From sequence record ON528740: a stretch of 64,000 bases of DNA. One strand, given 5' to 3'. Positions 1 through 64,000 of this stretch are shown here, one piece after another. The stretch is from Shigella phage ESh30. The notes beneath the pieces were generated by a model, which searched no databases, was not told the origin of the DNA, and saw only the letters and a list, made by a program, of their open reading frames with translations. A program made the translations under genes and the position numbers. How positions within the stretch are numbered: position 1 is the first letter of the stretch; each line of letters starts with the position of its first letter.

Positions 1-342
1 GTAGAAACTTACGGTGATGATGAATATTATCGTGAAAAGATTAAAATAATTTCATCTGATGAAGAGTTATATAAGTTTAACCTATTTTTAGGTAAAACGG
101 CAGAAACTTATAAAAATTGGAACAAAGGCGGAAAAGCTCCGTGGAGTGATTTTTGGGATGCTAAATCACAGTTCAGTAAAGTGAAAGCACTTCCTGCATC
201 AACATTCCATAAAGCTCAGGGTATGTCTGTAGACCGTGCTTTCATTTATACGCCTTGTATTCATTATGCAGATGCTGAATTGGCCCAACAACTTCTTTAT
301 GTTGGTGTTACCCGTGGTCGTTATGATGTATTTTATGTATGA
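1..342 (+). CDS. dda: DNA helicase Dda, C-terminal fragment (5' end lies outside window)
   Basis: In-frame coding from window edge to stop at 340-342; translation ends ...ALPASTFHKAQGMSVDRAFIYTPCIHYADAELAQQLLYVGVTRGRYDVFYV, recognised as T4 Dda C-terminus. Confidence 0.85.
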   Translation, partial: VETYGDDEYYREKIKIISSDEELYKFNLFLGKTAETYKNWNKGGKAPWSDFWDAKSQFSKVKALPASTFHKAQGMSVDRAFIYTPCIHYADAELAQQLLYVGVTRGRYDVFYV

Positions 343-348
343 TTAAAT

Positions 349-609
349 TTGAGGAAGCTATTCGTGGAAATAACTAAAGATCAGTTTTATCTTCTTCAAG
401 ATAAAGTAAGCGAAATTTATGAAATAGCTTATAGCAAAAATCGCAAAAATGTGAAAACTGAATCAGGCAAGTTAATGCTTCAATTGGAAGAAATTGAACG
501 AGATTTGATTGCGTTAGAATTCTTTTGTGGTGAAGTAAAAACTGTTACAATCAGTGATTACATTTTAGGTGAAATTAGCCATCTTTATAAGGCGGTTATT
601 AATGATTGA
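349..609 (+). CDS. hypothetical small early protein (86 aa)
   Basis: ORF track; tight packing immediately downstream of dda. Confidence 0.45.
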   Translation: MRKLFVEITKDQFYLLQDKVSEIYEIAYSKNRKNVKTESGKLMLQLEEIERDLIALEFFCGEVKTVTISDYILGEISHLYKAVIND

Positions 610-844
610 ATTAAGTTGGTATCAGTTTAAATCTCTTATGGCAAATGTTAAAGCTGTCATTGAAGAAAATCCAGGACCTGAAAATGTAACTATTCGTGAA
701 AAAGCTTCAAAGATAGTATACAGTCTTGAAGAGATGCAAAAAGATATTGAATCTATGGCAAAATTTATTGATGAGCCCATTAATAAAGTTTATATCCAAG
801 ATTATACTGTAGGTCAAATTCGCGATTTAGCGAGGAAAGTTTAA
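602..844 (+). CDS. hypothetical small early protein (~80 aa)
   Basis: ORF track 569..844; likely start at ATG 602 overlapping upstream stop; stop overlaps dexA start (TAATG). Confidence 0.4.
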   Translation: MIELSWYQFKSLMANVKAVIEENPGPENVTIREKASKIVYSLEEMQKDIESMAKFIDEPINKVYIQDYTVGQIRDLARKV

Positions 845-1527
845 TGTTTGATTTTATTATAGATTTTGAAACGATGGGAAGCGGTGAAAAAGCAGCTGTT
901 ATTGATTTGGCTGTAATTGCTTTTGACCCTAACCCGGAAGTTGTTGAAACATTCGATGAACTAGTTTCACGTGGCATTAAAATTAAATTTGACTTAAAAA
1001 GTCAAAAAGGACATCGTCTTTTTACTAAAAGCACTATCGAATGGTGGAAGAATCAATCTCCTGAAGCTAGAAAAAATATTGCACCATCAGATGAAGATGT
1101 AAGCACTATCGATGGTATTGCAAAATTCAATGATTACATCAATGCACATAACATCGATCCTTGGAAATCTCAAGGTTGGTGCCGTGGAATGTCGTTTGAT
1201 TTTCCAATTTTAGTCGATCTCATTCGCGATATTCAACGTCTTAACGGCGTTTCCGAGAATGAGCTTGACACATTTAAGTTAGAACCATGTAAATTCTGGA
1301 ATCAGCGTGATATTCGTACCAGAATTGAAGCACTTCTACTTGTTCGTGATATGACCACGTGTCCTCTTCCAAATGGAACTTTAGATGGATTCGTTGCACA
1401 TGATTCTATTCATGACTGTGCGAAAGACATCCTGATGATGAAGTATGCTTTGCGATACGCTATGGGTCTTGAAGATGCTCCGTCAGAGGAAGAGTGCGAT
1501 CCTCTATCTCTTCCAACAAAACGATAA
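844..1527 (+). CDS. dexA: exonuclease A (3'-5' DNA exonuclease), 227 aa
   Basis: 227-aa ORF MFDFIIDFETMGSG... with DEDD-type exonuclease N-terminal motif; position downstream of dda as in T4. Confidence 0.8.
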   Translation: MFDFIIDFETMGSGEKAAVIDLAVIAFDPNPEVVETFDELVSRGIKIKFDLKSQKGHRLFTKSTIEWWKNQSPEARKNIAPSDEDVSTIDGIAKFNDYINAHNIDPWKSQGWCRGMSFDFPILVDLIRDIQRLNGVSENELDTFKLEPCKFWNQRDIRTRIEALLLVRDMTTCPLPNGTLDGFVAHDSIHDCAKDILMMKYALRYAMGLEDAPSEEECDPLSLPTKR

Positions 1528-1533
1528 AAAGTT

Positions 1534-1566
1534 GTTTACTTCCTCGGTTAGTTGTGGTATTATAAC
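1534..1566 (+). promoter_or_regulatory. T4-type early promoter (-35 GTTTAC, extended -10 GTGGTATTATAAC)
   Basis: gttgtttacttcctcggttagttgtggtattataac matches T4 early promoter consensus; ORF-track start at 1552 lies inside it. Confidence 0.6.
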
Positions 1567-1590
1567 ACCATAGCTACTGAGGATAATAAA

Positions 1591-2091
1591 ATGAAAATTT
1601 ATCGTGTTGAATCATCGTTTAGTATTCTTGATTATGAAGATGCTATAACAATACGTCGAAATCTTTGTGTTCAAATAACGCCGTACAGGAGTATAATAGA
1701 TTCATGGAGCGAAGAGTGGCTATTACACGTAGGTTATGACAGACCTAATTTTATGCATCATAGCGATAATAATAAAAGAATTCCTTTACCACACGAAGAT
1801 AAACTATTAGTTAAAAACGCTAATATAGTAATTAATACTAAGTTCAAGAAAGATTATGTTGGAGTAGAATATCATATTCCAGGATGGTTTATAGGTCTTT
1901 ATCATTTTGCTTTCGCTAGTGAATATGATATGATGAGATGGTTCACACGAGAAGAGCGGGAAGAATTATCTTCTAAAGGATTTTATCTCGCTGTATACGA
2001 AGTTCCTGAAGATGAAGTTATCATTGGTGGGCACCAAGTAATGTTCCGCAAATCGCATGCTGAACTCGTAGATTTTATTGAAATGAGATAA
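1591..2091 (+). CDS. hypothetical protein (~166 aa)
   Basis: ORF track 1552..2091 trimmed to ATG 1591 preceded by RBS aggataataaa. Confidence 0.5.
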   Translation: MKIYRVESSFSILDYEDAITIRRNLCVQITPYRSIIDSWSEEWLLHVGYDRPNFMHHSDNNKRIPLPHEDKLLVKNANIVINTKFKKDYVGVEYHIPGWFIGLYHFAFASEYDMMRWFTREEREELSSKGFYLAVYEVPEDEVIIGGHQVMFRKSHAELVDFIEMR

Positions 2092-2093
2092 TT

Positions 2094-2633
2094 ATGAAAT
2101 TTAATTATAATCCTGAATACATACCAAATCCGGTAGCTAAACTGATTGATTTTGATGTTGTAAGCACTTATGTATGCCCTGTTAAACCACTGGAAATTAA
2201 GGAACCTACTATGACTACCGCTATTGAAATCGGCAAAACCTACAAACTGGTTGAAACTGAAATTAAAACTACTGAACTAAATTTAGGTTATAAAGCATTG
2301 ACTAATGCTTTTGGTGAAGGCGAGTTTGTGGTTAAAAGCTTTTCAAAAAGTAACTGGTATGATAAGAATAAAGCTTACGTGATTCGAGTACGCCGTTTAG
2401 ATAATGATGAAGTAATTAAAACTATAGTTTTTGAAGCAGAGTTCATCCTCTTTCAAGAATGCGATCCTACTGACCTTCTAACTCATGCGGTAGCTATCAA
2501 GACTCCATTTATTTCGGTCTGTGGTTGGGTAACAGACCAATGGATTGAAGATGGTGTTGAACTTCTGAACGTTGTTCATGCAGGTGATTTTAGCGTAGTA
2601 CCTCGTAGTGCAGTGGTAGCTATTTTGAATTAA
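2094..2633 (+). CDS. hypothetical protein (179 aa), paralog of the next ORF
   Basis: ORF track; C-terminal motif ITDQWIEDGVELLNVV shared with ORF 2710..3207. Confidence 0.5.
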   Translation: MKFNYNPEYIPNPVAKLIDFDVVSTYVCPVKPLEIKEPTMTTAIEIGKTYKLVETEIKTTELNLGYKALTNAFGEGEFVVKSFSKSNWYDKNKAYVIRVRRLDNDEVIKTIVFEAEFILFQECDPTDLLTHAVAIKTPFISVCGWVTDQWIEDGVELLNVVHAGDFSVVPRSAVVAILN

Positions 2634-2709
2634 TAGTTTACAAACTCTTGGGACCAGAGTATAATGGTCCTGTGGAGTATAAAATCTTTTTAACAAGTGA
2701 GAGATAACT

Positions 2710-3207
2710 ATGATTATTAATATTGGTGAAATTGCTCGTGTATCTGATAAATCCCGTTCTAAAGCAGCAGGAAAATTGGTCGAAATTGTAAGCATTCAGC
2801 TTAAACACGGCGTTAAAGATGAAGATTCTGAAGTAAAAGTGCGTATCATTCCTAAAGATGGAAAGTCTAAACCTCAGTTTGGCTATGTTCGTGCGAAATT
2901 TCTTGAATCTGCGTTTTTGAAAGCTGTTCCTGCTAAAGGAATTGAAACGATTGATACTTCGCATGTAGGTGTAGACTTTAAGTGGAAACTCGGTCAGGCT
3001 ATTAAGTTCGTTGCTCCTTATGAATTCGAATTTACTGAAGATGAGGAAGGGGTTGTTCAAAAACACCGTACTCGTGCTATGTGCGCATACATTACCGATC
3101 AGTGGGTAGAAGACGGTGTTAAGCTGTACAACGCGGTATTTTTAGGAACATACAAAGTCATTCCTGAAAGCTGGATTAAACACTATAGCAAAGCTCGCTG
3201 TGCATAA
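2710..3207 (+). CDS. hypothetical protein (165 aa), paralog of 2094..2633; in the position of T4 motB
   Basis: ORF track; RBS gagataact; C-terminal motif ITDQWVEDGVKLYNAV; assignment to motB is positional only. Confidence 0.5.
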   Translation: MIINIGEIARVSDKSRSKAAGKLVEIVSIQLKHGVKDEDSEVKVRIIPKDGKSKPQFGYVRAKFLESAFLKAVPAKGIETIDTSHVGVDFKWKLGQAIKFVAPYEFEFTEDEEGVVQKHRTRAMCAYITDQWVEDGVKLYNAVFLGTYKVIPESWIKHYSKARCA

Positions 3208-3239
3208 AGTTTAAATTTTTTTCATAAAACTATATACAT

Positions 3240-3278
3240 CAGTAGTTGATTATGGTACTATATCAATATCAACTACTG
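3240..3278 (+). promoter_or_regulatory. perfect 11-bp inverted repeat (cagtagttgat / atcaactactg) enclosing a -10-like GGTACTATAT element
   Basis: Seen directly in sequence upstream of ORF 3305..3574. Confidence 0.5.
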
Positions 3279-3304
3279 ATACAGAAAATAACTTGGAGAA
3301 TAAA

Positions 3305-3574
3305 ATGGAAAACTTAATTATCATCGAGCAATCTTTCAACGATTATGGTATGGCTTACGGTTATCGTGCGATAATGGAAGATTCTCGTGGATGTGTTATC
3401 GATATTGCTGAATGTAAAGATTTACTGCAGCTTTTGAAGATTGTTCGCAAAAATTGGGATTGTGAAAACATTAAAGCTCGTGTTGTAACGGAAGAAGAAA
3501 CTGTTTTTCATGATGTAAAATTCGCTAAAGGTGCTGCTACTCTTCTGAAACGCATCGCTCCACTGTTCAATTAA
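3305..3574 (+). CDS. hypothetical protein (~89 aa)
   Basis: ORF track 3293..3574 trimmed to ATG after RBS ggaga. Confidence 0.45.
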   Translation: MENLIIIEQSFNDYGMAYGYRAIMEDSRGCVIDIAECKDLLQLLKIVRKNWDCENIKARVVTEEETVFHDVKFAKGAATLLKRIAPLFN

Positions 3575-3587
3575 TGAGGAAATTGTA

Positions 3588-3803
3588 ATGAAACGTAAAA
3601 TTGTTCAGAATTGCACTAATGACGAATTTGAAGATGTATTATTTGATCCAAATCTTGTAGTAGTTCAAAAGGAACATACTAATAAGTTTACTCACTTGAC
3701 TTCGGTTTATGTGTACGAAAAAGTTGGTGATAAACAACCAATTTATGGTGTGTTTCGCGAAATTACTGAAGATGGTACAACTTATTGGAAGGAAACTTAT
3801 TAA
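3588..3803 (+). CDS. hypothetical protein (71 aa; size and position of T4 cef)
   Basis: ORF track; RBS gaggaaattgta. Confidence 0.45.
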
Positions 3804-4222
3804 TGGCTATTAAATTTGAAGTTAATAAATGGTATCAATTTAAAAATAAACAAGCTCAAGAAGATTTTATCAAGGACCATACTGAAAACGGAATTTATGC
3901 ACGACGTCTTGGTATGGAACCTTTTAGAGTTACAGATATTGACTATCTTGGTCGTCCTACTAAACTTGTGACATCTAGTGGAAAATTGGCGTTATCTTCT
4001 GGTAAAGATATTTTGGATGAAGATTTTATCTGGCTTTCAACGAGTGAAGCTGTGTTCTTTGATGAAGTGGAAAATCCCTACCAGGCTGCTGAAGAACAAG
4101 AGCAGGAAGAGCAAGAACAAATAGAAGATTTCACAGAATTCCCGATCATGAAAGTTACTATTGAAAATAATGAACAAGCATGGTCCTTGTATCAGATGTT
4201 GAAAGCTCACTTTAAGGAATAA
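3803..4222 (+). CDS. hypothetical acidic protein (~139 aa) with [10 protein letters not shown] tract
   Basis: ORF track 3785..4222; likely start ATG 3803 overlapping upstream stop. Confidence 0.45.
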
Positions 4223-4224
4223 TT

Positions 4225-4401
4225 ATGCCGCTTTATGATTATAAATGCCAATCCGAAGATTGCGGGCATGAATATGAAAAAATTAAAAAGATTTCTGAAC
4301 GAGAAAATGATGTTTGCCCTAAATGTCATCGTTTGTCTACTCGTCGGCCTTCTGCTCCTAAGCATGTGAATGGCGGTTTTTACGATTTACTTAAAGGGTG
4401 A
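4225..4401 (+). CDS. small zinc-ribbon protein (58 aa, two CxxC pairs)
   Basis: ORF below track threshold: MPLYDYKCQSEDCGHEYEKIKKISERENDVCPKCHRLSTRRPSAPKHVNGGFYDLLKG; fills a gap in dense coding. Confidence 0.5.
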   Translation: MPLYDYKCQSEDCGHEYEKIKKISERENDVCPKCHRLSTRRPSAPKHVNGGFYDLLKG

Positions 4402-4403
4402 TT

Positions 4404-4778
4404 ATGTTTAAAATCGGTAAGAAATATCGTGTTCGCGAAGGTGAAGAAAAGAAATATCTACTTTCTTCTAGTAATAGGAATGGTTCTATTAATGCCGTAA
4501 TATCTACAAGCGAATTTATCGTTGAAGATATGAAAGGTCATAATGTTACAATGATTAGTACAGCAACTAGCAGAAATGCTGGAAAAATTCTTCACAGTCT
4601 GCGGAGTGAAGTTCTAATTTATGATGAAGAATTTGACTTCTTCGAAGAAGTTCCCGAAGGTTTTGCTTTTGAATGCACTATCACTATGAAATCTGGTGAC
4701 CCTCTTTCTTTTACAGTTAAAGATGAAAGAAGCCGCTTGAGAGTTATTAGTCTTCTTCAAGCCATTAAATTTAAGTGA
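4404..4778 (+). CDS. hypothetical protein (~124 aa)
   Basis: ORF track 4398..4778 (GTG) trimmed to ATG 4404. Confidence 0.45.
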   Translation: MFKIGKKYRVREGEEKKYLLSSSNRNGSINAVISTSEFIVEDMKGHNVTMISTATSRNAGKILHSLRSEVLIYDEEFDFFEEVPEGFAFECTITMKSGDPLSFTVKDERSRLRVISLLQAIKFK

Positions 4779-4783
4779 AAATT

Positions 4784-5044
4784 ATGAAATATATTAATCG
4801 TTCTATCGCAGCATTAGTATTAGCAGTGTCTTTAGTAGGATGTACTGATGCTGATAATGCAACCAAAGTTTTGTCTTCAAGCGGTTTTACTAATATTGAA
4901 ATCACTGGATATAACTGGTTCGGTTGTTCTGAAAATGATTTCCAACATACTGGATTTCGTGCTATTGGACCTACTGGGCAGAAAGTAGAAGGAACAGTAT
5001 GTTCTGGGCTGTTCTTTAAGGATTCAACTATTCGTTTTAAATAA
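4784..5044 (+). CDS. predicted lipoprotein (signal peptide + lipobox LVGC)
   Basis: MKYINRSIAALVLAVSLVGCTD... N-terminus. Confidence 0.5.
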   Translation: MKYINRSIAALVLAVSLVGCTDADNATKVLSSSGFTNIEITGYNWFGCSENDFQHTGFRAIGPTGQKVEGTVCSGLFFKDSTIRFK

Positions 5045-5062
5045 AAGGCCTTCGGGCCTTTA
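5044..5062 (+). terminator. stem-loop aaggcc-UUCG-ggcctt, intrinsic-terminator-like
   Basis: GC stem with UUCG tetraloop followed by T-rich tract. Confidence 0.5.
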
Positions 5063-5113
5063 GCTTTATGATTGCCGGAGTATAATATTCCCGAAACCAA
5101 ACGAGGATAAGTG

Positions 5114-6931
5114 ATGATTAAGAATGAAATTAAAATTCTGAGCGATATTGAACATATCAAAAAGCGTAGCGGCATGTATATTGGCTCTTCTGCTAATGAA
5201 ATGCATGAGCGCTTTCTGTTTGGTAAATGGGAAAGTGTTCAGTATGTACCTGGTCTTGTTAAGCTTATTGATGAAATTATCGATAACTCAGTCGATGAAG
5301 GTATTCGTACTAAGTTTAAATTCGCGAATAAAATTAATGTTACCATTAAAAATAATCAGGTAACAGTTGAAGATAACGGTCGTGGTATTCCACAAGCGAT
5401 GGTTAAAACACCTACCGGTGAAGAAATTCCTGGTCCTGTTGCTGCCTGGACTATTCCAAAAGCAGGTGGTAACTTTGGTGATGATAAAGAACGTGTCACC
5501 GGTGGTATGAATGGTGTTGGTTCTAGTTTAACTAACATTTTTTCTGTGATGTTTGTCGGTGAAACTGGCGATGGTCAAAATAATATTGTAGTTCGTTGTT
5601 CAAATGGTATGGAAAATAAATCCTGGGAAACTATTCCTGGAAAATGGAAAGGAACTCGTGTTACTTTCATTCCTGATTTTATGTCATTTGAAACTAATGA
5701 GCTGTCCCAGGTTTATCTTGACATTACACTGGATCGTCTCCAGACACTTGCTGTCGTTTATCCTGATATTCAATTTACCTTTAATGGTAAAAAGGTTCAG
5801 GGTAATTTTAAGAAATATGCACGCCAATATGATGAGCATGCTATTGTTCAAGAACAAGAAAATTGTTCTATTGCGGTTGGTCGTTCACCGGATGGTTTTC
5901 GTCAATTAACATACGTCAATAACATTCATACTAAGAATGGTGGCCATCACATTGACTGTGTTATGGATGATATTTGCGAAGACCTTATTCCACAAATCAA
6001 ACGTAAATTCAAAATTGATGTAACTAAAGCACGCGTTAAAGAATGTTTGACTATCGTTATGTTTGTTCGTGATATGAAAAACATGCGATTTGATTCTCAA
6101 ACTAAAGAGCGTTTGACTTCTCCATTTGGCGAAATTCGTAGTCATATTCAGCTTGATGCTAAAAAGATTTCACGCGCTATTCTAAATAATGAAGCAATTC
6201 TAATGCCGATTATTGAAGCTGCTTTGGCTCGTAAATTGGCGGCAGAGAAAGCAGCAGAAACTAAAGCAGCTAAAAAGGCTTCTAAAGCTAAAGTTCATAA
6301 ACATATCAAAGCGAATCTTTGCGGTAAAGATGCTGATACTACTCTTTTCTTGACTGAGGGTGATTCGGCTATCGGATATCTTATTGATGTTCGTGATAAA
6401 GAACTTCATGGTGGTTATCCATTGCGCGGTAAAGTTCTCAACAGTTGGGGTATGTCATATGCTGATATGCTTAAAAACAAAGAACTATTTGATATTTGCG
6501 CAATCACTGGATTAGTTCTTGGTGAAAAAGCTGAAAACTTGAATTATCATAATATTGCTATTATGACTGATGCTGACCATGATGGTCTAGGAAGCATTTA
6601 TCCTTCTCTGCTCGGATTTTTTAGTAATTGGCCAGAATTGTTTGAGCAAGGACGAATTCGCTTTGTCAAAACTCCTGTAATCATCGCTCAGGTCGATAAA
6701 AAACAAGAATGGTTTTATACAGTCGCTGAATATGAGAGTGCTAAAGATGCTCTACCTAAACATAGCATCCGTTATATTAAGGGACTTGGCTCTTTGGAAA
6801 AATCTGAATATCGTGAGATGATTCAAAATCCAGTATATGATGTTGTTAAACTTCCTGAGAACTGGAAAGAGCTTTTTGAAATGCTCATGGGAGATAATGC
6901 TGACCTTCGTAAAGAATGGATGAGCCAGTAG
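5114..6931 (+). CDS. 39: DNA topoisomerase II large subunit (GyrB-like ATPase), uninterrupted 605 aa
   Basis: MIKNEIKILSDIEHIKKRSGMYIGS... GHKL ATPase and TOPRIM motifs; full-length single ORF, unlike T4 where the C-terminal part is the separate gene 60. Confidence 0.95.
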   Translation: MIKNEIKILSDIEHIKKRSGMYIGSSANEMHERFLFGKWESVQYVPGLVKLIDEIIDNSVDEGIRTKFKFANKINVTIKNNQVTVEDNGRGIPQAMVKTPTGEEIPGPVAAWTIPKAGGNFGDDKERVTGGMNGVGSSLTNIFSVMFVGETGDGQNNIVVRCSNGMENKSWETIPGKWKGTRVTFIPDFMSFETNELSQVYLDITLDRLQTLAVVYPDIQFTFNGKKVQGNFKKYARQYDEHAIVQEQENCSIAVGRSPDGFRQLTYVNNIHTKNGGHHIDCVMDDICEDLIPQIKRKFKIDVTKARVKECLTIVMFVRDMKNMRFDSQTKERLTSPFGEIRSHIQLDAKKISRAILNNEAILMPIIEAALARKLAAEKAAETKAAKKASKAKVHKHIKANLCGKDADTTLFLTEGDSAIGYLIDVRDKELHGGYPLRGKVLNSWGMSYADMLKNKELFDICAITGLVLGEKAENLNYHNIAIMTDADHDGLGSIYPSLLGFFSNWPELFEQGRIRFVKTPVIIAQVDKKQEWFYTVAEYESAKDALPKHSIRYIKGLGSLEKSEYREMIQNPVYDVVKLPENWKELFEMLMGDNADLRKEWMSQ

Positions 6932-6960
6932 TTTACTTTACCACAAGGATGTGGTATAAT
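6931..6960 (+). promoter_or_regulatory. T4-type early promoter (GTTTAC ... GTGGTATAAT)
   Basis: gtttactttaccacaaggatgtggtataat immediately downstream of gene 39 stop. Confidence 0.6.
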
Positions 6961-6985
6961 TAATTGGGCAAATGAGGATATTGAA

Positions 6986-7189
6986 ATGAAATCATATAGA
7001 GTAAATTTAGAACTTTTTGATAAAGCAGTTCATCGAGAATATAGAATCATTCAACGCTTTTTCGATATGGGAGAAGCCGAAGAATTTAAAAACCGCTTTA
7101 AAGATATTAGAGATAAAATTCAATCTGACACCGCAACTAAAGACGAACTACTAGAAGTTGCTGAAGTTATTAAGCGTAATATGAATTAA
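6986..7189 (+). CDS. hypothetical protein (67 aa), in the rIIA.1 position
   Basis: ORF track; lies between 39 and rIIA. Confidence 0.5.
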
Positions 7190-7199
7190 TGAGGAAATT

Positions 7200-9377
7200 A
7201 TGATTATCACCACTGAAAAAGAAACAATTCTTGGTAATGGTTCTAAATCAAAAGCATTTAGCATCACAGCATCTCCTAAAGTATTTAAAATCTTATCATC
7301 TGATTTGTATACAAATAAGATTCGCGCAGTTGTTCGTGAATTGATTACCAACATGATTGATGCCCATGCTCTCAATGGAAATCCTGAAAAATTTATCATT
7401 CAAGTTCCTGGACGTTTAGATCCACGATTTGTTTGTCGAGATTTTGGTCCGGGTATGAGTGATTTTGATATTCAGGGTGATGATAATTCTCCTGGGTTAT
7501 ATAATTCATACTTCAGTTCATCTAAGGCTGAATCTAATGACTTTATTGGCGGATTTGGTTTAGGTTCTAAATCTCCGTTTAGTTATACTGATACGTTTAG
7601 TATTACTTCGTATCATAAAGGTGAAATTCGTGGTTATGTAGCTTACATGGATGGTGATGGCCCACAGATTAAACCTACATTCGTAAAAGAAATGGGTCCA
7701 GATGATAAAACTGGTATTGAAATCGTAGTTCCAGTTGAAGAAAAAGACTTTAGAAACTTTGCTTATGAAGTTTCTTATATCATGCGACCATTCAAAGATT
7801 TGGCTATCATTAATGGTCTTGACCGCGAAATTGATTATTTTCCGGATTTTGATGACTATTACGGTGTAAATCCAGAAAGATACTGGCCTGATCGTGGTGG
7901 ATTATATGCTATCTATGGCGGTATTGTTTATCCTATCGATGGTGTTATTAGAGACCGTAACTGGCTAAGCATTCGCAATGAAGTGAATTACATTAAGTTT
8001 CCAATGGGTTCACTTGATATTGCTCCATCTCGCGAGGCTCTTTCACTGGATGATCGTACTCGTAAAAATATTATTGAACGAGTTAAAGAACTCAGTGAGA
8101 AAGCATTTAATGAAGATGTAAAACGATTTAAAGAATCCACATCTCCCCGTCATACATATCGTGAATTGATGAAGATGGGGTATTCTGCTCGAGATTATAT
8201 GATTAGTAATTCAGTCAAATTTACGACTAAAAATCTGTCATATAAGAAGATGCAAAGCATGTTTGAACCTGATAGTAAGTTATGCAATGCAGGAGTTGTG
8301 TATGAAGTAAATCTTGACCCTCGACTGAAGCGCATTAAGCAAAGTCATGAAACTTCAGCCGTTGCATCAAGTTATCGTCTGTTTGGTATTAATGCAACAA
8401 AAATTAATATCGTTATTGATAATATTAAAAATCGTGTTAATATTGTCCGTGGATTAGCACATGCGTTAGATGATAGTGAATTTAATAACACTTTGAATAT
8501 TCATCACAACGAACGCCTTCTGTTTATTAATCCAGAAGTAGAATCGCAGATTGATTTGCTTCCTGATATTATGGCGATGTTTGAAAGTGATGAAGTTAAC
8601 ATTCATTATCTGTCAGAAATTGAAACTTTAGTTAAAAGCTATATTCCAAAGGTAGTTAAAAGTAAAGCTCCTCGTCCTAAAGCTGCTACAGCATTTAAAT
8701 TTGAAATTAAAGATGGGCGATGGGAAAAAGAGGAACTATTTACACTTACGTCAGAAGCAGATGAAATTACTGGTTATGTAGCGTATATGCATCGTTCTGA
8801 TATTTTCTCTATGGATGGTACTACATCACTTTGTCATCCATCTATGAATATTTTGATTCGTATGGCTAATCTTATTGGCATTAATGAATTTTATGTTATT
8901 CGTCCGCTTTTACAGAAAAAGGTAAAAGAACTCGGTCAGTGCCAATGTATTTTTGAAGCTTTGCGTGATTTATATGTAGATGCTTTTGATGATGTAGATT
9001 ATGATAAGTATGTAGGTTATTCAAGTTCAGCTCAACGATATATTGATAAAATTATCAAGTATCCTGAGCTAGATTTTATGATGAAGTACTTCAGTACAGA
9101 TGAAGTTTCTGAAGAATATACACGACTCGCTAATATAGTTAGTTCATTGCGCGGTGTATATTTTAATGGTGGAAAAGATACCATCGGTCATGACATCTGG
9201 ACAGTAATTAATCTTTTTGATGTATTATCAAATAATGCTTCAAAAAACAGTGATAAAATGGTTGCTGAGTTTACCAAGAAATTCCGTATTGTTTCCGACT
9301 TCATCGGATATCGCAACTCTTTAAGTGATGATGAAGTTTCTCAAATCGCTAAAACTATGAAGGCCCTTGCGGCCTAA
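7200..9377 (+). CDS. rIIA: rIIA membrane-associated protein (725 aa, GHKL-ATPase-like N-terminal region)
   Basis: 725-aa ORF, same length as T4 rIIA; followed by rIIB. Confidence 0.93.
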
Positions 9378-9388
9378 TAAGGAAAATT

Positions 9389-10327
9389 ATGTACAATATT
9401 AAATGCCTGACCAAAAACGAACAAGCTGAAATTGTTAAGCTGTATTCAAGTGGTAATTACACCCAACAGGAATTGGCTGATTGGCAAGGTGTATCGGTTG
9501 ACACAATCCGTCGTGTTTTGAAAAATGCTGAAGAAGCTAAACGCTCTAAAGTTACTATTAGCGGTGATATTACAGTTAAAGTTAATAGCGATGTAGTTAT
9601 TGCTCCAGTTGCTAAATCTGACATTATTTGGAATGCATCTAAAAAATTCATTTCAATTACTGTTGATGGTGTAACTTATAATGCAACACCTAATACTCAT
9701 TCAAACTTCCAGGAAATTCTTAATCTGCTTGTAGCGGATAAGCTGGAAGAAGCAGCACAAAAAATTAATGTTCGTCGCGCTGTTGAAAAATATATTTCCG
9801 GTGATGTTCGAATTGAAGGTGGAAGCTTATTCTATCAAAATATTGAATTGCGGTCTGGTTTGGTTGATCGTATTCTTGATTCGATGGAAAAAGGCGAAAA
9901 CTTTGAATTTTATTTTCCGTTCTTGGAAAATCTGCTGGAAAACCCAAGCCAGAAAGCGGTATCTCGACTTTTTGATTTCTTGGTAGCAAACGATATTGAA
10001 ATTACAGAAGATGGTTACTTCTATGCTTGGAAAGTAGTTCGCAGTAATTACTTTGACTGTCACTCAAATACCTTTGATAACAGTCCTGGTAAAGTAGTTA
10101 AAATGCCGCGTACTCGTGTGAATGACGATGATACACAAACTTGTTCTCGTGGTCTGCATGTGTGTTCTAAATCTTATATTCGTCACTTCGGTAGTTCAAC
10201 CAGCCGAGTTGTAAAAGTTAAAGTTCATCCTCGTGATGTAGTATCAATTCCGATTGATTACAACGACGCTAAAATGCGTACCTGCCAATACGAAGTAATT
10301 GAAGACGTTACTGAACAATTTAAATAA
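9389..10327 (+). CDS. rIIB: rIIB protein (312 aa)
   Basis: 312-aa ORF MYNIKCLTKNEQAEIVKLYSSGNYTQQELADWQGVSVDTIRRVL...; length and position match T4 rIIB. Confidence 0.93.
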   Translation: MYNIKCLTKNEQAEIVKLYSSGNYTQQELADWQGVSVDTIRRVLKNAEEAKRSKVTISGDITVKVNSDVVIAPVAKSDIIWNASKKFISITVDGVTYNATPNTHSNFQEILNLLVADKLEEAAQKINVRRAVEKYISGDVRIEGGSLFYQNIELRSGLVDRILDSMEKGENFEFYFPFLENLLENPSQKAVSRLFDFLVANDIEITEDGYFYAWKVVRSNYFDCHSNTFDNSPGKVVKMPRTRVNDDDTQTCSRGLHVCSKSYIRHFGSSTSRVVKVKVHPRDVVSIPIDYNDAKMRTCQYEVIEDVTEQFK

Positions 10328-10341
10328 GGGCTTCGGCCCTT
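10326..10341 (+). terminator. stem-loop aaggg-CUUCGG-ccctt after rIIB
   Basis: Inverted repeat; the identical hairpin recurs at 10554..10569. Confidence 0.4.
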
Positions 10342-10355
10342 AACTAAGGAAAATT

Positions 10356-10550
10356 ATGTTAGGTTATCAAGCACGAGTAAAAGAAGAATACGATCAATTA
10401 ATGCTCAAAATTAATGCACTGAGCAAATTTTTAGAAAGCACAAAGTTTCTAACGGTTAGTGCAGTTGAGCAAGAACTGCTGCTTTCACAGTTCATCTCAA
10501 TGAAATCTTATGCTGAGTGTCTAGAGAAAAGAATTGCACAATTCAAATAA
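10356..10550 (+). CDS. hypothetical protein (64 aa)
   Basis: ORF track; flanked by two copies of the gggcttcggccc hairpin. Confidence 0.45.
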   Translation: MLGYQARVKEEYDQLMLKINALSKFLESTKFLTVSAVEQELLLSQFISMKSYAECLEKRIAQFK

Positions 10551-10553
10551 AAT

Positions 10554-10576
10554 AAGGGCTTCGGCCCTTTTGTTTT
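10554..10576 (+). terminator. intrinsic terminator (gggcttcggccc + TTTTGTTTT)
   Basis: GC hairpin with UUCG loop followed by T-run. Confidence 0.6.
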
Positions 10577-10586
10577 AAGGTGAATT

Positions 10587-10916
10587 ATGATTTATTGTAT
10601 GAATATCGGTGATTCCGACATAAAAGAAATTTCTCTACATGGTAATCATCACGCTAATATTGTGTACTGTAATAAATTTGAGTTTGGACACGAAAAACTT
10701 GGGTTTCTTTATTGCAATGATGTTATAGTCATGGATAAAAAGGAACTCGATGAACTTGACCGTGAGTCTTTAGATGAAAATGACCGAATTTATTACGGCA
10801 CTCTTAAAGTATATAACGCTTATCTCAGCGGTAAAAAGGAAAGTCTAAATGCAGAAAACGAATCCGGGTTTACAGAGACTATTTCAGATTCCGACATTTA
10901 CCCTATCGAACAGTGA
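10587..10916 (+). CDS. hypothetical protein (109 aa)
   Basis: ORF track; overlaps start of denB. Confidence 0.4.
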   Translation: MIYCMNIGDSDIKEISLHGNHHANIVYCNKFEFGHEKLGFLYCNDVIVMDKKELDELDRESLDENDRIYYGTLKVYNAYLSGKKESLNAENESGFTETISDSDIYPIEQ

Positions 10917-11406
10917 TTTGACTAGTGAAATGAAGGTCAAAATTGCTGATACAGCAAGATACTCTTTAAAACAAAACCCGAACCAGGATAAAGCAGAAGT
11001 TATCGAAAGATGCCGTATCGCGGTGTACGCAGAGTTTTTTGTAGCAGATTGGCTAAGCGGGTATGTTAACAAAGGCCAAGAGGACGTTAATGACCCGTAT
11101 ACATACGCATGGGATGTATTGGCGCATCCAAGATACTGCGGGCTTCGTGTAGAAGTTAAGACACATCAAACTGACTCGCGTTGGATTTCGGTAACAACGG
11201 GATGCAGCGGAGAGTATCCATATGGTTCTGGAATAAATCTAGGGCCTATTCTAAATCATCAAGTCGCTGACTGTATAATTATATTCAACACTAAAGAAAT
11301 TCATCCAGGTGTCATCCAATACACTCCGAAGTTCATCGGTGATAGAGAAGACCTTCGTAAGGTTGTAAGAAAAAGCAACTACAACGGATGGTATCTTTCC
11401 ATTTAA
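10849..11406 (+). CDS. denB: endonuclease IV (dC-specific ssDNA endonuclease), 185 aa
   Basis: 185-aa ORF, same length as T4 denB, in the position between rIIB and ndd. Confidence 0.7.
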   Translation: MQKTNPGLQRLFQIPTFTLSNSDLTSEMKVKIADTARYSLKQNPNQDKAEVIERCRIAVYAEFFVADWLSGYVNKGQEDVNDPYTYAWDVLAHPRYCGLRVEVKTHQTDSRWISVTTGCSGEYPYGSGINLGPILNHQVADCIIIFNTKEIHPGVIQYTPKFIGDREDLRKVVRKSNYNGWYLSI

Positions 11407-11422
11407 AAATTTTCACAAAACG

Positions 11423-11469
11423 GTTTACATGCCACAAGGACCGTGGTACTATACAACTATCAACTACGG
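11423..11469 (+). promoter_or_regulatory. T4-type early promoter with -10 embedded in an imperfect hairpin
   Basis: cggtttacat...ccgtggtactatacaactatcaactacgg; 5' UTR nearly identical to the one at 11929..11975. Confidence 0.55.
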
Positions 11470-11480
11470 AGGAGCAGAAA

Positions 11481-11744
11481 ATGAAATTTAAATTTTATTA
11501 CGCTAAACATAAAATAACTGATGAGTTTGTGTCAGTTGAATATTCTAGCGATGATGAAGGTATGATTTATACTCGCTTAGGATTATCACATTGGGAGTCT
11601 GATCAACCTTATTTTTCAACTCCCGAAGAAATTACACGCTTAGTTAATGGTCATATGAATGACCACTGGAATGTAATTCTTTCAGATAGTCTTAAAGCGG
11701 CTATTAATAGTAATGAAATGAAAATCGCTGAGATTGAGCTATGA
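11481..11744 (+). CDS. hypothetical protein (~88 aa)
   Basis: ORF track 11388..11744 trimmed to ATG after RBS ggagga. Confidence 0.45.
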   Translation: MKFKFYYAKHKITDEFVSVEYSSDDEGMIYTRLGLSHWESDQPYFSTPEEITRLVNGHMNDHWNVILSDSLKAAINSNEMKIAEIEL

Positions 11745-11827
11745 GTTCATTATGGTGGTGTTTCGTTTGGTTAATTAGTATTCCATTAATTTGTTTAACA
11801 TTTACTTTTGTGATGAGGTTATTATGA
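11741..11827 (+). CDS. small hydrophobic peptide (28 aa)
   Basis: MSSLWWCFVWLISIPLICLTFTFVMRLL; ATGA overlap with neighbours; below ORF-track cutoff. Confidence 0.35.
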   Translation: MSSLWWCFVWLISIPLICLTFTFVMRLL

Positions 11828-11922
11828 AAATTTTGAATTCTGTACTTATTGCTTGTGCGTGGTGGGTTGCACAGGTTTCAGCAGTGGTGATTGGTATTCA
11901 CATTTATTACGAATATTTTTAA
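11824..11922 (+). CDS. small hydrophobic peptide (32 aa)
   Basis: MKILNSVLIACAWWVAQVSAVVIGIHIYYEYF; translationally coupled (TTATGA overlap). Confidence 0.35.
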   Translation: MKILNSVLIACAWWVAQVSAVVIGIHIYYEYF

Positions 11923-11928
11923 AAAGTT

Positions 11929-11975
11929 GTTTACAAGACTGTTCTTCCGTGGTACTATTACCCTATCAACTACGG
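11929..11975 (+). promoter_or_regulatory. T4-type early promoter with hairpin
   Basis: gtttacaagactgttcttccgtggtactattaccctatcaactacgg; 5' UTR ctatcaactacggaggaRcagaaaatg shared with promoter at 11423. Confidence 0.55.
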
Positions 11976-11986
11976 AGGAACAGAAA

Positions 11987-12100
11987 ATGAAAAAGATTGT
12001 TAAAGCTATATGGAATGTAGTTATAATACTAATAGTTTTGAGTATATTCCCAATCGTTTTAATGATTGATGTATTAAACGTTTACTTTGGATTTATGTGA
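11987..12100 (+). CDS. small hydrophobic membrane peptide (37 aa)
   Basis: MKKIVKAIWNVVIILIVLSIFPIVLMIDVLNVYFGFM. Confidence 0.4.
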   Translation: MKKIVKAIWNVVIILIVLSIFPIVLMIDVLNVYFGFM

Positions 12101-12107
12101 GGAAAAT

Positions 12108-12305
12108 ATGAAGCGTAAACGCAGTGCTTTTACATTTATTGAATGGTTTTTCGATAATATTTTTCCGGCTTTATTCATTTTCATGCTGATTTTTGCCTTA
12201 GGTTCAGTTGTAGTTGGAATCTATTTGATGGCAGTAGTCGGAATGGATATTCATCAAAATGGTTTAAAATCTGTGGTTGAAACAATTTGGAATGGTGTAA
12301 AATGA
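12108..12305 (+). CDS. small membrane protein (65 aa)
   Basis: ORF track 12087..12305 trimmed to ATG 12108; hydrophobic core FPALFIFMLIFALGSVVVGIYLMAVVG. Confidence 0.45.
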   Translation: MKRKRSAFTFIEWFFDNIFPALFIFMLIFALGSVVVGIYLMAVVGMDIHQNGLKSVVETIWNGVK

Positions 12306-12412
12306 TGAATTTGTTGAGCGGTTGGTTTTATATTCTTATGTTTTACATTGGTGCAAATTTTCCATATTGGATGGGATGGTCAACAACTGCATTTGGATTT
12401 TATACTCCTTGA
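12302..12412 (+). CDS. small hydrophobic peptide (36 aa)
   Basis: MMNLLSGWFYILMFYIGANFPYWMGWSTTAFGFYTP. Confidence 0.35.
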   Translation: MMNLLSGWFYILMFYIGANFPYWMGWSTTAFGFYTP

Positions 12413-12420
12413 GGTGAATT

Positions 12421-12636
12421 ATGAAAAGTTTTAAAGATGTAAAAGTTGGTGAAATTTTCTGTTTAGATAACGGTGATCAGTTAATTCGTATTTCACCTCT
12501 TAAGAGCACTAGCGAGAAACCGACAGTTAACGCTACTTTAGCAAATAACAGTAATGAACGTTTCTGTATTGAAAATGATACTGAAACTTATACCGTAGAA
12601 GAGTTTTGGGAATTGAGCGTCGACTGCGACGATTAA
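12421..12636 (+). CDS. hypothetical protein (71 aa)
   Basis: ORF track. Confidence 0.45.
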
Positions 12637-12642
12637 TTTAAT

Positions 12643-12662
12643 GGCCGCGTATTCATGCGGCC
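12643..12662 (+). promoter_or_regulatory. stem-loop ggccgc-gtattcat-gcggcc
   Basis: 6-bp GC-rich inverted repeat between ORFs. Confidence 0.4.
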
Positions 12663-12694
12663 TTGGAGTAGAAAATAATTTAGAGGAAATTAAT

Positions 12695-13153
12695 ATGAAA
12701 TATATGACTGTTACTGATCTGAATGATGCAGGTGCTACTGTTATTGGTACAATCAAGGGTGGTGAGTGGTTTTTGGGAACTCCGCATAAAGATATTTTAT
12801 CTAAACCTGGATTTTACTTTTTAGTAAGTAAATTAGATGGTCGTCCATTTAGTAATCCATGTGTGTCAGCACGATTTTATGTAGGTAATCAGCGTTCTAA
12901 GCAAGGATTCAGTGCAGTTCTAAGTCATATTCGTCAACGTCGGTCTCAGCTTGCACGTACTATTGCAAATAACAATGTTCCATACACAGTGTTTTATCTG
13001 CCTGCTTCTAAGATGAAACCTCTGACGACGGGATTTGGAAAAGGACAGTTAGCTTTAGCGTTTACTCGTAATCATCATTCTGAGTATCAAACACTTGAAG
13101 AAATGAACCGTATGTTGGCTGATAACTTTAAATTCGTTTTGCAGGCATATTAA
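12695..13153 (+). CDS. ndd: nucleoid disruption protein Ndd (152 aa)
   Basis: [52 protein letters not shown]...; length and position (immediately upstream of stp) as in T4. Confidence 0.65.
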
Positions 13154-13233
13154 TGAGTAATTTCCATAACGAACATGTGATGCAGTTCTATCGTAATAAT
13201 TTTAAAACTAAAGGCGTCTTCGGACGCCAGTGA
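13153..13233 (+). CDS. stp: Stp peptide (26 aa), activator of host PrrC anticodon nuclease / restriction-modulating peptide
   Basis: [26 protein letters not shown] recognised as T4 Stp (one substitution from my recollection of the T4 sequence); not in ORF track. Confidence 0.8.
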
Positions 13234-13240
13234 GGAAAAT

Positions 13241-13393
13241 ATGAAATTTGTTTATGGTATAGCCTTTTTCTGCTGGTCCTTTTTATTCGCCGGAACAGTA
13301 ATAACTGGAGAAACTTCAGTATTTTTACAAGCAACAGCTCAAGGCGTATTAGCAATTTTATCATTGTTTTGGCTATTAAATGAAAATGATTAA
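13241..13393 (+). CDS. small membrane protein (50 aa; position of T4 ac)
   Basis: MKFVYGIAFFCWSFLFAGTVITGETSVFLQATAQGVLAILSLFWLLNEND. Confidence 0.45.
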   Translation: MKFVYGIAFFCWSFLFAGTVITGETSVFLQATAQGVLAILSLFWLLNEND

Positions 13394-13541
13394 GAAAATC
13401 TTGGGCTATTCATTAGCCCTTGCTACTTTATTAGTAGCACTATATTATGGAGTAATGTTCGGATTAATTCAAGTCGTGCTTTTCATTTCTGATGTTATTA
13501 TGGCACTACATTCACTAGTATGGGTAAATTTATGCAACTAA
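13386..13541 (+). CDS. small membrane protein (51 aa)
   Basis: MIKKILGYSLALATLLVALYYGVMFGLIQVVLFISDVIMALHSLVWVNLCN; overlaps gene 52 start. Confidence 0.4.
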   Translation: MIKKILGYSLALATLLVALYYGVMFGLIQVVLFISDVIMALHSLVWVNLCN

Positions 13542-14860
13542 ATAATCGCGATTTAAAAAGTATCATTGATAATGAAGCATTGGCTTATGCTATGTACACG
13601 GTTGAAAATCGTGCTATCCCAAATATGATTGATGGATTTAAGCCAGTTCAACGATTTGTTATTTCTCGAGCTCTTGATTTGGCACGAGGAAATAAAGATA
13701 AGTTTCACAAACTCGCTTCTATTGCAGGTGGTGTAGCAGACCTTGGATATCATCATGGTGAAAACTCTGCACAAGACGCAGGTGCTTTGATGGCTAACAC
13801 TTGGAATAATAATTTTCCTCTGTTAGATGGTCAAGGAAACTTTGGTTCTCGTACCGTCCAAAAAGCAGCAGCAAGTCGTTATATTTTTGCTCGTGTAAGT
13901 AAAAATTTCTATAACGTATATAAAGATACTGAATATGCTCCGGTACATCAAGATAAAGAACACATTCCGCCTGCTTTCTATTTGCCTATTATTCCTACTG
14001 TTCTTCTTAACGGTGTTTCCGGTATTGCAACTGGTTATGCAACTTACATTCTTCCTCATAGCGTTTCTTCTGTCAAGAAAGCTGTATTGCAAGCTCTTCA
14101 AGGAAAGAAAGTAACTAAACCGAAGGTAGAATTCCCAGAATTTCGTGGTGAAGTCGTTGAGATTGATAGCCAATATGAAATTCGTGGAACATATAAGTTT
14201 ACTTCACGAACTCAAATGCATATCACTGAGATTCCGTATAAGTATGATCGTGAAACTTATGTGAGTAAAATCTTAGACCCACTTGAAGATAAAGGCTTCA
14301 TTACATGGGATGATGCTTGTGGTGAGCATGGTTTTGGATTCAAAGTTAAATTCCGCAAAGAATATTCTTTGAGCGATAATGAAGAAGAACGTCATGCAAA
14401 AATTATGAAAGACTTCGGGTTGATTGAGCGTCGTTCTCAGAATATTACGGTTATTAATGAGAAAGGAAAATTACAAGTTTACGATAACGTAGTTGATTTA
14501 ATTAAAGACTTTGTTGAAGTTCGTAAAACTTATGTCCAAAAACGAATTGATAACAAAATTAAAGAAACTGAGTCCGCTTTTCGTTTAGCCTTTGCCAAGG
14601 CACATTTCATTAAGAAAGTAATTTCAGGTGAAATCGTTGTGCAGGGTAAAACTCGTAAAGAACTGACCGAAGAACTTTCGAAAATCGATATGTATTCTTC
14701 TTATGTTGATAAACTAGTCGGAATGAACATTTTTCATATGACTTCCGACGAAGCAAAGAAACTTGCTGAAGAAGCTAAAGCCAAAAAAGAAGAAAACGAA
14801 TATTGGAAAACTACTGATGTAGTTACAGAATACACCAAAGATTTAGAGGAAATCAAATGA
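13532..14860 (+). CDS. 52: DNA topoisomerase II medium subunit (GyrA-like), 442 aa
   Basis: MQLNNRDLKSIIDNEALAYAMYTVENRAIPNMIDGFKPVQRFVISRAL... (GyrA-type PVQR motif); ORF track 13520..14860 trimmed to ATG 13532. Confidence 0.93.
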   Translation: MQLNNRDLKSIIDNEALAYAMYTVENRAIPNMIDGFKPVQRFVISRALDLARGNKDKFHKLASIAGGVADLGYHHGENSAQDAGALMANTWNNNFPLLDGQGNFGSRTVQKAAASRYIFARVSKNFYNVYKDTEYAPVHQDKEHIPPAFYLPIIPTVLLNGVSGIATGYATYILPHSVSSVKKAVLQALQGKKVTKPKVEFPEFRGEVVEIDSQYEIRGTYKFTSRTQMHITEIPYKYDRETYVSKILDPLEDKGFITWDDACGEHGFGFKVKFRKEYSLSDNEEERHAKIMKDFGLIERRSQNITVINEKGKLQVYDNVVDLIKDFVEVRKTYVQKRIDNKIKETESAFRLAFAKAHFIKKVISGEIVVQGKTRKELTEELSKIDMYSSYVDKLVGMNIFHMTSDEAKKLAEEAKAKKEENEYWKTTDVVTEYTKDLEEIK

Positions 14861-15006
14861 GTCCATTCATTGGTATCACAAGCGCTGCATTAGTATCTGG
14901 TGGCATTTTACTGGCGGGTTTAGGTGTTGTTCCTGCCGTAGCAGGAGGTCTTCTTGCGTTCGGAATTCAACGTGTTATCATGACAGTTATCACAGTCATG
15001 CAGTAA
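14857..15006 (+). CDS. small membrane protein (49 aa)
   Basis: MSPFIGITSAALVSGGILLAGLGVVPAVAGGLLAFGIQRVIMTVITVMQ; ATGA overlap with gene 52 stop. Confidence 0.4.
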   Translation: MSPFIGITSAALVSGGILLAGLGVVPAVAGGLLAFGIQRVIMTVITVMQ

Positions 15007-15010
15007 TTTT

Positions 15011-15037
15011 AGGGAGAGCCTCGGCTCTCCCTTTTTT
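15011..15037 (+). terminator. intrinsic terminator (agggagagcc-tcg-gctctccct + T6)
   Basis: Perfect GC hairpin followed by TTTTTT. Confidence 0.7.
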
Positions 15038-15062
15038 ATTTCAAAAATTTTTTCACAAAACG

Positions 15063-15092
15063 GTTTACAACCAAAGCATACTGTGGTACTAT
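15063..15092 (+). promoter_or_regulatory. T4-type early promoter (GTTTAC ... GTGGTACTAT)
   Basis: Part of a terminator+promoter module repeated at 32420..32499. Confidence 0.6.
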
Positions 15093-15141
15093 ACAACTAT
15101 CAAATAAATGAACTGAAACAAACAACCCGGAGATACAAAAA

Positions 15142-15369
15142 ATGAAATTTAAAATCGAAAACGAAATCGTTAAAGCTAAAAATGCTCTGACTGCTAACAA
15201 ACTGGTTGTAGATGGTATTGAATATGATATCTGTGGAGTTCGTGAAGAAAAACCTGGTGTTCTGACTTTCTTCACAATGATTTTTAAATTTAAAGGTGAC
15301 ACAGAATTCAAACAGTTTGATTTTGCCCATGAAGACGAAATCGAAGTTCGTAATCTGAACATTAAGTAA
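15142..15369 (+). CDS. hypothetical protein (75 aa), in the motA.1 position
   Basis: ORF track. Confidence 0.5.
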   Translation: MKFKIENEIVKAKNALTANKLVVDGIEYDICGVREEKPGVLTFFTMIFKFKGDTEFKQFDFAHEDEIEVRNLNIK

Positions 15370-15408
15370 GTACTTTATTAGAGCTCTTGAAAAAGAGTGC
15401 AAAAAAGT

Positions 15409-15437
15409 GTTTACTTCTGCTTTAAACATGATACTAT
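15409..15437 (+). promoter_or_regulatory. T4-type early promoter upstream of motA
   Basis: gtttacttctgctttaaacatgatactat; 5' UTR ctatcaaataaatgaactgaaac shared with promoter at 15063. Confidence 0.55.
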
Positions 15438-15474
15438 AGACCTATCAAATAAATGAACTGAAACGGAGATTAAA

Positions 15475-16110
15475 ATGTCTAAAGTAACTTACATCATCAA
15501 AGCTTCTAACGATGTTCTGAATGAAAAAACTGCTGCGATTTTAATTACCATTGCTAAGAAAGATTTCATTACAGCCGCAGAAGTTCGTGAGGTGCATCCA
15601 GATTTAGGTAACGCAGTAGTTAATAGTAATATTGGGGTATTGATTAAAAAAGGCCTGGTGGAGAAATCTGGTGATGGATTAATCATTACTGGTGAAGCTC
15701 AGGATATTATTTCAAATGCGGCAACTTTATATGCACAGGAAAATGCTCCTGAACTACTGAAAAAACGAGCAACTCGTAAAGCTCGTGAGATTACTTCCGA
15801 TATGGAAGAAGATAAAGACCTTATGCTAAAACTTTTAGATGAAAATGGATTTGTTCTTAAAAAGGTTGAAACTTACCGCAGTAACTATCTTGCTATTTTA
15901 GAAAAACGCACTCACGGAATTCGTAATTTTGAAATTAATAACAATGGAAATATGCGAATTTTTGGATACAAAATGATGGAACACCATATTCAGAAATTTA
16001 CTGATATTGGAATGTCATGTAAAATCGCTAAAAACGGCAATGTGTATCTTGACATTAAACGCTCGGCAGAAAACATTGAAGCCGTAATCACTGTAGCATC
16101 TGAACTGTGA
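15475..16110 (+). CDS. motA: middle-transcription activator MotA (211 aa)
   Basis: MSKVTYIIKASNDVLNEKTAAILITIAKKDFITAAEVREVHPDLGNAVVNSNIGVLIKKGLVEKSGDGLIITGEAQ... recognised as T4 MotA. Confidence 0.9.
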   Translation: MSKVTYIIKASNDVLNEKTAAILITIAKKDFITAAEVREVHPDLGNAVVNSNIGVLIKKGLVEKSGDGLIITGEAQDIISNAATLYAQENAPELLKKRATRKAREITSDMEEDKDLMLKLLDENGFVLKKVETYRSNYLAILEKRTHGIRNFEINNNGNMRIFGYKMMEHHIQKFTDIGMSCKIAKNGNVYLDIKRSAENIEAVITVASEL

Positions 16111-16120
16111 GGAATAAATA

Positions 16121-16450
16121 ATGAACAAGTTAGAAATTGTCAATGAACTTCGTCGTTGTGTAGAACCTACTCAAGAGGGTTGGGACATCTGGTACCATGG
16201 AGCTTATCTTGGAACTATCGTAAAGATTAAGACTGGTAAATACATGATTATTCGTGAAAGTAAAGATGCTCCAGTAGGTATTCGCAATAATTTTATGGCA
16301 GCGATAAGTTCATTTACGGATGCAGCTTACGAAATTTACCTTGCTGATTATAAAGAATTCCAGGAATCTCAACCAGTTATTCGCTCAATTGGTGTTAACA
16401 AAGCTCAACAGAAAACTTTGTGGCAGCGTATTAAAGGATGGTTTAAATGA
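16121..16450 (+). CDS. hypothetical protein (109 aa)
   Basis: ORF track. Confidence 0.45.
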
Positions 16451-16908
16451 ACCCATTTATTAATCGTTTAAAAATGCTGAATGTTCCTTTATGTCGTGAA
16501 ACTCCAGAAAGTCTTGTTGAAAAATTTAAAGCGCATGGTTATAAATGCACAGAAGAAGATATTCTAAAAGAAGTTCCTGAAATCTGTTGGCAGACCGCAT
16601 ACTGGGATGAAAACCAAAAGTATCAACGACGAATTGTTTGTGCCGCCAACCGTTTTAAATTAAAAGATGGACGAACTCTTGTTATTCCAGGTGCTCGTCA
16701 TTATTCTAAAGATATGGCAGAAGTTTTAGATGCAGTTAAACCCCAATTAGTTACTCAGCAAGTTTGTGATGATGACCAAGGGTTTATTGATCAGTATAGC
16801 AATTACTGGACACGTGAAGAAGCAATGATTATTGCAACTTACGCCGGACAAGTACGTATTGAACGCGGTGGTAGTGAAAAAGAACTTTACTCTGAGGACC
16901 TTTACTAA
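16447..16908 (+). CDS. hypothetical protein (153 aa)
   Basis: ORF track; ATGA overlap. Confidence 0.45.
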
Positions 16909-17204
16909 TGAATATTAAAAAGTTTCAAATTGATGGAATTAAGAATCAAATCCAGGCGTTGGAATATGCCAATAAAATGATGTCAACTAATTGGGGAATT
17001 TATGCCAATGAACCGGCATTTCAGTTCTGTGATATGGAATTCACTAAAAAGCTCGTAGGAAAAAATTATGTATGTCCATTTAGTTCTCCAGTAAATGGAA
17101 TGCTAAAACCTGCTTTACGCGATCTTTATATTGCGATGAACGAAGAAATGATAAAAGAATTAAAACGTCAACTGAAGGTGATTCAATTTGGCCAGGGAAA
17201 TTAA
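16908..17204 (+). CDS. hypothetical protein (98 aa)
   Basis: ORF track. Confidence 0.45.
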   Translation: MNIKKFQIDGIKNQIQALEYANKMMSTNWGIYANEPAFQFCDMEFTKKLVGKNYVCPFSSPVNGMLKPALRDLYIAMNEEMIKELKRQLKVIQFGQGN

Positions 17205-17412
17205 TTCAAAATCCGATTATTTTAATTCTCTCAATGATAAAGATAAAAATTTAATAAGACATTTTATCGTTGAGATGGGATATACTGACACACGTGATTT
17301 AAGAGAACATATATTTGAATGTGGTGTAGCTAAAAAGTTTTCATTCACATGCAAATGTTTGAGAGAGGTAATTCAGCACTATGAACAATTTAGTCGCAAA
17401 ACACAATTTTAA
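17188..17412 (+). CDS. hypothetical protein (74 aa)
   Basis: ORF track. Confidence 0.4.
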   Translation: MAREINSKSDYFNSLNDKDKNLIRHFIVEMGYTDTRDLREHIFECGVAKKFSFTCKCLREVIQHYEQFSRKTQF

Positions 17413-17489
17413 TAAAGCTTCTGTCCATAAGGATAAGAAGAAAGCGTTTAAAGAATCTAATCGCAAACAGAAACATAAGGGGAAGGTCT

Positions 17490-17768
17490 ATGATTATTGA
17501 TTCTCAGTCCGTGGTTCAATACACAATCAAAATTGATATTCTAGAAAAGCTATATAAGTTTCTACCAAACCTATACCATTCAATTGTCAATGAATTAGTT
17601 GAAGAGTTACATCTTGAGAATAATGATTTCTTGATTGGAACTTATAAAGACCTCTCAAAAGCAGGATATTTTTACGTAATTCCAGCTCCAGGAAAAAGTA
17701 TTGATGATGTATTAAAAACTATAATGATTTATGTCCATGATTACGAAATTGAAGATTATTTCGAATGA
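17490..17768 (+). CDS. arn: anti-restriction protein Arn (McrBC inhibitor), 92 aa
   Basis: 92-aa acidic ORF, same length as T4 Arn, located between motA and asiA. Confidence 0.6.
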   Translation: MIIDSQSVVQYTIKIDILEKLYKFLPNLYHSIVNELVEELHLENNDFLIGTYKDLSKAGYFYVIPAPGKSIDDVLKTIMIYVHDYEIEDYFE

Positions 17769-17902
17769 GTCATAATCTTGAAAAGGTAATCGAGCATAAT
17801 GTAGCTCAGGAACGCGAGTCGTTCAAGGAATTCGTAGAAAAAATTTTTTTGAAGAAAATAACACAGACCAGTTTACAAATCAAGCGTCTGATGATATTAT
17901 AA
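17765..17902 (+). CDS. small ORF (45 aa)
   Basis: ATGA-coupled to arn; MSHNLEKVIEHNVAQERESFKEFVEKIFLKKITQTSLQIKRLMIL. Confidence 0.3.
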   Translation: MSHNLEKVIEHNVAQERESFKEFVEKIFLKKITQTSLQIKRLMIL

Positions 17903-17931
17903 CAAAGTCAACTAATTGAGTGGTATAGTTA

Positions 17932-18204
17932 ATGAATAAAAACATTGATACAGTTCGTGAAATTATTACTGTTGCATCTATTTTGATTAAATTTTCCAGA
18001 GAAGATATTGTTGAGAATCGTGCTAATTTTATTGCATTTCTTAATGAGATTGGAGTAACGCATGAAGGTAGAAAATTAAATCAGAATTCATTCCGTAAAA
18101 TTGTTTCTGAATTAACTCAAGAAGATAAGAAAACCCTCATCGACGAATTCAACGAGGGTTTTGAGGGTGTATATCGATATCTAGAGATGTATACGAACAA
18201 ATAA
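17932..18204 (+). CDS. asiA: anti-sigma-70 factor AsiA (90 aa)
   Basis: MNKNIDTVREIITVASILIKFSREDIVENRANFIAFLNEIGVTHEGRKLNQNSFRKIVSELTQEDKKTLIDEFNEGFEGVYRYLEMYTNK recognised as T4 AsiA. Confidence 0.92.
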   Translation: MNKNIDTVREIITVASILIKFSREDIVENRANFIAFLNEIGVTHEGRKLNQNSFRKIVSELTQEDKKTLIDEFNEGFEGVYRYLEMYTNK

Positions 18205-18861
18205 TTATTTAGCCCTTCCTAATATTCTGGCCGCCTGAGCACATATTGATTCAAGGCGGTCATTACTTATATGATCATTTCTATACCAGTACATGGTTAT
18301 CGTTCCAGCATAGATATTATCCAAATTAAAATATGGACAACTGTACATGTAGTTTATTTCGGGAGTAGGCTTTTTAGTTGGTAAAAAAGCAAATTTTGAG
18401 TCAGAATAATAATGACGTCCATTTAAATGAACTGTATATTCATCCATAGTTTTATCAACAGGATATCCTCCAAGTGATTTTTCACTTATTGTTGAAGGTA
18501 ATTTTCCTTCATATGCTATAATATCAACAAAATAGTTTAAGTTTTTAGGGCGGAAAGAATACACCGCACTAAAGTCTGCCTCAGATGATATATGAACTAT
18601 CTGGAGTTGTTCCAGGGCGACAGATTCAAAGCGTGCATTTCTTTCCTTTTCAATAATTTCACTGTATGTTTCATACTTTGATTGCTTATAGTACTCAAAG
18701 AAACTATCTCCCCTATACCAAACAATCGCCATCATAAATAAAAGAATTACGACAGCTACCCGGGAAGCAAGAACTTTCCCGGTAGCGTTATCTTTGAACA
18801 AGCGATCTAGAACACCAAACAGAATATCAGAGGGCGAAAATGATATTCTAGGTGCTGCCAT
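18205..18861 (-). CDS. t: holin T (218 aa)
   Basis: MAAPRISFSPSDILFGVLDRLFKDNATGKVLASRVAVVILLFMMAIVWYRGDSFFEYY...; single TM segment + large periplasmic domain; convergent with asiA with zero spacer. Confidence 0.92.
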   Translation of the reverse strand: MAAPRISFSPSDILFGVLDRLFKDNATGKVLASRVAVVILLFMMAIVWYRGDSFFEYYKQSKYETYSEIIEKERNARFESVALEQLQIVHISSEADFSAVYSFRPKNLNYFVDIIAYEGKLPSTISEKSLGGYPVDKTMDEYTVHLNGRHYYSDSKFAFLPTKKPTPEINYMYSCPYFNLDNIYAGTITMYWYRNDHISNDRLESICAQAARILGRAK

Positions 18862-18892
18862 AGACCCTCCTTTTAAGGATATTTATTCAAAA

Positions 18893-19693
18893 TTATACCC
18901 TTGGACCATATATTACTCCAACATTTTGCCATGTTGGAGCTGATCCTATAACAGCATATCCGGCAGCGCCACCAGCTCCAACTTTTAGAACTTTACCGCC
19001 ATCATACCAGGCATTTTGTCCATTTGCGCCAGCATCACCACCCTGGCCAGAGTGAGCATTACCATAATTATAACCACCTCCTGGGCCATCATAAGAAGCT
19101 GCGCCGCCGGAATAACCTCCGCCTCCTCCTGGGCCAAATGGTCTTCCTCCACCACCACTAATATCTTGCCAATTTGCACCAGAGTGAGGACGATAAGCGA
19201 TACCACCTCCACCTCCACCTCCACCACAAATTACTCCACCGTTATTAATTCTTAATCGTCCACCGATGTCATTTTGAATACAATGACCACCTTGTTGACC
19301 ATTACCATCTCCGCCGGAATGAGTCCATCCACCCTGTCCACCTCTACCCCACATATGGACGCCGCCACCAATATTCAACTGAACATATTCATTAGGTGTA
19401 TCTCCGTACATGAAGAATAAAGGAACGTCTCTAGAATATGATACCAAATTTCCGGTAATATTAAACACTATAGGTGCACTACCTGCCTCAAAACATCTAT
19501 CTCGGAACCATTGACCATTGAAGTTATGGTCTGCTCCAAGTGTATGAATAATTTCTCGTGAGCGACCTGCAAATTGACTCATCCAGCAAGGAACACCCAA
19601 TCTTAATTGACCAGCCGCTTGACTCATCCATCGTTGCCCTGTTTCATTTGCGGCTGAACTTCCAATCCAACCAGGAACACCAACTACTGCCAT
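18893..19693 (-). CDS. 38: long-tail-fibre tip adhesin gp38, T2-type (glycine-rich motifs separating variable segments), ~266 aa
   Basis: Start taken at [13 protein letters not shown] (ORF track extends to 19762); poly-Gly runs GGGGGGGG / GGGG / GGGGG typical of T2-family gp38 adhesins. Confidence 0.8.
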
Positions 19694-19704
19694 AATTATC
19701 TCCA

Positions 19705-19723
19705 AAGGGGGCGTTGCCCCCTT
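19705..19723 (-). promoter_or_regulatory. GC hairpin (agggggc-gtt-gccccct) in the 37-38 intergenic spacer
   Basis: Inverted repeat between gp37 stop (19728) and gp38 RBS. Confidence 0.4.
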
Positions 19724-19727
19724 GTTG

Positions 19728-22700
19728 TTAGAATTTAAAGTATTTACCAATTTTGCGAGCAATTTTAGTGAAGAAAGGCGTTTTCAATTCTTTAATTTCT
19801 TCACTCATTTCCTGAATGGCCTTAATTAAAAGAGCATTCACAGCAGAGTTAGAAATTGTCAGAACTTCGTCTGGTTTATCAAGGTTGCCAATTTTCGAAA
19901 TATTAATCGCTTCTGGTAATATTTCTTGTAAATCCTGTGCGATAATGCCAATCTCATGACCGATAATTTCACGGTCCTTAAGAGATTTAACTTTATCGTA
20001 AGTTTTAACTTTCAGTTTACCGATTAAATCGGTTGCATTTCCTATATAATCTTCGATGTTTTCTTTGAGGCGACGGTCTGATCGAATATAAACATCGTTA
20101 AAGTTTCCGTTACCAGTGGCATGAAATTCTCCACTTGCATTGAATTGATAATTAGCATCCTGAACATGGAGAACCGCTGACGCAGTATTATTACTATTAC
20201 CGGGCATATGAACGTCCAGAGCAGCGATGTAGTTACGCCCCCAATCAACCGCTTTCCAAATAGCATGAGCACTATCAACGCTTTGTTGACAGTCAAGCAA
20301 CAAACCAGCAGGGCGGTCTCTCCAATTCGCATAAGCACCACCAGAAACTTCACCGCGAATAAGCCCTTGATCTCCGGCATAAGGAACACGCTCTCCCGTT
20401 TTAATCATTGCACCCCGGAAGTGATGACTAAATGAACCCCCATAATTATTTCGTATATGTAAAATACCATCATCGGTCGCCCAAATAACAGCCTTTTCTG
20501 TTTCGCTATCATCTCTAAACCAGATATGGCGTGCACCAGTTGAGTTTTTGATGGTTATTCCGTTAGGTCCATGCACGGTCAAAGCACCAGATACATCAAA
20601 TAAAACGGTGTTATCTGTTCTACGTTCCGTATAGAAGTGATAACCTTTGGAATCACCGATTTCCATCACTGCCGCGCGACCAACTTCTGAATTTCCCCAA
20701 TTATTGATATGGAATCGTTCAGAGCTATTATTCATCTGATTTAGGTGTAATGTACCATCAGTGAATGTTTCGCCAAAGAAACGAGTTTTAATTGCACCAG
20801 TCGCTAAAGTACGTTCAGTGGAAAAATGAACGCCTTTGCTGTCTTCTAACTGAATAATGTTATCGCGCGCATTATTACTATCACCCCAATGGTTAAATTT
20901 AAAATAATCTCGTGATCCTAAACGTCCGGCATCAAAAGTCATCAAGCCTTTTATATTAATATCACCACCAAAAAATGCGGTGAGAGAATCGCGTTTTAAA
21001 ATTAAAACGTTAGCACCACTAGCACCACCCAAAATAACATCGCCAGTTTTTAATTGATAGCGGAAAGGTCTATTTGTATTAAAGTTTCCATCTTGATCAT
21101 TTTCGTCGGTGGAAAGAATATAAAGACTCTCTCCATCATTACGGAAAATTGTACCAAATTTTCCGCCATACATACGGAATGCATTAGATGAGCGGAATTT
21201 AACTTCTGTTTTAAATGTGGTAGTGTTATTAAGGTTAACAGTAGAGTTAAAATTGGTAGGAGCACCGAAGTTAACAGCACCATTAAAATCTTGTTGAGCT
21301 GTCCATGTGTGGCGACCATCTTCAAGAACAACACGGCGGACTGTGCAAGTTCTATTTCCAGAATTACCGAACACACGAACGACAAAATAACGGTAGTTTG
21401 TCTGGGATACAGTACCGCGCCAAACCTGAACAGTACGCCCTGTGCTAGTGTGTTCGCTAGGACCAACGGAAAACATAACCAGGTTTCCGTCAATCGTCCC
21501 CCAATCCATATTTGCTGGCATGTTCTTGACTTTATTCAGCGGTACGCTAAACATACTACCAGGAACAAAATCAAATGTTTGCCAATCTAACTCTGTTAAT
21601 TGAGATTTAACACCACCCATACCCAAAGTAATTGGCAGAGAATAAGATGTATATACTTCGTTCCATGCGCCCCACGCATCACCAGTATATGCACGCTCAA
21701 AAATACGTCCGCGAGTAGTTGCACCCGTTCCGGCAGTAGTAAATTTTTGGAAAATAGCACCACCAGAAGCACGCTGTTTAACTTCCAGCAAACCAACAAT
21801 AACAGGCGGCAAACCTTCACCTGTAGGGCAGTTAATAACGGCATCAGTGCCTAAAATATTATATAAACCAGGAGTTTTAAAATCATTCAGGTTTCCGTCA
21901 TAGAAAGTCGCTGGTGTGCCATGACCAACCTGCTTCCATTCCTCCCACTTAGGCGCACTAGCATCCCATGCAGCAGCGAGACAACGAGTATATACAACAC
22001 CAAATCTGGTTGTATATCTTTGTGTACGAGAATAGTTTCCACCTTCATATACTTCCAAAAGACCTTGAGCTGACGACCCCTCTTCTGGGAAATTTCTGTC
22101 AAAGGTAGCAATGGAACTTGAACTATTTCGCCACAAACCAAAGTGTTCAGCGCCTCCTAGATCATTAAGATCAATTGTTGTTGACAGTGGACGAGTACCG
22201 GATTGAATATTGCGCCACGGACCCCATGGACCATCGACGCCATTCCATTTAGCAGATAAGGAACGAATATAGACGTTACCAGATCTTACAGTATAACGCT
22301 GAGTGCCAGCAAATTGGCCGGCCACAAATACTTCTAGTACACCTACGGCATTTTCTTCTGGGAATTTATTTGCTGGTTGCGCATTTGTTGAAGTAGATTT
22401 CGACCAAACACCAAGATATTCTTCAATGGGCCCATACGTATCTAAATTAGCATCAGTAGGTAATTCGCCATTATTTTTTATAAATGTTGTGCTATTGACA
22501 TTTATGTCAGATGGAGTTAAGGTAATGTCCTTTGACCCATCAAAAGATATACCATTAATTTTCCTAGGTGTTTGCAATTTAGTAGCTGTGCTAGAATTTC
22601 CAATTAAAGTTCCAGTTATATTTTCTGTAACCTCTAAAGACCCATTTATAGTTCCTCCATATTTTAAACCTAATTCTATAACACTACCTGAGTCATCTTT

Positions 22701-22820
22701 TGTGAAAATTGTTTTATCTTTTAAGTTTATAGCCAATTCACCTTCGGCTAATACTGAAGCAGCAGGACGTTGACCTGCAGTTTTGCTTCTTTTAAATTGT
22801 ATTTGTTTTAAAGTAGCCAT
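19728..22820 (-). CDS. 37: long tail fibre distal subunit gp37 (1030 aa) with C-terminal intramolecular-chaperone-like domain
   Basis: 1030-aa ORF downstream of gp36; C-terminus [14 protein letters not shown]...[19 protein letters not shown] resembles the self-cleaving chaperone domain of phage fibres. Confidence 0.88.
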
Positions 22821-22828
22821 AAGTCCTC

Positions 22829-23479
22829 TTAATAATAGCCGAAATCTTGAACAGAATCCTTCATTACGATTTGGTCAAATCGTGGAACGTGTGAAGGTTG
22901 AGATGCAGGATTCTGTGAAAAAAGGTTTGGCGCAGTTAAATTTCCTGTCATAGTGTCTCCAGAGCGTAATACCCTAGAGTTTGCATTTGCTGTAACAGTA
23001 TTTATTGCTCCATCAACATAATCTTTGCGAGTAACATCAGATGCTGCGGAAGGAGTAGATGTAACAGTTACAGATGGAGCCGTTACAGCTTTGGTAAATG
23101 TTGTCAAACCTTCTGGCGTAATAGTAATTTGTCCAGTAGTGATTTCACTACCTGCTGGTCTAAAACTAATACCGCCAGAAGAGCCACCAACTACAAGAGT
23201 ATTACCAGTGCCGCCACCAGAACGAATTCGGATAGGGGTTTCATTATTACTTAATTGAAGATAACTATTTACCCCGTAATTAATAGTAATTGGACCGGCG
23301 TAAGTACCACCATTAGCTTTAGAAACGAAATCGTTATCAGCTGCCTGCGGTTTATTATATTCTGAATATATTTTAAATGATTTGTAGAGTACATCGTCAC
23401 CGGCTGAATTCAATGGAAAATTTCCTTGATGCCAAATGACAGATCCACCCACAGTTGAACCTACTTTTAAATCAGCCAT
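22829..23479 (-). CDS. 36: long tail fibre distal connector gp36 (216 aa)
   Basis: Length and position between 35 and 37. Confidence 0.82.
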
Positions 23480-23502
23480 TATATGCCCCTTTATTTTAAT
23501 AT

Positions 23503-23510
23503 TATTTATA
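23503..23510 (-). promoter_or_regulatory. T4 late promoter TATAAATA (on - strand) upstream of gene 36
   Basis: tatttata on + strand = TATAAATA on - strand, 24 nt upstream of gp36 start codon. Confidence 0.65.
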
Positions 23511-23517
23511 AAGAAAA

Positions 23518-23540
23518 AGGGAACCCGAAGGCTCCCTCAG
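23518..23540 (-). terminator. hairpin gggagcc-UUCG-ggttccc followed by T-run (- strand) after gene 35
   Basis: Inverted repeat with one G-U pair and TTTTT on the minus strand. Confidence 0.5.
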
Positions 23541-23541
23541 T

Positions 23542-24657
23542 TTAAACTTCTCTAAATTCCTGTCCAAACACTTTGCCAGTTTTAGAAGAGGCTTGTGTAG
23601 GAAGTACCATTATATCTGGAGGTGAAGCCGATTCACAGACATAATTAACGCGAATACCGTTGACGCCAAATTCGGCAGGTTTTGAAATGCCGCCATTTCT
23701 TGATACTTCAGAAAAACTTAAATTTCTCATGCCGCCTTGACCTGCTTGAGCAGTTCTTTGTGCATATATCGTAAATCCTACGGCGTTTTCTGGAACAACT
23801 ACATAGTCTTCTTTTAATTCCCAAGACCCAGCTTGCCCAGTAAACTCAGCTTGGGTCGAAGAAATATATCCATTTGATGCATCATAAAAACGAATAGATA
23901 TATTTGTAGTTCCAAGATCAAGTAAATCAGAATCAGCATATAGTTGTGCTTTAAGATAAAGAACATCACCAGGAATTAAATTGTAGTCAGAAAGTTTACT
24001 TATAGCAGCTGAAGTTGGCAATCGCGCAATTTCATTATTAGTTCCTCCAACCGCAGACATAAATTGCTCAACGCTTTCGTATGTTCTTTTAGGAAATCCT
24101 GTAGCTCCGACGTCTTCTAAACTATCAAATACAACATCTAAAATAGTTTGATAATCATCTGTGCTTTTTCTATTACTTAGTTTAACATGCTCTAATGCAA
24201 TAGCTCTTTTAGAAGAAGTATAAAAAGCAGCATATGACACGTCAAATCTTGACAATACTGAATCTGATGGAAAAACTGAAGTTCCTGCTCCCCTTAACCA
24301 AGATACCACTTCAGGAGGAAAATTAACCTTTCCGCTAGTTAATATAGCAACAAGTCTATTGTTTGACAAAGAATTCATGAAACTGACAAAAGCGGCAGAT
24401 GTTGTATTGTTTGAAGCAGAAAAAGCATATGACTTGCTATCAACTAATGCTCCCGTAGAAGGGTCAAAAACTCTTAAATGAAGACCTGCACTAAATGTTT
24501 GATTTCCAACGGGACTATCCTGAAATTTAACATATGGCCCCGCAGTAGAAAGCGGGCAAGAACCCGCTATGCTTATTTTATATCTTACTGAATTGCTTTC
24601 CGATAAAAATGGCGTTTGGACATATCCTTGTCCAAACTCTGCCATAAATTTTTCCAT
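23542..24657 (-). CDS. 35: long tail fibre hinge connector gp35 (371 aa)
   Basis: Length and position between 34 and 36. Confidence 0.82.
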   Translation of the reverse strand: MEKFMAEFGQGYVQTPFLSESNSVRYKISIAGSCPLSTAGPYVKFQDSPVGNQTFSAGLHLRVFDPSTGALVDSKSYAFSASNNTTSAAFVSFMNSLSNNRLVAILTSGKVNFPPEVVSWLRGAGTSVFPSDSVLSRFDVSYAAFYTSSKRAIALEHVKLSNRKSTDDYQTILDVVFDSLEDVGATGFPKRTYESVEQFMSAVGGTNNEIARLPTSAAISKLSDYNLIPGDVLYLKAQLYADSDLLDLGTTNISIRFYDASNGYISSTQAEFTGQAGSWELKEDYVVVPENAVGFTIYAQRTAQAGQGGMRNLSFSEVSRNGGISKPAEFGVNGIRVNYVCESASPPDIMVLPTQASSKTGKVFGQEFREV

Positions 24658-24665
24658 AATACCTC

Positions 24666-27600
24666 TTATTCAATCCACTCAAATTTAACAGTTTTATTCA
24701 CTGGGTCAGGAATAATGCGAACATTACCAATTCGCAAGAAATCGCGAATAGTAAGATTACCTATTATTCCATTATCAGATGGGATCGCTCCTATATCTGA
24801 AGGTTGAGGAGGGTTACCTCCGTCAAATACCTGAACAAAACTTGACCAAGAGTTTTTGGTTTTCTGCCATGTACGTGTCCAGCGAGTGGTACGTGCTTCT
24901 GGGGTCGTTGGATAAGTAATCCAATCTTGGTAAAGTGAATCAAGTGTGTTACCAAACTGAGTCAATGTACCAGGAGATTTAACTTCTTCACCACGTTCTA
25001 AGTATGGAAGTCCAGTCACTTCATTAGTTTTTTCAACCATTTTAAAATAACCCGGGAACTGGTTATAAGTGGCTGAATCATTAATATCGATTGACCAGAA
25101 TCCTACTGTATCAGATGTTGGCGCACGGGTATATAAATCAGAGGTTTTAGTACCCTGAGAACGAATTCTCGAGTTAACAGTCAAACCACCCGAACTTATA
25201 GTAGCACCTTTTGCAATGATTAAGCTTTCACCAATCGTTACTTGGCCAGATGCATTATTAATAGCTAAAGGACGCAATCCATTAAATCCGCCAGTCTGAT
25301 CACCCGATGCAGTAAGCATAAAATTCGTTACTGACCCGTCATTGCGAACAATGAAACCATAATTTCCGCTAATAGCACGGAAAGCATTTGCGCTTCGAGA
25401 AATAATTTCACCAGTTGCAGTGACTGAATTACCAAATGTTGCTACACCATTTGCATTCAATGTTCCTGAAGCATTCACATTTATCGGCGTTACTGTACCG
25501 TTGATATTAAATGTTATATTTCCAGCTTTATTACGCTGAGAATAAAAATGACTAGACGTTTCATCACTAACTTCAAATACGGTAGAACGTGTTGTGTCTG
25601 ATTCCCCACTAAATTGATTTCCCCACACTCTGACTGTCATCGTTTGAGCTGGGTTTGTTCCAGTTTGAGGTCCTTTCTCAAAAATCAGACGAGTTGCCGT
25701 TCCAGTATTAGAAATAGTTAATGTACTATTTGCTGAAACTGATCCACCGAATGTAGCAGTACTAGATGATACAAGAGGGGCACTCAGATTCGTTTGTTGG
25801 GTTAAGGTTAGTGAACCATTAACTGTTTGTGCAATGTCCCTACGAATGAACTGGAGCGAATCTAGACCATCTAATAAATTACTATCTACAGCTTTTGCTT
25901 TTAATGGCAAATAATTTGCTAATACGCGATTTAATTCATATGGTGATACTGCATAACCATTTTTCTCATATGATTCTAATGGCTGTGTTGAACCTACCGT
26001 ATCATTACCAACGAATGTAATTGAACCAGATGAAGTTTTAACAAAACCTCTTATTGCAGTAGTAGCTGCCCAAGTAGGTTCACTCTGCACAATCCATTTT
26101 AAATTTTTTGGAGATACAGCAGTATTTGCTGACGTTCCAGCCACAGTTTCAGACTGAGTTGCAACTTTAATGACACCTTCCTGTGCTTCAGTAGATTTAG
26201 TACCTAAAAGCTTTTTAGGAGTTATTAAAACATTATCTAATGTTCCTGCAGCAGCTTCAACTTGTGTAGCTACACGAAGTGTACCACGCTGTGTCTCATT
26301 TGCTTCAAGAATATTAAGGGTATAATGGTCCCAGAGAGTTCCTGATTCAACTAATCCAGATAGAGCAACAACAGAAGTACGATCAGTACTATTAAATCTG
26401 GTTTTAATTTTTAATGGTGTAGAGATACGAGTATCGTCGACGCCTGCGTCGAATTCAACCTGTGTAGCAATTTCAGCTATACCACTTAAACTTTCAGTTG
26501 CTCTACGGTCATTTAAAGTTTTAGGAGTGACTGCACGAGTATAATCAGTTCCTGTATTAACTTCACTTTGTGTAGCAATTTCAATTAAACCAATTCTTGC
26601 ATCAGTTGATGTCTTTTTATGTAACGTTTCTGGCGTTACAACCGCATTTGCCCATCCTTCTTGGCTTTGTCCAGCAATTACTTCACTTTCAACTGCTAAA
26701 ATTACTGCGCCTTGTTGCGTTGGAGTAGCTTTATACTGATCCAAAGCTTTAGGTGAAACAACTAAATTATTAGTGTTTTTATTATAAACATTCGTACCAT
26801 TTAATTCACGACTAGAAGCTGGAGTAGCTCCTGCGGTAGATACAAAAGTTACAATACCCGATAATGTTTCAGAACCTTGACGAGCTTGAAGCTTTTTAGG
26901 AGTGATGATTGTAGTATCATCGATACCTGTATTAGTTTCCTGCTGCGTAGCAATTTCAGCAACACCTCTGCGAGTTTCTGTAGCAGTTCTTTCATTCAGC
27001 TTTTTAGGAGTGATGATAAGGTCATCAGCAAAAGAGAATGTAGTGTTCTGATTTACTTGAGCAGTAGTTGCTATTCTTGCGATACCTCTGCGAGTTTCTG
27101 TAGCAGTACGATTAGCTAACGTTTCTGGAGTAATTGCCAATTCTTTTTGCGGAGAATTTTCTAAATCAGCATTTGCTTGAGCTTGCGTAGCTAAAGCAAT
27201 TACGCCTAATCTTGCTCTAGTAGAAGCATTTAAAGAGTCTACTCTTTCTACAGTTGGAACGTTTTGCTGTACAACCCAGTATTTTCCATCAGAATCTTCT
27301 ATATAAGCAAGTTGTAAAACTGGAACATAATTAGTTTCACCGTTAAAAACTAATTCTTGAACTGTTACCCATTCAGCTTCAGGCGGATATTCTGAACGTT
27401 TTGGGAATTGCAGCAATTGAACTGAAGAAGCAATTTTATCTTCACCAGCAGCTTTGATTTTAACTGTTTGTCCTTTTCTCATGTAATTCATGGAAATTTT
27501 AACAGTATCACCAACAGAAATATCAGTCGGAAGCTGAAGTTCAATTGTTTGGGTTGTTCCATTATTCGCGCCAAATACCATGACTTCTTCATTTGGACGA

Positions 27601-28535
27601 ATATTTGAATTAGTTGTTATAATGCGTAAACGTGCTTTACTATCCCCGTCAAACAATCTCCACAATTTCTCATTATCGTCAAACATCAAGAAACCGTCAA
27701 TCGATGTACGGCCTTCAATGGAATGAGTTCCAACTTCTTGTACTGAAGTCGTTTCATCGTATGTAGTAACAATTGTATGATAAAGTGGATTCAGTTTATC
27801 TAAATCAACGAAATTAATAATATCGCCATGATTAGCAAATCTCGGAAGTTTAACATTAATTGGTGCAGCAGAAGTAAATCTACGTACGATAAAATCATTA
27901 GATTGTGCTTGATACGCAGTCGATGGAGTAACAATCGCAGCTTCTCTGCTATAATCAGCAATATACATTTGCCACAAACGATTATTAAAAATGAATACCA
28001 TCTGTGACTTTGGATGAGTCATTAAAACTGAACGTACCTGTTCACCTCTAAAATTGACAATACTCTGATTTGAAGAATTTATTTTAACCTGATTTATGCC
28101 AGGTTTTCCACCGATATCTTGAATTATTACGGTTTCTCCATCAAGCGGAGAAGGTGGTAAAGTAAACTCAATGTCATTGCCAACTGATGTATCTACTGAA
28201 ATTGCTTCTCCGGATTTTAATTGATATGGTCCAGATGATACGGTTGTATATACGGCATCAGTACGTAATGCTTTCCAACGAATTCTATTAAAATTTCCAG
28301 CAGGTTTTGGAATATTATCCGTTGCTGCCCAAAAACGATTATTATAAATGATTACAAAATCTTTTAAATATCCACGAGTTGGATCATATTGCTGAACTGT
28401 GTTTTCTTGAATTAAGTAATCAACGTTAACACCGTCAGTTCCTACGGTACGGTCAGCTAAAGCTACGTTGATTATTTTATCGCCACCTGCGTCCAGACCA
28501 TCTTCTGCTCTGAACTTTCTTTTAATCTCGGCCAT
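24666..28535 (-). CDS. 34: long tail fibre proximal subunit gp34 (1289 aa)
   Basis: 1289 aa, identical in length to T4 gp34; N-terminus MAEIKRKFRAEDGLDAGGDKIINVALADRTVGTDGVNVDYL; internal ATETRRG repeat units. Confidence 0.92.
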   Translation of the reverse strand: MAEIKRKFRAEDGLDAGGDKIINVALADRTVGTDGVNVDYLIQENTVQQYDPTRGYLKDFVIIYNNRFWAATDNIPKPAGNFNRIRWKALRTDAVYTTVSSGPYQLKSGEAISVDTSVGNDIEFTLPPSPLDGETVIIQDIGGKPGINQVKINSSNQSIVNFRGEQVRSVLMTHPKSQMVFIFNNRLWQMYIADYSREAAIVTPSTAYQAQSNDFIVRRFTSAAPINVKLPRFANHGDIINFVDLDKLNPLYHTIVTTYDETTSVQEVGTHSIEGRTSIDGFLMFDDNEKLWRLFDGDSKARLRIITTNSNIRPNEEVMVFGANNGTTQTIELQLPTDISVGDTVKISMNYMRKGQTVKIKAAGEDKIASSVQLLQFPKRSEYPPEAEWVTVQELVFNGETNYVPVLQLAYIEDSDGKYWVVQQNVPTVERVDSLNASTRARLGVIALATQAQANADLENSPQKELAITPETLANRTATETRRGIARIATTAQVNQNTTFSFADDLIITPKKLNERTATETRRGVAEIATQQETNTGIDDTTIITPKKLQARQGSETLSGIVTFVSTAGATPASSRELNGTNVYNKNTNNLVVSPKALDQYKATPTQQGAVILAVESEVIAGQSQEGWANAVVTPETLHKKTSTDARIGLIEIATQSEVNTGTDYTRAVTPKTLNDRRATESLSGIAEIATQVEFDAGVDDTRISTPLKIKTRFNSTDRTSVVALSGLVESGTLWDHYTLNILEANETQRGTLRVATQVEAAAGTLDNVLITPKKLLGTKSTEAQEGVIKVATQSETVAGTSANTAVSPKNLKWIVQSEPTWAATTAIRGFVKTSSGSITFVGNDTVGSTQPLESYEKNGYAVSPYELNRVLANYLPLKAKAVDSNLLDGLDSLQFIRRDIAQTVNGSLTLTQQTNLSAPLVSSSTATFGGSVSANSTLTISNTGTATRLIFEKGPQTGTNPAQTMTVRVWGNQFSGESDTTRSTVFEVSDETSSHFYSQRNKAGNITFNINGTVTPINVNASGTLNANGVATFGNSVTATGEIISRSANAFRAISGNYGFIVRNDGSVTNFMLTASGDQTGGFNGLRPLAINNASGQVTIGESLIIAKGATISSGGLTVNSRIRSQGTKTSDLYTRAPTSDTVGFWSIDINDSATYNQFPGYFKMVEKTNEVTGLPYLERGEEVKSPGTLTQFGNTLDSLYQDWITYPTTPEARTTRWTRTWQKTKNSWSSFVQVFDGGNPPQPSDIGAIPSDNGIIGNLTIRDFLRIGNVRIIPDPVNKTVKFEWIE
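26965..27107 (-). repeat. exact 24-bp direct repeat (acctctgcgagtttctgtagcagt) 120 bp apart inside gene 34, encoding the repeated TATETRRG motif
   Basis: Copies at 26965..26988 and 27084..27107 on the + strand. Confidence 0.7.
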
Positions 28536-28569
28536 TCTCCCGGGCTCCTATTGTGTTTTCAATAATAAG

Positions 28570-28577
28570 TATTTATA
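28570..28577 (-). promoter_or_regulatory. T4 late promoter TATAAATA (- strand) upstream of gene 34
   Basis: tatttata on + strand, about 35 nt upstream of gp34 start codon. Confidence 0.65.
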
Positions 28578-28580
28578 CCT

Positions 28581-28610
28581 GTTTACTTTAAGATTTAGAT
28601 AGTATATAAT
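28581..28610 (+). promoter_or_regulatory. T4-type early promoter (GTTTAC ... TATATAAT) upstream of rnh, divergent from the gene 34 late promoter
   Basis: gtttactttaagatttagatagtatataat. Confidence 0.55.
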
Positions 28611-28639
28611 AGAAATCTCACTAATTGAACGAGGTTCAT

Positions 28640-29557
28640 ATGGATTTAGAAATGATGCTGGATGAAGATTACAAAGAAGGAATTTGCTTTATTGACTTTA
28701 GTCAAATTGCTCTTTCAACTGCTCTGGTAAACTTCCCAGATAAAGAAAAAATTAATTTATCAATGGTTCGTCATTTGATATTGAACTCAATTAAGTTTAA
28801 TGTCAAAAAAGCAAAAACGCTTGGATACACTAAAATTGTACTGTGTATTGATAACGCGAAATCTGGATACTGGCGTCGTGATTTCGCTTATTATTATAAG
28901 AAAAACCGTGGAAAAGCACGAGAAGAATCTACTTGGGACTGGGAAGGTTATTTTGAATCCAGCCATAAAGTTATAGATGAATTGAAAGCTTATATGCCAT
29001 ACATTGTTATGGATATTGATAAGTATGAAGCAGATGACCATATTGCTGTTCTTGTTAAAAAGTTCTCTTTAGAAGGACACAAGATTTTAATCATTTCGTC
29101 GGATGGTGACTTTACACAGCTTCACAAATATCCAAATGTTAAGCAATGGTCACCGATGCATAAGAAATGGGTTAAAATTAAAAGCGGTTCTGCTGAAATT
29201 GATTGTATGACTAAAATTCTTAAGGGTGACAAAAAGGATAACGTTGCTTCAGTTAAAGTACGTTCTGACTTTTGGTTTACCAGAGTTGAAGGTGAACGGA
29301 CTCCTTCAATGAAAACTTCAATCGTTGAAGCTATTGCTAATGATCGTGAGCAAGCTAAGGTGCTTCTCTCAGAATCTGAGTATAATCGTTATAAAGAAAA
29401 TTTAGTTCTAATTGATTTTGATTATATTCCTGATAATATTGCTTCAAACATTGTGAATTACTATAATTCATATAAATTACCACCGCGTGGCAAAATTTAT
29501 TCATATTTTGTAAAAGCGGGTCTTTCTAAATTAACTAATAGCATTAATGAATTTTGA
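28640..29557 (+). CDS. rnh: RNase H / 5'-3' flap exonuclease (305 aa)
   Basis: MDLEMMLDEDYKEGICFIDFSQIALSTALVNFPDKEKINLSMVRHL... recognised as T4 RNase H; ORF track 28625 trimmed to ATG 28640. Confidence 0.9.
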   Translation: MDLEMMLDEDYKEGICFIDFSQIALSTALVNFPDKEKINLSMVRHLILNSIKFNVKKAKTLGYTKIVLCIDNAKSGYWRRDFAYYYKKNRGKAREESTWDWEGYFESSHKVIDELKAYMPYIVMDIDKYEADDHIAVLVKKFSLEGHKILIISSDGDFTQLHKYPNVKQWSPMHKKWVKIKSGSAEIDCMTKILKGDKKDNVASVKVRSDFWFTRVEGERTPSMKTSIVEAIANDREQAKVLLSESEYNRYKENLVLIDFDYIPDNIASNIVNYYNSYKLPPRGKIYSYFVKAGLSKLTNSINEF

Positions 29558-29565
29558 GGTGAATA

Positions 29566-29835
29566 ATGGCTAAAAAAGAAATGGTTGAATTTGATGAAGC
29601 TATCCATGGCGAAGACTTGGCTAAATTTATTAAAGAAGCATCTGATCATAAACTGAAAATTTCCGGTTATAATGAATTGATTAAAGATATTCGAATTCGT
29701 GCCAAAGATGAACTTGGCGTTGATGGTAAGATGTTTAATCGTCTATTAGCTTTGTATCATAAAGATAACCGTGATGTGTTTGAAGCTGAAACTGAAGAGG
29801 TAGTTGAACTTTATGACACAGTTTTCTCTAAATGA
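29566..29835 (+). CDS. dsbA: dsDNA-binding protein DsbA (89 aa)
   Basis: 89-aa ORF between rnh and gene 33, as in T4. Confidence 0.75.
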   Translation: MAKKEMVEFDEAIHGEDLAKFIKEASDHKLKISGYNELIKDIRIRAKDELGVDGKMFNRLLALYHKDNRDVFEAETEEVVELYDTVFSK

Positions 29836-30151
29836 TATTCGTCCGGTCGATGAGACCGGTCTTTCAGAAAAAGAACTTTCAATTAAGAAAGAAAAGGATG
29901 AAATAGCAAAGCTTCTTGATCGTCAAGAAAATGGATTTATTATTGAAAAAATGGTAGAAGAGTTTGGAATGAGTTATCTTGAAGCTACGACAGCATTCTT
30001 GGAAGAAAACTCTATTCCTGAAACTCAATTTGCTAAATTTATTCCTTCGGGTATAATTGAAAAAATTCAGTCAGAAGCTATTGACGAAAATCTTTTACGT
30101 CCTTCTGTTGTTCGTTGTGAAAAAACTAATACATTAGATTTTCTACTATGA
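29813..30151 (+). CDS. 33: late transcription co-activator gp33 (112 aa)
   Basis: MTQFSLNDIRPVDETGLSEKELSIKKEKDEIAKLLDRQENGFIIEKMVEEFGMSYLEATTAFLEEN...; ORF track 29804 (TTG) trimmed to ATG 29813. Confidence 0.8.
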   Translation: MTQFSLNDIRPVDETGLSEKELSIKKEKDEIAKLLDRQENGFIIEKMVEEFGMSYLEATTAFLEENSIPETQFAKFIPSGIIEKIQSEAIDENLLRPSVVRCEKTNTLDFLL

Positions 30152-30801
30152 TTAAACTCCGCATGCCTGCTGGTGGTGAAAGATACATTGATGGTAAATC
30201 AGTTTATAAATTATACTTAATGATAAAACAGCATATGAATGGAAAGTATGATGTTATTAAGTATAATTGGTGCATGCGGGTGTCTGATGCCGCTTATCAA
30301 AAGCGAAGGGATAAGTATTTTTTCCAGAAGTTATCAGAAAAATATAAATTAAAGGAACTTGCTTTAATCTTTATAAGCAATCTTGTTGCTAACCAGGATG
30401 CTTGGATTGGCGACATCTCTGACGCTGATGCACTTGTGTTTTATCGTGAATATATCGGACGCTTAAAGCAAATTAAATTTAAGTTTGAAGAAGATATTCG
30501 CAACATTTATTATTTTAGTAAGAAAGTTGAAGTTTCTGCTTTTAAAGAAATCTTTGAGTATAATCCAAAAGTTCAATCAAGTTATATTTTTAAACTACTT
30601 CAATCGAATATAATTTCGTTTGAAACGTTTATCTTGCTTGATTCGTTTTTAAATATAATTGATAAACACGATGAACAGACTGATAATTTAGTCTGGAATA
30701 ATTATTCTATAAAGTTAAAGGCTTATAGAAAAATTTTAAATATTGATTCACAGAAAGCTAAAAATGTTTTCATTGAAACTGTGAAATCTTGTAAGTATTG
30801 A
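30148..30801 (+). CDS. 59: helicase loader gp59 (217 aa)
   Basis: 217-aa ORF, same length as T4 gp59, immediately downstream of 33. Confidence 0.82.
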   Translation: MIKLRMPAGGERYIDGKSVYKLYLMIKQHMNGKYDVIKYNWCMRVSDAAYQKRRDKYFFQKLSEKYKLKELALIFISNLVANQDAWIGDISDADALVFYREYIGRLKQIKFKFEEDIRNIYYFSKKVEVSAFKEIFEYNPKVQSSYIFKLLQSNIISFETFILLDSFLNIIDKHDEQTDNLVWNNYSIKLKAYRKILNIDSQKAKNVFIETVKSCKY

Positions 30802-30802
30802 T

Positions 30803-31435
30803 ATGAATATAGTATATTGGTTTACATTTGAAGACCGTGTCAAAAATAAGACTCCGCCATACTACTATATCGGTAGTAAATTAAATTGCTCATTTGAGAA
30901 CGGAATAATATATGACTCTTCCGGAAAGGAATACTGGAGCTCATGTAAACAAAAAAGATTTTTGAATGCGCTAATGCTTCAAAAACCGAGCGTTAAAATA
31001 ATTCAAATTGATGATGACTTGGATGTTATTGAAGCAGAACGAAAATACCAACTTGAAGTAAATGCCAGAGATAATCCAGACTATTTTAATCTGGTATATG
31101 CTGGTGGTGGATTTGGTGTGAGTGGTGAAACTCATCCAGCCAAAGACCCGGAAGTTAGAGAGCATATGAGATTGGCTAATTATATGAACCGTGACGATTT
31201 TAGACCTTGGAAAACATCACGAGCTAATATAGAGTCTTGGAAATTATCTCATATTGCTTACGAGAATTATGTGTTATTATTATCCTCTAATCTGTACGGT
31301 AAAACTCCCGGATGGCGAAGAGTTAAAGGTAATATAAATATAACTGATACAACTGCTAAATCGATGGTAAAGTATTTCAACTCAGGTTGGATACCTCTCG
31401 AAGACCCAGAGTATTGCGAATTATGCCAGCTATGA
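30803..31435 (+). CDS. segG: GIY-YIG homing endonuclease, SegG-like (210 aa)
   Basis: N-terminal GIY-YIG-like motif IVYWFTF...YYIGSK; located between 59 and 32 where T4 carries segG. Confidence 0.6.
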   Translation: MNIVYWFTFEDRVKNKTPPYYYIGSKLNCSFENGIIYDSSGKEYWSSCKQKRFLNALMLQKPSVKIIQIDDDLDVIEAERKYQLEVNARDNPDYFNLVYAGGGFGVSGETHPAKDPEVREHMRLANYMNRDDFRPWKTSRANIESWKLSHIAYENYVLLLSSNLYGKTPGWRRVKGNINITDTTAKSMVKYFNSGWIPLEDPEYCELCQL

Positions 31436-31489
31436 GGTAAAGTGTCATAGCACCAACTGTTAATTAAATTAAATTAAAAAGGAAATAAA

Positions 31490-32395
31490 ATGTTTAAACG
31501 TAAATCTACTGCTGAACTTGCTGCACAAATGGCTAAACTGAATGGCAATAAAGGTTTTTCTTCTGAAGATAAAGGCGAGTGGAAGCTGAAACTCGATAAT
31601 GCGGGTAACGGTCAAGCAGTAATTCGTTTTCTTCCGTCTAAAAATGATGAACAAGCACCATTCGCAATTCTTGTAAATCACGGTTTCAAGAAAAATGGTA
31701 AATGGTATATTGAAACATGTTCATCTACCCATGGTGATTACGATTCTTGTCCAGTATGTCAGTACATCAGTAAAAATGATCTGTACAACACTGACAATAA
31801 AGAGTACAGTCTTGTTAAACGTAAAACTTCTTACTGGGCTAATATTCTTGTTGTAAAAGACCCAGCTGCTCCAGAAAATGAAGGTAAAGTATTTAAATAT
31901 CGTTTCGGTAAGAAAATCTGGGATAAAATCAACGCGATGATTGCGGTTGATGTTGAAATGGGTGAAACTCCGGTTGATGTAACTTGTCCGTGGGAAGGTG
32001 CTAACTTTGTACTGAAAGTTAAACAAGTTTCTGGTTTTAGTAACTACGACGAATCTAAATTCCTGAATCAATCTGCGATTCCAAACATTGACGATGAATC
32101 TTTCCAGAAAGAACTGTTCGAACAAATGGTTGACCTTTCTGAAATGACTTCTAAAGATAAATTCAAATCGTTTGAAGAACTGAGCACTAAATTCGGTCAA
32201 GTTATGGGAACTGCTGTGATGGGCGGTGCTGCTGCAACTGCTGCTAAGAAAGCTGATAAAGTTGCTGATGATTTGGATGCATTCAATGTTGATGACTTCA
32301 ATACAAAAACTGAAGATGATTTTATGAGCTCAAGCTCTGGCAGTTCATCTAGTGCTGATGACACGGACCTGGATGACCTTTTGAATGACCTTTAA
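31490..32395 (+). CDS. 32: single-stranded DNA-binding protein gp32 (301 aa)
   Basis: [92 protein letters not shown]... recognised as T4 gp32 with Zn-binding Cys/His cluster and acidic C-terminus. Confidence 0.95.
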
Positions 32396-32419
32396 TAGAT
32401 TATATTACTAATTAATTGG

Positions 32420-32445
32420 GGACCCTAGAGGTCCCCTTTTTTATT
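32420..32445 (+). terminator. intrinsic terminator (ggggaccc-taga-ggtcccc + T6) after gene 32
   Basis: Perfect GC hairpin followed by TTTTTT. Confidence 0.7.
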
Positions 32446-32468
32446 TCAAAAATTTTTCATAAAACGGT

Positions 32469-32499
32469 TTACATCCTTGTCCTTCCATGGTACTATACA
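32469..32499 (+). promoter_or_regulatory. T4-type early promoter (GTTTAC ... ATGGTACTAT)
   Basis: Part of the terminator+promoter module also present at 15011..15092. Confidence 0.6.
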
Positions 32500-32539
32500 A
32501 CTATCGGCAATACTGCTGATAATTAAAGAGGAAAATAAT

Positions 32540-32767
32540 ATGGCTAAAGTTGATATTGACATCGTTGATTTTGAATATATTGAAGAAATTATTCGTAATC
32601 GTTATCCTGAACTTAGTATCACAAGTGTACAAGATTCTAAGTTTTGGAGTATTCAAATCGTTATTGAAGGTCCTTTAGAAGTTCTTGAGCGGTTTATGGC
32701 TAATGAATACTGCGATGGTATGGATGCTGAAGACGTAGAATTTTACATGGGACTGATTGAACAATAA
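32540..32767 (+). CDS. hypothetical protein (75 aa)
   Basis: ORF track 32477..32767 trimmed to ATG after RBS gagga. Confidence 0.45.
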
Positions 32768-32774
32768 TTATCAA

Positions 32775-32791
32775 GGGGCTATTAAGCCCCT
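32775..32791 (+). promoter_or_regulatory. stem-loop ggggc-tattaa-gcccc
   Basis: Inverted repeat between ORFs, no T-run. Confidence 0.35.
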
Positions 32792-32812
32792 ATTAAAATG
32801 AGGAAAATCAAA

Positions 32813-33199
32813 ATGGAAATCGGCAAAAAATACGAGTTAAATCCACACCGTATTAAATCTTTCATTGATATTAGTTCATCAAATGCTAATATGGTCGGCA
32901 TCATTCAAGAAAATGGTGGTTGGTTTGAAGTTAAATCAATATCAAGTTTAGATGGCTTTGATTATGTAACCGAAATCATTTGTGCTAATGGTGAAATCTA
33001 TAATGATGATGGTATGGGTGATGATTATTTTGAACTTAGTGAAGAAGAGTTTTATTGTTTCCGCGAATATAAAGAACCAACTTCTGAAGAAGATGAAGTC
33101 AAAGACAAGGTTTCTGGCGTAACAAAAATTCACTGCATTGTTGACGAAAACAATGTAGATGAAATCATTGAACTTTTGCGAAAAACTTTCAAAAAGTAG
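32813..33199 (+). CDS. hypothetical protein (~128 aa)
   Basis: ORF track 32798..33199 trimmed to ATG after RBS gaggaaaatcaaa. Confidence 0.45.
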   Translation: MEIGKKYELNPHRIKSFIDISSSNANMVGIIQENGGWFEVKSISSLDGFDYVTEIICANGEIYNDDGMGDDYFELSEEEFYCFREYKEPTSEEDEVKDKVSGVTKIHCIVDENNVDEIIELLRKTFKK

Positions 33200-33233
33200 T
33201 TTACATCAGGGTAGTAGTGTGATACTATTACCC
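33199..33233 (+). promoter_or_regulatory. T4-type early promoter with -10 inside hairpin gggtagta/tattaccc
   Basis: gtttacatcagggtagtagtgtgatactattaccc. Confidence 0.55.
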
Positions 33234-33258
33234 TATCAAAACTAATGGAGAAAAGAAA

Positions 33259-33327
33259 ATGTTAGCACCTTATATTATGGCAGCAGTTATGTTGGTTTGT
33301 TTATATCTTTTGATTAAAGCTTGCTAA
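33259..33327 (+). CDS. small hydrophobic peptide (22 aa)
   Basis: MLAPYIMAAVMLVCLYLLIKAC with RBS ggagaaaag; speculative. Confidence 0.3.
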   Translation: MLAPYIMAAVMLVCLYLLIKAC

Positions 33328-33337
33328 GGAGAATAAA

Positions 33338-33580
33338 ATGAGATTACAACGTCAGAGCATTAAAGATTCGGAAGTTAGAGGTAAATGGTATTTTAATATC
33401 ATCGGTAAAGATTCTGAACTTGTTGAAAAAGCTGAACATCTTTTACGTGACATGGGATGGGAAGATGAATGTGATGGGTGTCCGCTTTATGAAGACGGTG
33501 AAAGCGCAGGATTTTGGATTTATCACTCTGACGTCGATCAGTTTAAAGCTGATTGGAAAATTGTGAAAAAGTCTGTTTAG
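33338..33580 (+). CDS. hypothetical protein (80 aa)
   Basis: ORF track. Confidence 0.45.
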   Translation: MRLQRQSIKDSEVRGKWYFNIIGKDSELVEKAEHLLRDMGWEDECDGCPLYEDGESAGFWIYHSDVDQFKADWKIVKKSV

Positions 33581-33591
33581 GGGAAAATAAT

Positions 33592-34418
<827 letters not shown>

Positions 34419-34437
34419 AATAACGCGTGGCGGAAAT

Positions 34438-34785
34438 ATGAATTTTAATTATTACCCTATTCTATTAGAAAAAGACACGAAACAGCCAAAGTGGCAGGGT
34501 CCTCAGTTTATTAAAGGTGTCTATCAATTAGTAGTTCCTAAAGACAAGATTTATAGCAGTTGTTTCACTGAATCCGCTTGCAGTATTTTCGGTAATAGTT
34601 CTCCGTATTGGAATTTTGACATAAAGCTGGATAGAAATATCGATATTTGGTTGAAAGCTATGGATATTGGTAATATCATGTTTGATGAGAATAATTATCA
34701 TATTATTGGTCGCTTTTCCAAACGTGGTAAAGAATTATATTTCACACCTGAAATTGAGAGAAAATTTGATGCTAAACCGTATTGA
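34438..34785 (+). CDS. hypothetical protein (115 aa) carried on a cassette inserted between frd and td
   Basis: ORF track; own RBS ggcggaaat; no recognisable motif; not expected at this position from T4. Confidence 0.5.
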   Translation: MNFNYYPILLEKDTKQPKWQGPQFIKGVYQLVVPKDKIYSSCFTESACSIFGNSSPYWNFDIKLDRNIDIWLKAMDIGNIMFDENNYHIIGRFSKRGKELYFTPEIERKFDAKPY

Positions 34786-34830
34786 TTATTTAGCTTCATA
34801 AAATGTATTATAATTTATATAAGGTACTAA

Positions 34831-36011
34831 ATGAAACAATACCAAGATTTAATTAAAGACATTTTTGAAAATGGCTATGAAACCGATGACCGAACAGGCA
34901 CAGGAACAATTGCTTTATTCGGTACTAAATTACGCTGGGATTTAACTAAAGGTTTTCCTGCGGTAACAACTAAGAAGCTCGCCTGGAAAGCTTGCATTGC
35001 TGAGCTACTTTGGTTTTTATCAGGAAGCACAAATGTCAATGATTTACGATTAATTCAGCATGATTCGTTAATCCAAGGCAAAACAGTTTGGGATGAAAAT
35101 TACGAAAATCAGGCAAAAGATTTAGGATACCATAGTGGTGAACTTGGCCCAATTTATGGAAAACAGTGGCGCGATTTTGGCGGTGTAGACCAAATTATAG
35201 AAGTTATTGATCGTATTAAAAAACTACCAAGTGATAGGCGTCAAATTGTTTCTGCGTGGAATCCAGCTGAACTTAAATATATGGCATTACCACCTTGTCA
35301 TATGTTCTATCAGTTTAATGTGCGTAATGGTTATCTTGATTTACAATGGTATCAACGCAGTGTAGATGTTTTCTTGGGTTAATTGAGGCCTAGGTATAAG
35401 GTGACTTATACTTGTAATCTATCTAAACGGGGGACCTCTCTAGTAGACAATCCCGTGCTAAATTGTAGGACTACCCTTTAATAATTTCATCAGGATTAGT
35501 TACTTACCGTGTAAAATCTGATAAATGGAATTGGTTCTACATAAATGCCTAACGACTATCCCTTTGGGGAGTAGGGTCAAGTGACTCGAAACGATAGACA
35601 ACTTGCTTTAACAAGTTGAAGATATAGTCTGATCTGCATGGTGACATGCAGCTGGATATAATTCCGGGGTAAGATTAACGACCTTATCTGAACATAATGC
35701 TTCCATTTAATATTGCATCATATGCTACGTTAGTTCATATTGTAGCTAAGATGTGTAATCTTATTCCGGGAGATTTGATATTTTCCGGTGGTAATACTCA
35801 TATCTATATGAATCACGTAGAACAATGTAAAGAAATTTTGCGTCGTGAACCTAAAGAGCTTTGTGAACTGGTAATAGGCGGATTGCCTTATAAATTCCGC
35901 TATCTTTCTACTAAAGAACAATTGGAATACATTCTTAAACTCAGGCCTAAAGATTTCGTTCTCAAAGATTATCAGTCCCACGGCGTCTTGAAAGGAAAAA
36001 TGGCGGTGTAA
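34831..36011 (+). CDS. td: thymidylate synthase, interrupted by a group I intron: join(34831..35379, 35700..36011), 286 aa
   Basis: Exon 1 MKQYQDLIKDIFENGYETDDRTGTG...QRSVDVFLG and exon 2 LPFNIASYATLVHIVAKMCNLIPGD...KGKMAV join in frame to give a 286-aa thymidylate synthase. Confidence 0.92.
35380..35699 (+). ncRNA. self-splicing group I intron in td (320 nt), lacking an intact homing-endonuclease ORF
   Basis: Begins UAAUUGAGGCC right after exon-terminal U, ends ...CUGAACAUAAUG (terminal G); conserved core segments of the T4 td intron recognisable. Confidence 0.88.
35484..35552 (+). pseudogene. 3'-terminal remnant of homing endonuclease I-TevI (last ~22 codons)
   Basis: Translation IISSGLVTYRVKSDKWNWFYINA* matches the C-terminus of T4 I-TevI; no start codon or GIY-YIG domain upstream. 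Confidence 0.75.
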
Positions 36012-36034
36012 TTTTAATTTAATTGTGAGGATTT

Positions 36035-36298
36035 ATGATTTTACGATTTAAAGATACTTCTGGTGTAGTTCTTTTTACACTTCCTAACCCAAGTGAGTTA
36101 GAAGTTCCAGGACCAAATCAGCCTATTATCATTTATGGCAAAAAATATTATACTCATAAAATGACTCGTGAGTATTTTGATAATAAAATTTCCACAGTTA
36201 AAACTTCTTCTGACTGTTACTACGATATTACTGTTTTAACGGAAAAACAATATGCCGAATTATCACCGCGCGGGCCGTCTATGTCGGGTAGTGAATAA
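36035..36298 (+). CDS. hypothetical protein (87 aa)
   Basis: ORF track; between td and nrdA. Confidence 0.45.
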
Positions 36299-36578
36299 AT
36301 ACAAATCCGACTTTGATGTGAATATTCACCGTGGTACATTTTGGGGAAATTACGTCGGTAAAGATGCTGGCAGCCGGGAGGCTGCCATTGAATTATTCAA
36401 AAAAGATTTTATACGTCGAATTAAATCCGGAGAAATAACTAAAGCACATTTAGAGCCTTTACGTGGAATGAGGCTAGGATGCACATGTAAACCAAAGCCG
36501 TGTCATGGTGATATAATAGCTCATATAGTTAACCGATTGTTTAAAGACGATTTTCAAGTTGAGGACTTATGCAATTAA
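36252..36578 (+). CDS. hypothetical protein (108 aa) with Cys/His motif [12 protein letters not shown]
   Basis: ORF track; possible metal-binding motif. Confidence 0.45.
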
Positions 36579-38833
36579 TTAATGTTATCAAAAGTAGTGG
36601 TGTTTCTCAGAGCTTTGACCCACAAAAAATTATTAAAGTTTTATCTTGGGCAGCTGAGGGAACATCAGTAGATCCTTATGAATTATATGAAAATATTAAA
36701 TCTTATCTCCGTGATGGAATGACAACTGATGATATTCAGACTATTGTCATTAAGGCCGCTGCGAATTCTATTTCGGTTGAAGAGCCTGATTATCAATATG
36801 TAGCTGCACGTTGTCTAATGTTCGCTCTTCGTAAGCATGTTTATGGGCAGTATGAACCGCGTTCATTTATTGACCATATTTCTTACTGTGTAAATGAAGG
36901 TAAATACGACCCTGAACTGTTGTCAAAATATTCAGCAGAAGAAATTACATTTTTAGAATCAAAAATTAAGCACGAACGGGATATGGAATTTACTTATTCC
37001 GGGGCGATGCAATTAAAAGAAAAATATCTAGTTAAAGATAAAACCACTGGTCAAATTTATGAAACTCCACAGTTTGCATTTATGACTATTGGAATGGCCT
37101 TGCATCAAGATGAACCTGTTGATAGATTAAAACACGTTATTCGTTTTTATGAAGCAGTATCTACTCGACAGATTTCATTGCCAACTCCTATTATGGCTGG
37201 TTGTCGTACTCCGACTCGACAGTTCAGTTCATGCGTTGTTATTGAGGCAGGTGATTCATTGAAGTCTATCAATAAGGCTTCCGCTTCAATTGTTGAATAT
37301 ATCTCTAAACGCGCTGGAATTGGTATTAATGTTGGCATGATTCGTGCCGAAGGTTCTAAGATTGGCATGGGTGAAGTACGTCATACTGGTGTTATTCCTT
37401 TTTGGAAACATTTTCAGACTGCAGTTAAATCATGTTCACAGGGTGGAATTCGTGGCGGCGCTGCTACTGCTTATTATCCTATTTGGCATTTGGAAGTTGA
37501 AAATCTTCTCGTTTTGAAAAATAACAAAGGCGTAGAAGAAAACCGCATTCGTCATATGGATTATGGCGTTCAACTGAATGATTTGATGATGGAACGTTTT
37601 GGAAAGAACGATTACATTACTTTGTTCAGTCCCCATGAAATGGGTGGAGAGCTTTATTATTCTTATTTTAAAGACCAAGACCGTTTCCGTGAATTATACG
37701 AAGCAGCAGAAAAAGACCCTAATATTCGTAAAAAGCGTATTAAAGCCCGTGAACTATTTGAATTGCTCATGACTGAACGCTCAGGAACAGCAAGAATTTA
37801 TGTACAGTTCATTGATAATACGAATAACTATACTCCGTTTATTCGTGAAAAGGCACCTATTCGTCAGAGTAACTTGTGCTGTGAAATTGCTATTCCAACA
37901 AATGATGTGAATAGTCCTGATGCTGAAATTGGATTGTGCACGTTATCTGCATTTGTGTTGGATAACTTCGATTGGCAAGACCAAGATAAAATTAATGAAT
38001 TGGCAGAAGTCCAAGTTCGTGCTCTTGATAATCTTTTGGATTACCAAGGATATCCAGTTCCTGAAGCAGAAAAAGCTAAAAAGCGTCGTAACCTTGGTGT
38101 AGGTGTTACTAACTATGCAGCTTGGCTGGCAAGTAACTTTGCTTCTTATGAAGATGCTAACGATTTAACACATGAACTATTTGAGAGATTACAGTATGGA
38201 CTCATTAAAGCATCCATTAAGCTCGCCAAAGAAAAAGGACCTTGCGAATATTATTCAGACACTCGTTGGTCTCGAGGCGAATTACCTATCGACTGGTACA
38301 ATAAAAAGATTGACCAAATCGCAGCTCCAAAATACGTTTGTGACTGGTCGTCGCTGCGGGAAGACCTTAAGCTCTTTGGCATCCGTAATAGCACATTATC
38401 GGCACTTATGCCATGTGAGTCATCTTCCCAAGTTTCTAACAGTACAAACGGTATCGAGCCTCCACGTGGACCAGTCTCTGTTAAAGAATCAAAAGAGGGC
38501 TCCTTTAATCAAGTCGTGCCCAATATTGAGCATAACATAGACCTATATGATTATACGTGGAAATTAGCTAAGAAAGGTAATAAACCTTATCTTACGCAGG
38601 TAGCTATTATGCTGAAATGGGTATGTCAATCAGCTTCAGCGAATACATACTATGACCCGCAGATTTTTCCAAAAGGAAAGGTTCCAATGTCAATAATGAT
38701 TGATGACATGCTATACGGATGGTATTATGGCATTAAAAATTTCTATTATCATAATACCCGTGATGGTTCTGGTACTGATGATTATGAAATAGAAACTCCA
38801 AAAGCTGAAGATTGTTCATCCTGTAAATTATGA
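36569..38833 (+). CDS. nrdA: aerobic ribonucleoside-diphosphate reductase large subunit (754 aa)
   Basis: 754 aa, same length as T4 NrdA; N-terminal ATP-cone and class I RNR catalytic core. Confidence 0.95.
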   Translation: MQLINVIKSSGVSQSFDPQKIIKVLSWAAEGTSVDPYELYENIKSYLRDGMTTDDIQTIVIKAAANSISVEEPDYQYVAARCLMFALRKHVYGQYEPRSFIDHISYCVNEGKYDPELLSKYSAEEITFLESKIKHERDMEFTYSGAMQLKEKYLVKDKTTGQIYETPQFAFMTIGMALHQDEPVDRLKHVIRFYEAVSTRQISLPTPIMAGCRTPTRQFSSCVVIEAGDSLKSINKASASIVEYISKRAGIGINVGMIRAEGSKIGMGEVRHTGVIPFWKHFQTAVKSCSQGGIRGGAATAYYPIWHLEVENLLVLKNNKGVEENRIRHMDYGVQLNDLMMERFGKNDYITLFSPHEMGGELYYSYFKDQDRFRELYEAAEKDPNIRKKRIKARELFELLMTERSGTARIYVQFIDNTNNYTPFIREKAPIRQSNLCCEIAIPTNDVNSPDAEIGLCTLSAFVLDNFDWQDQDKINELAEVQVRALDNLLDYQGYPVPEAEKAKKRRNLGVGVTNYAAWLASNFASYEDANDLTHELFERLQYGLIKASIKLAKEKGPCEYYSDTRWSRGELPIDWYNKKIDQIAAPKYVCDWSSLREDLKLFGIRNSTLSALMPCESSSQVSNSTNGIEPPRGPVSVKESKEGSFNQVVPNIEHNIDLYDYTWKLAKKGNKPYLTQVAIMLKWVCQSASANTYYDPQIFPKGKVPMSIMIDDMLYGWYYGIKNFYYHNTRDGSGTDDYEIETPKAEDCSSCKL

Positions 38834-38884
38834 TATAATTTGACTCACGGACGAGTCACCAACTATTAACTAAGTGGAAAATTT

Positions 38885-40063
38885 ATGAGCACAGTTTTTA
38901 ATACAAACCCAGTTGATGTTTTAAAAGAACCTATGTTTTTTGGTTCAGGTCTTGGTATTGCGCGTTATGATATTCAACGGCATCGAGTATTTGAAGAACT
39001 TACAGAGAAGTCCTTATCATTTTTCTGGCGCCCGGAAGAAGTAAACTTAATGATGGATGCTGCACAGTTTAATAAGCTTCCTCAGTATCAGCAAAATATT
39101 TTTACTAACAACTTGAAGTATCAATCACTTTTGGATAGCATTCAGGGTCGTGCGCCGTCTGCTGTACTTATGTCATTAATTTCAAACCCAAGCCTTGATA
39201 CGTGGGTTGCTACATGGACTTTTAGTGAAACTATTCACAGTCGTTCATATACACATATCATGCGAAATCTTTATACTGATCCATCGAAGGTATTTGATGA
39301 GATTGTATTAGATGAAGCTATTATGAAACGTGCTGAATCCATTGGACGTTATTATGATGATGTTCTGATTAAAACTCGTGAATGGGAAAATGCTAAAGAA
39401 TTTGTAGAACTATCTAAAGAATCTCCTGATGCCGACTTTCGTTTAAACCGAGCTATTAAACAAGAAGCCGAAGCTAAACGTGCTTTAATGAAATCTCTTT
39501 ACCTCTGTTTGCACGTTATTAATGCCTTAGAAGCTATTCGTTTTTATGTATCTTTCGCATGCACTTTTAACTTCCATAAGAACATGGAAATCATGGAAGG
39601 TAATGCCAAGATTATGAAGTTCATTGCGCGTGATGAGCAGCTTCATCTTAAAGGCACCCAATATATTATTCGTCAACTTCAACTTGGCACTGATGGCGAT
39701 GAATGGGTTAAAATTGCTCAAGAGTGTGAACAAGAAGCAGTTGATATTTTCATGGAAGTTAACCGCCAAGAAAAAGATTGGGCAGTTCATTTATTTAAAG
39801 ATGGAGATGTTCCTGGATTAAATACAAATAGCATGTGGAGCTTTATTGATTACTTAACTGTATCTCGTATGAAGCAGTGTGGTCTTCCATGCCCAATTAC
39901 CGATGCTCCGGTTAAACATCCATATCCTTGGATTCGTGAATATCTTAATTCTGATAATGTTCAATCTGCGCCACAAGAAGTAGAATTGTCATCTTACCTT
40001 GTTGCACAGATTGATAATGATGTTGATGATAAAGTTATGATGAGTTTTAAAAAATACTTTTAA
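38885..40063 (+). CDS. nrdB: ribonucleoside-diphosphate reductase small subunit (392 aa), uninterrupted
   Basis: Di-iron/tyrosyl-radical R2 protein; single continuous ORF with no intron. Confidence 0.92.
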   Translation: MSTVFNTNPVDVLKEPMFFGSGLGIARYDIQRHRVFEELTEKSLSFFWRPEEVNLMMDAAQFNKLPQYQQNIFTNNLKYQSLLDSIQGRAPSAVLMSLISNPSLDTWVATWTFSETIHSRSYTHIMRNLYTDPSKVFDEIVLDEAIMKRAESIGRYYDDVLIKTREWENAKEFVELSKESPDADFRLNRAIKQEAEAKRALMKSLYLCLHVINALEAIRFYVSFACTFNFHKNMEIMEGNAKIMKFIARDEQLHLKGTQYIIRQLQLGTDGDEWVKIAQECEQEAVDIFMEVNRQEKDWAVHLFKDGDVPGLNTNSMWSFIDYLTVSRMKQCGLPCPITDAPVKHPYPWIREYLNSDNVQSAPQEVELSSYLVAQIDNDVDDKVMMSFKKYF

Positions 40064-40067
40064 GGAG

Positions 40068-40090
40068 TGGGCCGCAAGGCCCATTTTATT
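40068..40090 (+). terminator. hairpin tgggcc-gcaa-ggccca + T-rich tract after nrdB
   Basis: Inverted repeat followed by TTTTATT, abutting denA start. Confidence 0.5.
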
Positions 40091-41678
<1,588 letters not shown>

Positions 41679-41681
41679 GCT

Positions 41682-41735
41682 GTTTACAAGTCCCTCGTGT
41701 TGTGTTACAGTAGTCTTACTGACATAACATGAGGA
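41682..41735 (+). promoter_or_regulatory. early promoter / 5' UTR module, copy A of a 54-bp near-identical repeat (other copy 55903..55956)
   Basis: gtttacaagtccctcgtgttgtgttacagtagtcttactgacataacatgagga; 1 mismatch to copy B. Confidence 0.6.
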
Positions 41736-41742
41736 CTTTATG

Positions 41743-42246
41743 ATGGATTTGCAGCTAATTACTACTGAAATGGTCGTTGAAGCATACGGTGATACTACAG
41801 ATGGGATTTCTGTATTTAAAGGAAACCGTCGAGTTGGATATATCACCGATCTTAAGAAAGATTTAGCTAAGCAAGTCAAGCGGAAAACGACCATTAAAGA
41901 ATATCGAAATCGTCGTCTTGAGCAAGCCCGTGATATGCTTCCTGATGCGGTTGAAGAGATGAAAGTCTTTTTAGAAAATCAGCTTGCGAAATATGATTGT
42001 GATGTATTTATTAATCAGACTCAACCTAATGTTCATATCAATAGTTGTAAATGCTATATCATCGTTAATCCTTTGACTGGAAAGCATCGTCTTGGAATTA
42101 GTAATCCAAATCGTAGTGCATCGGATATGGCAGAAGATGTTGAGGCATGCTTTAAAATTTCTAAATCTCCAGCTGAACATCATATTTTAATTAACGGTCT
42201 TTCTCAAGACGATATTATAGAGGTTATTAAAACTTTATGCATGTAA
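41743..42246 (+). CDS. alc: Alc, inhibitor of host transcription elongation on C-containing DNA (167 aa)
   Basis: MDLQLITTEMVVEAYGDTTDGISVFKGNRRVGYITDLKKDLAKQVKRKT...; position after rnlA as in T4. Confidence 0.8.
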   Translation: MDLQLITTEMVVEAYGDTTDGISVFKGNRRVGYITDLKKDLAKQVKRKTTIKEYRNRRLEQARDMLPDAVEEMKVFLENQLAKYDCDVFINQTQPNVHINSCKCYIIVNPLTGKHRLGISNPNRSASDMAEDVEACFKISKSPAEHHILINGLSQDDIIEVIKTLCM

Positions 42247-42590
42247 GTAATTTTACAGCTGGATTGCTATTACTTGTAATAGCATTTGGCGGAACATCTA
42301 TTATTTTAAAAAATAAGGTAGAAAGATTAGAAACATCAGTTACTGAAATTACAAAAACGGCCAATGAAAACGCCTTAGCATTAAATAATTTGCGAATTCA
42401 GTATAATTATATTGATGCGATGAATAATAAAAATCGTGAGGCAATTGCTGCTATTGAGCGTGAAAATGAAAAACTGCGCAAAGATGCAAAGAAGGCGGAT
42501 GTGGTGGCTCATAAGCCAGGATTGGTTGAAAAACAAATCAACAACTCCTTCAACAAGTTCGCAGAAGACATCCAGGACCTTTCTAAATGA
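42237..42590 (+). CDS. hypothetical membrane-anchored protein (117 aa)
   Basis: ORF track; N-terminal TM segment then coiled-coil-like region. Confidence 0.45.
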   Translation: MHVSNFTAGLLLLVIAFGGTSIILKNKVERLETSVTEITKTANENALALNNLRIQYNYIDAMNNKNREAIAAIERENEKLRKDAKKADVVAHKPGLVEKQINNSFNKFAEDIQDLSK

Positions 42591-42886
42591 TTAAACTATC
42601 AGCAGTAATATTATCTATTGGTCTTCTAGTTGGTTGTTCGACAAAGCCTCTAGAAGTAAAGAAAGAAACAGTTCATCCTAATTGGCCTGTACAAATAAAG
42701 TCATATGACGAAGCTAAATTATCTTGGCAAGTTAAAGTTATTGATGGTAAAGCTTGGGTCGGTATGCCATTTGAAGATTCTCAGGAATTTCGTATTTGGC
42801 TTAATGATGTAAAACGATATGTACACGACCAGAAAACTATGATATGTTATTATCGTCAAGAGTTAAAAGAGGATAAATGTAAATGA
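42587..42886 (+). CDS. predicted lipoprotein (99 aa)
   Basis: MIKLSAVILSIGLLVGCSTK signal peptide + lipobox. Confidence 0.5.
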   Translation: MIKLSAVILSIGLLVGCSTKPLEVKKETVHPNWPVQIKSYDEAKLSWQVKVIDGKAWVGMPFEDSQEFRIWLNDVKRYVHDQKTMICYYRQELKEDKCK

Positions 42887-43110
42887 TTTCATGGCATCAA
42901 TTTGAACATCTCAAAGGATTGATTTATGAATCCGAGATGGCTGCAATGATTTATGGACGCCAGATTCAGCGATTAGAATCTTTACCTCCAACTAATGATG
43001 TTTTATTAGCTCAATCACGTGCTAATCTTAAAAATGAATACCAAAATAAGTGGGGCAAAGCATCTAAAGATCTGCATGATTATATTCAATCATTAGTTGA
43101 GAAAAAATAA
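42883..43110 (+). CDS. hypothetical protein (75 aa)
   Basis: ORF track. Confidence 0.45.
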   Translation: MISWHQFEHLKGLIYESEMAAMIYGRQIQRLESLPPTNDVLLAQSRANLKNEYQNKWGKASKDLHDYIQSLVEKK

Positions 43111-44335
<1,225 letters not shown>

Positions 44336-44336
<1 letters not shown>

Positions 44337-44533
44337 TGGCTTGGCACCATGAAACTTGGGCTATTGTTATTGTAAATAGCAGTTTAGTTGGTACTAGTAA
44401 TGGGCAATTTTGTGTATTTACTAGTGAAAATAGAGCATGGGAGGAATGCCTTAAATTAAGAGAAAAGAATCCTGATGTTGAACTAGTAGTAAAGAAAACT
44501 AAACTGCCTTTACCATGGAAAACGTATGAATAA
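44336..44533 (+). CDS. hypothetical protein (~65 aa)
   Basis: ORF track 44306..44533 trimmed to ATG 44336. Confidence 0.4.
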
Positions 44534-44726
44534 CCTAGAAAAGATTTATCGTCTTTGTGATAAAATTGAAAAAGAAAAGAAATATCTATTTTGTCTATGG
44601 CCTATTGTTGACGGAAGAGTAGGCCTAGATGTTCTTGATTATGAAACAGAAGACAAAGTAGATGGCGCAACTTTTGATAACGCTTTGGATGTTATTGATT
44701 GGCTCGAAGAAAATTATGTGAGGTAA
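44526..44726 (+). CDS. hypothetical protein (66 aa)
   Basis: ORF track. Confidence 0.4.
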   Translation: MNNLEKIYRLCDKIEKEKKYLFCLWPIVDGRVGLDVLDYETEDKVDGATFDNALDVIDWLEENYVR

Positions 44727-44728
44727 AT

Positions 44729-45004
44729 ATGTTTCCGACTTACTCTAAAATCGTAGAAGTAGTGTTTAGCCAAATTATCGCTAATAATATGTTTGAAAAA
44801 CTTGATAACGCAGCTGAGCTTCGAATCCACGCTCAAGTGACTCATGTATTGAACACTTTGCTTCCAGACCAGGTGGATTCTATTGCCATTACGTTGTATC
44901 CAGGTTCCGCGCATATCATTGTTGTATTCGGTCTTGATGCTGAGCTAGTTATCAAAGGCGACATTCGCTTTGAATCTCAAACTGCGGAATTCAAAGCGAT
45001 TTAA
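44729..45004 (+). CDS. hypothetical protein (~91 aa)
   Basis: ORF track 44699..45004 trimmed to ATG 44729. Confidence 0.4.
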   Translation: MFPTYSKIVEVVFSQIIANNMFEKLDNAAELRIHAQVTHVLNTLLPDQVDSIAITLYPGSAHIIVVFGLDAELVIKGDIRFESQTAEFKAI

Positions 45005-45006
45005 TG

Positions 45007-45045
45007 GTTTACTTTACGGTAGAGTTGTGATATTATAGCTCTACC
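45007..45045 (+). promoter_or_regulatory. T4-type early promoter with -10 (TATTAT) inside hairpin ggtagag/ctctacc
   Basis: gtttactttacggtagagttgtgatattatagctctacc. Confidence 0.55.
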
Positions 45046-45066
45046 AAAACAAATGAGGAAATTGAA

Positions 45067-45594
45067 ATGAGCGAATGGTTTGAAGAAGATAAGGTTTATC
45101 GCTTTAAAACTGGGTATAAAGATATTTTTAATGAAACTTGCGGGGCTAATAAACGAATCGCCCAGTTTATTGGGGAAAATTCATTTAAAGTAAAAATTGA
45201 CCCTGCAAAGAATGTTATTAGCATTAAACGTGAAATTGATGATTGTTGGTATAAAGCTGTTGATGTAATGGGTGAATCCTATAAAGTTAGCCCGTTATTT
45301 TCAATTGCTTATATGTTAGAATATTCTTTTTTCGAAGAAGTTCAAAAAGATGATTCTGTAAGTAAATTTGAAATTAAAACTGATAAAGAAATTAAGTGGA
45401 AAGTAGTAGGTATTACTGGTTGTATGTTTTATATCTATGCTCAAACTGATACGAAGGAAGAAGCTAAAAAGAAAGCTCTAGAATATCTTGAAGAGTATGA
45501 AGAAGGCCCGGTAATGATTACTCAAGATGCTGAATTAGTTTCTGTCAAATTAGTTAAAAACGTTGAAAGTAAGGAGCTGGGATCAACATGCTAA
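45067..45594 (+). CDS. hypothetical protein (175 aa)
   Basis: ORF track. Confidence 0.5.
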   Translation: MSEWFEEDKVYRFKTGYKDIFNETCGANKRIAQFIGENSFKVKIDPAKNVISIKREIDDCWYKAVDVMGESYKVSPLFSIAYMLEYSFFEEVQKDDSVSKFEIKTDKEIKWKVVGITGCMFYIYAQTDTKEEAKKKALEYLEEYEEGPVMITQDAELVSVKLVKNVESKELGSTC

Positions 45595-45824
45595 GTGAAA
45601 AACCAATTACTGTTAAAGAATTCCAAGAAAAAGTTAAACTATTTGCTCAGGAATTGGTAAATAAGGTTTCTGAACGATTTCCTGAAACATCGGTTCGTGT
45701 TATTACCGAAACTCCTCGTTCAGTATTAGTAATTGTGAATCCAGGTGATGGTGATCAAATAACACATCTCAAATTGGATTTTGATGGATTAGTTGAAGCA
45801 CAAAGGGTGTATGGCGTACTATGA
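45588..45824 (+). CDS. hypothetical protein (78 aa)
   Basis: ORF track. Confidence 0.45.
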   Translation: MLSEKPITVKEFQEKVKLFAQELVNKVSERFPETSVRVITETPRSVLVIVNPGDGDQITHLKLDFDGLVEAQRVYGVL

Positions 45825-46159
45825 TGAATTTAACTGATATAATTAATAATTGTCTTGAAAATGATACTGGCGATCATAGAGCGCTTGACTCTGACACAGC
45901 ACAGTTCATTAGAATAACTTTAATGAATGACACTCTAGTGAATAGTATTCATCCTTCTGTGTATGATGCTATTATTGTGACGAAGTATCCTGTTGAGCTT
46001 CACAAAAAGATGGTTGGTGCAATTTTTATTGATAAGAAAAACCGCTTTAAAGATGGGCAGAATATAATTAGTTCTGTTATTAAAAGTATAACTAAACTTC
46101 GTCACGAAATTTATCGTGTTGAAACTGCTAAATCTGCTTATCTGGTGATTATGAAATGA
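45821..46159 (+). CDS. hypothetical protein (112 aa)
   Basis: ORF track. Confidence 0.45.
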   Translation: MMNLTDIINNCLENDTGDHRALDSDTAQFIRITLMNDTLVNSIHPSVYDAIIVTKYPVELHKKMVGAIFIDKKNRFKDGQNIISSVIKSITKLRHEIYRVETAKSAYLVIMK

Positions 46160-46737
46160 AAGCGAGTACAGTACTTCAAATTGCATATTTAGTATCACAA
46201 GAATCAAAATGTTGCTCCTGGAAGGTAGGAGCAGTAATTGAAAAGAATGGACGTATTATTTCTACTGGGTATAATGGTTCACCCGCAGGAGGTGTGAACT
46301 GTTGTGATTATGCTGCTGAGCAAGGTTGGTTGCTAAATAAACCTAAACATACTATCATTCAAGGTCATAAGCCTGAATGCGTATCATTTGGTTCAACTGA
46401 TCGTTTTGTTTTGGCGAAAGAACATCGTAGTGCTCACTCGGAATGGTCATCTAAAAATGAAATTCATGCTGAACTAAATGCAATTTTGTTTGCTGCACGA
46501 AATGGTTCTTCTATTGAAGGTGCTACTATGTATGTAACACTTTCTCCTTGCCCAGATTGCGCAAAAGCGATAGCTCAATCTGGTATTAAAAAGCTGGTTT
46601 ATTGTGAAACATACGACAAAAATAAACCTGGTTGGGATGATATTCTGCGAAATGCAGGTATTGAAGTGTTTAATGTTCCTAAGAAAAACTTGAATAAGTT
46701 AAACTGGGAAAATATCAACGAATTCTGCGGTGAATAA
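46156..46737 (+). CDS. cd: dCMP deaminase (193 aa)
   Basis: MKASTVLQIAYLVSQESKCCSWKVGAVIEKNGRIISTGYNGSPAGG...HAELNAILFAARNG...TLSPCPDCAKAI zinc-dependent deaminase motifs (HAE, PCxxC); recognised as T4 Cd. Confidence 0.92.
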   Translation: MKASTVLQIAYLVSQESKCCSWKVGAVIEKNGRIISTGYNGSPAGGVNCCDYAAEQGWLLNKPKHTIIQGHKPECVSFGSTDRFVLAKEHRSAHSEWSSKNEIHAELNAILFAARNGSSIEGATMYVTLSPCPDCAKAIAQSGIKKLVYCETYDKNKPGWDDILRNAGIEVFNVPKKNLNKLNWENINEFCGE

Positions 46738-46973
46738 TGAAATTTCGTTTGGTAAAGCTCACAGCAATTAGTTCTTATTCTAACGAGAACATTTCATTTG
46801 CTGTAGAGTATAAGAAGTATTTTTTCTCTAAATGGAAGCAGTATTATAAGTCAAACTGGGTTTGTATTGATAGACCACATAGTTGGAAATCTGATTTAGA
46901 AAAATGCCAAAAATTACTTTCCACTCTTAAAGAACGTGGAACAACTCATATTAAAACTGTAATAGGTAAATAA
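46737..46973 (+). CDS. hypothetical protein (78 aa)
   Basis: ORF track. Confidence 0.45.
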   Translation: MKFRLVKLTAISSYSNENISFAVEYKKYFFSKWKQYYKSNWVCIDRPHSWKSDLEKCQKLLSTLKERGTTHIKTVIGK

Positions 46974-47282
46974 ATGAAACTGACGACTGAACAAAAAGTA
47001 GCAATTCGTGAAATTTTGAAAACTAAATTGTCCATGGGTGTTTCAAACGTAGTTTTTGAAAAGTCTGACGGTACTATTCGTGTTATGAAAGGTACTCGCG
47101 ACGCGGACTTTATGCCAACCATGCAAACTGGCAAATTGACTGAATCTACTCGGAAAGAATCTACTGACATGATTCCGGTATTTGATGTTGAGCTTGGTGC
47201 ATGGCGAGGTTTTTCTATTGACAAATTGATTTCCGTTAATGGTATGAAAGTTGAGCATTTGCTCCAATTTATTGGTAAATAA
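46974..47282 (+). CDS. hypothetical protein (102 aa)
   Basis: ORF track. Confidence 0.45.
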   Translation: MKLTTEQKVAIREILKTKLSMGVSNVVFEKSDGTIRVMKGTRDADFMPTMQTGKLTESTRKESTDMIPVFDVELGAWRGFSIDKLISVNGMKVEHLLQFIGK

Positions 47283-47338
47283 ATGCTTTAAGAATTATTT
47301 GTTATTATTAATTCATCTGTTAACAAAAAGGAAAAACG

Positions 47339-47674
47339 ATGTCTGAAGTACAACAGTTACCAATTCGTGCTGTCGGTGAATATGTTATTTTAGTTTCTGA
47401 ACCCGCACAAGCCGGTGATGAAGAAGTTACAGAATCAGGACTTATTATCGGTAAACGTGTTCAAGGTGAAGTTCCTGAACTGTGTGTAGTTCACTCTGTC
47501 GGTCCTGATGTTCCTGAAGGTTTCTGCGAAGTTGGTGATTTGACTTCTCTTCCAGTTGGTCAAATTCGAAATGTTCCGCATCCTTTTGTAGCTCTGGGTC
47601 TTAAGCAGCCAAAAGAAATTAAACAAAAATTCGTTACTTGTCACTATAAAGCTATTCCGTGTCTTTATAAGTGA
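47339..47674 (+). CDS. 31: co-chaperonin gp31 (GroES-like, capsid folding), 111 aa
   Basis: [68 protein letters not shown]... recognised as T4 gp31. Confidence 0.93.
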
Positions 47675-47675
47675 T

Positions 47676-47683
47676 ATAAATAA
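47676..47683 (+). promoter_or_regulatory. possible T4 late promoter TATAAATA between 31 and rIII
   Basis: Exact TATAAATA on + strand; about 140 nt from rIII start so assignment is tentative. Confidence 0.35.
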
Positions 47684-47821
47684 TAATATGAATTGGGTGT
47701 CGGAATAATAAGTTAACCGAACAATTCTATGTGGTAGTCTACAACTGAGAGATCTGTCGAAAGAAGATGAAATTCAGAAGAACGTGACTACCGAGTTTTA
47801 ATCTCTAACGAGAATTTTTAA

Positions 47822-48070
47822 ATGATTAAACAATTACAACACGCTCTTGAACTGCAACGAAACGCATGGAATAATGGTCACGAAAACTATGGCGCATCTA
47901 TTGATGTTGAAGCCGAAGCTCTTGAAATCCTGCGTTATTTCAAACATCTGAATCCTGCTCAAACTGCATTAGCTGCTGAGCTTCAGGAAAAAGATGAACT
48001 TAAATATGCTAAGCCTCTGGCTTCTGCTGCACGAAAAGCAGTTCGTCACTTTGTGGTAACACTGAAGTAA
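47822..48070 (+). CDS. rIII: rIII lysis-inhibition accessory protein (82 aa)
   Basis: MIKQLQHALELQRNAWNNGHENYGASIDVEAEALEILRYFKHLNPAQTALAAELQEKDELKYAKPLASAARKAVRHFVVTLK recognised as T4 rIII. Confidence 0.9.
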   Translation: MIKQLQHALELQRNAWNNGHENYGASIDVEAEALEILRYFKHLNPAQTALAAELQEKDELKYAKPLASAARKAVRHFVVTLK

Positions 48071-48468
48071 TTTATTGGAGATTCACTGCCTTAGTGTGAG
48101 CTAAAATCGAGGAGCCGTCGAACTGTCTGATTAATGATTTGCGAATCATTATAGTTTTAAGACCCCGGCAGTTTTACGGTGTACCTCTTGAATGTTATTC
48201 TTATAGCGGCAAGTGCATGCTACCCCGAGGTGATGGCCAATCGGGAGTACGCCTCAAGGCCTATATATCCATCAGTATATATCTTATCCTCGAGAAATCG
48301 AACCCGGAACCTTTAAGCTAACGGTGTGCAACAGATAAGAGCTATAAGGTATGATGACGGGTTTATGGTTATCCTGGTCGTTAAATATCAAAAAACCTAT
48401 GTTCCCCTTGAGGGCTTGCGCAGGCAATGCCAATAAGTCCTGCATTTTCATTTAAAAGAGAATTTATA
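48071..48468. other. ~400-bp GC-rich noncoding island with multiple short inverted repeats; candidate structured RNA or decayed element
   Basis: No ORF over 60 aa on either strand except one low-complexity frame; local GC clearly above flanking AT-rich coding; hairpin taatgatt-tgcg-aatcatta at about 48131..48150. Confidence 0.4.
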
Positions 48469-48645
48469 ATGGCAAAACAAGCTAAAGCAAAGAAAGCAGT
48501 TGAAAAGAAAGTTGGTGATTCTAAACGCGCTGGCTACAAGCGTGGGTCGAACTCTCGTATCAATCAAACTGTTGAGAAGATCATGCGCCGAGCACGTGCG
48601 GTTCTTCGAGATGATGCTTCTCGTTTTGGTAAGCAGAAAGCATAA
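48469..48645 (+). CDS. hypothetical basic protein (~58 aa)
   Basis: ORF track 48427..48645 trimmed to ATG 48469; MAKQAKAKKAVEKKVGDSKRAGYKRGSNSRINQTVEK... Confidence 0.45.
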   Translation: MAKQAKAKKAVEKKVGDSKRAGYKRGSNSRINQTVEKIMRRARAVLRDDASRFGKQKA

Positions 48646-48649
48646 GTTG

Positions 48650-48676
48650 AGGACTCCTTCGGGAGTCCTTTTTTAT
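48650..48676 (+). terminator. intrinsic terminator (aggactcc-UUCG-ggagtcct + T7)
   Basis: Perfect 8-bp stem, UUCG loop, TTTTTTATTTT. Confidence 0.7.
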
Positions 48677-48698
48677 TTTCCAAAGATTGCATAAAGTT

Positions 48699-48731
48699 GT
48701 TTACAGTATGGTTCCTTTGTGATAGTATTAT
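48699..48731 (+). promoter_or_regulatory. T4-type early promoter (GTTTAC ... TAGTATTAT)
   Basis: gtttacagtatggttcctttgtgatagtattat. Confidence 0.55.
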
Positions 48732-48755
48732 CTTACACAAACAAAGGAGAATAAA

Positions 48756-49088
48756 ATGAAAACGATTAATCTGAACGCTGCAGTTAAAACTAAATGCTTC
48801 AATGGTAAATATGATGAAACTATGTGGTTCTTAATGGCAGTTGAAGGTGATATTATTGAAGTAGAAACAACAGAAGGTATGGGAACAGATTTCACCTTTA
48901 CAATTCAAGTTCATAATTTCTTTACTGGTTGGATTTATGAATTGAATACAGTAATCGTTGGAAAAATTGAACAAAATGAATTAGGTGAATGGTATTATGT
49001 TACAGCTCGCCAACGTGCCGAACGCTTAATTGAGAAGATGAAAAAAGTTGGTAAACTTGACATGCAGCATTGGAAAGTAGTAAAATAA
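48756..49088 (+). CDS. hypothetical protein (110 aa)
   Basis: ORF track. Confidence 0.5.
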   Translation: MKTINLNAAVKTKCFNGKYDETMWFLMAVEGDIIEVETTEGMGTDFTFTIQVHNFFTGWIYELNTVIVGKIEQNELGEWYYVTARQRAERLIEKMKKVGKLDMQHWKVVK

Positions 49089-49090
49089 TT

Positions 49091-49130
49091 GTTTACTTTG
49101 GTACAGGATATGATATTATATACCTGTACC
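49091..49130 (+). promoter_or_regulatory. T4-type early promoter with -10 (TATTAT) inside 8-bp hairpin ggtacagg/cctgtacc
   Basis: gtttactttggtacaggatatgatattatatacctgtacc. Confidence 0.55.
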
Positions 49131-49155
49131 GCAATTAAACATCTTGGAGAATAAA

Positions 49156-49521
49156 ATGAACTACATCAACTTTGAACGTAAATATGTTTCTAACGGTATT
49201 GCAGGTTCTATTGATACTATTTGCCTTTGGAAACATCAAAATGGATCAGTATGCGAAATTGAGCAGTATATGACTCCTAATTACGTTTATATGCGATTTG
49301 AAAACGGTATCACGGTTTCAATCACGATGGAAGGTTCCAACTTTAAAATCGCTCTGGATGATGATTTCCGTGAACGCGATTTAGGGACTCATCCTTGCTG
49401 GAATGGCGTTAATCGCAAGCTTTTGGTTAAAACTTGGATTCGTCATATTCTGAGTAACAGAGCTAAACCTGAGCATCTTGAAGCAATCTTTGATGTAGTT
49501 CTTAACGAATTTGATATTTAA
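49156..49521 (+). CDS. hypothetical protein (~121 aa)
   Basis: ORF track 49144..49521 (TTG) trimmed to ATG 49156. Confidence 0.45.
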   Translation: MNYINFERKYVSNGIAGSIDTICLWKHQNGSVCEIEQYMTPNYVYMRFENGITVSITMEGSNFKIALDDDFRERDLGTHPCWNGVNRKLLVKTWIRHILSNRAKPEHLEAIFDVVLNEFDI

Positions 49522-49528
49522 AATAAAT

Positions 49529-49544
49529 GAGGGGCTTTGGCCCC
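49529..49544 (+). promoter_or_regulatory. stem-loop aggggc-tttg-gcccct
   Basis: GC inverted repeat between ORFs. Confidence 0.4.
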
Positions 49545-49561
49545 TTACTGAGGAAAATGTT

Positions 49562-49849
49562 ATGTTTATGACTACTTATTTTGATACCCGTAAAAACTTC
49601 TGCGAAGTAGTTTTCTCAAAGGCGCCTAAAGACCTTCCTGCACATTTGCAACCTATCAGTGAATCGATTAAAAACTACGTTAATGTAGTCTGCCCTTTAG
49701 AGTTCCGTACTGTAAATGGGCGCGATACTTTAGCTATCACTAAACTCAATCGCGAAATTGACATTGATCCCTCAATTGCACGTGAAATTAATAGTTCTGA
49801 TATTAATGGCGGTAATGTTAAATCGCACGGTTTTCAGATGAGGTTTTAA
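49562..49849 (+). CDS. hypothetical protein (~95 aa)
   Basis: ORF track 49511..49849 trimmed to ATG 49562 after RBS gaggaaaat. Confidence 0.45.
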   Translation: MFMTTYFDTRKNFCEVVFSKAPKDLPAHLQPISESIKNYVNVVCPLEFRTVNGRDTLAITKLNREIDIDPSIAREINSSDINGGNVKSHGFQMRF

Positions 49850-50046
49850 TGAAATTCTTTTTAGGTCAAACTGTTGAATTAAAGGGAGTTGGTATACCTG
49901 GATTAATTTCTAAGGTTCTACCTCCGTTTAAATGGAGTGGTATTCAAATAAAAGAGGCTTATATTGTTTTCTGGGTAGATGGAAATGAAGACCTTCGTAT
50001 GGGTGATGAATTATCTCCTATCTACGGATTAAAGGAAATAGTATGA
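49849..50046 (+). CDS. hypothetical protein (65 aa)
   Basis: ORF track. Confidence 0.4.
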   Translation: MKFFLGQTVELKGVGIPGLISKVLPPFKWSGIQIKEAYIVFWVDGNEDLRMGDELSPIYGLKEIV

Positions 50047-50249
50047 ATATAATTAATAAGATTTTTGGAATTCAGTACATTAAGGTCACATATAAAGTAA
50101 CAGATAAAAATCCGTATACTGATGAACATGAAGAACCGCAAGTTGAGTCTATTATATTAGAAAAGGACCCTAACTGGCCAGTTGAATTTCGTCTTCCTTG
50201 CTATGGTCATTGGGCTGATGTTGAAATTATAAGCATTGAAAATGTCTGA
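50043..50249 (+). CDS. hypothetical protein (68 aa)
   Basis: ORF track. Confidence 0.4.
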   Translation: MNIINKIFGIQYIKVTYKVTDKNPYTDEHEEPQVESIILEKDPNWPVEFRLPCYGHWADVEIISIENV

Positions 50250-50700
50250 GTTAGAGATTAGAAGCAATTTTAGGTGGCCATCATGTGCATTAAGTAATTT
50301 CGCCCATTGGCCTTTCGTTATGGATGGCATTCAATTTGGAGGTCTTGAAGGATTCCTCCAAGGATGCAAAGTGAAAAATGTTGAACAACAACGTCGTATA
50401 TTTGGGTTATCCGGGCTTGCCGCCCAACAAGCTGGAAGGTCTTATGCAAGAGCTCAGGACCGTGGGACCCTCTTCTGGCTTGGAGTTCCATTTTCAAGAT
50501 ACTCCCCGGCGTGGAAAGAATTATACACAAATGCATATTTTGAAGCAGCGATCCAAAACAAGGGCTTCCGTGATGCATTACAAGCCTCGAAAGGAAAAGT
50601 TTTGAAGCACAGCATGGCTAGTGGTCTAACAAAAGATGATACAATACTAACCGAAGCTGAATTTATTGATGTGTTAAACCTATTAAGAGACTCTCTATGA
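50242..50700 (+). CDS. NADAR / YbiA-like (DUF1768-type) domain protein (~152 aa)
   Basis: Motif block SNFAHWPFVMDGIQFGGLEGFLQGCK resembles the conserved SNFAAWP...DG...E.FQ..K signature of E. coli YbiA-type NADAR domains; locally GC-rich, giving spurious overlapping ORFs 50318..50578(-) and 50378..50605(+). Confidence 0.55.
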   Translation: MSELEIRSNFRWPSCALSNFAHWPFVMDGIQFGGLEGFLQGCKVKNVEQQRRIFGLSGLAAQQAGRSYARAQDRGTLFWLGVPFSRYSPAWKELYTNAYFEAAIQNKGFRDALQASKGKVLKHSMASGLTKDDTILTEAEFIDVLNLLRDSL

Positions 50701-51527
50701 AGCCTACTATTTTAACTGATATTGATGGAGTATGTTTAAGCTGGCAATCAGGCCTTCCTTATTTTGCTCAGAAATATAATCTTCCGTTAGAACATATTTT
50801 AAAAATGATCCAGGATGAGAAATTTATTTCTCCTGGTAAACTATTTAATTGCGATGAAGAACTTGGCGTTAAGCTAATTGAAAAATACAATCGTTCGGAT
50901 TTTATTCGATACTTGTCTCCATATAAAGATGCCCTGTGTGTAATTAACAAATTAAAAGAAGATTATAATTTTGTAGCTGTTACAGCATTGGGTGATTCTA
51001 TTGACGCTCTGCTGAATCGTCAATTTAATTTGAATGCTCTTTTTCCTGGTGCCTTCTCAGAAGTACTGATGTGTGGTCATGATTCTTCAAAAGAAGAGTT
51101 GTTCAAAAAGGCAAAAGAAAAATATAACGTAATTTGTTATATTGACGATCTCGCTCACCACTGCGATCACGCAAGTGAAATATTAAATGTTCCGGTTTAT
51201 TGGATGGCTCGAGGAGAGCGTGACAATATTCCAAAAACTGCGCAGCGAGTTTATACATGGAATGATGTAGAAAATAAGCTTTTTTCGCCGAAGGAAAATA
51301 AAGAAAGTTTTGATAGTGAAAAAGCTATAAAAGATTTAATTGAGAAGATGGTTAAAAACGATTCTTTTCCTTGGAACACTACCTGGAGAACGCCTGGATT
51401 TAATCCTTATAATCATCCATATCAGACACATCCGTTTCAGACATGGAACTATATTAAACCTGGTGGCATAGAGTATTTGTATAATAGACCTACTTGTGGT
51501 GATAATATTTTCCAAGGAGCATTCTAA
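50697..51527 (+). CDS. HAD-superfamily hydrolase-like protein (276 aa)
   Basis: N-terminal motif ILTDIDGV (HAD motif I, DxDxV). Confidence 0.5.
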   Translation: MKPTILTDIDGVCLSWQSGLPYFAQKYNLPLEHILKMIQDEKFISPGKLFNCDEELGVKLIEKYNRSDFIRYLSPYKDALCVINKLKEDYNFVAVTALGDSIDALLNRQFNLNALFPGAFSEVLMCGHDSSKEELFKKAKEKYNVICYIDDLAHHCDHASEILNVPVYWMARGERDNIPKTAQRVYTWNDVENKLFSPKENKESFDSEKAIKDLIEKMVKNDSFPWNTTWRTPGFNPYNHPYQTHPFQTWNYIKPGGIEYLYNRPTCGDNIFQGAF

Positions 51528-51796
51528 TGTTTGTTGTTCACACTATTTATGAAAATGAAGGTAATACTACACGTGATTACGGTCACGTAAATCAATTTTT
51601 TAGATGTAATCCAGAATTCCGAGCTCAAAAAGACGAACGAATTTTTAAAAAATGTGTAGAGCAAGGTTTCATTTACGTTAAGCACTGGATGCAAGGAAAT
51701 AAAGTTAGAACTACATATCATAAGTCTTTGCCTGAGCTTAATGATGAATTGATTTATAATAGAGCTGTAAACCAAACCTTGAAGGATGAGCAATGA
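51527..51796 (+). CDS. hypothetical protein (89 aa)
   Basis: ORF track; ATG overlaps upstream stop. Confidence 0.45.
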   Translation: MFVVHTIYENEGNTTRDYGHVNQFFRCNPEFRAQKDERIFKKCVEQGFIYVKHWMQGNKVRTTYHKSLPELNDELIYNRAVNQTLKDEQ

Positions 51797-53256
51797 TTCT
51801 TAAAATTCTGAATGAAATAGCATCTATTGGATCAACTAAGCAGAAGCAAGCAATTCTTGAAAAGAATAAAGATAATGAATTGCTTAAACGAGTATATCGT
51901 CTGACTTATTCTCGTGGGTTACAGTATTATATCAAGAAATGGCCTAAACCTGGTATTGCTACCCAGAGTTTTGGAATGCTGACTATTACCGATATGCTTG
52001 ACTTCATTGAATTCACGTTAGCTACTCGGAAATTGACTGGAAATGCTGCAATTGAGGAATTAACTGGATATATCACTGATGGTAAAAAGGATGATGTTGA
52101 AGTTTTGCGTCGGGTGATGATGCGAGACCTTGAATGCGGTGCTTCAGTATCTATTGCAAACAAAGTTTGGCCAGGTTTAATTCCTGAACAACCTCAAATG
52201 CTTGCAAGTTCTTATGATGAAAAAGGCATTAATAAGAATATCAAATTTCCAGCCTTTGCCCAGTTAAAAGCTGATGGAGCTCGGTGTTTTGCCGAAGTCA
52301 GAGGTGATGAATTAGATGATGTTCGTCTTTTATCACGAGCCGGTAATGAATATCTAGGATTAGATCTTCTTAAGGAAGAATTAATCAAAATGACCGCTGA
52401 AGCCCGCCAGATTCATCCAGAAGGCGTGTTAATTGATGGCGAATTGGTATACCATGAGCAAGTTAAAAAGGAGCCAGAAGGCCTAGATTTTCTTTTTGAT
52501 GCTTATCCTGAAATTAGTAAAGCCAAAGAATTCGCCGAAGTAGCTGAATCACGTACTACTTCTAATGGAATCGCTAATAAATCTTTAAAGGGAACCATTT
52601 CTGAAAAAGAAGCTCAATGCATGAAGTTTCAGGTCTGGGATTATGTTCCATTGGTAGAAATATACGGTCTTCCTGCATTTCGTTTGAAATATGATGTACG
52701 TTTTTCTAAACTAGAACAAATGACATCAGGCTATGATAAAGTAATTTTAATTGAAAACCAGGTAGTAAATAACCTAGATGAAGCTAAGGTAATTTATAAA
52801 AAGTATATTGACCAAGGTCTTGAAGGTATTATTCTCAAAAATATCGATGGATTATGGGAAAATGCTCGTTCAAAAAATCTCTATAAATTTAAAGAAGTAA
52901 TTGATGTTGATTTAAAAATTGTAGGAATTTATCCTCACCGTAAAGACCCTACTAAAGCGGGTGGATTTATTCTTGAATCAGAGTGTGGAAAAATTAAAGT
53001 AAATGCTGGTTCAGGCTTAAAAGATAAAGCCGGTGTAAAATCGCATGAACTTGACCGTACTCGCATTATGGAAAACCAAAATTATTATATTGGAAAAATT
53101 CTAGAGTGCGAATGTAATGGTTGGTTAAAATCTGATGGCCGCACTGATTACGTTAAATTATTTCTTCCGATTGCGATTCGTTTGCGTGAAGATAAAACTA
53201 AAGCTAATACATTCGAGGATGTATTTGGTGATTTTCATGAGGTAACTGGTCTATGA
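51793..53256 (+). CDS. 30: ATP-dependent DNA ligase (487 aa)
   Basis: MILKILNEIASIGSTKQKQAILEKNKDNELLKRVYRLTYSRGLQYYIKKW... with adenylation lysine motif KADGAR; recognised as T4 DNA ligase. Confidence 0.95.
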   Translation: MILKILNEIASIGSTKQKQAILEKNKDNELLKRVYRLTYSRGLQYYIKKWPKPGIATQSFGMLTITDMLDFIEFTLATRKLTGNAAIEELTGYITDGKKDDVEVLRRVMMRDLECGASVSIANKVWPGLIPEQPQMLASSYDEKGINKNIKFPAFAQLKADGARCFAEVRGDELDDVRLLSRAGNEYLGLDLLKEELIKMTAEARQIHPEGVLIDGELVYHEQVKKEPEGLDFLFDAYPEISKAKEFAEVAESRTTSNGIANKSLKGTISEKEAQCMKFQVWDYVPLVEIYGLPAFRLKYDVRFSKLEQMTSGYDKVILIENQVVNNLDEAKVIYKKYIDQGLEGIILKNIDGLWENARSKNLYKFKEVIDVDLKIVGIYPHRKDPTKAGGFILESECGKIKVNAGSGLKDKAGVKSHELDRTRIMENQNYYIGKILECECNGWLKSDGRTDYVKLFLPIAIRLREDKTKANTFEDVFGDFHEVTGL

Positions 53257-53441
53257 AAGCTTACTTAGAAACAATTGTCGTGGCTCAAAAAGAAGGTGGA
53301 GATGTTTCTACTTCTGTATCACAAGTCATTCTCGAATTTGTAGATGCATACGCTTATAATAAATTTACAGAAACATTTGATGCCTATGAAAAAGGACCAA
53401 AGTTTGAAATATATCGTACTCTCTTACCACTAGATTACTAA
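53253..53441 (+). CDS. hypothetical protein (62 aa)
   Basis: ORF track; ATGA-coupled to ligase. Confidence 0.45.
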   Translation: MKAYLETIVVAQKEGGDVSTSVSQVILEFVDAYAYNKFTETFDAYEKGPKFEIYRTLLPLDY

Positions 53442-53456
53442 AGGCCTTCGGGCCTT
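53441..53456 (+). terminator. stem-loop aaggcc-UUCG-ggcctt
   Basis: Same hairpin sequence as at 5044..5062. Confidence 0.5.
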
Positions 53457-53462
53457 TAATTT

Positions 53463-53470
53463 TATAAATA
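53463..53470 (+). promoter_or_regulatory. T4 late promoter TATAAATA upstream of alt
   Basis: Exact TATAAATA about 23 nt upstream of alt start; alt encodes a virion-packaged protein in T4. Confidence 0.6.
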
Positions 53471-53493
53471 GAATAAACACTAGAGAGGCTATG

Positions 53494-55542
53494 ATGGAAC
53501 TTATTACAGAATTATTTGACGAAGATACTACTCTTCCGATTACAAACTTAAATCCAAAGAAGAAAATACCGCAAATTTTTTCAGTTCATGTTGATGATGC
53601 AATTGAACAACCAGGCTTTCGTTTATGTACCTATACATCTGGAGGTGATACTAATCGCGATTTAAAAATGGGCGATAAAATGATGCATATTGTTCCTTTT
53701 ACATTAACTGCTAAAGGTTCAATTGCTAAATTAAAAGGTCTTGGTCCAAGCCCAATTAATTATATCAATTCAGTTTTTACTGTTGCAATGCAAACAATGC
53801 GTCAGTATAAAATTGATGCTTGTATGCTTCGTATTCTTAAGTCTAAAACCGCTGGTCAAGCTCGACAAATTCAAGTTATTGCTGATAGACTTATCCGTAG
53901 TCGTTCAGGTGGCAGATACGTCCTTCTTAAGGAACTCTGGGATTACGATAAAAAGTATGCATATATTCTTATACATCGCAAAAATGTATCACTAGAAGAC
54001 ATTCCAGGGGTTCCGGAAATTAGTACCGAGCTCTTTACTAAAGTTGAATCGAAGGTCGGTGATGTTTATATCAATAAAGATACTGGAGCTCAAGTAACTA
54101 AAAATGAGGCAATTGCAGCATCTATTGCACAAGAAAATGATAAACGTTCTGATCAAGCTGTAATCGTTAAAGTTAAAATTTCCCGTAGAGCAATTGCACA
54201 AAGTCAGTCGTTGGAATCTTCTAGATTTGAAACACCGATGTTTCAAAAATTTGAGGCTTCAGCGGCAGAATTAAATAAACCAGCGGACGCTCCTTTAATT
54301 TCTGATTCTAATGAATTAACGGTAATTTCTACTTCAGGATTTGCACTAGAGAATGCTCTTAGCAGTGTTACAGCTGGGATGGCATTCAGAGAAGCTTCTA
54401 TAATTCCTGAAGATAAAGAATCCATTATTAATGCAGAAATAAAAAATAAAGCTTTAGAAAAATTACGAAAAGAATCTATTACTTCAATAAAAACTTTAGA
54501 AACTATTGCTTCTATCGTCGATGATACTTTAGAAAAATATAAAGGTGCTTGGTTTGAAAGAAATATTAACAGACATTCGCATTTAAACCAAGATGCTGCA
54601 AATGAGTTAGTACAAAATTCTTGGAATGCAATAAAAACAAAGATTATTCGAAGAGAATTACGTGGATATGCTCTTACCGCTGGATGGTCATTACATCCTA
54701 TAGTCGAAAATAAAGATTCATCTAAATACACACCAGCACAAAAACGCGGAATTCGTGAATACGTAGGTTCAGGATATGTAGACATAAATAATGCTCTTTT
54801 GGGATTATATAATCCAGATGAGCGTACAAGTATTTTAACAGCACCTGAAATAGAACAAGCCATTGATAATTTAGATTCAGCCTTTAAAAATGGTGAACGA
54901 TTACCAAAAGGTATTACTTTGTATCGTTCACAACGAATGTTACCTTCAATATACGAAGCAATGGTAAAAAATCGAGTTTTTTATTTTAGAAACTTTGTGT
55001 CAACATCATTATATCCAAATATTTTTGGTACTTGGATGACTGATTCATCTGTGGGTGTTTTACCAGATGAAAAGCGTCTAAACATTTCTATCGATAAAAA
55101 TGATGAAGGGCTTGTTAATTCTAGCGATAATTTAGTCGGAATTGGATGGGTTATTACTGGGGCTGATAAAGTCAACGTTGTTTTACCCGGTGGAAGTTTA
55201 GCGCCTTCAAATGAAATGGAAGTCATTTTGCCACGTGGATTAATGGTCAAAGTTAATAAAATAACTGATGCATCTTACAATGATGGAACAGTCAAAACTA
55301 ACAACAAGCTTATTCAAGCTGAAGTTATGACCACCGAAGAACTCACCGAATCAGTAATTTATGACGGTGACCGTTTAATGGAAACCGGCGAAGTAGTTAC
55401 AATGACAGGTGATATAGAAGATAGAGTTGACTTTGCATCATTTGTTTCATCAAATGTTAAACAGAAAGTAGAATCATCTCTTGGAATTATTGCGTCTTGC
55501 ATAGATATTGCAAACATGCCTTACAAGTTCGTTCAAGGATAA
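53494..55542 (+). CDS. alt: ADP-ribosyltransferase Alt (682 aa), modifies host RNA polymerase
   Basis: MELITELFDEDTTLPITNLNPKKKIPQIFSVHVDDAIEQPGFRLCTYTSGGDTNRDLKMGDKMMHIVPF...; length and position between 30 and 54 as in T4. Confidence 0.88.
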   Translation: MELITELFDEDTTLPITNLNPKKKIPQIFSVHVDDAIEQPGFRLCTYTSGGDTNRDLKMGDKMMHIVPFTLTAKGSIAKLKGLGPSPINYINSVFTVAMQTMRQYKIDACMLRILKSKTAGQARQIQVIADRLIRSRSGGRYVLLKELWDYDKKYAYILIHRKNVSLEDIPGVPEISTELFTKVESKVGDVYINKDTGAQVTKNEAIAASIAQENDKRSDQAVIVKVKISRRAIAQSQSLESSRFETPMFQKFEASAAELNKPADAPLISDSNELTVISTSGFALENALSSVTAGMAFREASIIPEDKESIINAEIKNKALEKLRKESITSIKTLETIASIVDDTLEKYKGAWFERNINRHSHLNQDAANELVQNSWNAIKTKIIRRELRGYALTAGWSLHPIVENKDSSKYTPAQKRGIREYVGSGYVDINNALLGLYNPDERTSILTAPEIEQAIDNLDSAFKNGERLPKGITLYRSQRMLPSIYEAMVKNRVFYFRNFVSTSLYPNIFGTWMTDSSVGVLPDEKRLNISIDKNDEGLVNSSDNLVGIGWVITGADKVNVVLPGGSLAPSNEMEVILPRGLMVKVNKITDASYNDGTVKTNNKLIQAEVMTTEELTESVIYDGDRLMETGEVVTMTGDIEDRVDFASFVSSNVKQKVESSLGIIASCIDIANMPYKFVQG

Positions 55543-55545
55543 ATC

Positions 55546-55931
55546 ATGGAACTTATTACATAATTATTTGACGGCGCTTCGGCGCCGGTTATTAACTTAA
55601 ATCCTAAGCATAAAATACCACAAATTTTTGCTATTCAAGCCGGCGAAGAAAGCGTGCTTCCTGGATTTAGATTTTGTACATACACCTCTGGCGGTGATAC
55701 AAATAAAACGTTAAACCAGGCGATAAAATGATGCATATCGTAATGATAGGTGTTAATGAGAAACTATCATTAGTTAAGCTTAAAAACTTGAGTGGAAATC
55801 CAATTGGTGTCATTAATGCTGTTTTTGATACTGCTCTTCAAACAATGAAACAGTATAAAATCGACGCATGCCTATTACGCGTACTAAAAAGTTCAAAATG
55901 TAGTTTACAAGTCCCTCGTGTTGTGTTATAG
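55546..55931 (+). pseudogene. disrupted partial paralog of the alt 5' region (nonsense codon at codon 6 and a 1-nt deletion); distal part is a 67-aa ORF
   Basis: atggaacttattacaTAA... aligns to alt atggaacttattacaGAA...; downstream frame MMHIVMIGVNEKLSLVKLKNLSGNPIGVINAVFDTALQTMKQYKIDACLLRVLKS parallels Alt residues 64-120. Confidence 0.6.
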
Positions 55932-55956
55932 TAGTCTTACTGACATAACATGAGGA
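55903..55956 (+). promoter_or_regulatory. early promoter / 5' UTR module, copy B of the 54-bp repeat (copy A at 41682..41735)
   Basis: gtttacaagtccctcgtgttgtgttatagtagtcttactgacataacatgagga. Confidence 0.6.
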
Positions 55957-55963
55957 ACACAAA

Positions 55964-56254
55964 ATGAAATCTTCTTTACGCTTTTTAGGTCAAGAACTTG
56001 TAGTTGAAGGCGTTATTCCTGCTGATAATGCTTTTAATGAAGCAGTTTATGATGAATTTATCAAAATTTTCGGAACAGATAAAAAGTTTGGAATTTTTCC
56101 TTCTGAAAATTTTTCAAAGCCAGAACAGACTGAAAGTATTTTTCAGGGTGTAGTAACAGGTAAATTTGAGTCAGAAGCTCCGGTAAAAATTGAAGTTTAT
56201 ATTGAAGACAGTTTAGTTGCTTCAGTTGCTGCTTTTATTTCATTCCGTAAATAA
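55964..56254 (+). CDS. hypothetical protein (96 aa)
   Basis: ORF track; RBS gagga. Confidence 0.5.
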   Translation: MKSSLRFLGQELVVEGVIPADNAFNEAVYDEFIKIFGTDKKFGIFPSENFSKPEQTESIFQGVVTGKFESEAPVKIEVYIEDSLVASVAAFISFRK

Positions 56255-56259
56255 AAATA

Positions 56260-56279
56260 TGGGGACCGAAAGGTCCCCA
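56260..56279. terminator. bidirectional terminator hairpin (tggggacc-gaaa-ggtcccca) between convergent genes
   Basis: Perfect 8-bp GC stem with GAAA loop between + strand ORF and - strand gene 54. Confidence 0.65.
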
Positions 56280-56282
56280 TTG

Positions 56283-57248
56283 TTATATTGCTCCTAATAT
56301 TTTACTTTGCGAATTGACAATTCCTGTCATAGTATTAATGTTTGAAATGCTTCCTGCAGTTCCACCTAATCTACTGAGTCGTGAAAGCGAATTAGATAGT
56401 CCAGTAACACCTCCACTATTTCCGAGAACGCTTTGAATACCGTTTATGGCAGCAGATTCAAGCCATTCAAGCGCAGCTTGCCTATCAACTGCTCCAGCCT
56501 GCATCACTCTATACGCAAAAGTAACATCAAATGTAGTTATTTGGTTATCTCCATCATATGATAACTCAGGAGCGCTCACTGATATTGGAATGCATCCGGT
56601 GAACATCACTGCAGTATGAGGTAATCCATTACGAGCATGAAGATTAACCTGAATATCTGCCTCGACATCTTGCGGCAAAGCACGTAGTCCAGTTACTGGG
56701 TCTTGAACAGAGTTAACCCAGTCTTGCATTGCACGATAGTTACAAGCTTCTGAATCCATTCTAAATGAAATAACCAAAGGGTCTAATTCTCTTCCAGTTA
56801 TACGAATATTAGGAGAATTATAGTTCCAGTCAGTTTCATAGGATAATCTATTCTCTGGCATTTTTACAGAATATATCATCAATCCAGATGAGTTATATGC
56901 CATGTTAAAGAAGTCAATTAAATATGTACCAACTGTAAATGAGCCTAATAAACTTTGAACTGTACGTTGACTCATGGCACCAATAAGATATTTACTAACC
57001 CCTGATTTTCTTATCAGTTTTTGTGTGCCAGCGGTAATTAGCGTGGTAATTCCCTGATTAATATCACCTTGAGTTAATCCCAACCAATCTGAATTTAGAC
57101 CCAAGTTATTATAAGCAAAGTTACTAATTGAGCTTATTAACGATGAGCTTTTAGTTGATGGAGTTGTAGCAAAAACACAGCTGAACATATTATTACGTTG
57201 GAAGTCTGCGTTTATTGCTTGATTATTAAATTCCTCTAAAGAATACAT
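56283..57248 (-). CDS. 54: baseplate-tail tube initiator gp54 (321 aa)
   Basis: Length and position (alt side of the 48-29-28-27-51 cluster) as in T4. Confidence 0.82.
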   Translation of the reverse strand: MYSLEEFNNQAINADFQRNNMFSCVFATTPSTKSSSLISSISNFAYNNLGLNSDWLGLTQGDINQGITTLITAGTQKLIRKSGVSKYLIGAMSQRTVQSLLGSFTVGTYLIDFFNMAYNSSGLMIYSVKMPENRLSYETDWNYNSPNIRITGRELDPLVISFRMDSEACNYRAMQDWVNSVQDPVTGLRALPQDVEADIQVNLHARNGLPHTAVMFTGCIPISVSAPELSYDGDNQITTFDVTFAYRVMQAGAVDRQAALEWLESAAINGIQSVLGNSGGVTGLSNSLSRLSRLGGTAGSISNINTMTGIVNSQSKILGAI

Positions 57249-58342
57249 TAGAAAGTCCCCGTATATAAAGAAGCACGGTTTAACGTAATAATCTCTCTCA
57301 TAGTAATCTCGAGTGTAAAAGAACTTGGAAGGTTAGGAGCAATAGCTAATCCATTAAAGTTACCATTTGGTGTTTTGTCAAATCTGATACTCTGGATTTG
57401 ACATGGACCGAATATTTCCGTTTTTCCATCAAACTTAGATGTTGCACCAAAGTTTTTCACCATCCAAATTGTCGGGTTTGAAACTACAAGAACGTTCGTT
57501 AAACTCGATGTCATTTTTTCAAATAACGTCTTGTTTTTAATCGCGTCTTCTGGCGTTAATGGTTCAATAAATGTAGAACGATACCACTCATCTAAATATC
57601 CTTTTATTTCAGCAGCATATTGAGATTTACCAGTTTCACCGTAAGAAAAATAGTTAAAATACTGATAGATATTAATAATAGCCATTAAATCTTCTGTTGA
57701 GCGCGGAGTCAAATCCCAAGTGAACACTTTAGTTCTATTCTCAGCACCACCATACATACTTCTGGCTGTCGTATAAATCTGTTCATTATTATCAGCCATT
57801 ATACCTTGTGTTATACTTTCCAGTGCTCCAAATACTGCAGTTGAAGCCATATTGCTTAACACGCCAGTAGCAGTACCTCCACCTTTTGTAATAAGACTAT
57901 CTTGAACATCGTTAAATCTATGTGATGATGTATCAACATCAGATTTAGATCTCGGTAAAAGAATATTTGCAACAGGAACTTTACTTATTGTTCCTGAATT
58001 ATTATCTGATATTAATCCATTTGACAGTTTTGATACTGTATTACTGATAGTGTTTCTGGCTGTACGTAAAATACTAGAAGATGAAGAAGAGTAGTTAGAT
58101 CTCATCGTTCTGAGACTTCCAGAATCCCTAGATGACATATTGTATGCAGTAAATAATAATCCATTCTTATATAGATCTGTTACCTGGAAGTCCCCTGTAG
58201 TGTCATTCCCACTAGCACGCCCAGTTGGAAACTGGGCTGTGTATGTTTTAGTTCCTACTTCTGATTTAGTACTCTGCCCGGCTGAAATTTTCTCACCGGA
58301 CTTTTTAATTAAATCAGCAGTTATTTCTTTAACAATTGCCAT
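57248..58342 (-). CDS. 48: baseplate tail-tube junction protein gp48 (364 aa)
   Basis: 364 aa, same length as T4 gp48. Confidence 0.82.
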   Translation of the reverse strand: MAIVKEITADLIKKSGEKISAGQSTKSEVGTKTYTAQFPTGRASGNDTTGDFQVTDLYKNGLLFTAYNMSSRDSGSLRTMRSNYSSSSSSILRTARNTISNTVSKLSNGLISDNNSGTISKVPVANILLPRSKSDVDTSSHRFNDVQDSLITKGGGTATGVLSNMASTAVFGALESITQGIMADNNEQIYTTARSMYGGAENRTKVFTWDLTPRSTEDLMAIINIYQYFNYFSYGETGKSQYAAEIKGYLDEWYRSTFIEPLTPEDAIKNKTLFEKMTSSLTNVLVVSNPTIWMVKNFGATSKFDGKTEIFGPCQIQSIRFDKTPNGNFNGLAIAPNLPSSFTLEITMREIITLNRASLYTGTF

Positions 58343-58350
58343 ATTATTCC

Positions 58351-60123
58351 TTAATTAACTCCAGTCGCGCCAAATACACCAGGAGCAGTTGTGCTCGTTA
58401 CGGGTGTCATATTATGAACGACAGTATTTTTCTTAATAACATTATTAGTATTATTGATTGAAGGAGATGCTTGTTGAACAGGAGCTTGTTGTGCTTTGTT
58501 CTTTTCTATTACCTGGACTTGTTTTGCTTCTGGCGATTTAGCAGAAGTTTCAGGTTTGGCCTCAGGTTGATTTTTCTTAAGCTCTTGATAAGTAGCATCA
58601 ATTTTAGCAAATCTAGAAGCAAGCTCCTTTTTAACTGCAGGTGAATTATTTAAATCCGGGTCATTCATCCGTTTTTTAAGGTCTTCATGAGCGGCTTCAA
58701 TTGATTTAACTGTTGAGTCTTTACTCATATCAGCTGAATCAGCATATTTTTCAAAACGAATCATCGCGGCACGGGCTTCATTAGCCTTCATTAAAGCGTT
58801 TTTTCTTTCTTCTGGTGAAAGTTGCTTTAATTTTTCTTCTTCTGCTGCGCGTTCTTCATCAGTTGTCAATGCTTCTTTATTATCAACACCACGAATCCAG
58901 TTAGATGCACGGGTTTTCCAATTAGCAATTTTATCTAATCCTTTTGCTATTGGACCAAGATCGTCATTCATTCGTTTATCTTGATAATTTGCTACTTTTT
59001 CTTGGTCTTCTTTATTGAGAGATGCTCCAGTAGAATTTTGGAAATTTTCTAATGCTCTTCCTTCTACTTCATCAGCAGTATCTTTCATACCAGGAATAAC
59101 TCGAAGAATTGCTGCTGATAATTTAGCCATTCCAAGTTGAATAAGTTCTCCTAAATTATAAAGAACACTTCCAAGTCCTTCCACAATAGCTACTGTCAAT
59201 CCACCCCAGTCTCCAGCTTCCCAGAACTTTTTAATTTCATCAATAGATTCAAAGATGCTCTGTAATAAAGGACCCCAAGTTCCGGTTTCGCTTGAAAAAG
59301 TTTTAAAATCAGTGCTAAACAAATCCCAGGCTTTTGAAAATTTATCTGACCAATATTTAAAATGAACCATCAGTAGGTCTATTCCAATAACAACAGCCAT
59401 TATTAATGCAACCATTTTAGCAGCTTCAATAGCAGCACTGACAGTATACTTAAATAGCATGCTTGATATTTTATCAGTAATTGAAATGGATTTTTTAAAT
59501 CCAAAATCAACAGTCTTTGTTAATTTATCTAAAGCTTGAGATAATTTTAAATTAAATGCTTCTTTTTTCTGTTTTTCTTCCGGTGACTCTCGCTTAGGTT
59601 CAACTGGTTGAGGGGCAGGGAAAAAATCAGCGTCAGGATCATTATTAACTGCTTCAGGAGCTGGTAATAATGGACCAACAAATTCAGCTGTATCATCCTC
59701 AACAACTTTAACGGGAATAGCACTTTCGACTACAGCTAAGCTGGTTCCTGTCTGTTGAATTCCAGCTGTTTGAATTTTTTGTTCTAGTAAACTCGTTAAT
59801 TTATCTAATTTACTTCCGAGTGATTCACCGATTTCTTTATTAATATTGTTGCCAATTTCTACAGTTTCAGCAATTAACTCAGAACCAGCAGTAGTATCAC
59901 TCACTGCGCTTTCTACATTGTCAATTGCTCCAATTATTTCATTCGATTTTTCTTCAACGGTTTGAGCTATTAATTCAGAAGCAGCTTGAGCATCATCCAA
60001 TTTTGTAGAAATGTCATTAAGCCCAGATAAAGTGTTAGAAGCGGATTTAGCCGCTTCCTGTGTTGGTTTATTATCTGAAATAACTTTTCTACGCATCGTT
60101 TGCATTTCTTGTGGCTTTTTCAT
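58351..60123 (-). CDS. 29: tail tape-measure / baseplate hub protein gp29 (590 aa)
   Basis: 590 aa, same length as T4 gp29; Ala/Glu-rich coiled-coil-like composition. Confidence 0.85.
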   Translation of the reverse strand: MKKPQEMQTMRRKVISDNKPTQEAAKSASNTLSGLNDISTKLDDAQAASELIAQTVEEKSNEIIGAIDNVESAVSDTTAGSELIAETVEIGNNINKEIGESLGSKLDKLTSLLEQKIQTAGIQQTGTSLAVVESAIPVKVVEDDTAEFVGPLLPAPEAVNNDPDADFFPAPQPVEPKRESPEEKQKKEAFNLKLSQALDKLTKTVDFGFKKSISITDKISSMLFKYTVSAAIEAAKMVALIMAVVIGIDLLMVHFKYWSDKFSKAWDLFSTDFKTFSSETGTWGPLLQSIFESIDEIKKFWEAGDWGGLTVAIVEGLGSVLYNLGELIQLGMAKLSAAILRVIPGMKDTADEVEGRALENFQNSTGASLNKEDQEKVANYQDKRMNDDLGPIAKGLDKIANWKTRASNWIRGVDNKEALTTDEERAAEEEKLKQLSPEERKNALMKANEARAAMIRFEKYADSADMSKDSTVKSIEAAHEDLKKRMNDPDLNNSPAVKKELASRFAKIDATYQELKKNQPEAKPETSAKSPEAKQVQVIEKNKAQQAPVQQASPSINNTNNVIKKNTVVHNMTPVTSTTAPGVFGATGVN

Positions 60124-60653
60124 TCAAATAATCCAATAATATTGCCAATTCCAGTTATTGGACCATTAGGGCCAGGAATTGCTAAAGTTGTAAAAATATC
60201 ATTTGCCCATTTTAAAACGAATGCTGGCATCTCAAGAAAATTAATTTCTTTAACTTCATCGTTGACCTTAAGCAAGCATTTAGATAACATATCGCTCACC
60301 GTTAAAAATTGTTCAAATTTTCCAGGAGGTCTAAAATAAAATGTATTTCCTTGGTATTGAAATTCTAATCTTTGGCATACATAAACATCATTAATGTCAT
60401 AAGTATAGCCATCTATTTCTTTACGGGATTTAATCTTTCCATTAAATTCCAATAAATGAATGGAAACGAAATCAACTTCTGCTGGTGATAAATTCGGACA
60501 AATAGAATCAATAAGAAGTTTTAAATTTTCATCAGGACCTTTAACATCTTTTAAAATGTTATAATGTTTAAGACCCATTTTAGGAATAGAAACTTCTTTA
60601 TTGCTTATTGGAAGAACTATTTTCTTCAGTGGTAGTATCAGATTTAAATTCAT
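60120..60653 (-). CDS. 28: baseplate hub distal subunit gp28 (177 aa)
   Basis: ORF track 60120..60695 trimmed to internal ATG to give T4-like 177 aa; overlaps gene 27 3' end. Confidence 0.7.
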
Positions 60654-61773
60654 TTTTAACCTTAACTGGGTCGATTGTTTCCAGTTTCGTTGCATTAGTG
60701 AACATATAAAGATGAGTTACGGAATTATTATTTGATAATTCGTGAATAACTTCATCAACGTAAAATTCTGTTTTAAATTGGTTTTTACTATCATTAAAAA
60801 TAATTTTAACGCCAGGAGTCAAGTTAAAATTACCGACAGTAGAACATTTAGCGTAACCATCATACTGCGCCATAGTCTGAAGACGAATAGCTTCTTCATA
60901 TCCATTTCTATAAGTCATTTCAGAATAAGCACCTGACCTTGACACTACAATAGAGTTTTCACCCTTTCCTGTAGTAATCATTGGTAATGAAGAATCTAAA
61001 AATGAATGAGCATAGATAGTAGCATTTTTCATTGGATCACGTTTATGCGGGTTTGATTTAGTCAACCAAACAAAATCATATGCCAATGGATATTTCAATT
61101 CTTGGACGAATTGACCTATTAAAGTTGGCTCACCTACAATCATTGGATATGGTTCTTGATTTATCATCATATCATAGTCCATCATGTTAACTCCCATGAT
61201 GTCTTGCCATACAAATACGAACTTATCGCTTCCTACCGCTAGAGCAACTTCTCTTACATAGGACAAATAATTTTCAAATGTACTAGTCCATGGAATATCA
61301 GGAACATAAGCATTTATAGCATTTATTGCTGGAGTTAATAATGTGCGGTCTTGATAAATGACACCAAGCATTTCTTTTATAGATTCACCTGCATCAGGGA
61401 AAAATGGTCTACCAAATTTAAGATTTTCTATAGAATGAATAGTTCCCAATTCAATAGCAATGATGTTATCGCCTTTTGAATCTACTGACACGGAAAAATG
61501 CTTACATCCATAAATTCGTGTTTTAACATTATTAATATCGTTTGCATTAGCTACAGAAATCTGAATTATTTCATTTCCATCCATTTTTGTATGAATGTTT
61601 TTAGAATCATAAAATTGTAGCATTCCTTCATTTCGACCATAAAGAGAGTCACGCATAGTTAATGTGGTAATAGTAGCAGCTAATTCAACAAATCTATTAT
61701 TACTCCAAGCGTCATAACTCTCAAATAATTTAACGCTGAGATTTGGATATCCGGGGCGTTGCAACATACTCAT
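60598..61773 (-). CDS. 27: baseplate hub subunit gp27 (391 aa)
   Basis: 391 aa, same length as T4 gp27. Confidence 0.85.
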
Positions 61774-62522
61774 TATTGTTTATCCTTCTCAATCAGTTTT
61801 AATACGAATCCGCGCTCGGCAGGAATCATTTTCATTATTGAATTTAAGCTATAATTACTTTTTACAAGCGTGTGATTAATTTGATAAAAAGTAAATATCT
61901 CATCTGGATTAACTAATAGCTTAAACACATCTACTATATCAGTGTATTTTTTAATGTACTTATCACAACACGACATGTGCAATGTTAAATTAATAGGATT
62001 CATTGCATCGAGAATTTTTTCTAATGTTTCTATCTCGATGGCGTCAACAAGTTCTATTTGACTTGATTCACTAATTTCCTTCCAATCATACCACATTTCA
62101 TCTACTTGAACAGAATGAATATTTTCAGTAATCATCTTTGCTTTATTTTCATAAAACTCAGAAGGAAAATTTAATTTAATTTTAACATTAGCTACATCAA
62201 AAACAGGTTCCTTTAATTCTTTTTGATATATTTCAAATGGAACTGTCTTTTCTTTTTTGCATTTTGGACATATGAATGTGACTGGTACTTTAGTTTTACC
62301 TATTGAACCTACAAATACCTGCAAAAATATAAATGGTTGCCAAGTCTTTGGATAGTCTCCAAAATAATCAGCAATTAAATCAGCAATTACTTCTTTTTGT
62401 TCTTGTGATGACCGATGTTCTATATCGTTTCGAACTAACAAAAAATCTCGATAATCTTCTACCGTAAATGGTTTAAAACGATGAACACCATCAGGTAATT
62501 TACAACGAATAATGTTTGCCAT
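61773..62522 (-). CDS. 51: baseplate hub assembly catalyst gp51 (249 aa)
   Basis: 249 aa, same length as T4 gp51; Cys-rich CPKCKK motif. Confidence 0.82.
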
Positions 62523-62539
62523 AGATGCTCCTTTTATTC

Positions 62540-62551
62540 TATTTATAAATA
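62540..62551. promoter_or_regulatory. overlapping divergent late promoters (TATTTATAAATA: TATAAATA on both strands) for gene 51 (-) and gene 26 (+)
   Basis: tatttataaata at 62540..62551 in the 50-bp spacer between divergent late genes. Confidence 0.65.
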
Positions 62552-62572
62552 TGATAAATAAAGGAGCTAAAT

Positions 62573-63199
62573 ATGTATGAATACAAATTTGACGTGAGAG
62601 TTGGTTCTAAAATAATCAACTGTCGTGCATTTACTCTTAAAGAATATCTAGAACTTATTACTGCCAAAAATAATGGTTCCGTAGAAGTAATTGTTAAAAA
62701 GCTAATCAAAGACTGCACAAATGCAAAAGATTTAAACCGCCAAGAATCAGAACTATTACTGATTCATTTATGGGCGCATTCTCTTGGAGAAGTTAATCAC
62801 GAAAACTCCTGGAAGTGCACCTGTGGAACTGAAATACCAACCCATATAAATCTATTACATACACAAATAGATGCACCAGAAGACCTCTGGTATACACTGG
62901 GTGACATTAAAATTAAATTCCATTACCCTAAAATTTTTGATGATAAAAATATAGCCCACATGATAGTATCATGTATAGAAACGATTCATGCTAACGGTGA
63001 AAGCATTCCAGTTGAAGACTTAAATGAAAAAGAATTGGAAGATTTATATTCTATCATCACAGAGTCAGATATTGTAGCTATAAAAGATATGCTTTTAAAG
63101 CCTACTGTTTATTTGGCTGTTCCAATTAAGTGTCCAGAGTGTGGAAAAACTCACGCTCATGTAATAAGAGGACTCAAAGAATTCTTTGAGCTATTGTAA
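62573..63199 (+). CDS. 26: baseplate hub subunit gp26 (208 aa)
   Basis: 208 aa, same length as T4 gp26. Confidence 0.82.
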
Positions 63200-63597
63200 T
63201 GGCAAATATTAATAAGCTTTATTCTGACATTGACCCAGAAATGAAAATGGATTGGGACAAAGATGTTTCAAGATCTCTTGGATTAAGGTCAATTAAAAAT
63301 AGCCTTTTAGGAATTATTACAACCAGGAAAGGGTCAAGGCCATTTGACCCAGAATTTGGATGCGATTTATCTGATCAGCTTTTTGAGAATATGACTCCTC
63401 TTACTGCTGATACCGTTGAGCGTAACATTGAAAGCGCAGTAAGAAACTACGAGCCACGTATTGATAAATTAGCAGTTAATGTAATACCGGTTTATGATGA
63501 TTATACTCTGATAGTAGAAATACGCTTTTCAGTCATCGATAACCCTGATGATATTGAGCAGATAAAACTACAACTGGCTTCCAGTAACAGAGTATAA
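63199..63597 (+). CDS. 25: baseplate wedge subunit gp25 (132 aa)
   Basis: 132 aa, same length as T4 gp25; ATG overlaps gp26 stop. Confidence 0.85.
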   Translation: MANINKLYSDIDPEMKMDWDKDVSRSLGLRSIKNSLLGIITTRKGSRPFDPEFGCDLSDQLFENMTPLTADTVERNIESAVRNYEPRIDKLAVNVIPVYDDYTLIVEIRFSVIDNPDDIEQIKLQLASSNRV

Positions 63598-63623
63598 TGC
63601 TTCACGTATAAACGTGGTATAAT
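63596..63623 (+). promoter_or_regulatory. MotA-dependent middle promoter of uvsY (MotA box TGCTTCA at about -30, -10 TATAAT)
   Basis: aatgcttcacgtataaacgtggtataat. Confidence 0.65.
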
Positions 63624-63663
63624 GAATCTAAGTCCATCCAATAACAATTGAATAGAGAACAAT

Positions 63664-64000
63664 ATGAAATTAGAAGATCTTCAAGAAGAATTGAAGAAAG
63701 ATGTGTTTATAGATTCGACTAAATTACAGTATGAAGCAGCTAATAATGTGATGTTATATAGTAAATGGCTTAATAAGCATTCAAGTATTAAAAAGGAAAT
63801 GCTTAGAATTGAAGCACAGAAAAAAGTTGCTCTTAAAGCTAAATTAGACTACTACTCGGGACGAGGAGATGGTGATGAATTTAGTATGGACCGTTATGAG
63901 AAATCAGAAATGAAGACAGTTCTATCAGCTGATAAGGATGTTTTAAAGGTTGATACTTCATTACAATATTGGGGAATTTTATTAGATTTCTGTAGCGGAG
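63664..64000 (+). CDS. uvsY: recombination mediator UvsY, N-terminal 112 codons (3' end outside window)
   Basis: MKLEDLQEELKKDVFIDSTKLQYEAANNVMLYSKWLNKHSSIKKEMLRIEAQKKVALKAKLDYYSGRGDGDEFSMDRYEKSEMKTVLSADKDVLKVDTSLQYWGILLDFCSG recognised as T4 UvsY. Confidence 0.9.
   Translation, partial: MKLEDLQEELKKDVFIDSTKLQYEAANNVMLYSKWLNKHSSIKKEMLRIEAQKKVALKAKLDYYSGRGDGDEFSMDRYEKSEMKTVLSADKDVLKVDTSLQYWGILLDFCSG

Follow-up and report, generated by a model that had tools for sequence, protein, structure and literature searches.

The window analyzed here is the whole 64,000-nucleotide stretch of Shigella phage ESh30 DNA (sequence record ON528740). At the locus of interest, DNA ligase (gene 30), alt.1 and alt are followed by a short gap and a DUF5498 ORF, with genes 54, 48 and 29 on the opposite strand. 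The stop codon of alt lies at 55540-55542, and an alt-like sequence restarts right after it, from a new ATG at 55546. The order along the DNA is alt (53494-55542), the restarted sequence (55546-55931) and alt.-3, the DUF5498 ORF (55964-56254). Individual features are listed here with the evidence for each.

53494..55542, + strand: alt, the intact first copy, encoding a 682-aa packaged ADP-ribosyltransferase (ORF; Pfam PF03496, E = 1.1e-35; the T4T equivalent is annotated alt)
55546..55731, + strand: 5' portion of what remains of the second alt, the counterpart of T4 alt.-1 (98-99% identity to T4T alt.-1; 96.6% to the start of the HP3 second alt)
55561..55563, + strand: codon 6, here a TAA stop, a lineage-specific lesion that turned GAA into TAA by a G-to-T change (GAA in T4T, F25, HP3 and 441 records; TAA in 44)
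55572..55587, + strand: C(UUCG)G hairpin, CGGCGC-UUCG-GCGCCG (predicted fold: 6-bp stem, UUCG loop; also in the intact HP3 copy)
55705..55708, + strand: A-run frameshift site, which divides the remnant between the frames of alt.-1 and alt.-2 (A4 here; A5 in HP3, SG1, fPS-2 and fPS-90)
55728..55931, + strand: 67-aa ORF, the counterpart of T4 alt.-2 (its residues 1-55 match Alt2 62-116; no Pfam match; broken in HY03, altered in F25)
55884..55892, no strand: deletion junction, a single copy of CTAAAAAGT (the repeat occurs twice in the intact gene, 1,699 bp apart; same junction in 15/15 remnants)
55893..55903, + strand: the second alt's surviving last codons and original TAG (55901-55903), now out of frame (aligns with HP3 8548-8558, ...TTC AAA ATG TAG)
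55903..55932, + strand: early-type alt.-3 promoter, GTTTAC, 18 nt, TG-n-TATAGT (promoter scan 10/12, TG upstream; pattern unique in the window)
55964..56254, + strand: alt.-3 (DUF5498), an intact neighbor outside the pseudogene (Pfam PF17602, E = 1.4e-64; T4T annotation)

Homology to alt and to T4 alt.-1/alt.-2

The first-pass annotation had described this stretch as a disrupted tandem paralog of the alt 5' end, with TAA at codon 6 in place of the GAA of alt and a 1-nt deletion further on. These observations hold. When 55546-55931 was aligned against the whole window, 55546-55870 matched alt 53494-53822 with 68.7% nucleotide identity (E = 9e-26), and the conceptual protein with both lesions undone shares 62% identity with residues 1-117 of Alt (E = 2e-48). 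The similarity between the remnant and alt is far beyond chance. Codon 6 (55561-55563) is GAA in alt and also in T4 alt.-1, and the A-run at 55705-55708 has four residues here and five in the intact copies.

Over its 386 nt, the stretch is 98.4% identical to T4 alt.-1 plus alt.-2. In the T4T GenBank record, its homolog carries the names alt.-1 (61 codons; T4p199, UniProt P39495 in the T4 entries) and alt.-2 (67 codons; T4p198, UniProt P39494), with a note that the two jointly are a second alt copy after a deletion and a later frame shift. The position between alt and alt.-3, the 1,699-bp deletion junction, the A4 frameshift and the hairpin are common to T4 and the window. The two differ at codon 6, which is GAA in T4, where alt.-1 is an open 61-codon ORF; in the window this codon is TAA, so that the part equivalent to alt.-1 is closed at codon 6 and the alt.-2 ORF alone is left. 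There are five further point differences between them.

With a 901-nt query across the locus, 502 phage records matched at 95-99.8% identity (98.0% for T4); almost all are Tequatrovirus, which places the window in a T4-like phage. The closest GenBank relative at the locus is Shigella phage ESh36, with 1 mismatch in 386 nt. Nolan et al. 2006 briefly mention alt.-1/alt.-2 as an alt paralog (PMC1524935), and the annotators of the fPS-2 record labeled the remnant 'putative pseudogene'. The locus is already known and its origin is explained in GenBank; the TAA allele is the sole item absent from the T4 record, and it is a minor variant common to 44 deposited genomes. We conclude that 55546-55931 is very probably the non-functional, decaying residue of a once full-length second alt ('alt2') and corresponds to T4 alt.-1 plus alt.-2. 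It is an ordinary pseudogene in decay.

An intact second alt and a 1,699-bp deletion

The ancestral form of the remnant is preserved in relatives. With the 386-nt stretch as query, 489 records cover at least 80% of it, and among the matches listed, most end at query position 347, inside a gene annotated as an Alt-like ADP-ribosyltransferase. An intact second gene of this type (2,058 nt, 685 aa, PF03496) lies at the same position in ~400 Tequatrovirus records, including T2 and HP3, and also in RB18. T2 has two Alt-like genes at the site. In HP3, alt (4440-6497) and the second alt (6501-8558, YP_010228765.1) stand in tandem and are followed by the alt.-3 homolog. The protein from the HP3 second alt has 685 aa and shares 41% identity with Alt across its full length; its PF03496 ART domain spans residues 413-620 (E = 4.4e-20). 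The remnant is 96.6% identical in nucleotide sequence to the intact second alt, versus 68.7% to the adjoining alt.

By blastn, window 55400-55892 corresponds to HP3 6349-6848 (96.6%) and window 55884-56300 to HP3 8539-8955 (97.4%), with a 9-nt overlap. This overlap is a 9-bp direct repeat, CTAAAAAGT, which begins at 6840 and at 8539 in HP3 and occurs once in the window, at 55884-55892. One copy in the window as against two in HP3 means that 1,699 bp were lost between 9-bp direct repeats. Of the second alt, 347 nt at the start and ~20 nt at the end were kept and are 96-97% identical to the intact gene of T2, HP3, RB18 and most Tequatroviruses, the hairpin-encoding segment included; in contrast to the intact gene, the window lacks codons ~117-680 with the PF03496 catalytic domain and has a nonsense codon and a frameshift besides. 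A loss of 1,699 bp, not divisible by 3, leaves the two parts out of frame with each other. The junction is spanned contiguously by only 90 of the 502 records, and a scan of IMG/VR with the junction 23-mer returned only 2 contigs, both with the identical junction.

These alignments bear directly on the extent of the duplication. The first-pass annotation was right that the stretch is the trace of an old tandem duplication, but it had confined that duplication to the N-terminal, virion-targeting region of alt, so that there would never have been a whole second gene. Although just ~330 nt of alt-like sequence is visible inside the window, this reading is almost certainly wrong: a full-length gene occupies the same position in ~400 relatives and is far closer to the remnant than alt is (96.6% against 68.7%), the second alt's last 20 nt and stop persist downstream of the junction, and the 9-bp direct repeat marks a deletion. 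Alignment to the intact copies thus rules out an N-terminal-only duplication; the full-length second copy in HP3 indicates that the duplication is old and covered the whole gene.

The consequences for coding capacity follow from the same comparison. The ~680-codon ORF of the intact gene is absent from the window remnant, given the stop at codon 6, the frameshift at 55705-55708 and the deletion at 55884-55892. The 67-aa ORF gave no Pfam match to the ART domain (PF03496, ADPrib_exo_Tox), which lies within the deleted 1,699 bp. With its catalytic domain deleted, the remnant is no functional member of the ADP-ribosyltransferase family.

We propose the following order of events, inferred from the aligned genomes. 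An old tandem duplication of alt would have given rise to two ADP-ribosyltransferase genes that diverged to 41% identity overall and 62% over the first 117 residues, and most Tequatroviruses still have both. In the lineage to which this phage and T4 belong, 1,699 bp and with them the whole catalytic domain were then lost between the CTAAAAAGT repeats, probably through illegitimate recombination or replication slippage; direct repeats of 9 bp flanking a deletion are the expected signature of either process. Later lesions would include the A5-to-A4 slip, the nonsense change of codon 6 from GAA to TAA (carried by this phage and by 44 GenBank records, not by T4) and private indels elsewhere. Lying between alt and alt.-3, the region is still transcribed, but it would yield no useful protein. 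Beyond annotation hygiene the remnant has little significance, and the locus offers a clean, datable case of paralog loss in T-even phages, through microhomology-mediated deletion and then stepwise decay.

The biologically more interesting object is the intact second Alt-like ADP-ribosyltransferase that is missing from T4 and from this window. Our literature search for a named or characterized second Alt paralog turned up nothing beyond the short reference in Nolan et al. 2006 (PMC1524935), and for the targets of the intact enzyme it returned no description.

Other genomes carry further forms of the locus. KAW1E185 has a single mosaic alt (3501-5558) in which nt 1-807 match alt (95%), nt 1754-2058 match the HP3 second copy (94%) and the middle is close to neither. 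This mosaic is another route from a tandem pair to one gene, and the alt/alt2 pair appears as a plastic locus that occurs whole, in truncated form or as a fused mosaic. In HY03, alt is annotated as a 645-nt 3' piece only (4359-5003), with unrelated opposite-strand genes directly upstream; the short gene reflects a genuine rearrangement or else an error of assembly.

The stop at codon 6 and the UUCG hairpin

A stop codon beside a stable hairpin invites a reading as a recoding signal, a context that the first-pass annotation thought the sequence loosely resembled. In that case, the TAA would be read through or bypassed under stimulation by the UUCG hairpin, yielding a continuous product. A stable 6-bp C(UUCG)G hairpin does begin 8 nt past the stop. 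Such a spacing is superficially like that of known readthrough and frameshift stimulators, of which retroviral gag-pol, with UAG and a pseudoknot, is an example. The TAA is also no one-off. Using 45-mers centered on codon 6, for which a central mismatch blocks megablast seeding so that only the exact allele is counted, we found the TAA form in 44 GenBank records and the GAA form in 441.

The distribution of the two alleles nevertheless leaves programmed recoding scarcely credible. Every TAA carrier checked, ~21 of ~28 distinct TAA phages, also has the 1.7-kb deletion (11 by fetched sequence and ~10 more by full coverage of junction-spanning queries), and a TAA within an intact alt2 ORF was found in none of these ~21. 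The stop is a derived change, found among these carriers only where the gene had already been destroyed by the loss of 1,699 bp. Nor is there a long conserved in-frame ORF around it: past the TAA, frame 0 runs to the next stop at codon 62 and then meets many stops, so that a readthrough product would be a fragment of at most 61 aa. Stop and structure are not conserved together either, as the hairpin accompanies GAA in 441 records and TAA in 44 and thus shows no co-evolution with the stop. UAA is moreover the tightest stop codon in E. coli, and T4 has no stop at this position and its protein is undetected anyway. We reject recoding on the allele distribution, with no intact gene among the ~21 TAA carriers.

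The window shares with stop-codon readthrough signals a stop with a stable structure ~8 nt downstream. It differs from them in that its stop is a recent UAA mutation in a truncated gene, its structure is older than the stop, it has no long downstream ORF, and the structure is a simple hairpin with no pseudoknot. For genome scans, the lesson is that a stop beside a stable hairpin is no evidence of recoding unless the two are jointly conserved and the gene is open apart from that stop.

The hairpin has a simpler origin as part of alt2. In the intact paralog it lies inside the coding sequence and encodes (D)GASAP (G-A-S-A-P). The first-pass annotation had it replace a segment of alt; a 24-nt stretch with CGGCGC-UUCG-GCGCCG does stand against a 27-nt alt segment, but no replacement took place in this phage, the stretch being native coding sequence of a diverged paralog, in a 45-mer that is identical in 441 GAA records. 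The hairpin is identical in those records and in intact genes; it therefore arose before the stop, has no connection with it, and came down as part of the alt2 coding sequence.

C(UUCG)G tetraloop hairpins were first described in T4 mRNA and have long been known there (PMC4371310). The hairpin in the window resembles them in its loop, its closing C:G pair and its G+C-rich stem, and differs in lying within (former) coding sequence, not between genes, and in having no U-tract and not being terminator-like. The stem is followed by GUUAUUAAC, with no U-tract after it. A reading of 55572-55587 as an intrinsic terminator was discarded for this reason; the terminator scan lists 53439-53458 and 56259-56280, not this hairpin.

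Seven G+C-rich C(UUCG)G hairpins occur on the + strand of the window (5044-5061, 10325-10342, 10554-10569, 13213-13228, 48650-48669, 53439-53458 and 55572-55587), and random shuffles give ~2 TTCG hairpins of any kind on both strands combined. The one at 53439-53458, just past alt.1, is terminator-like too.

Decay of the remnant and its downstream boundary

We compared 15 remnants: the window, T4T, F25, SG1, ESh36, ACG-C40, HY03, pSe_SNUABM_01, slur03, fPS-2, fPS-90, Lutter, JEP6 and two IMG/VR contigs. Their states at the informative sites were as follows.

Deletion junction identical: 15/15
Hairpin present: 15/15
A-run A4 (frameshift): 12/15
A-run A5 (ancestral): 3/15 (SG1, fPS-2, fPS-90)
Codon 6 TAA: 11/15
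Codon 6 GAA: 4/15 (T4T, F25, two IMG/VR contigs)

Fetched sequences were used for the frameshift allele, since a count by 45-mer is too low where nearby SNPs break the seed. The ancestral 128-codon fragment is open in none of the 15, each of which has at least one lesion beyond the deletion. Some carry further changes: an additional 7-bp duplication destroys alt.-2 in HY03, a 1-nt deletion alters the alt.-2 tail in F25, and ACG-C40 and pSe_SNUABM_01 have changes at the stop. In phage F1, 377 record bases are aligned with the 386-nt query. Such a mix of independent disabling changes is a pseudogene pattern. The remnants are 98-99% identical, and this divergence of 1-2% supplies too few substitutions for a selection test (dN/dS).

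The combinations GAA+A4, TAA+A4 and TAA+A5 are all present among deletion carriers. Either the A-run slip recurred or reverted, or remnants recombined between lineages.

The 67-aa ORF at 55728-55931 exists as the first-pass annotation reported, but its paralogy to Alt extends over only part of its length. The first ~55 residues align with Alt 62-117; the last ~12 come from reading the alt2 3' end and the alt.-3 promoter out of frame. Past the original gene end, the alt.-2 ORF continues for 28 nt, giving ...SSKCSLQVPRVVL, to a stop at 55929-55931, and this TAG sits within the -10 box of the promoter. As the ORF end overlaps the promoter, the tail of the 67-aa product is translated promoter sequence and no conserved peptide.

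In a T4 time-course omics study, RNA from alt.-1 and alt.-2 was found and assigned to the 'middle' class, and the Alt.-1 and Alt.-2 proteins were given as NA, i.e., not detected, although small proteins are easily missed by proteomics (PMC9697503 Table S2). RNA with no detected protein fits a remnant that is transcribed but is untranslated or unstable.

Could the remnant nonetheless have been put to use? The 67-aa Alt.-2 peptide might be functional, as might an RNA whose very stable hairpin, just 3' of alt, could for instance act as a barrier that shields the alt message, or selection might have silenced a harmful truncated Alt2 N-terminus. We consider co-option or silencing of this kind very unlikely. 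Thirteen of the 15 remnants keep an open alt.-2 ORF and all 15 have an unchanged hairpin, but at a remnant divergence of only 1-2%, open ORFs and invariant motifs are expected by default, and alt.-2 is in fact broken or altered in HY03 and F25. A transcript is detected in T4, but the protein is not; the ORF tail is translated promoter sequence; and the hairpin comes without a U-tract. In favor of silencing, the 128-codon fragment is broken by an extra lesion in 15/15 remnants, with lesions that differ (TAA versus A4).

Selection may also be framed around the lesions themselves. They could have been favored as secondary lesions against a harmful 128-codon Alt2 fragment, for example one competing with Alt for packaging, or the UUCG hairpin could stabilize the alt message. 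If silencing was selected, the knock-outs would be TAA at codon 6 in one phage set and the A-run slip in another, with both in this phage. The fragment left by the deletion still has the Alt-type N-terminus, which has been linked to capsid targeting; a search of a review of the T4 head gave nothing usable on the capsid targeting of Alt. We give such selection, or a stabilizing hairpin, a small chance at best, and a remnant in which function has most probably been lost remains our preferred reading.

The 3' end of the remnant probably survives because it carries the early promoter of alt.-3. This promoter is followed by a Shine-Dalgarno sequence and alt.-3, and the Lutter record has a promoter annotated at the same spot. 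[quoted passage not shown] The window has the wild-type 96-aa form of alt.-3.

A 48-nt piece of the alt.-3 promoter matches MG010123.1 (Staphylococcus phage SAJK-IND) at 31849-31896 with 98% identity, at the end of a 32-kb record; this is probably contamination or a chimeric assembly. Within the window, near-identical ~55-nt cassettes lie at 41682-41737 and 55903-55957, each with an early-type promoter (GTTTAC-N18-TA[C/T]AGT), a 5'UTR and a Shine-Dalgarno sequence. The first stands upstream of an alc-like ORF (41740-42246) and the second upstream of alt.-3, an arrangement reminiscent of the repeated regulatory cassettes proposed for modular shuffling in T4-type phages (PMC2839356).
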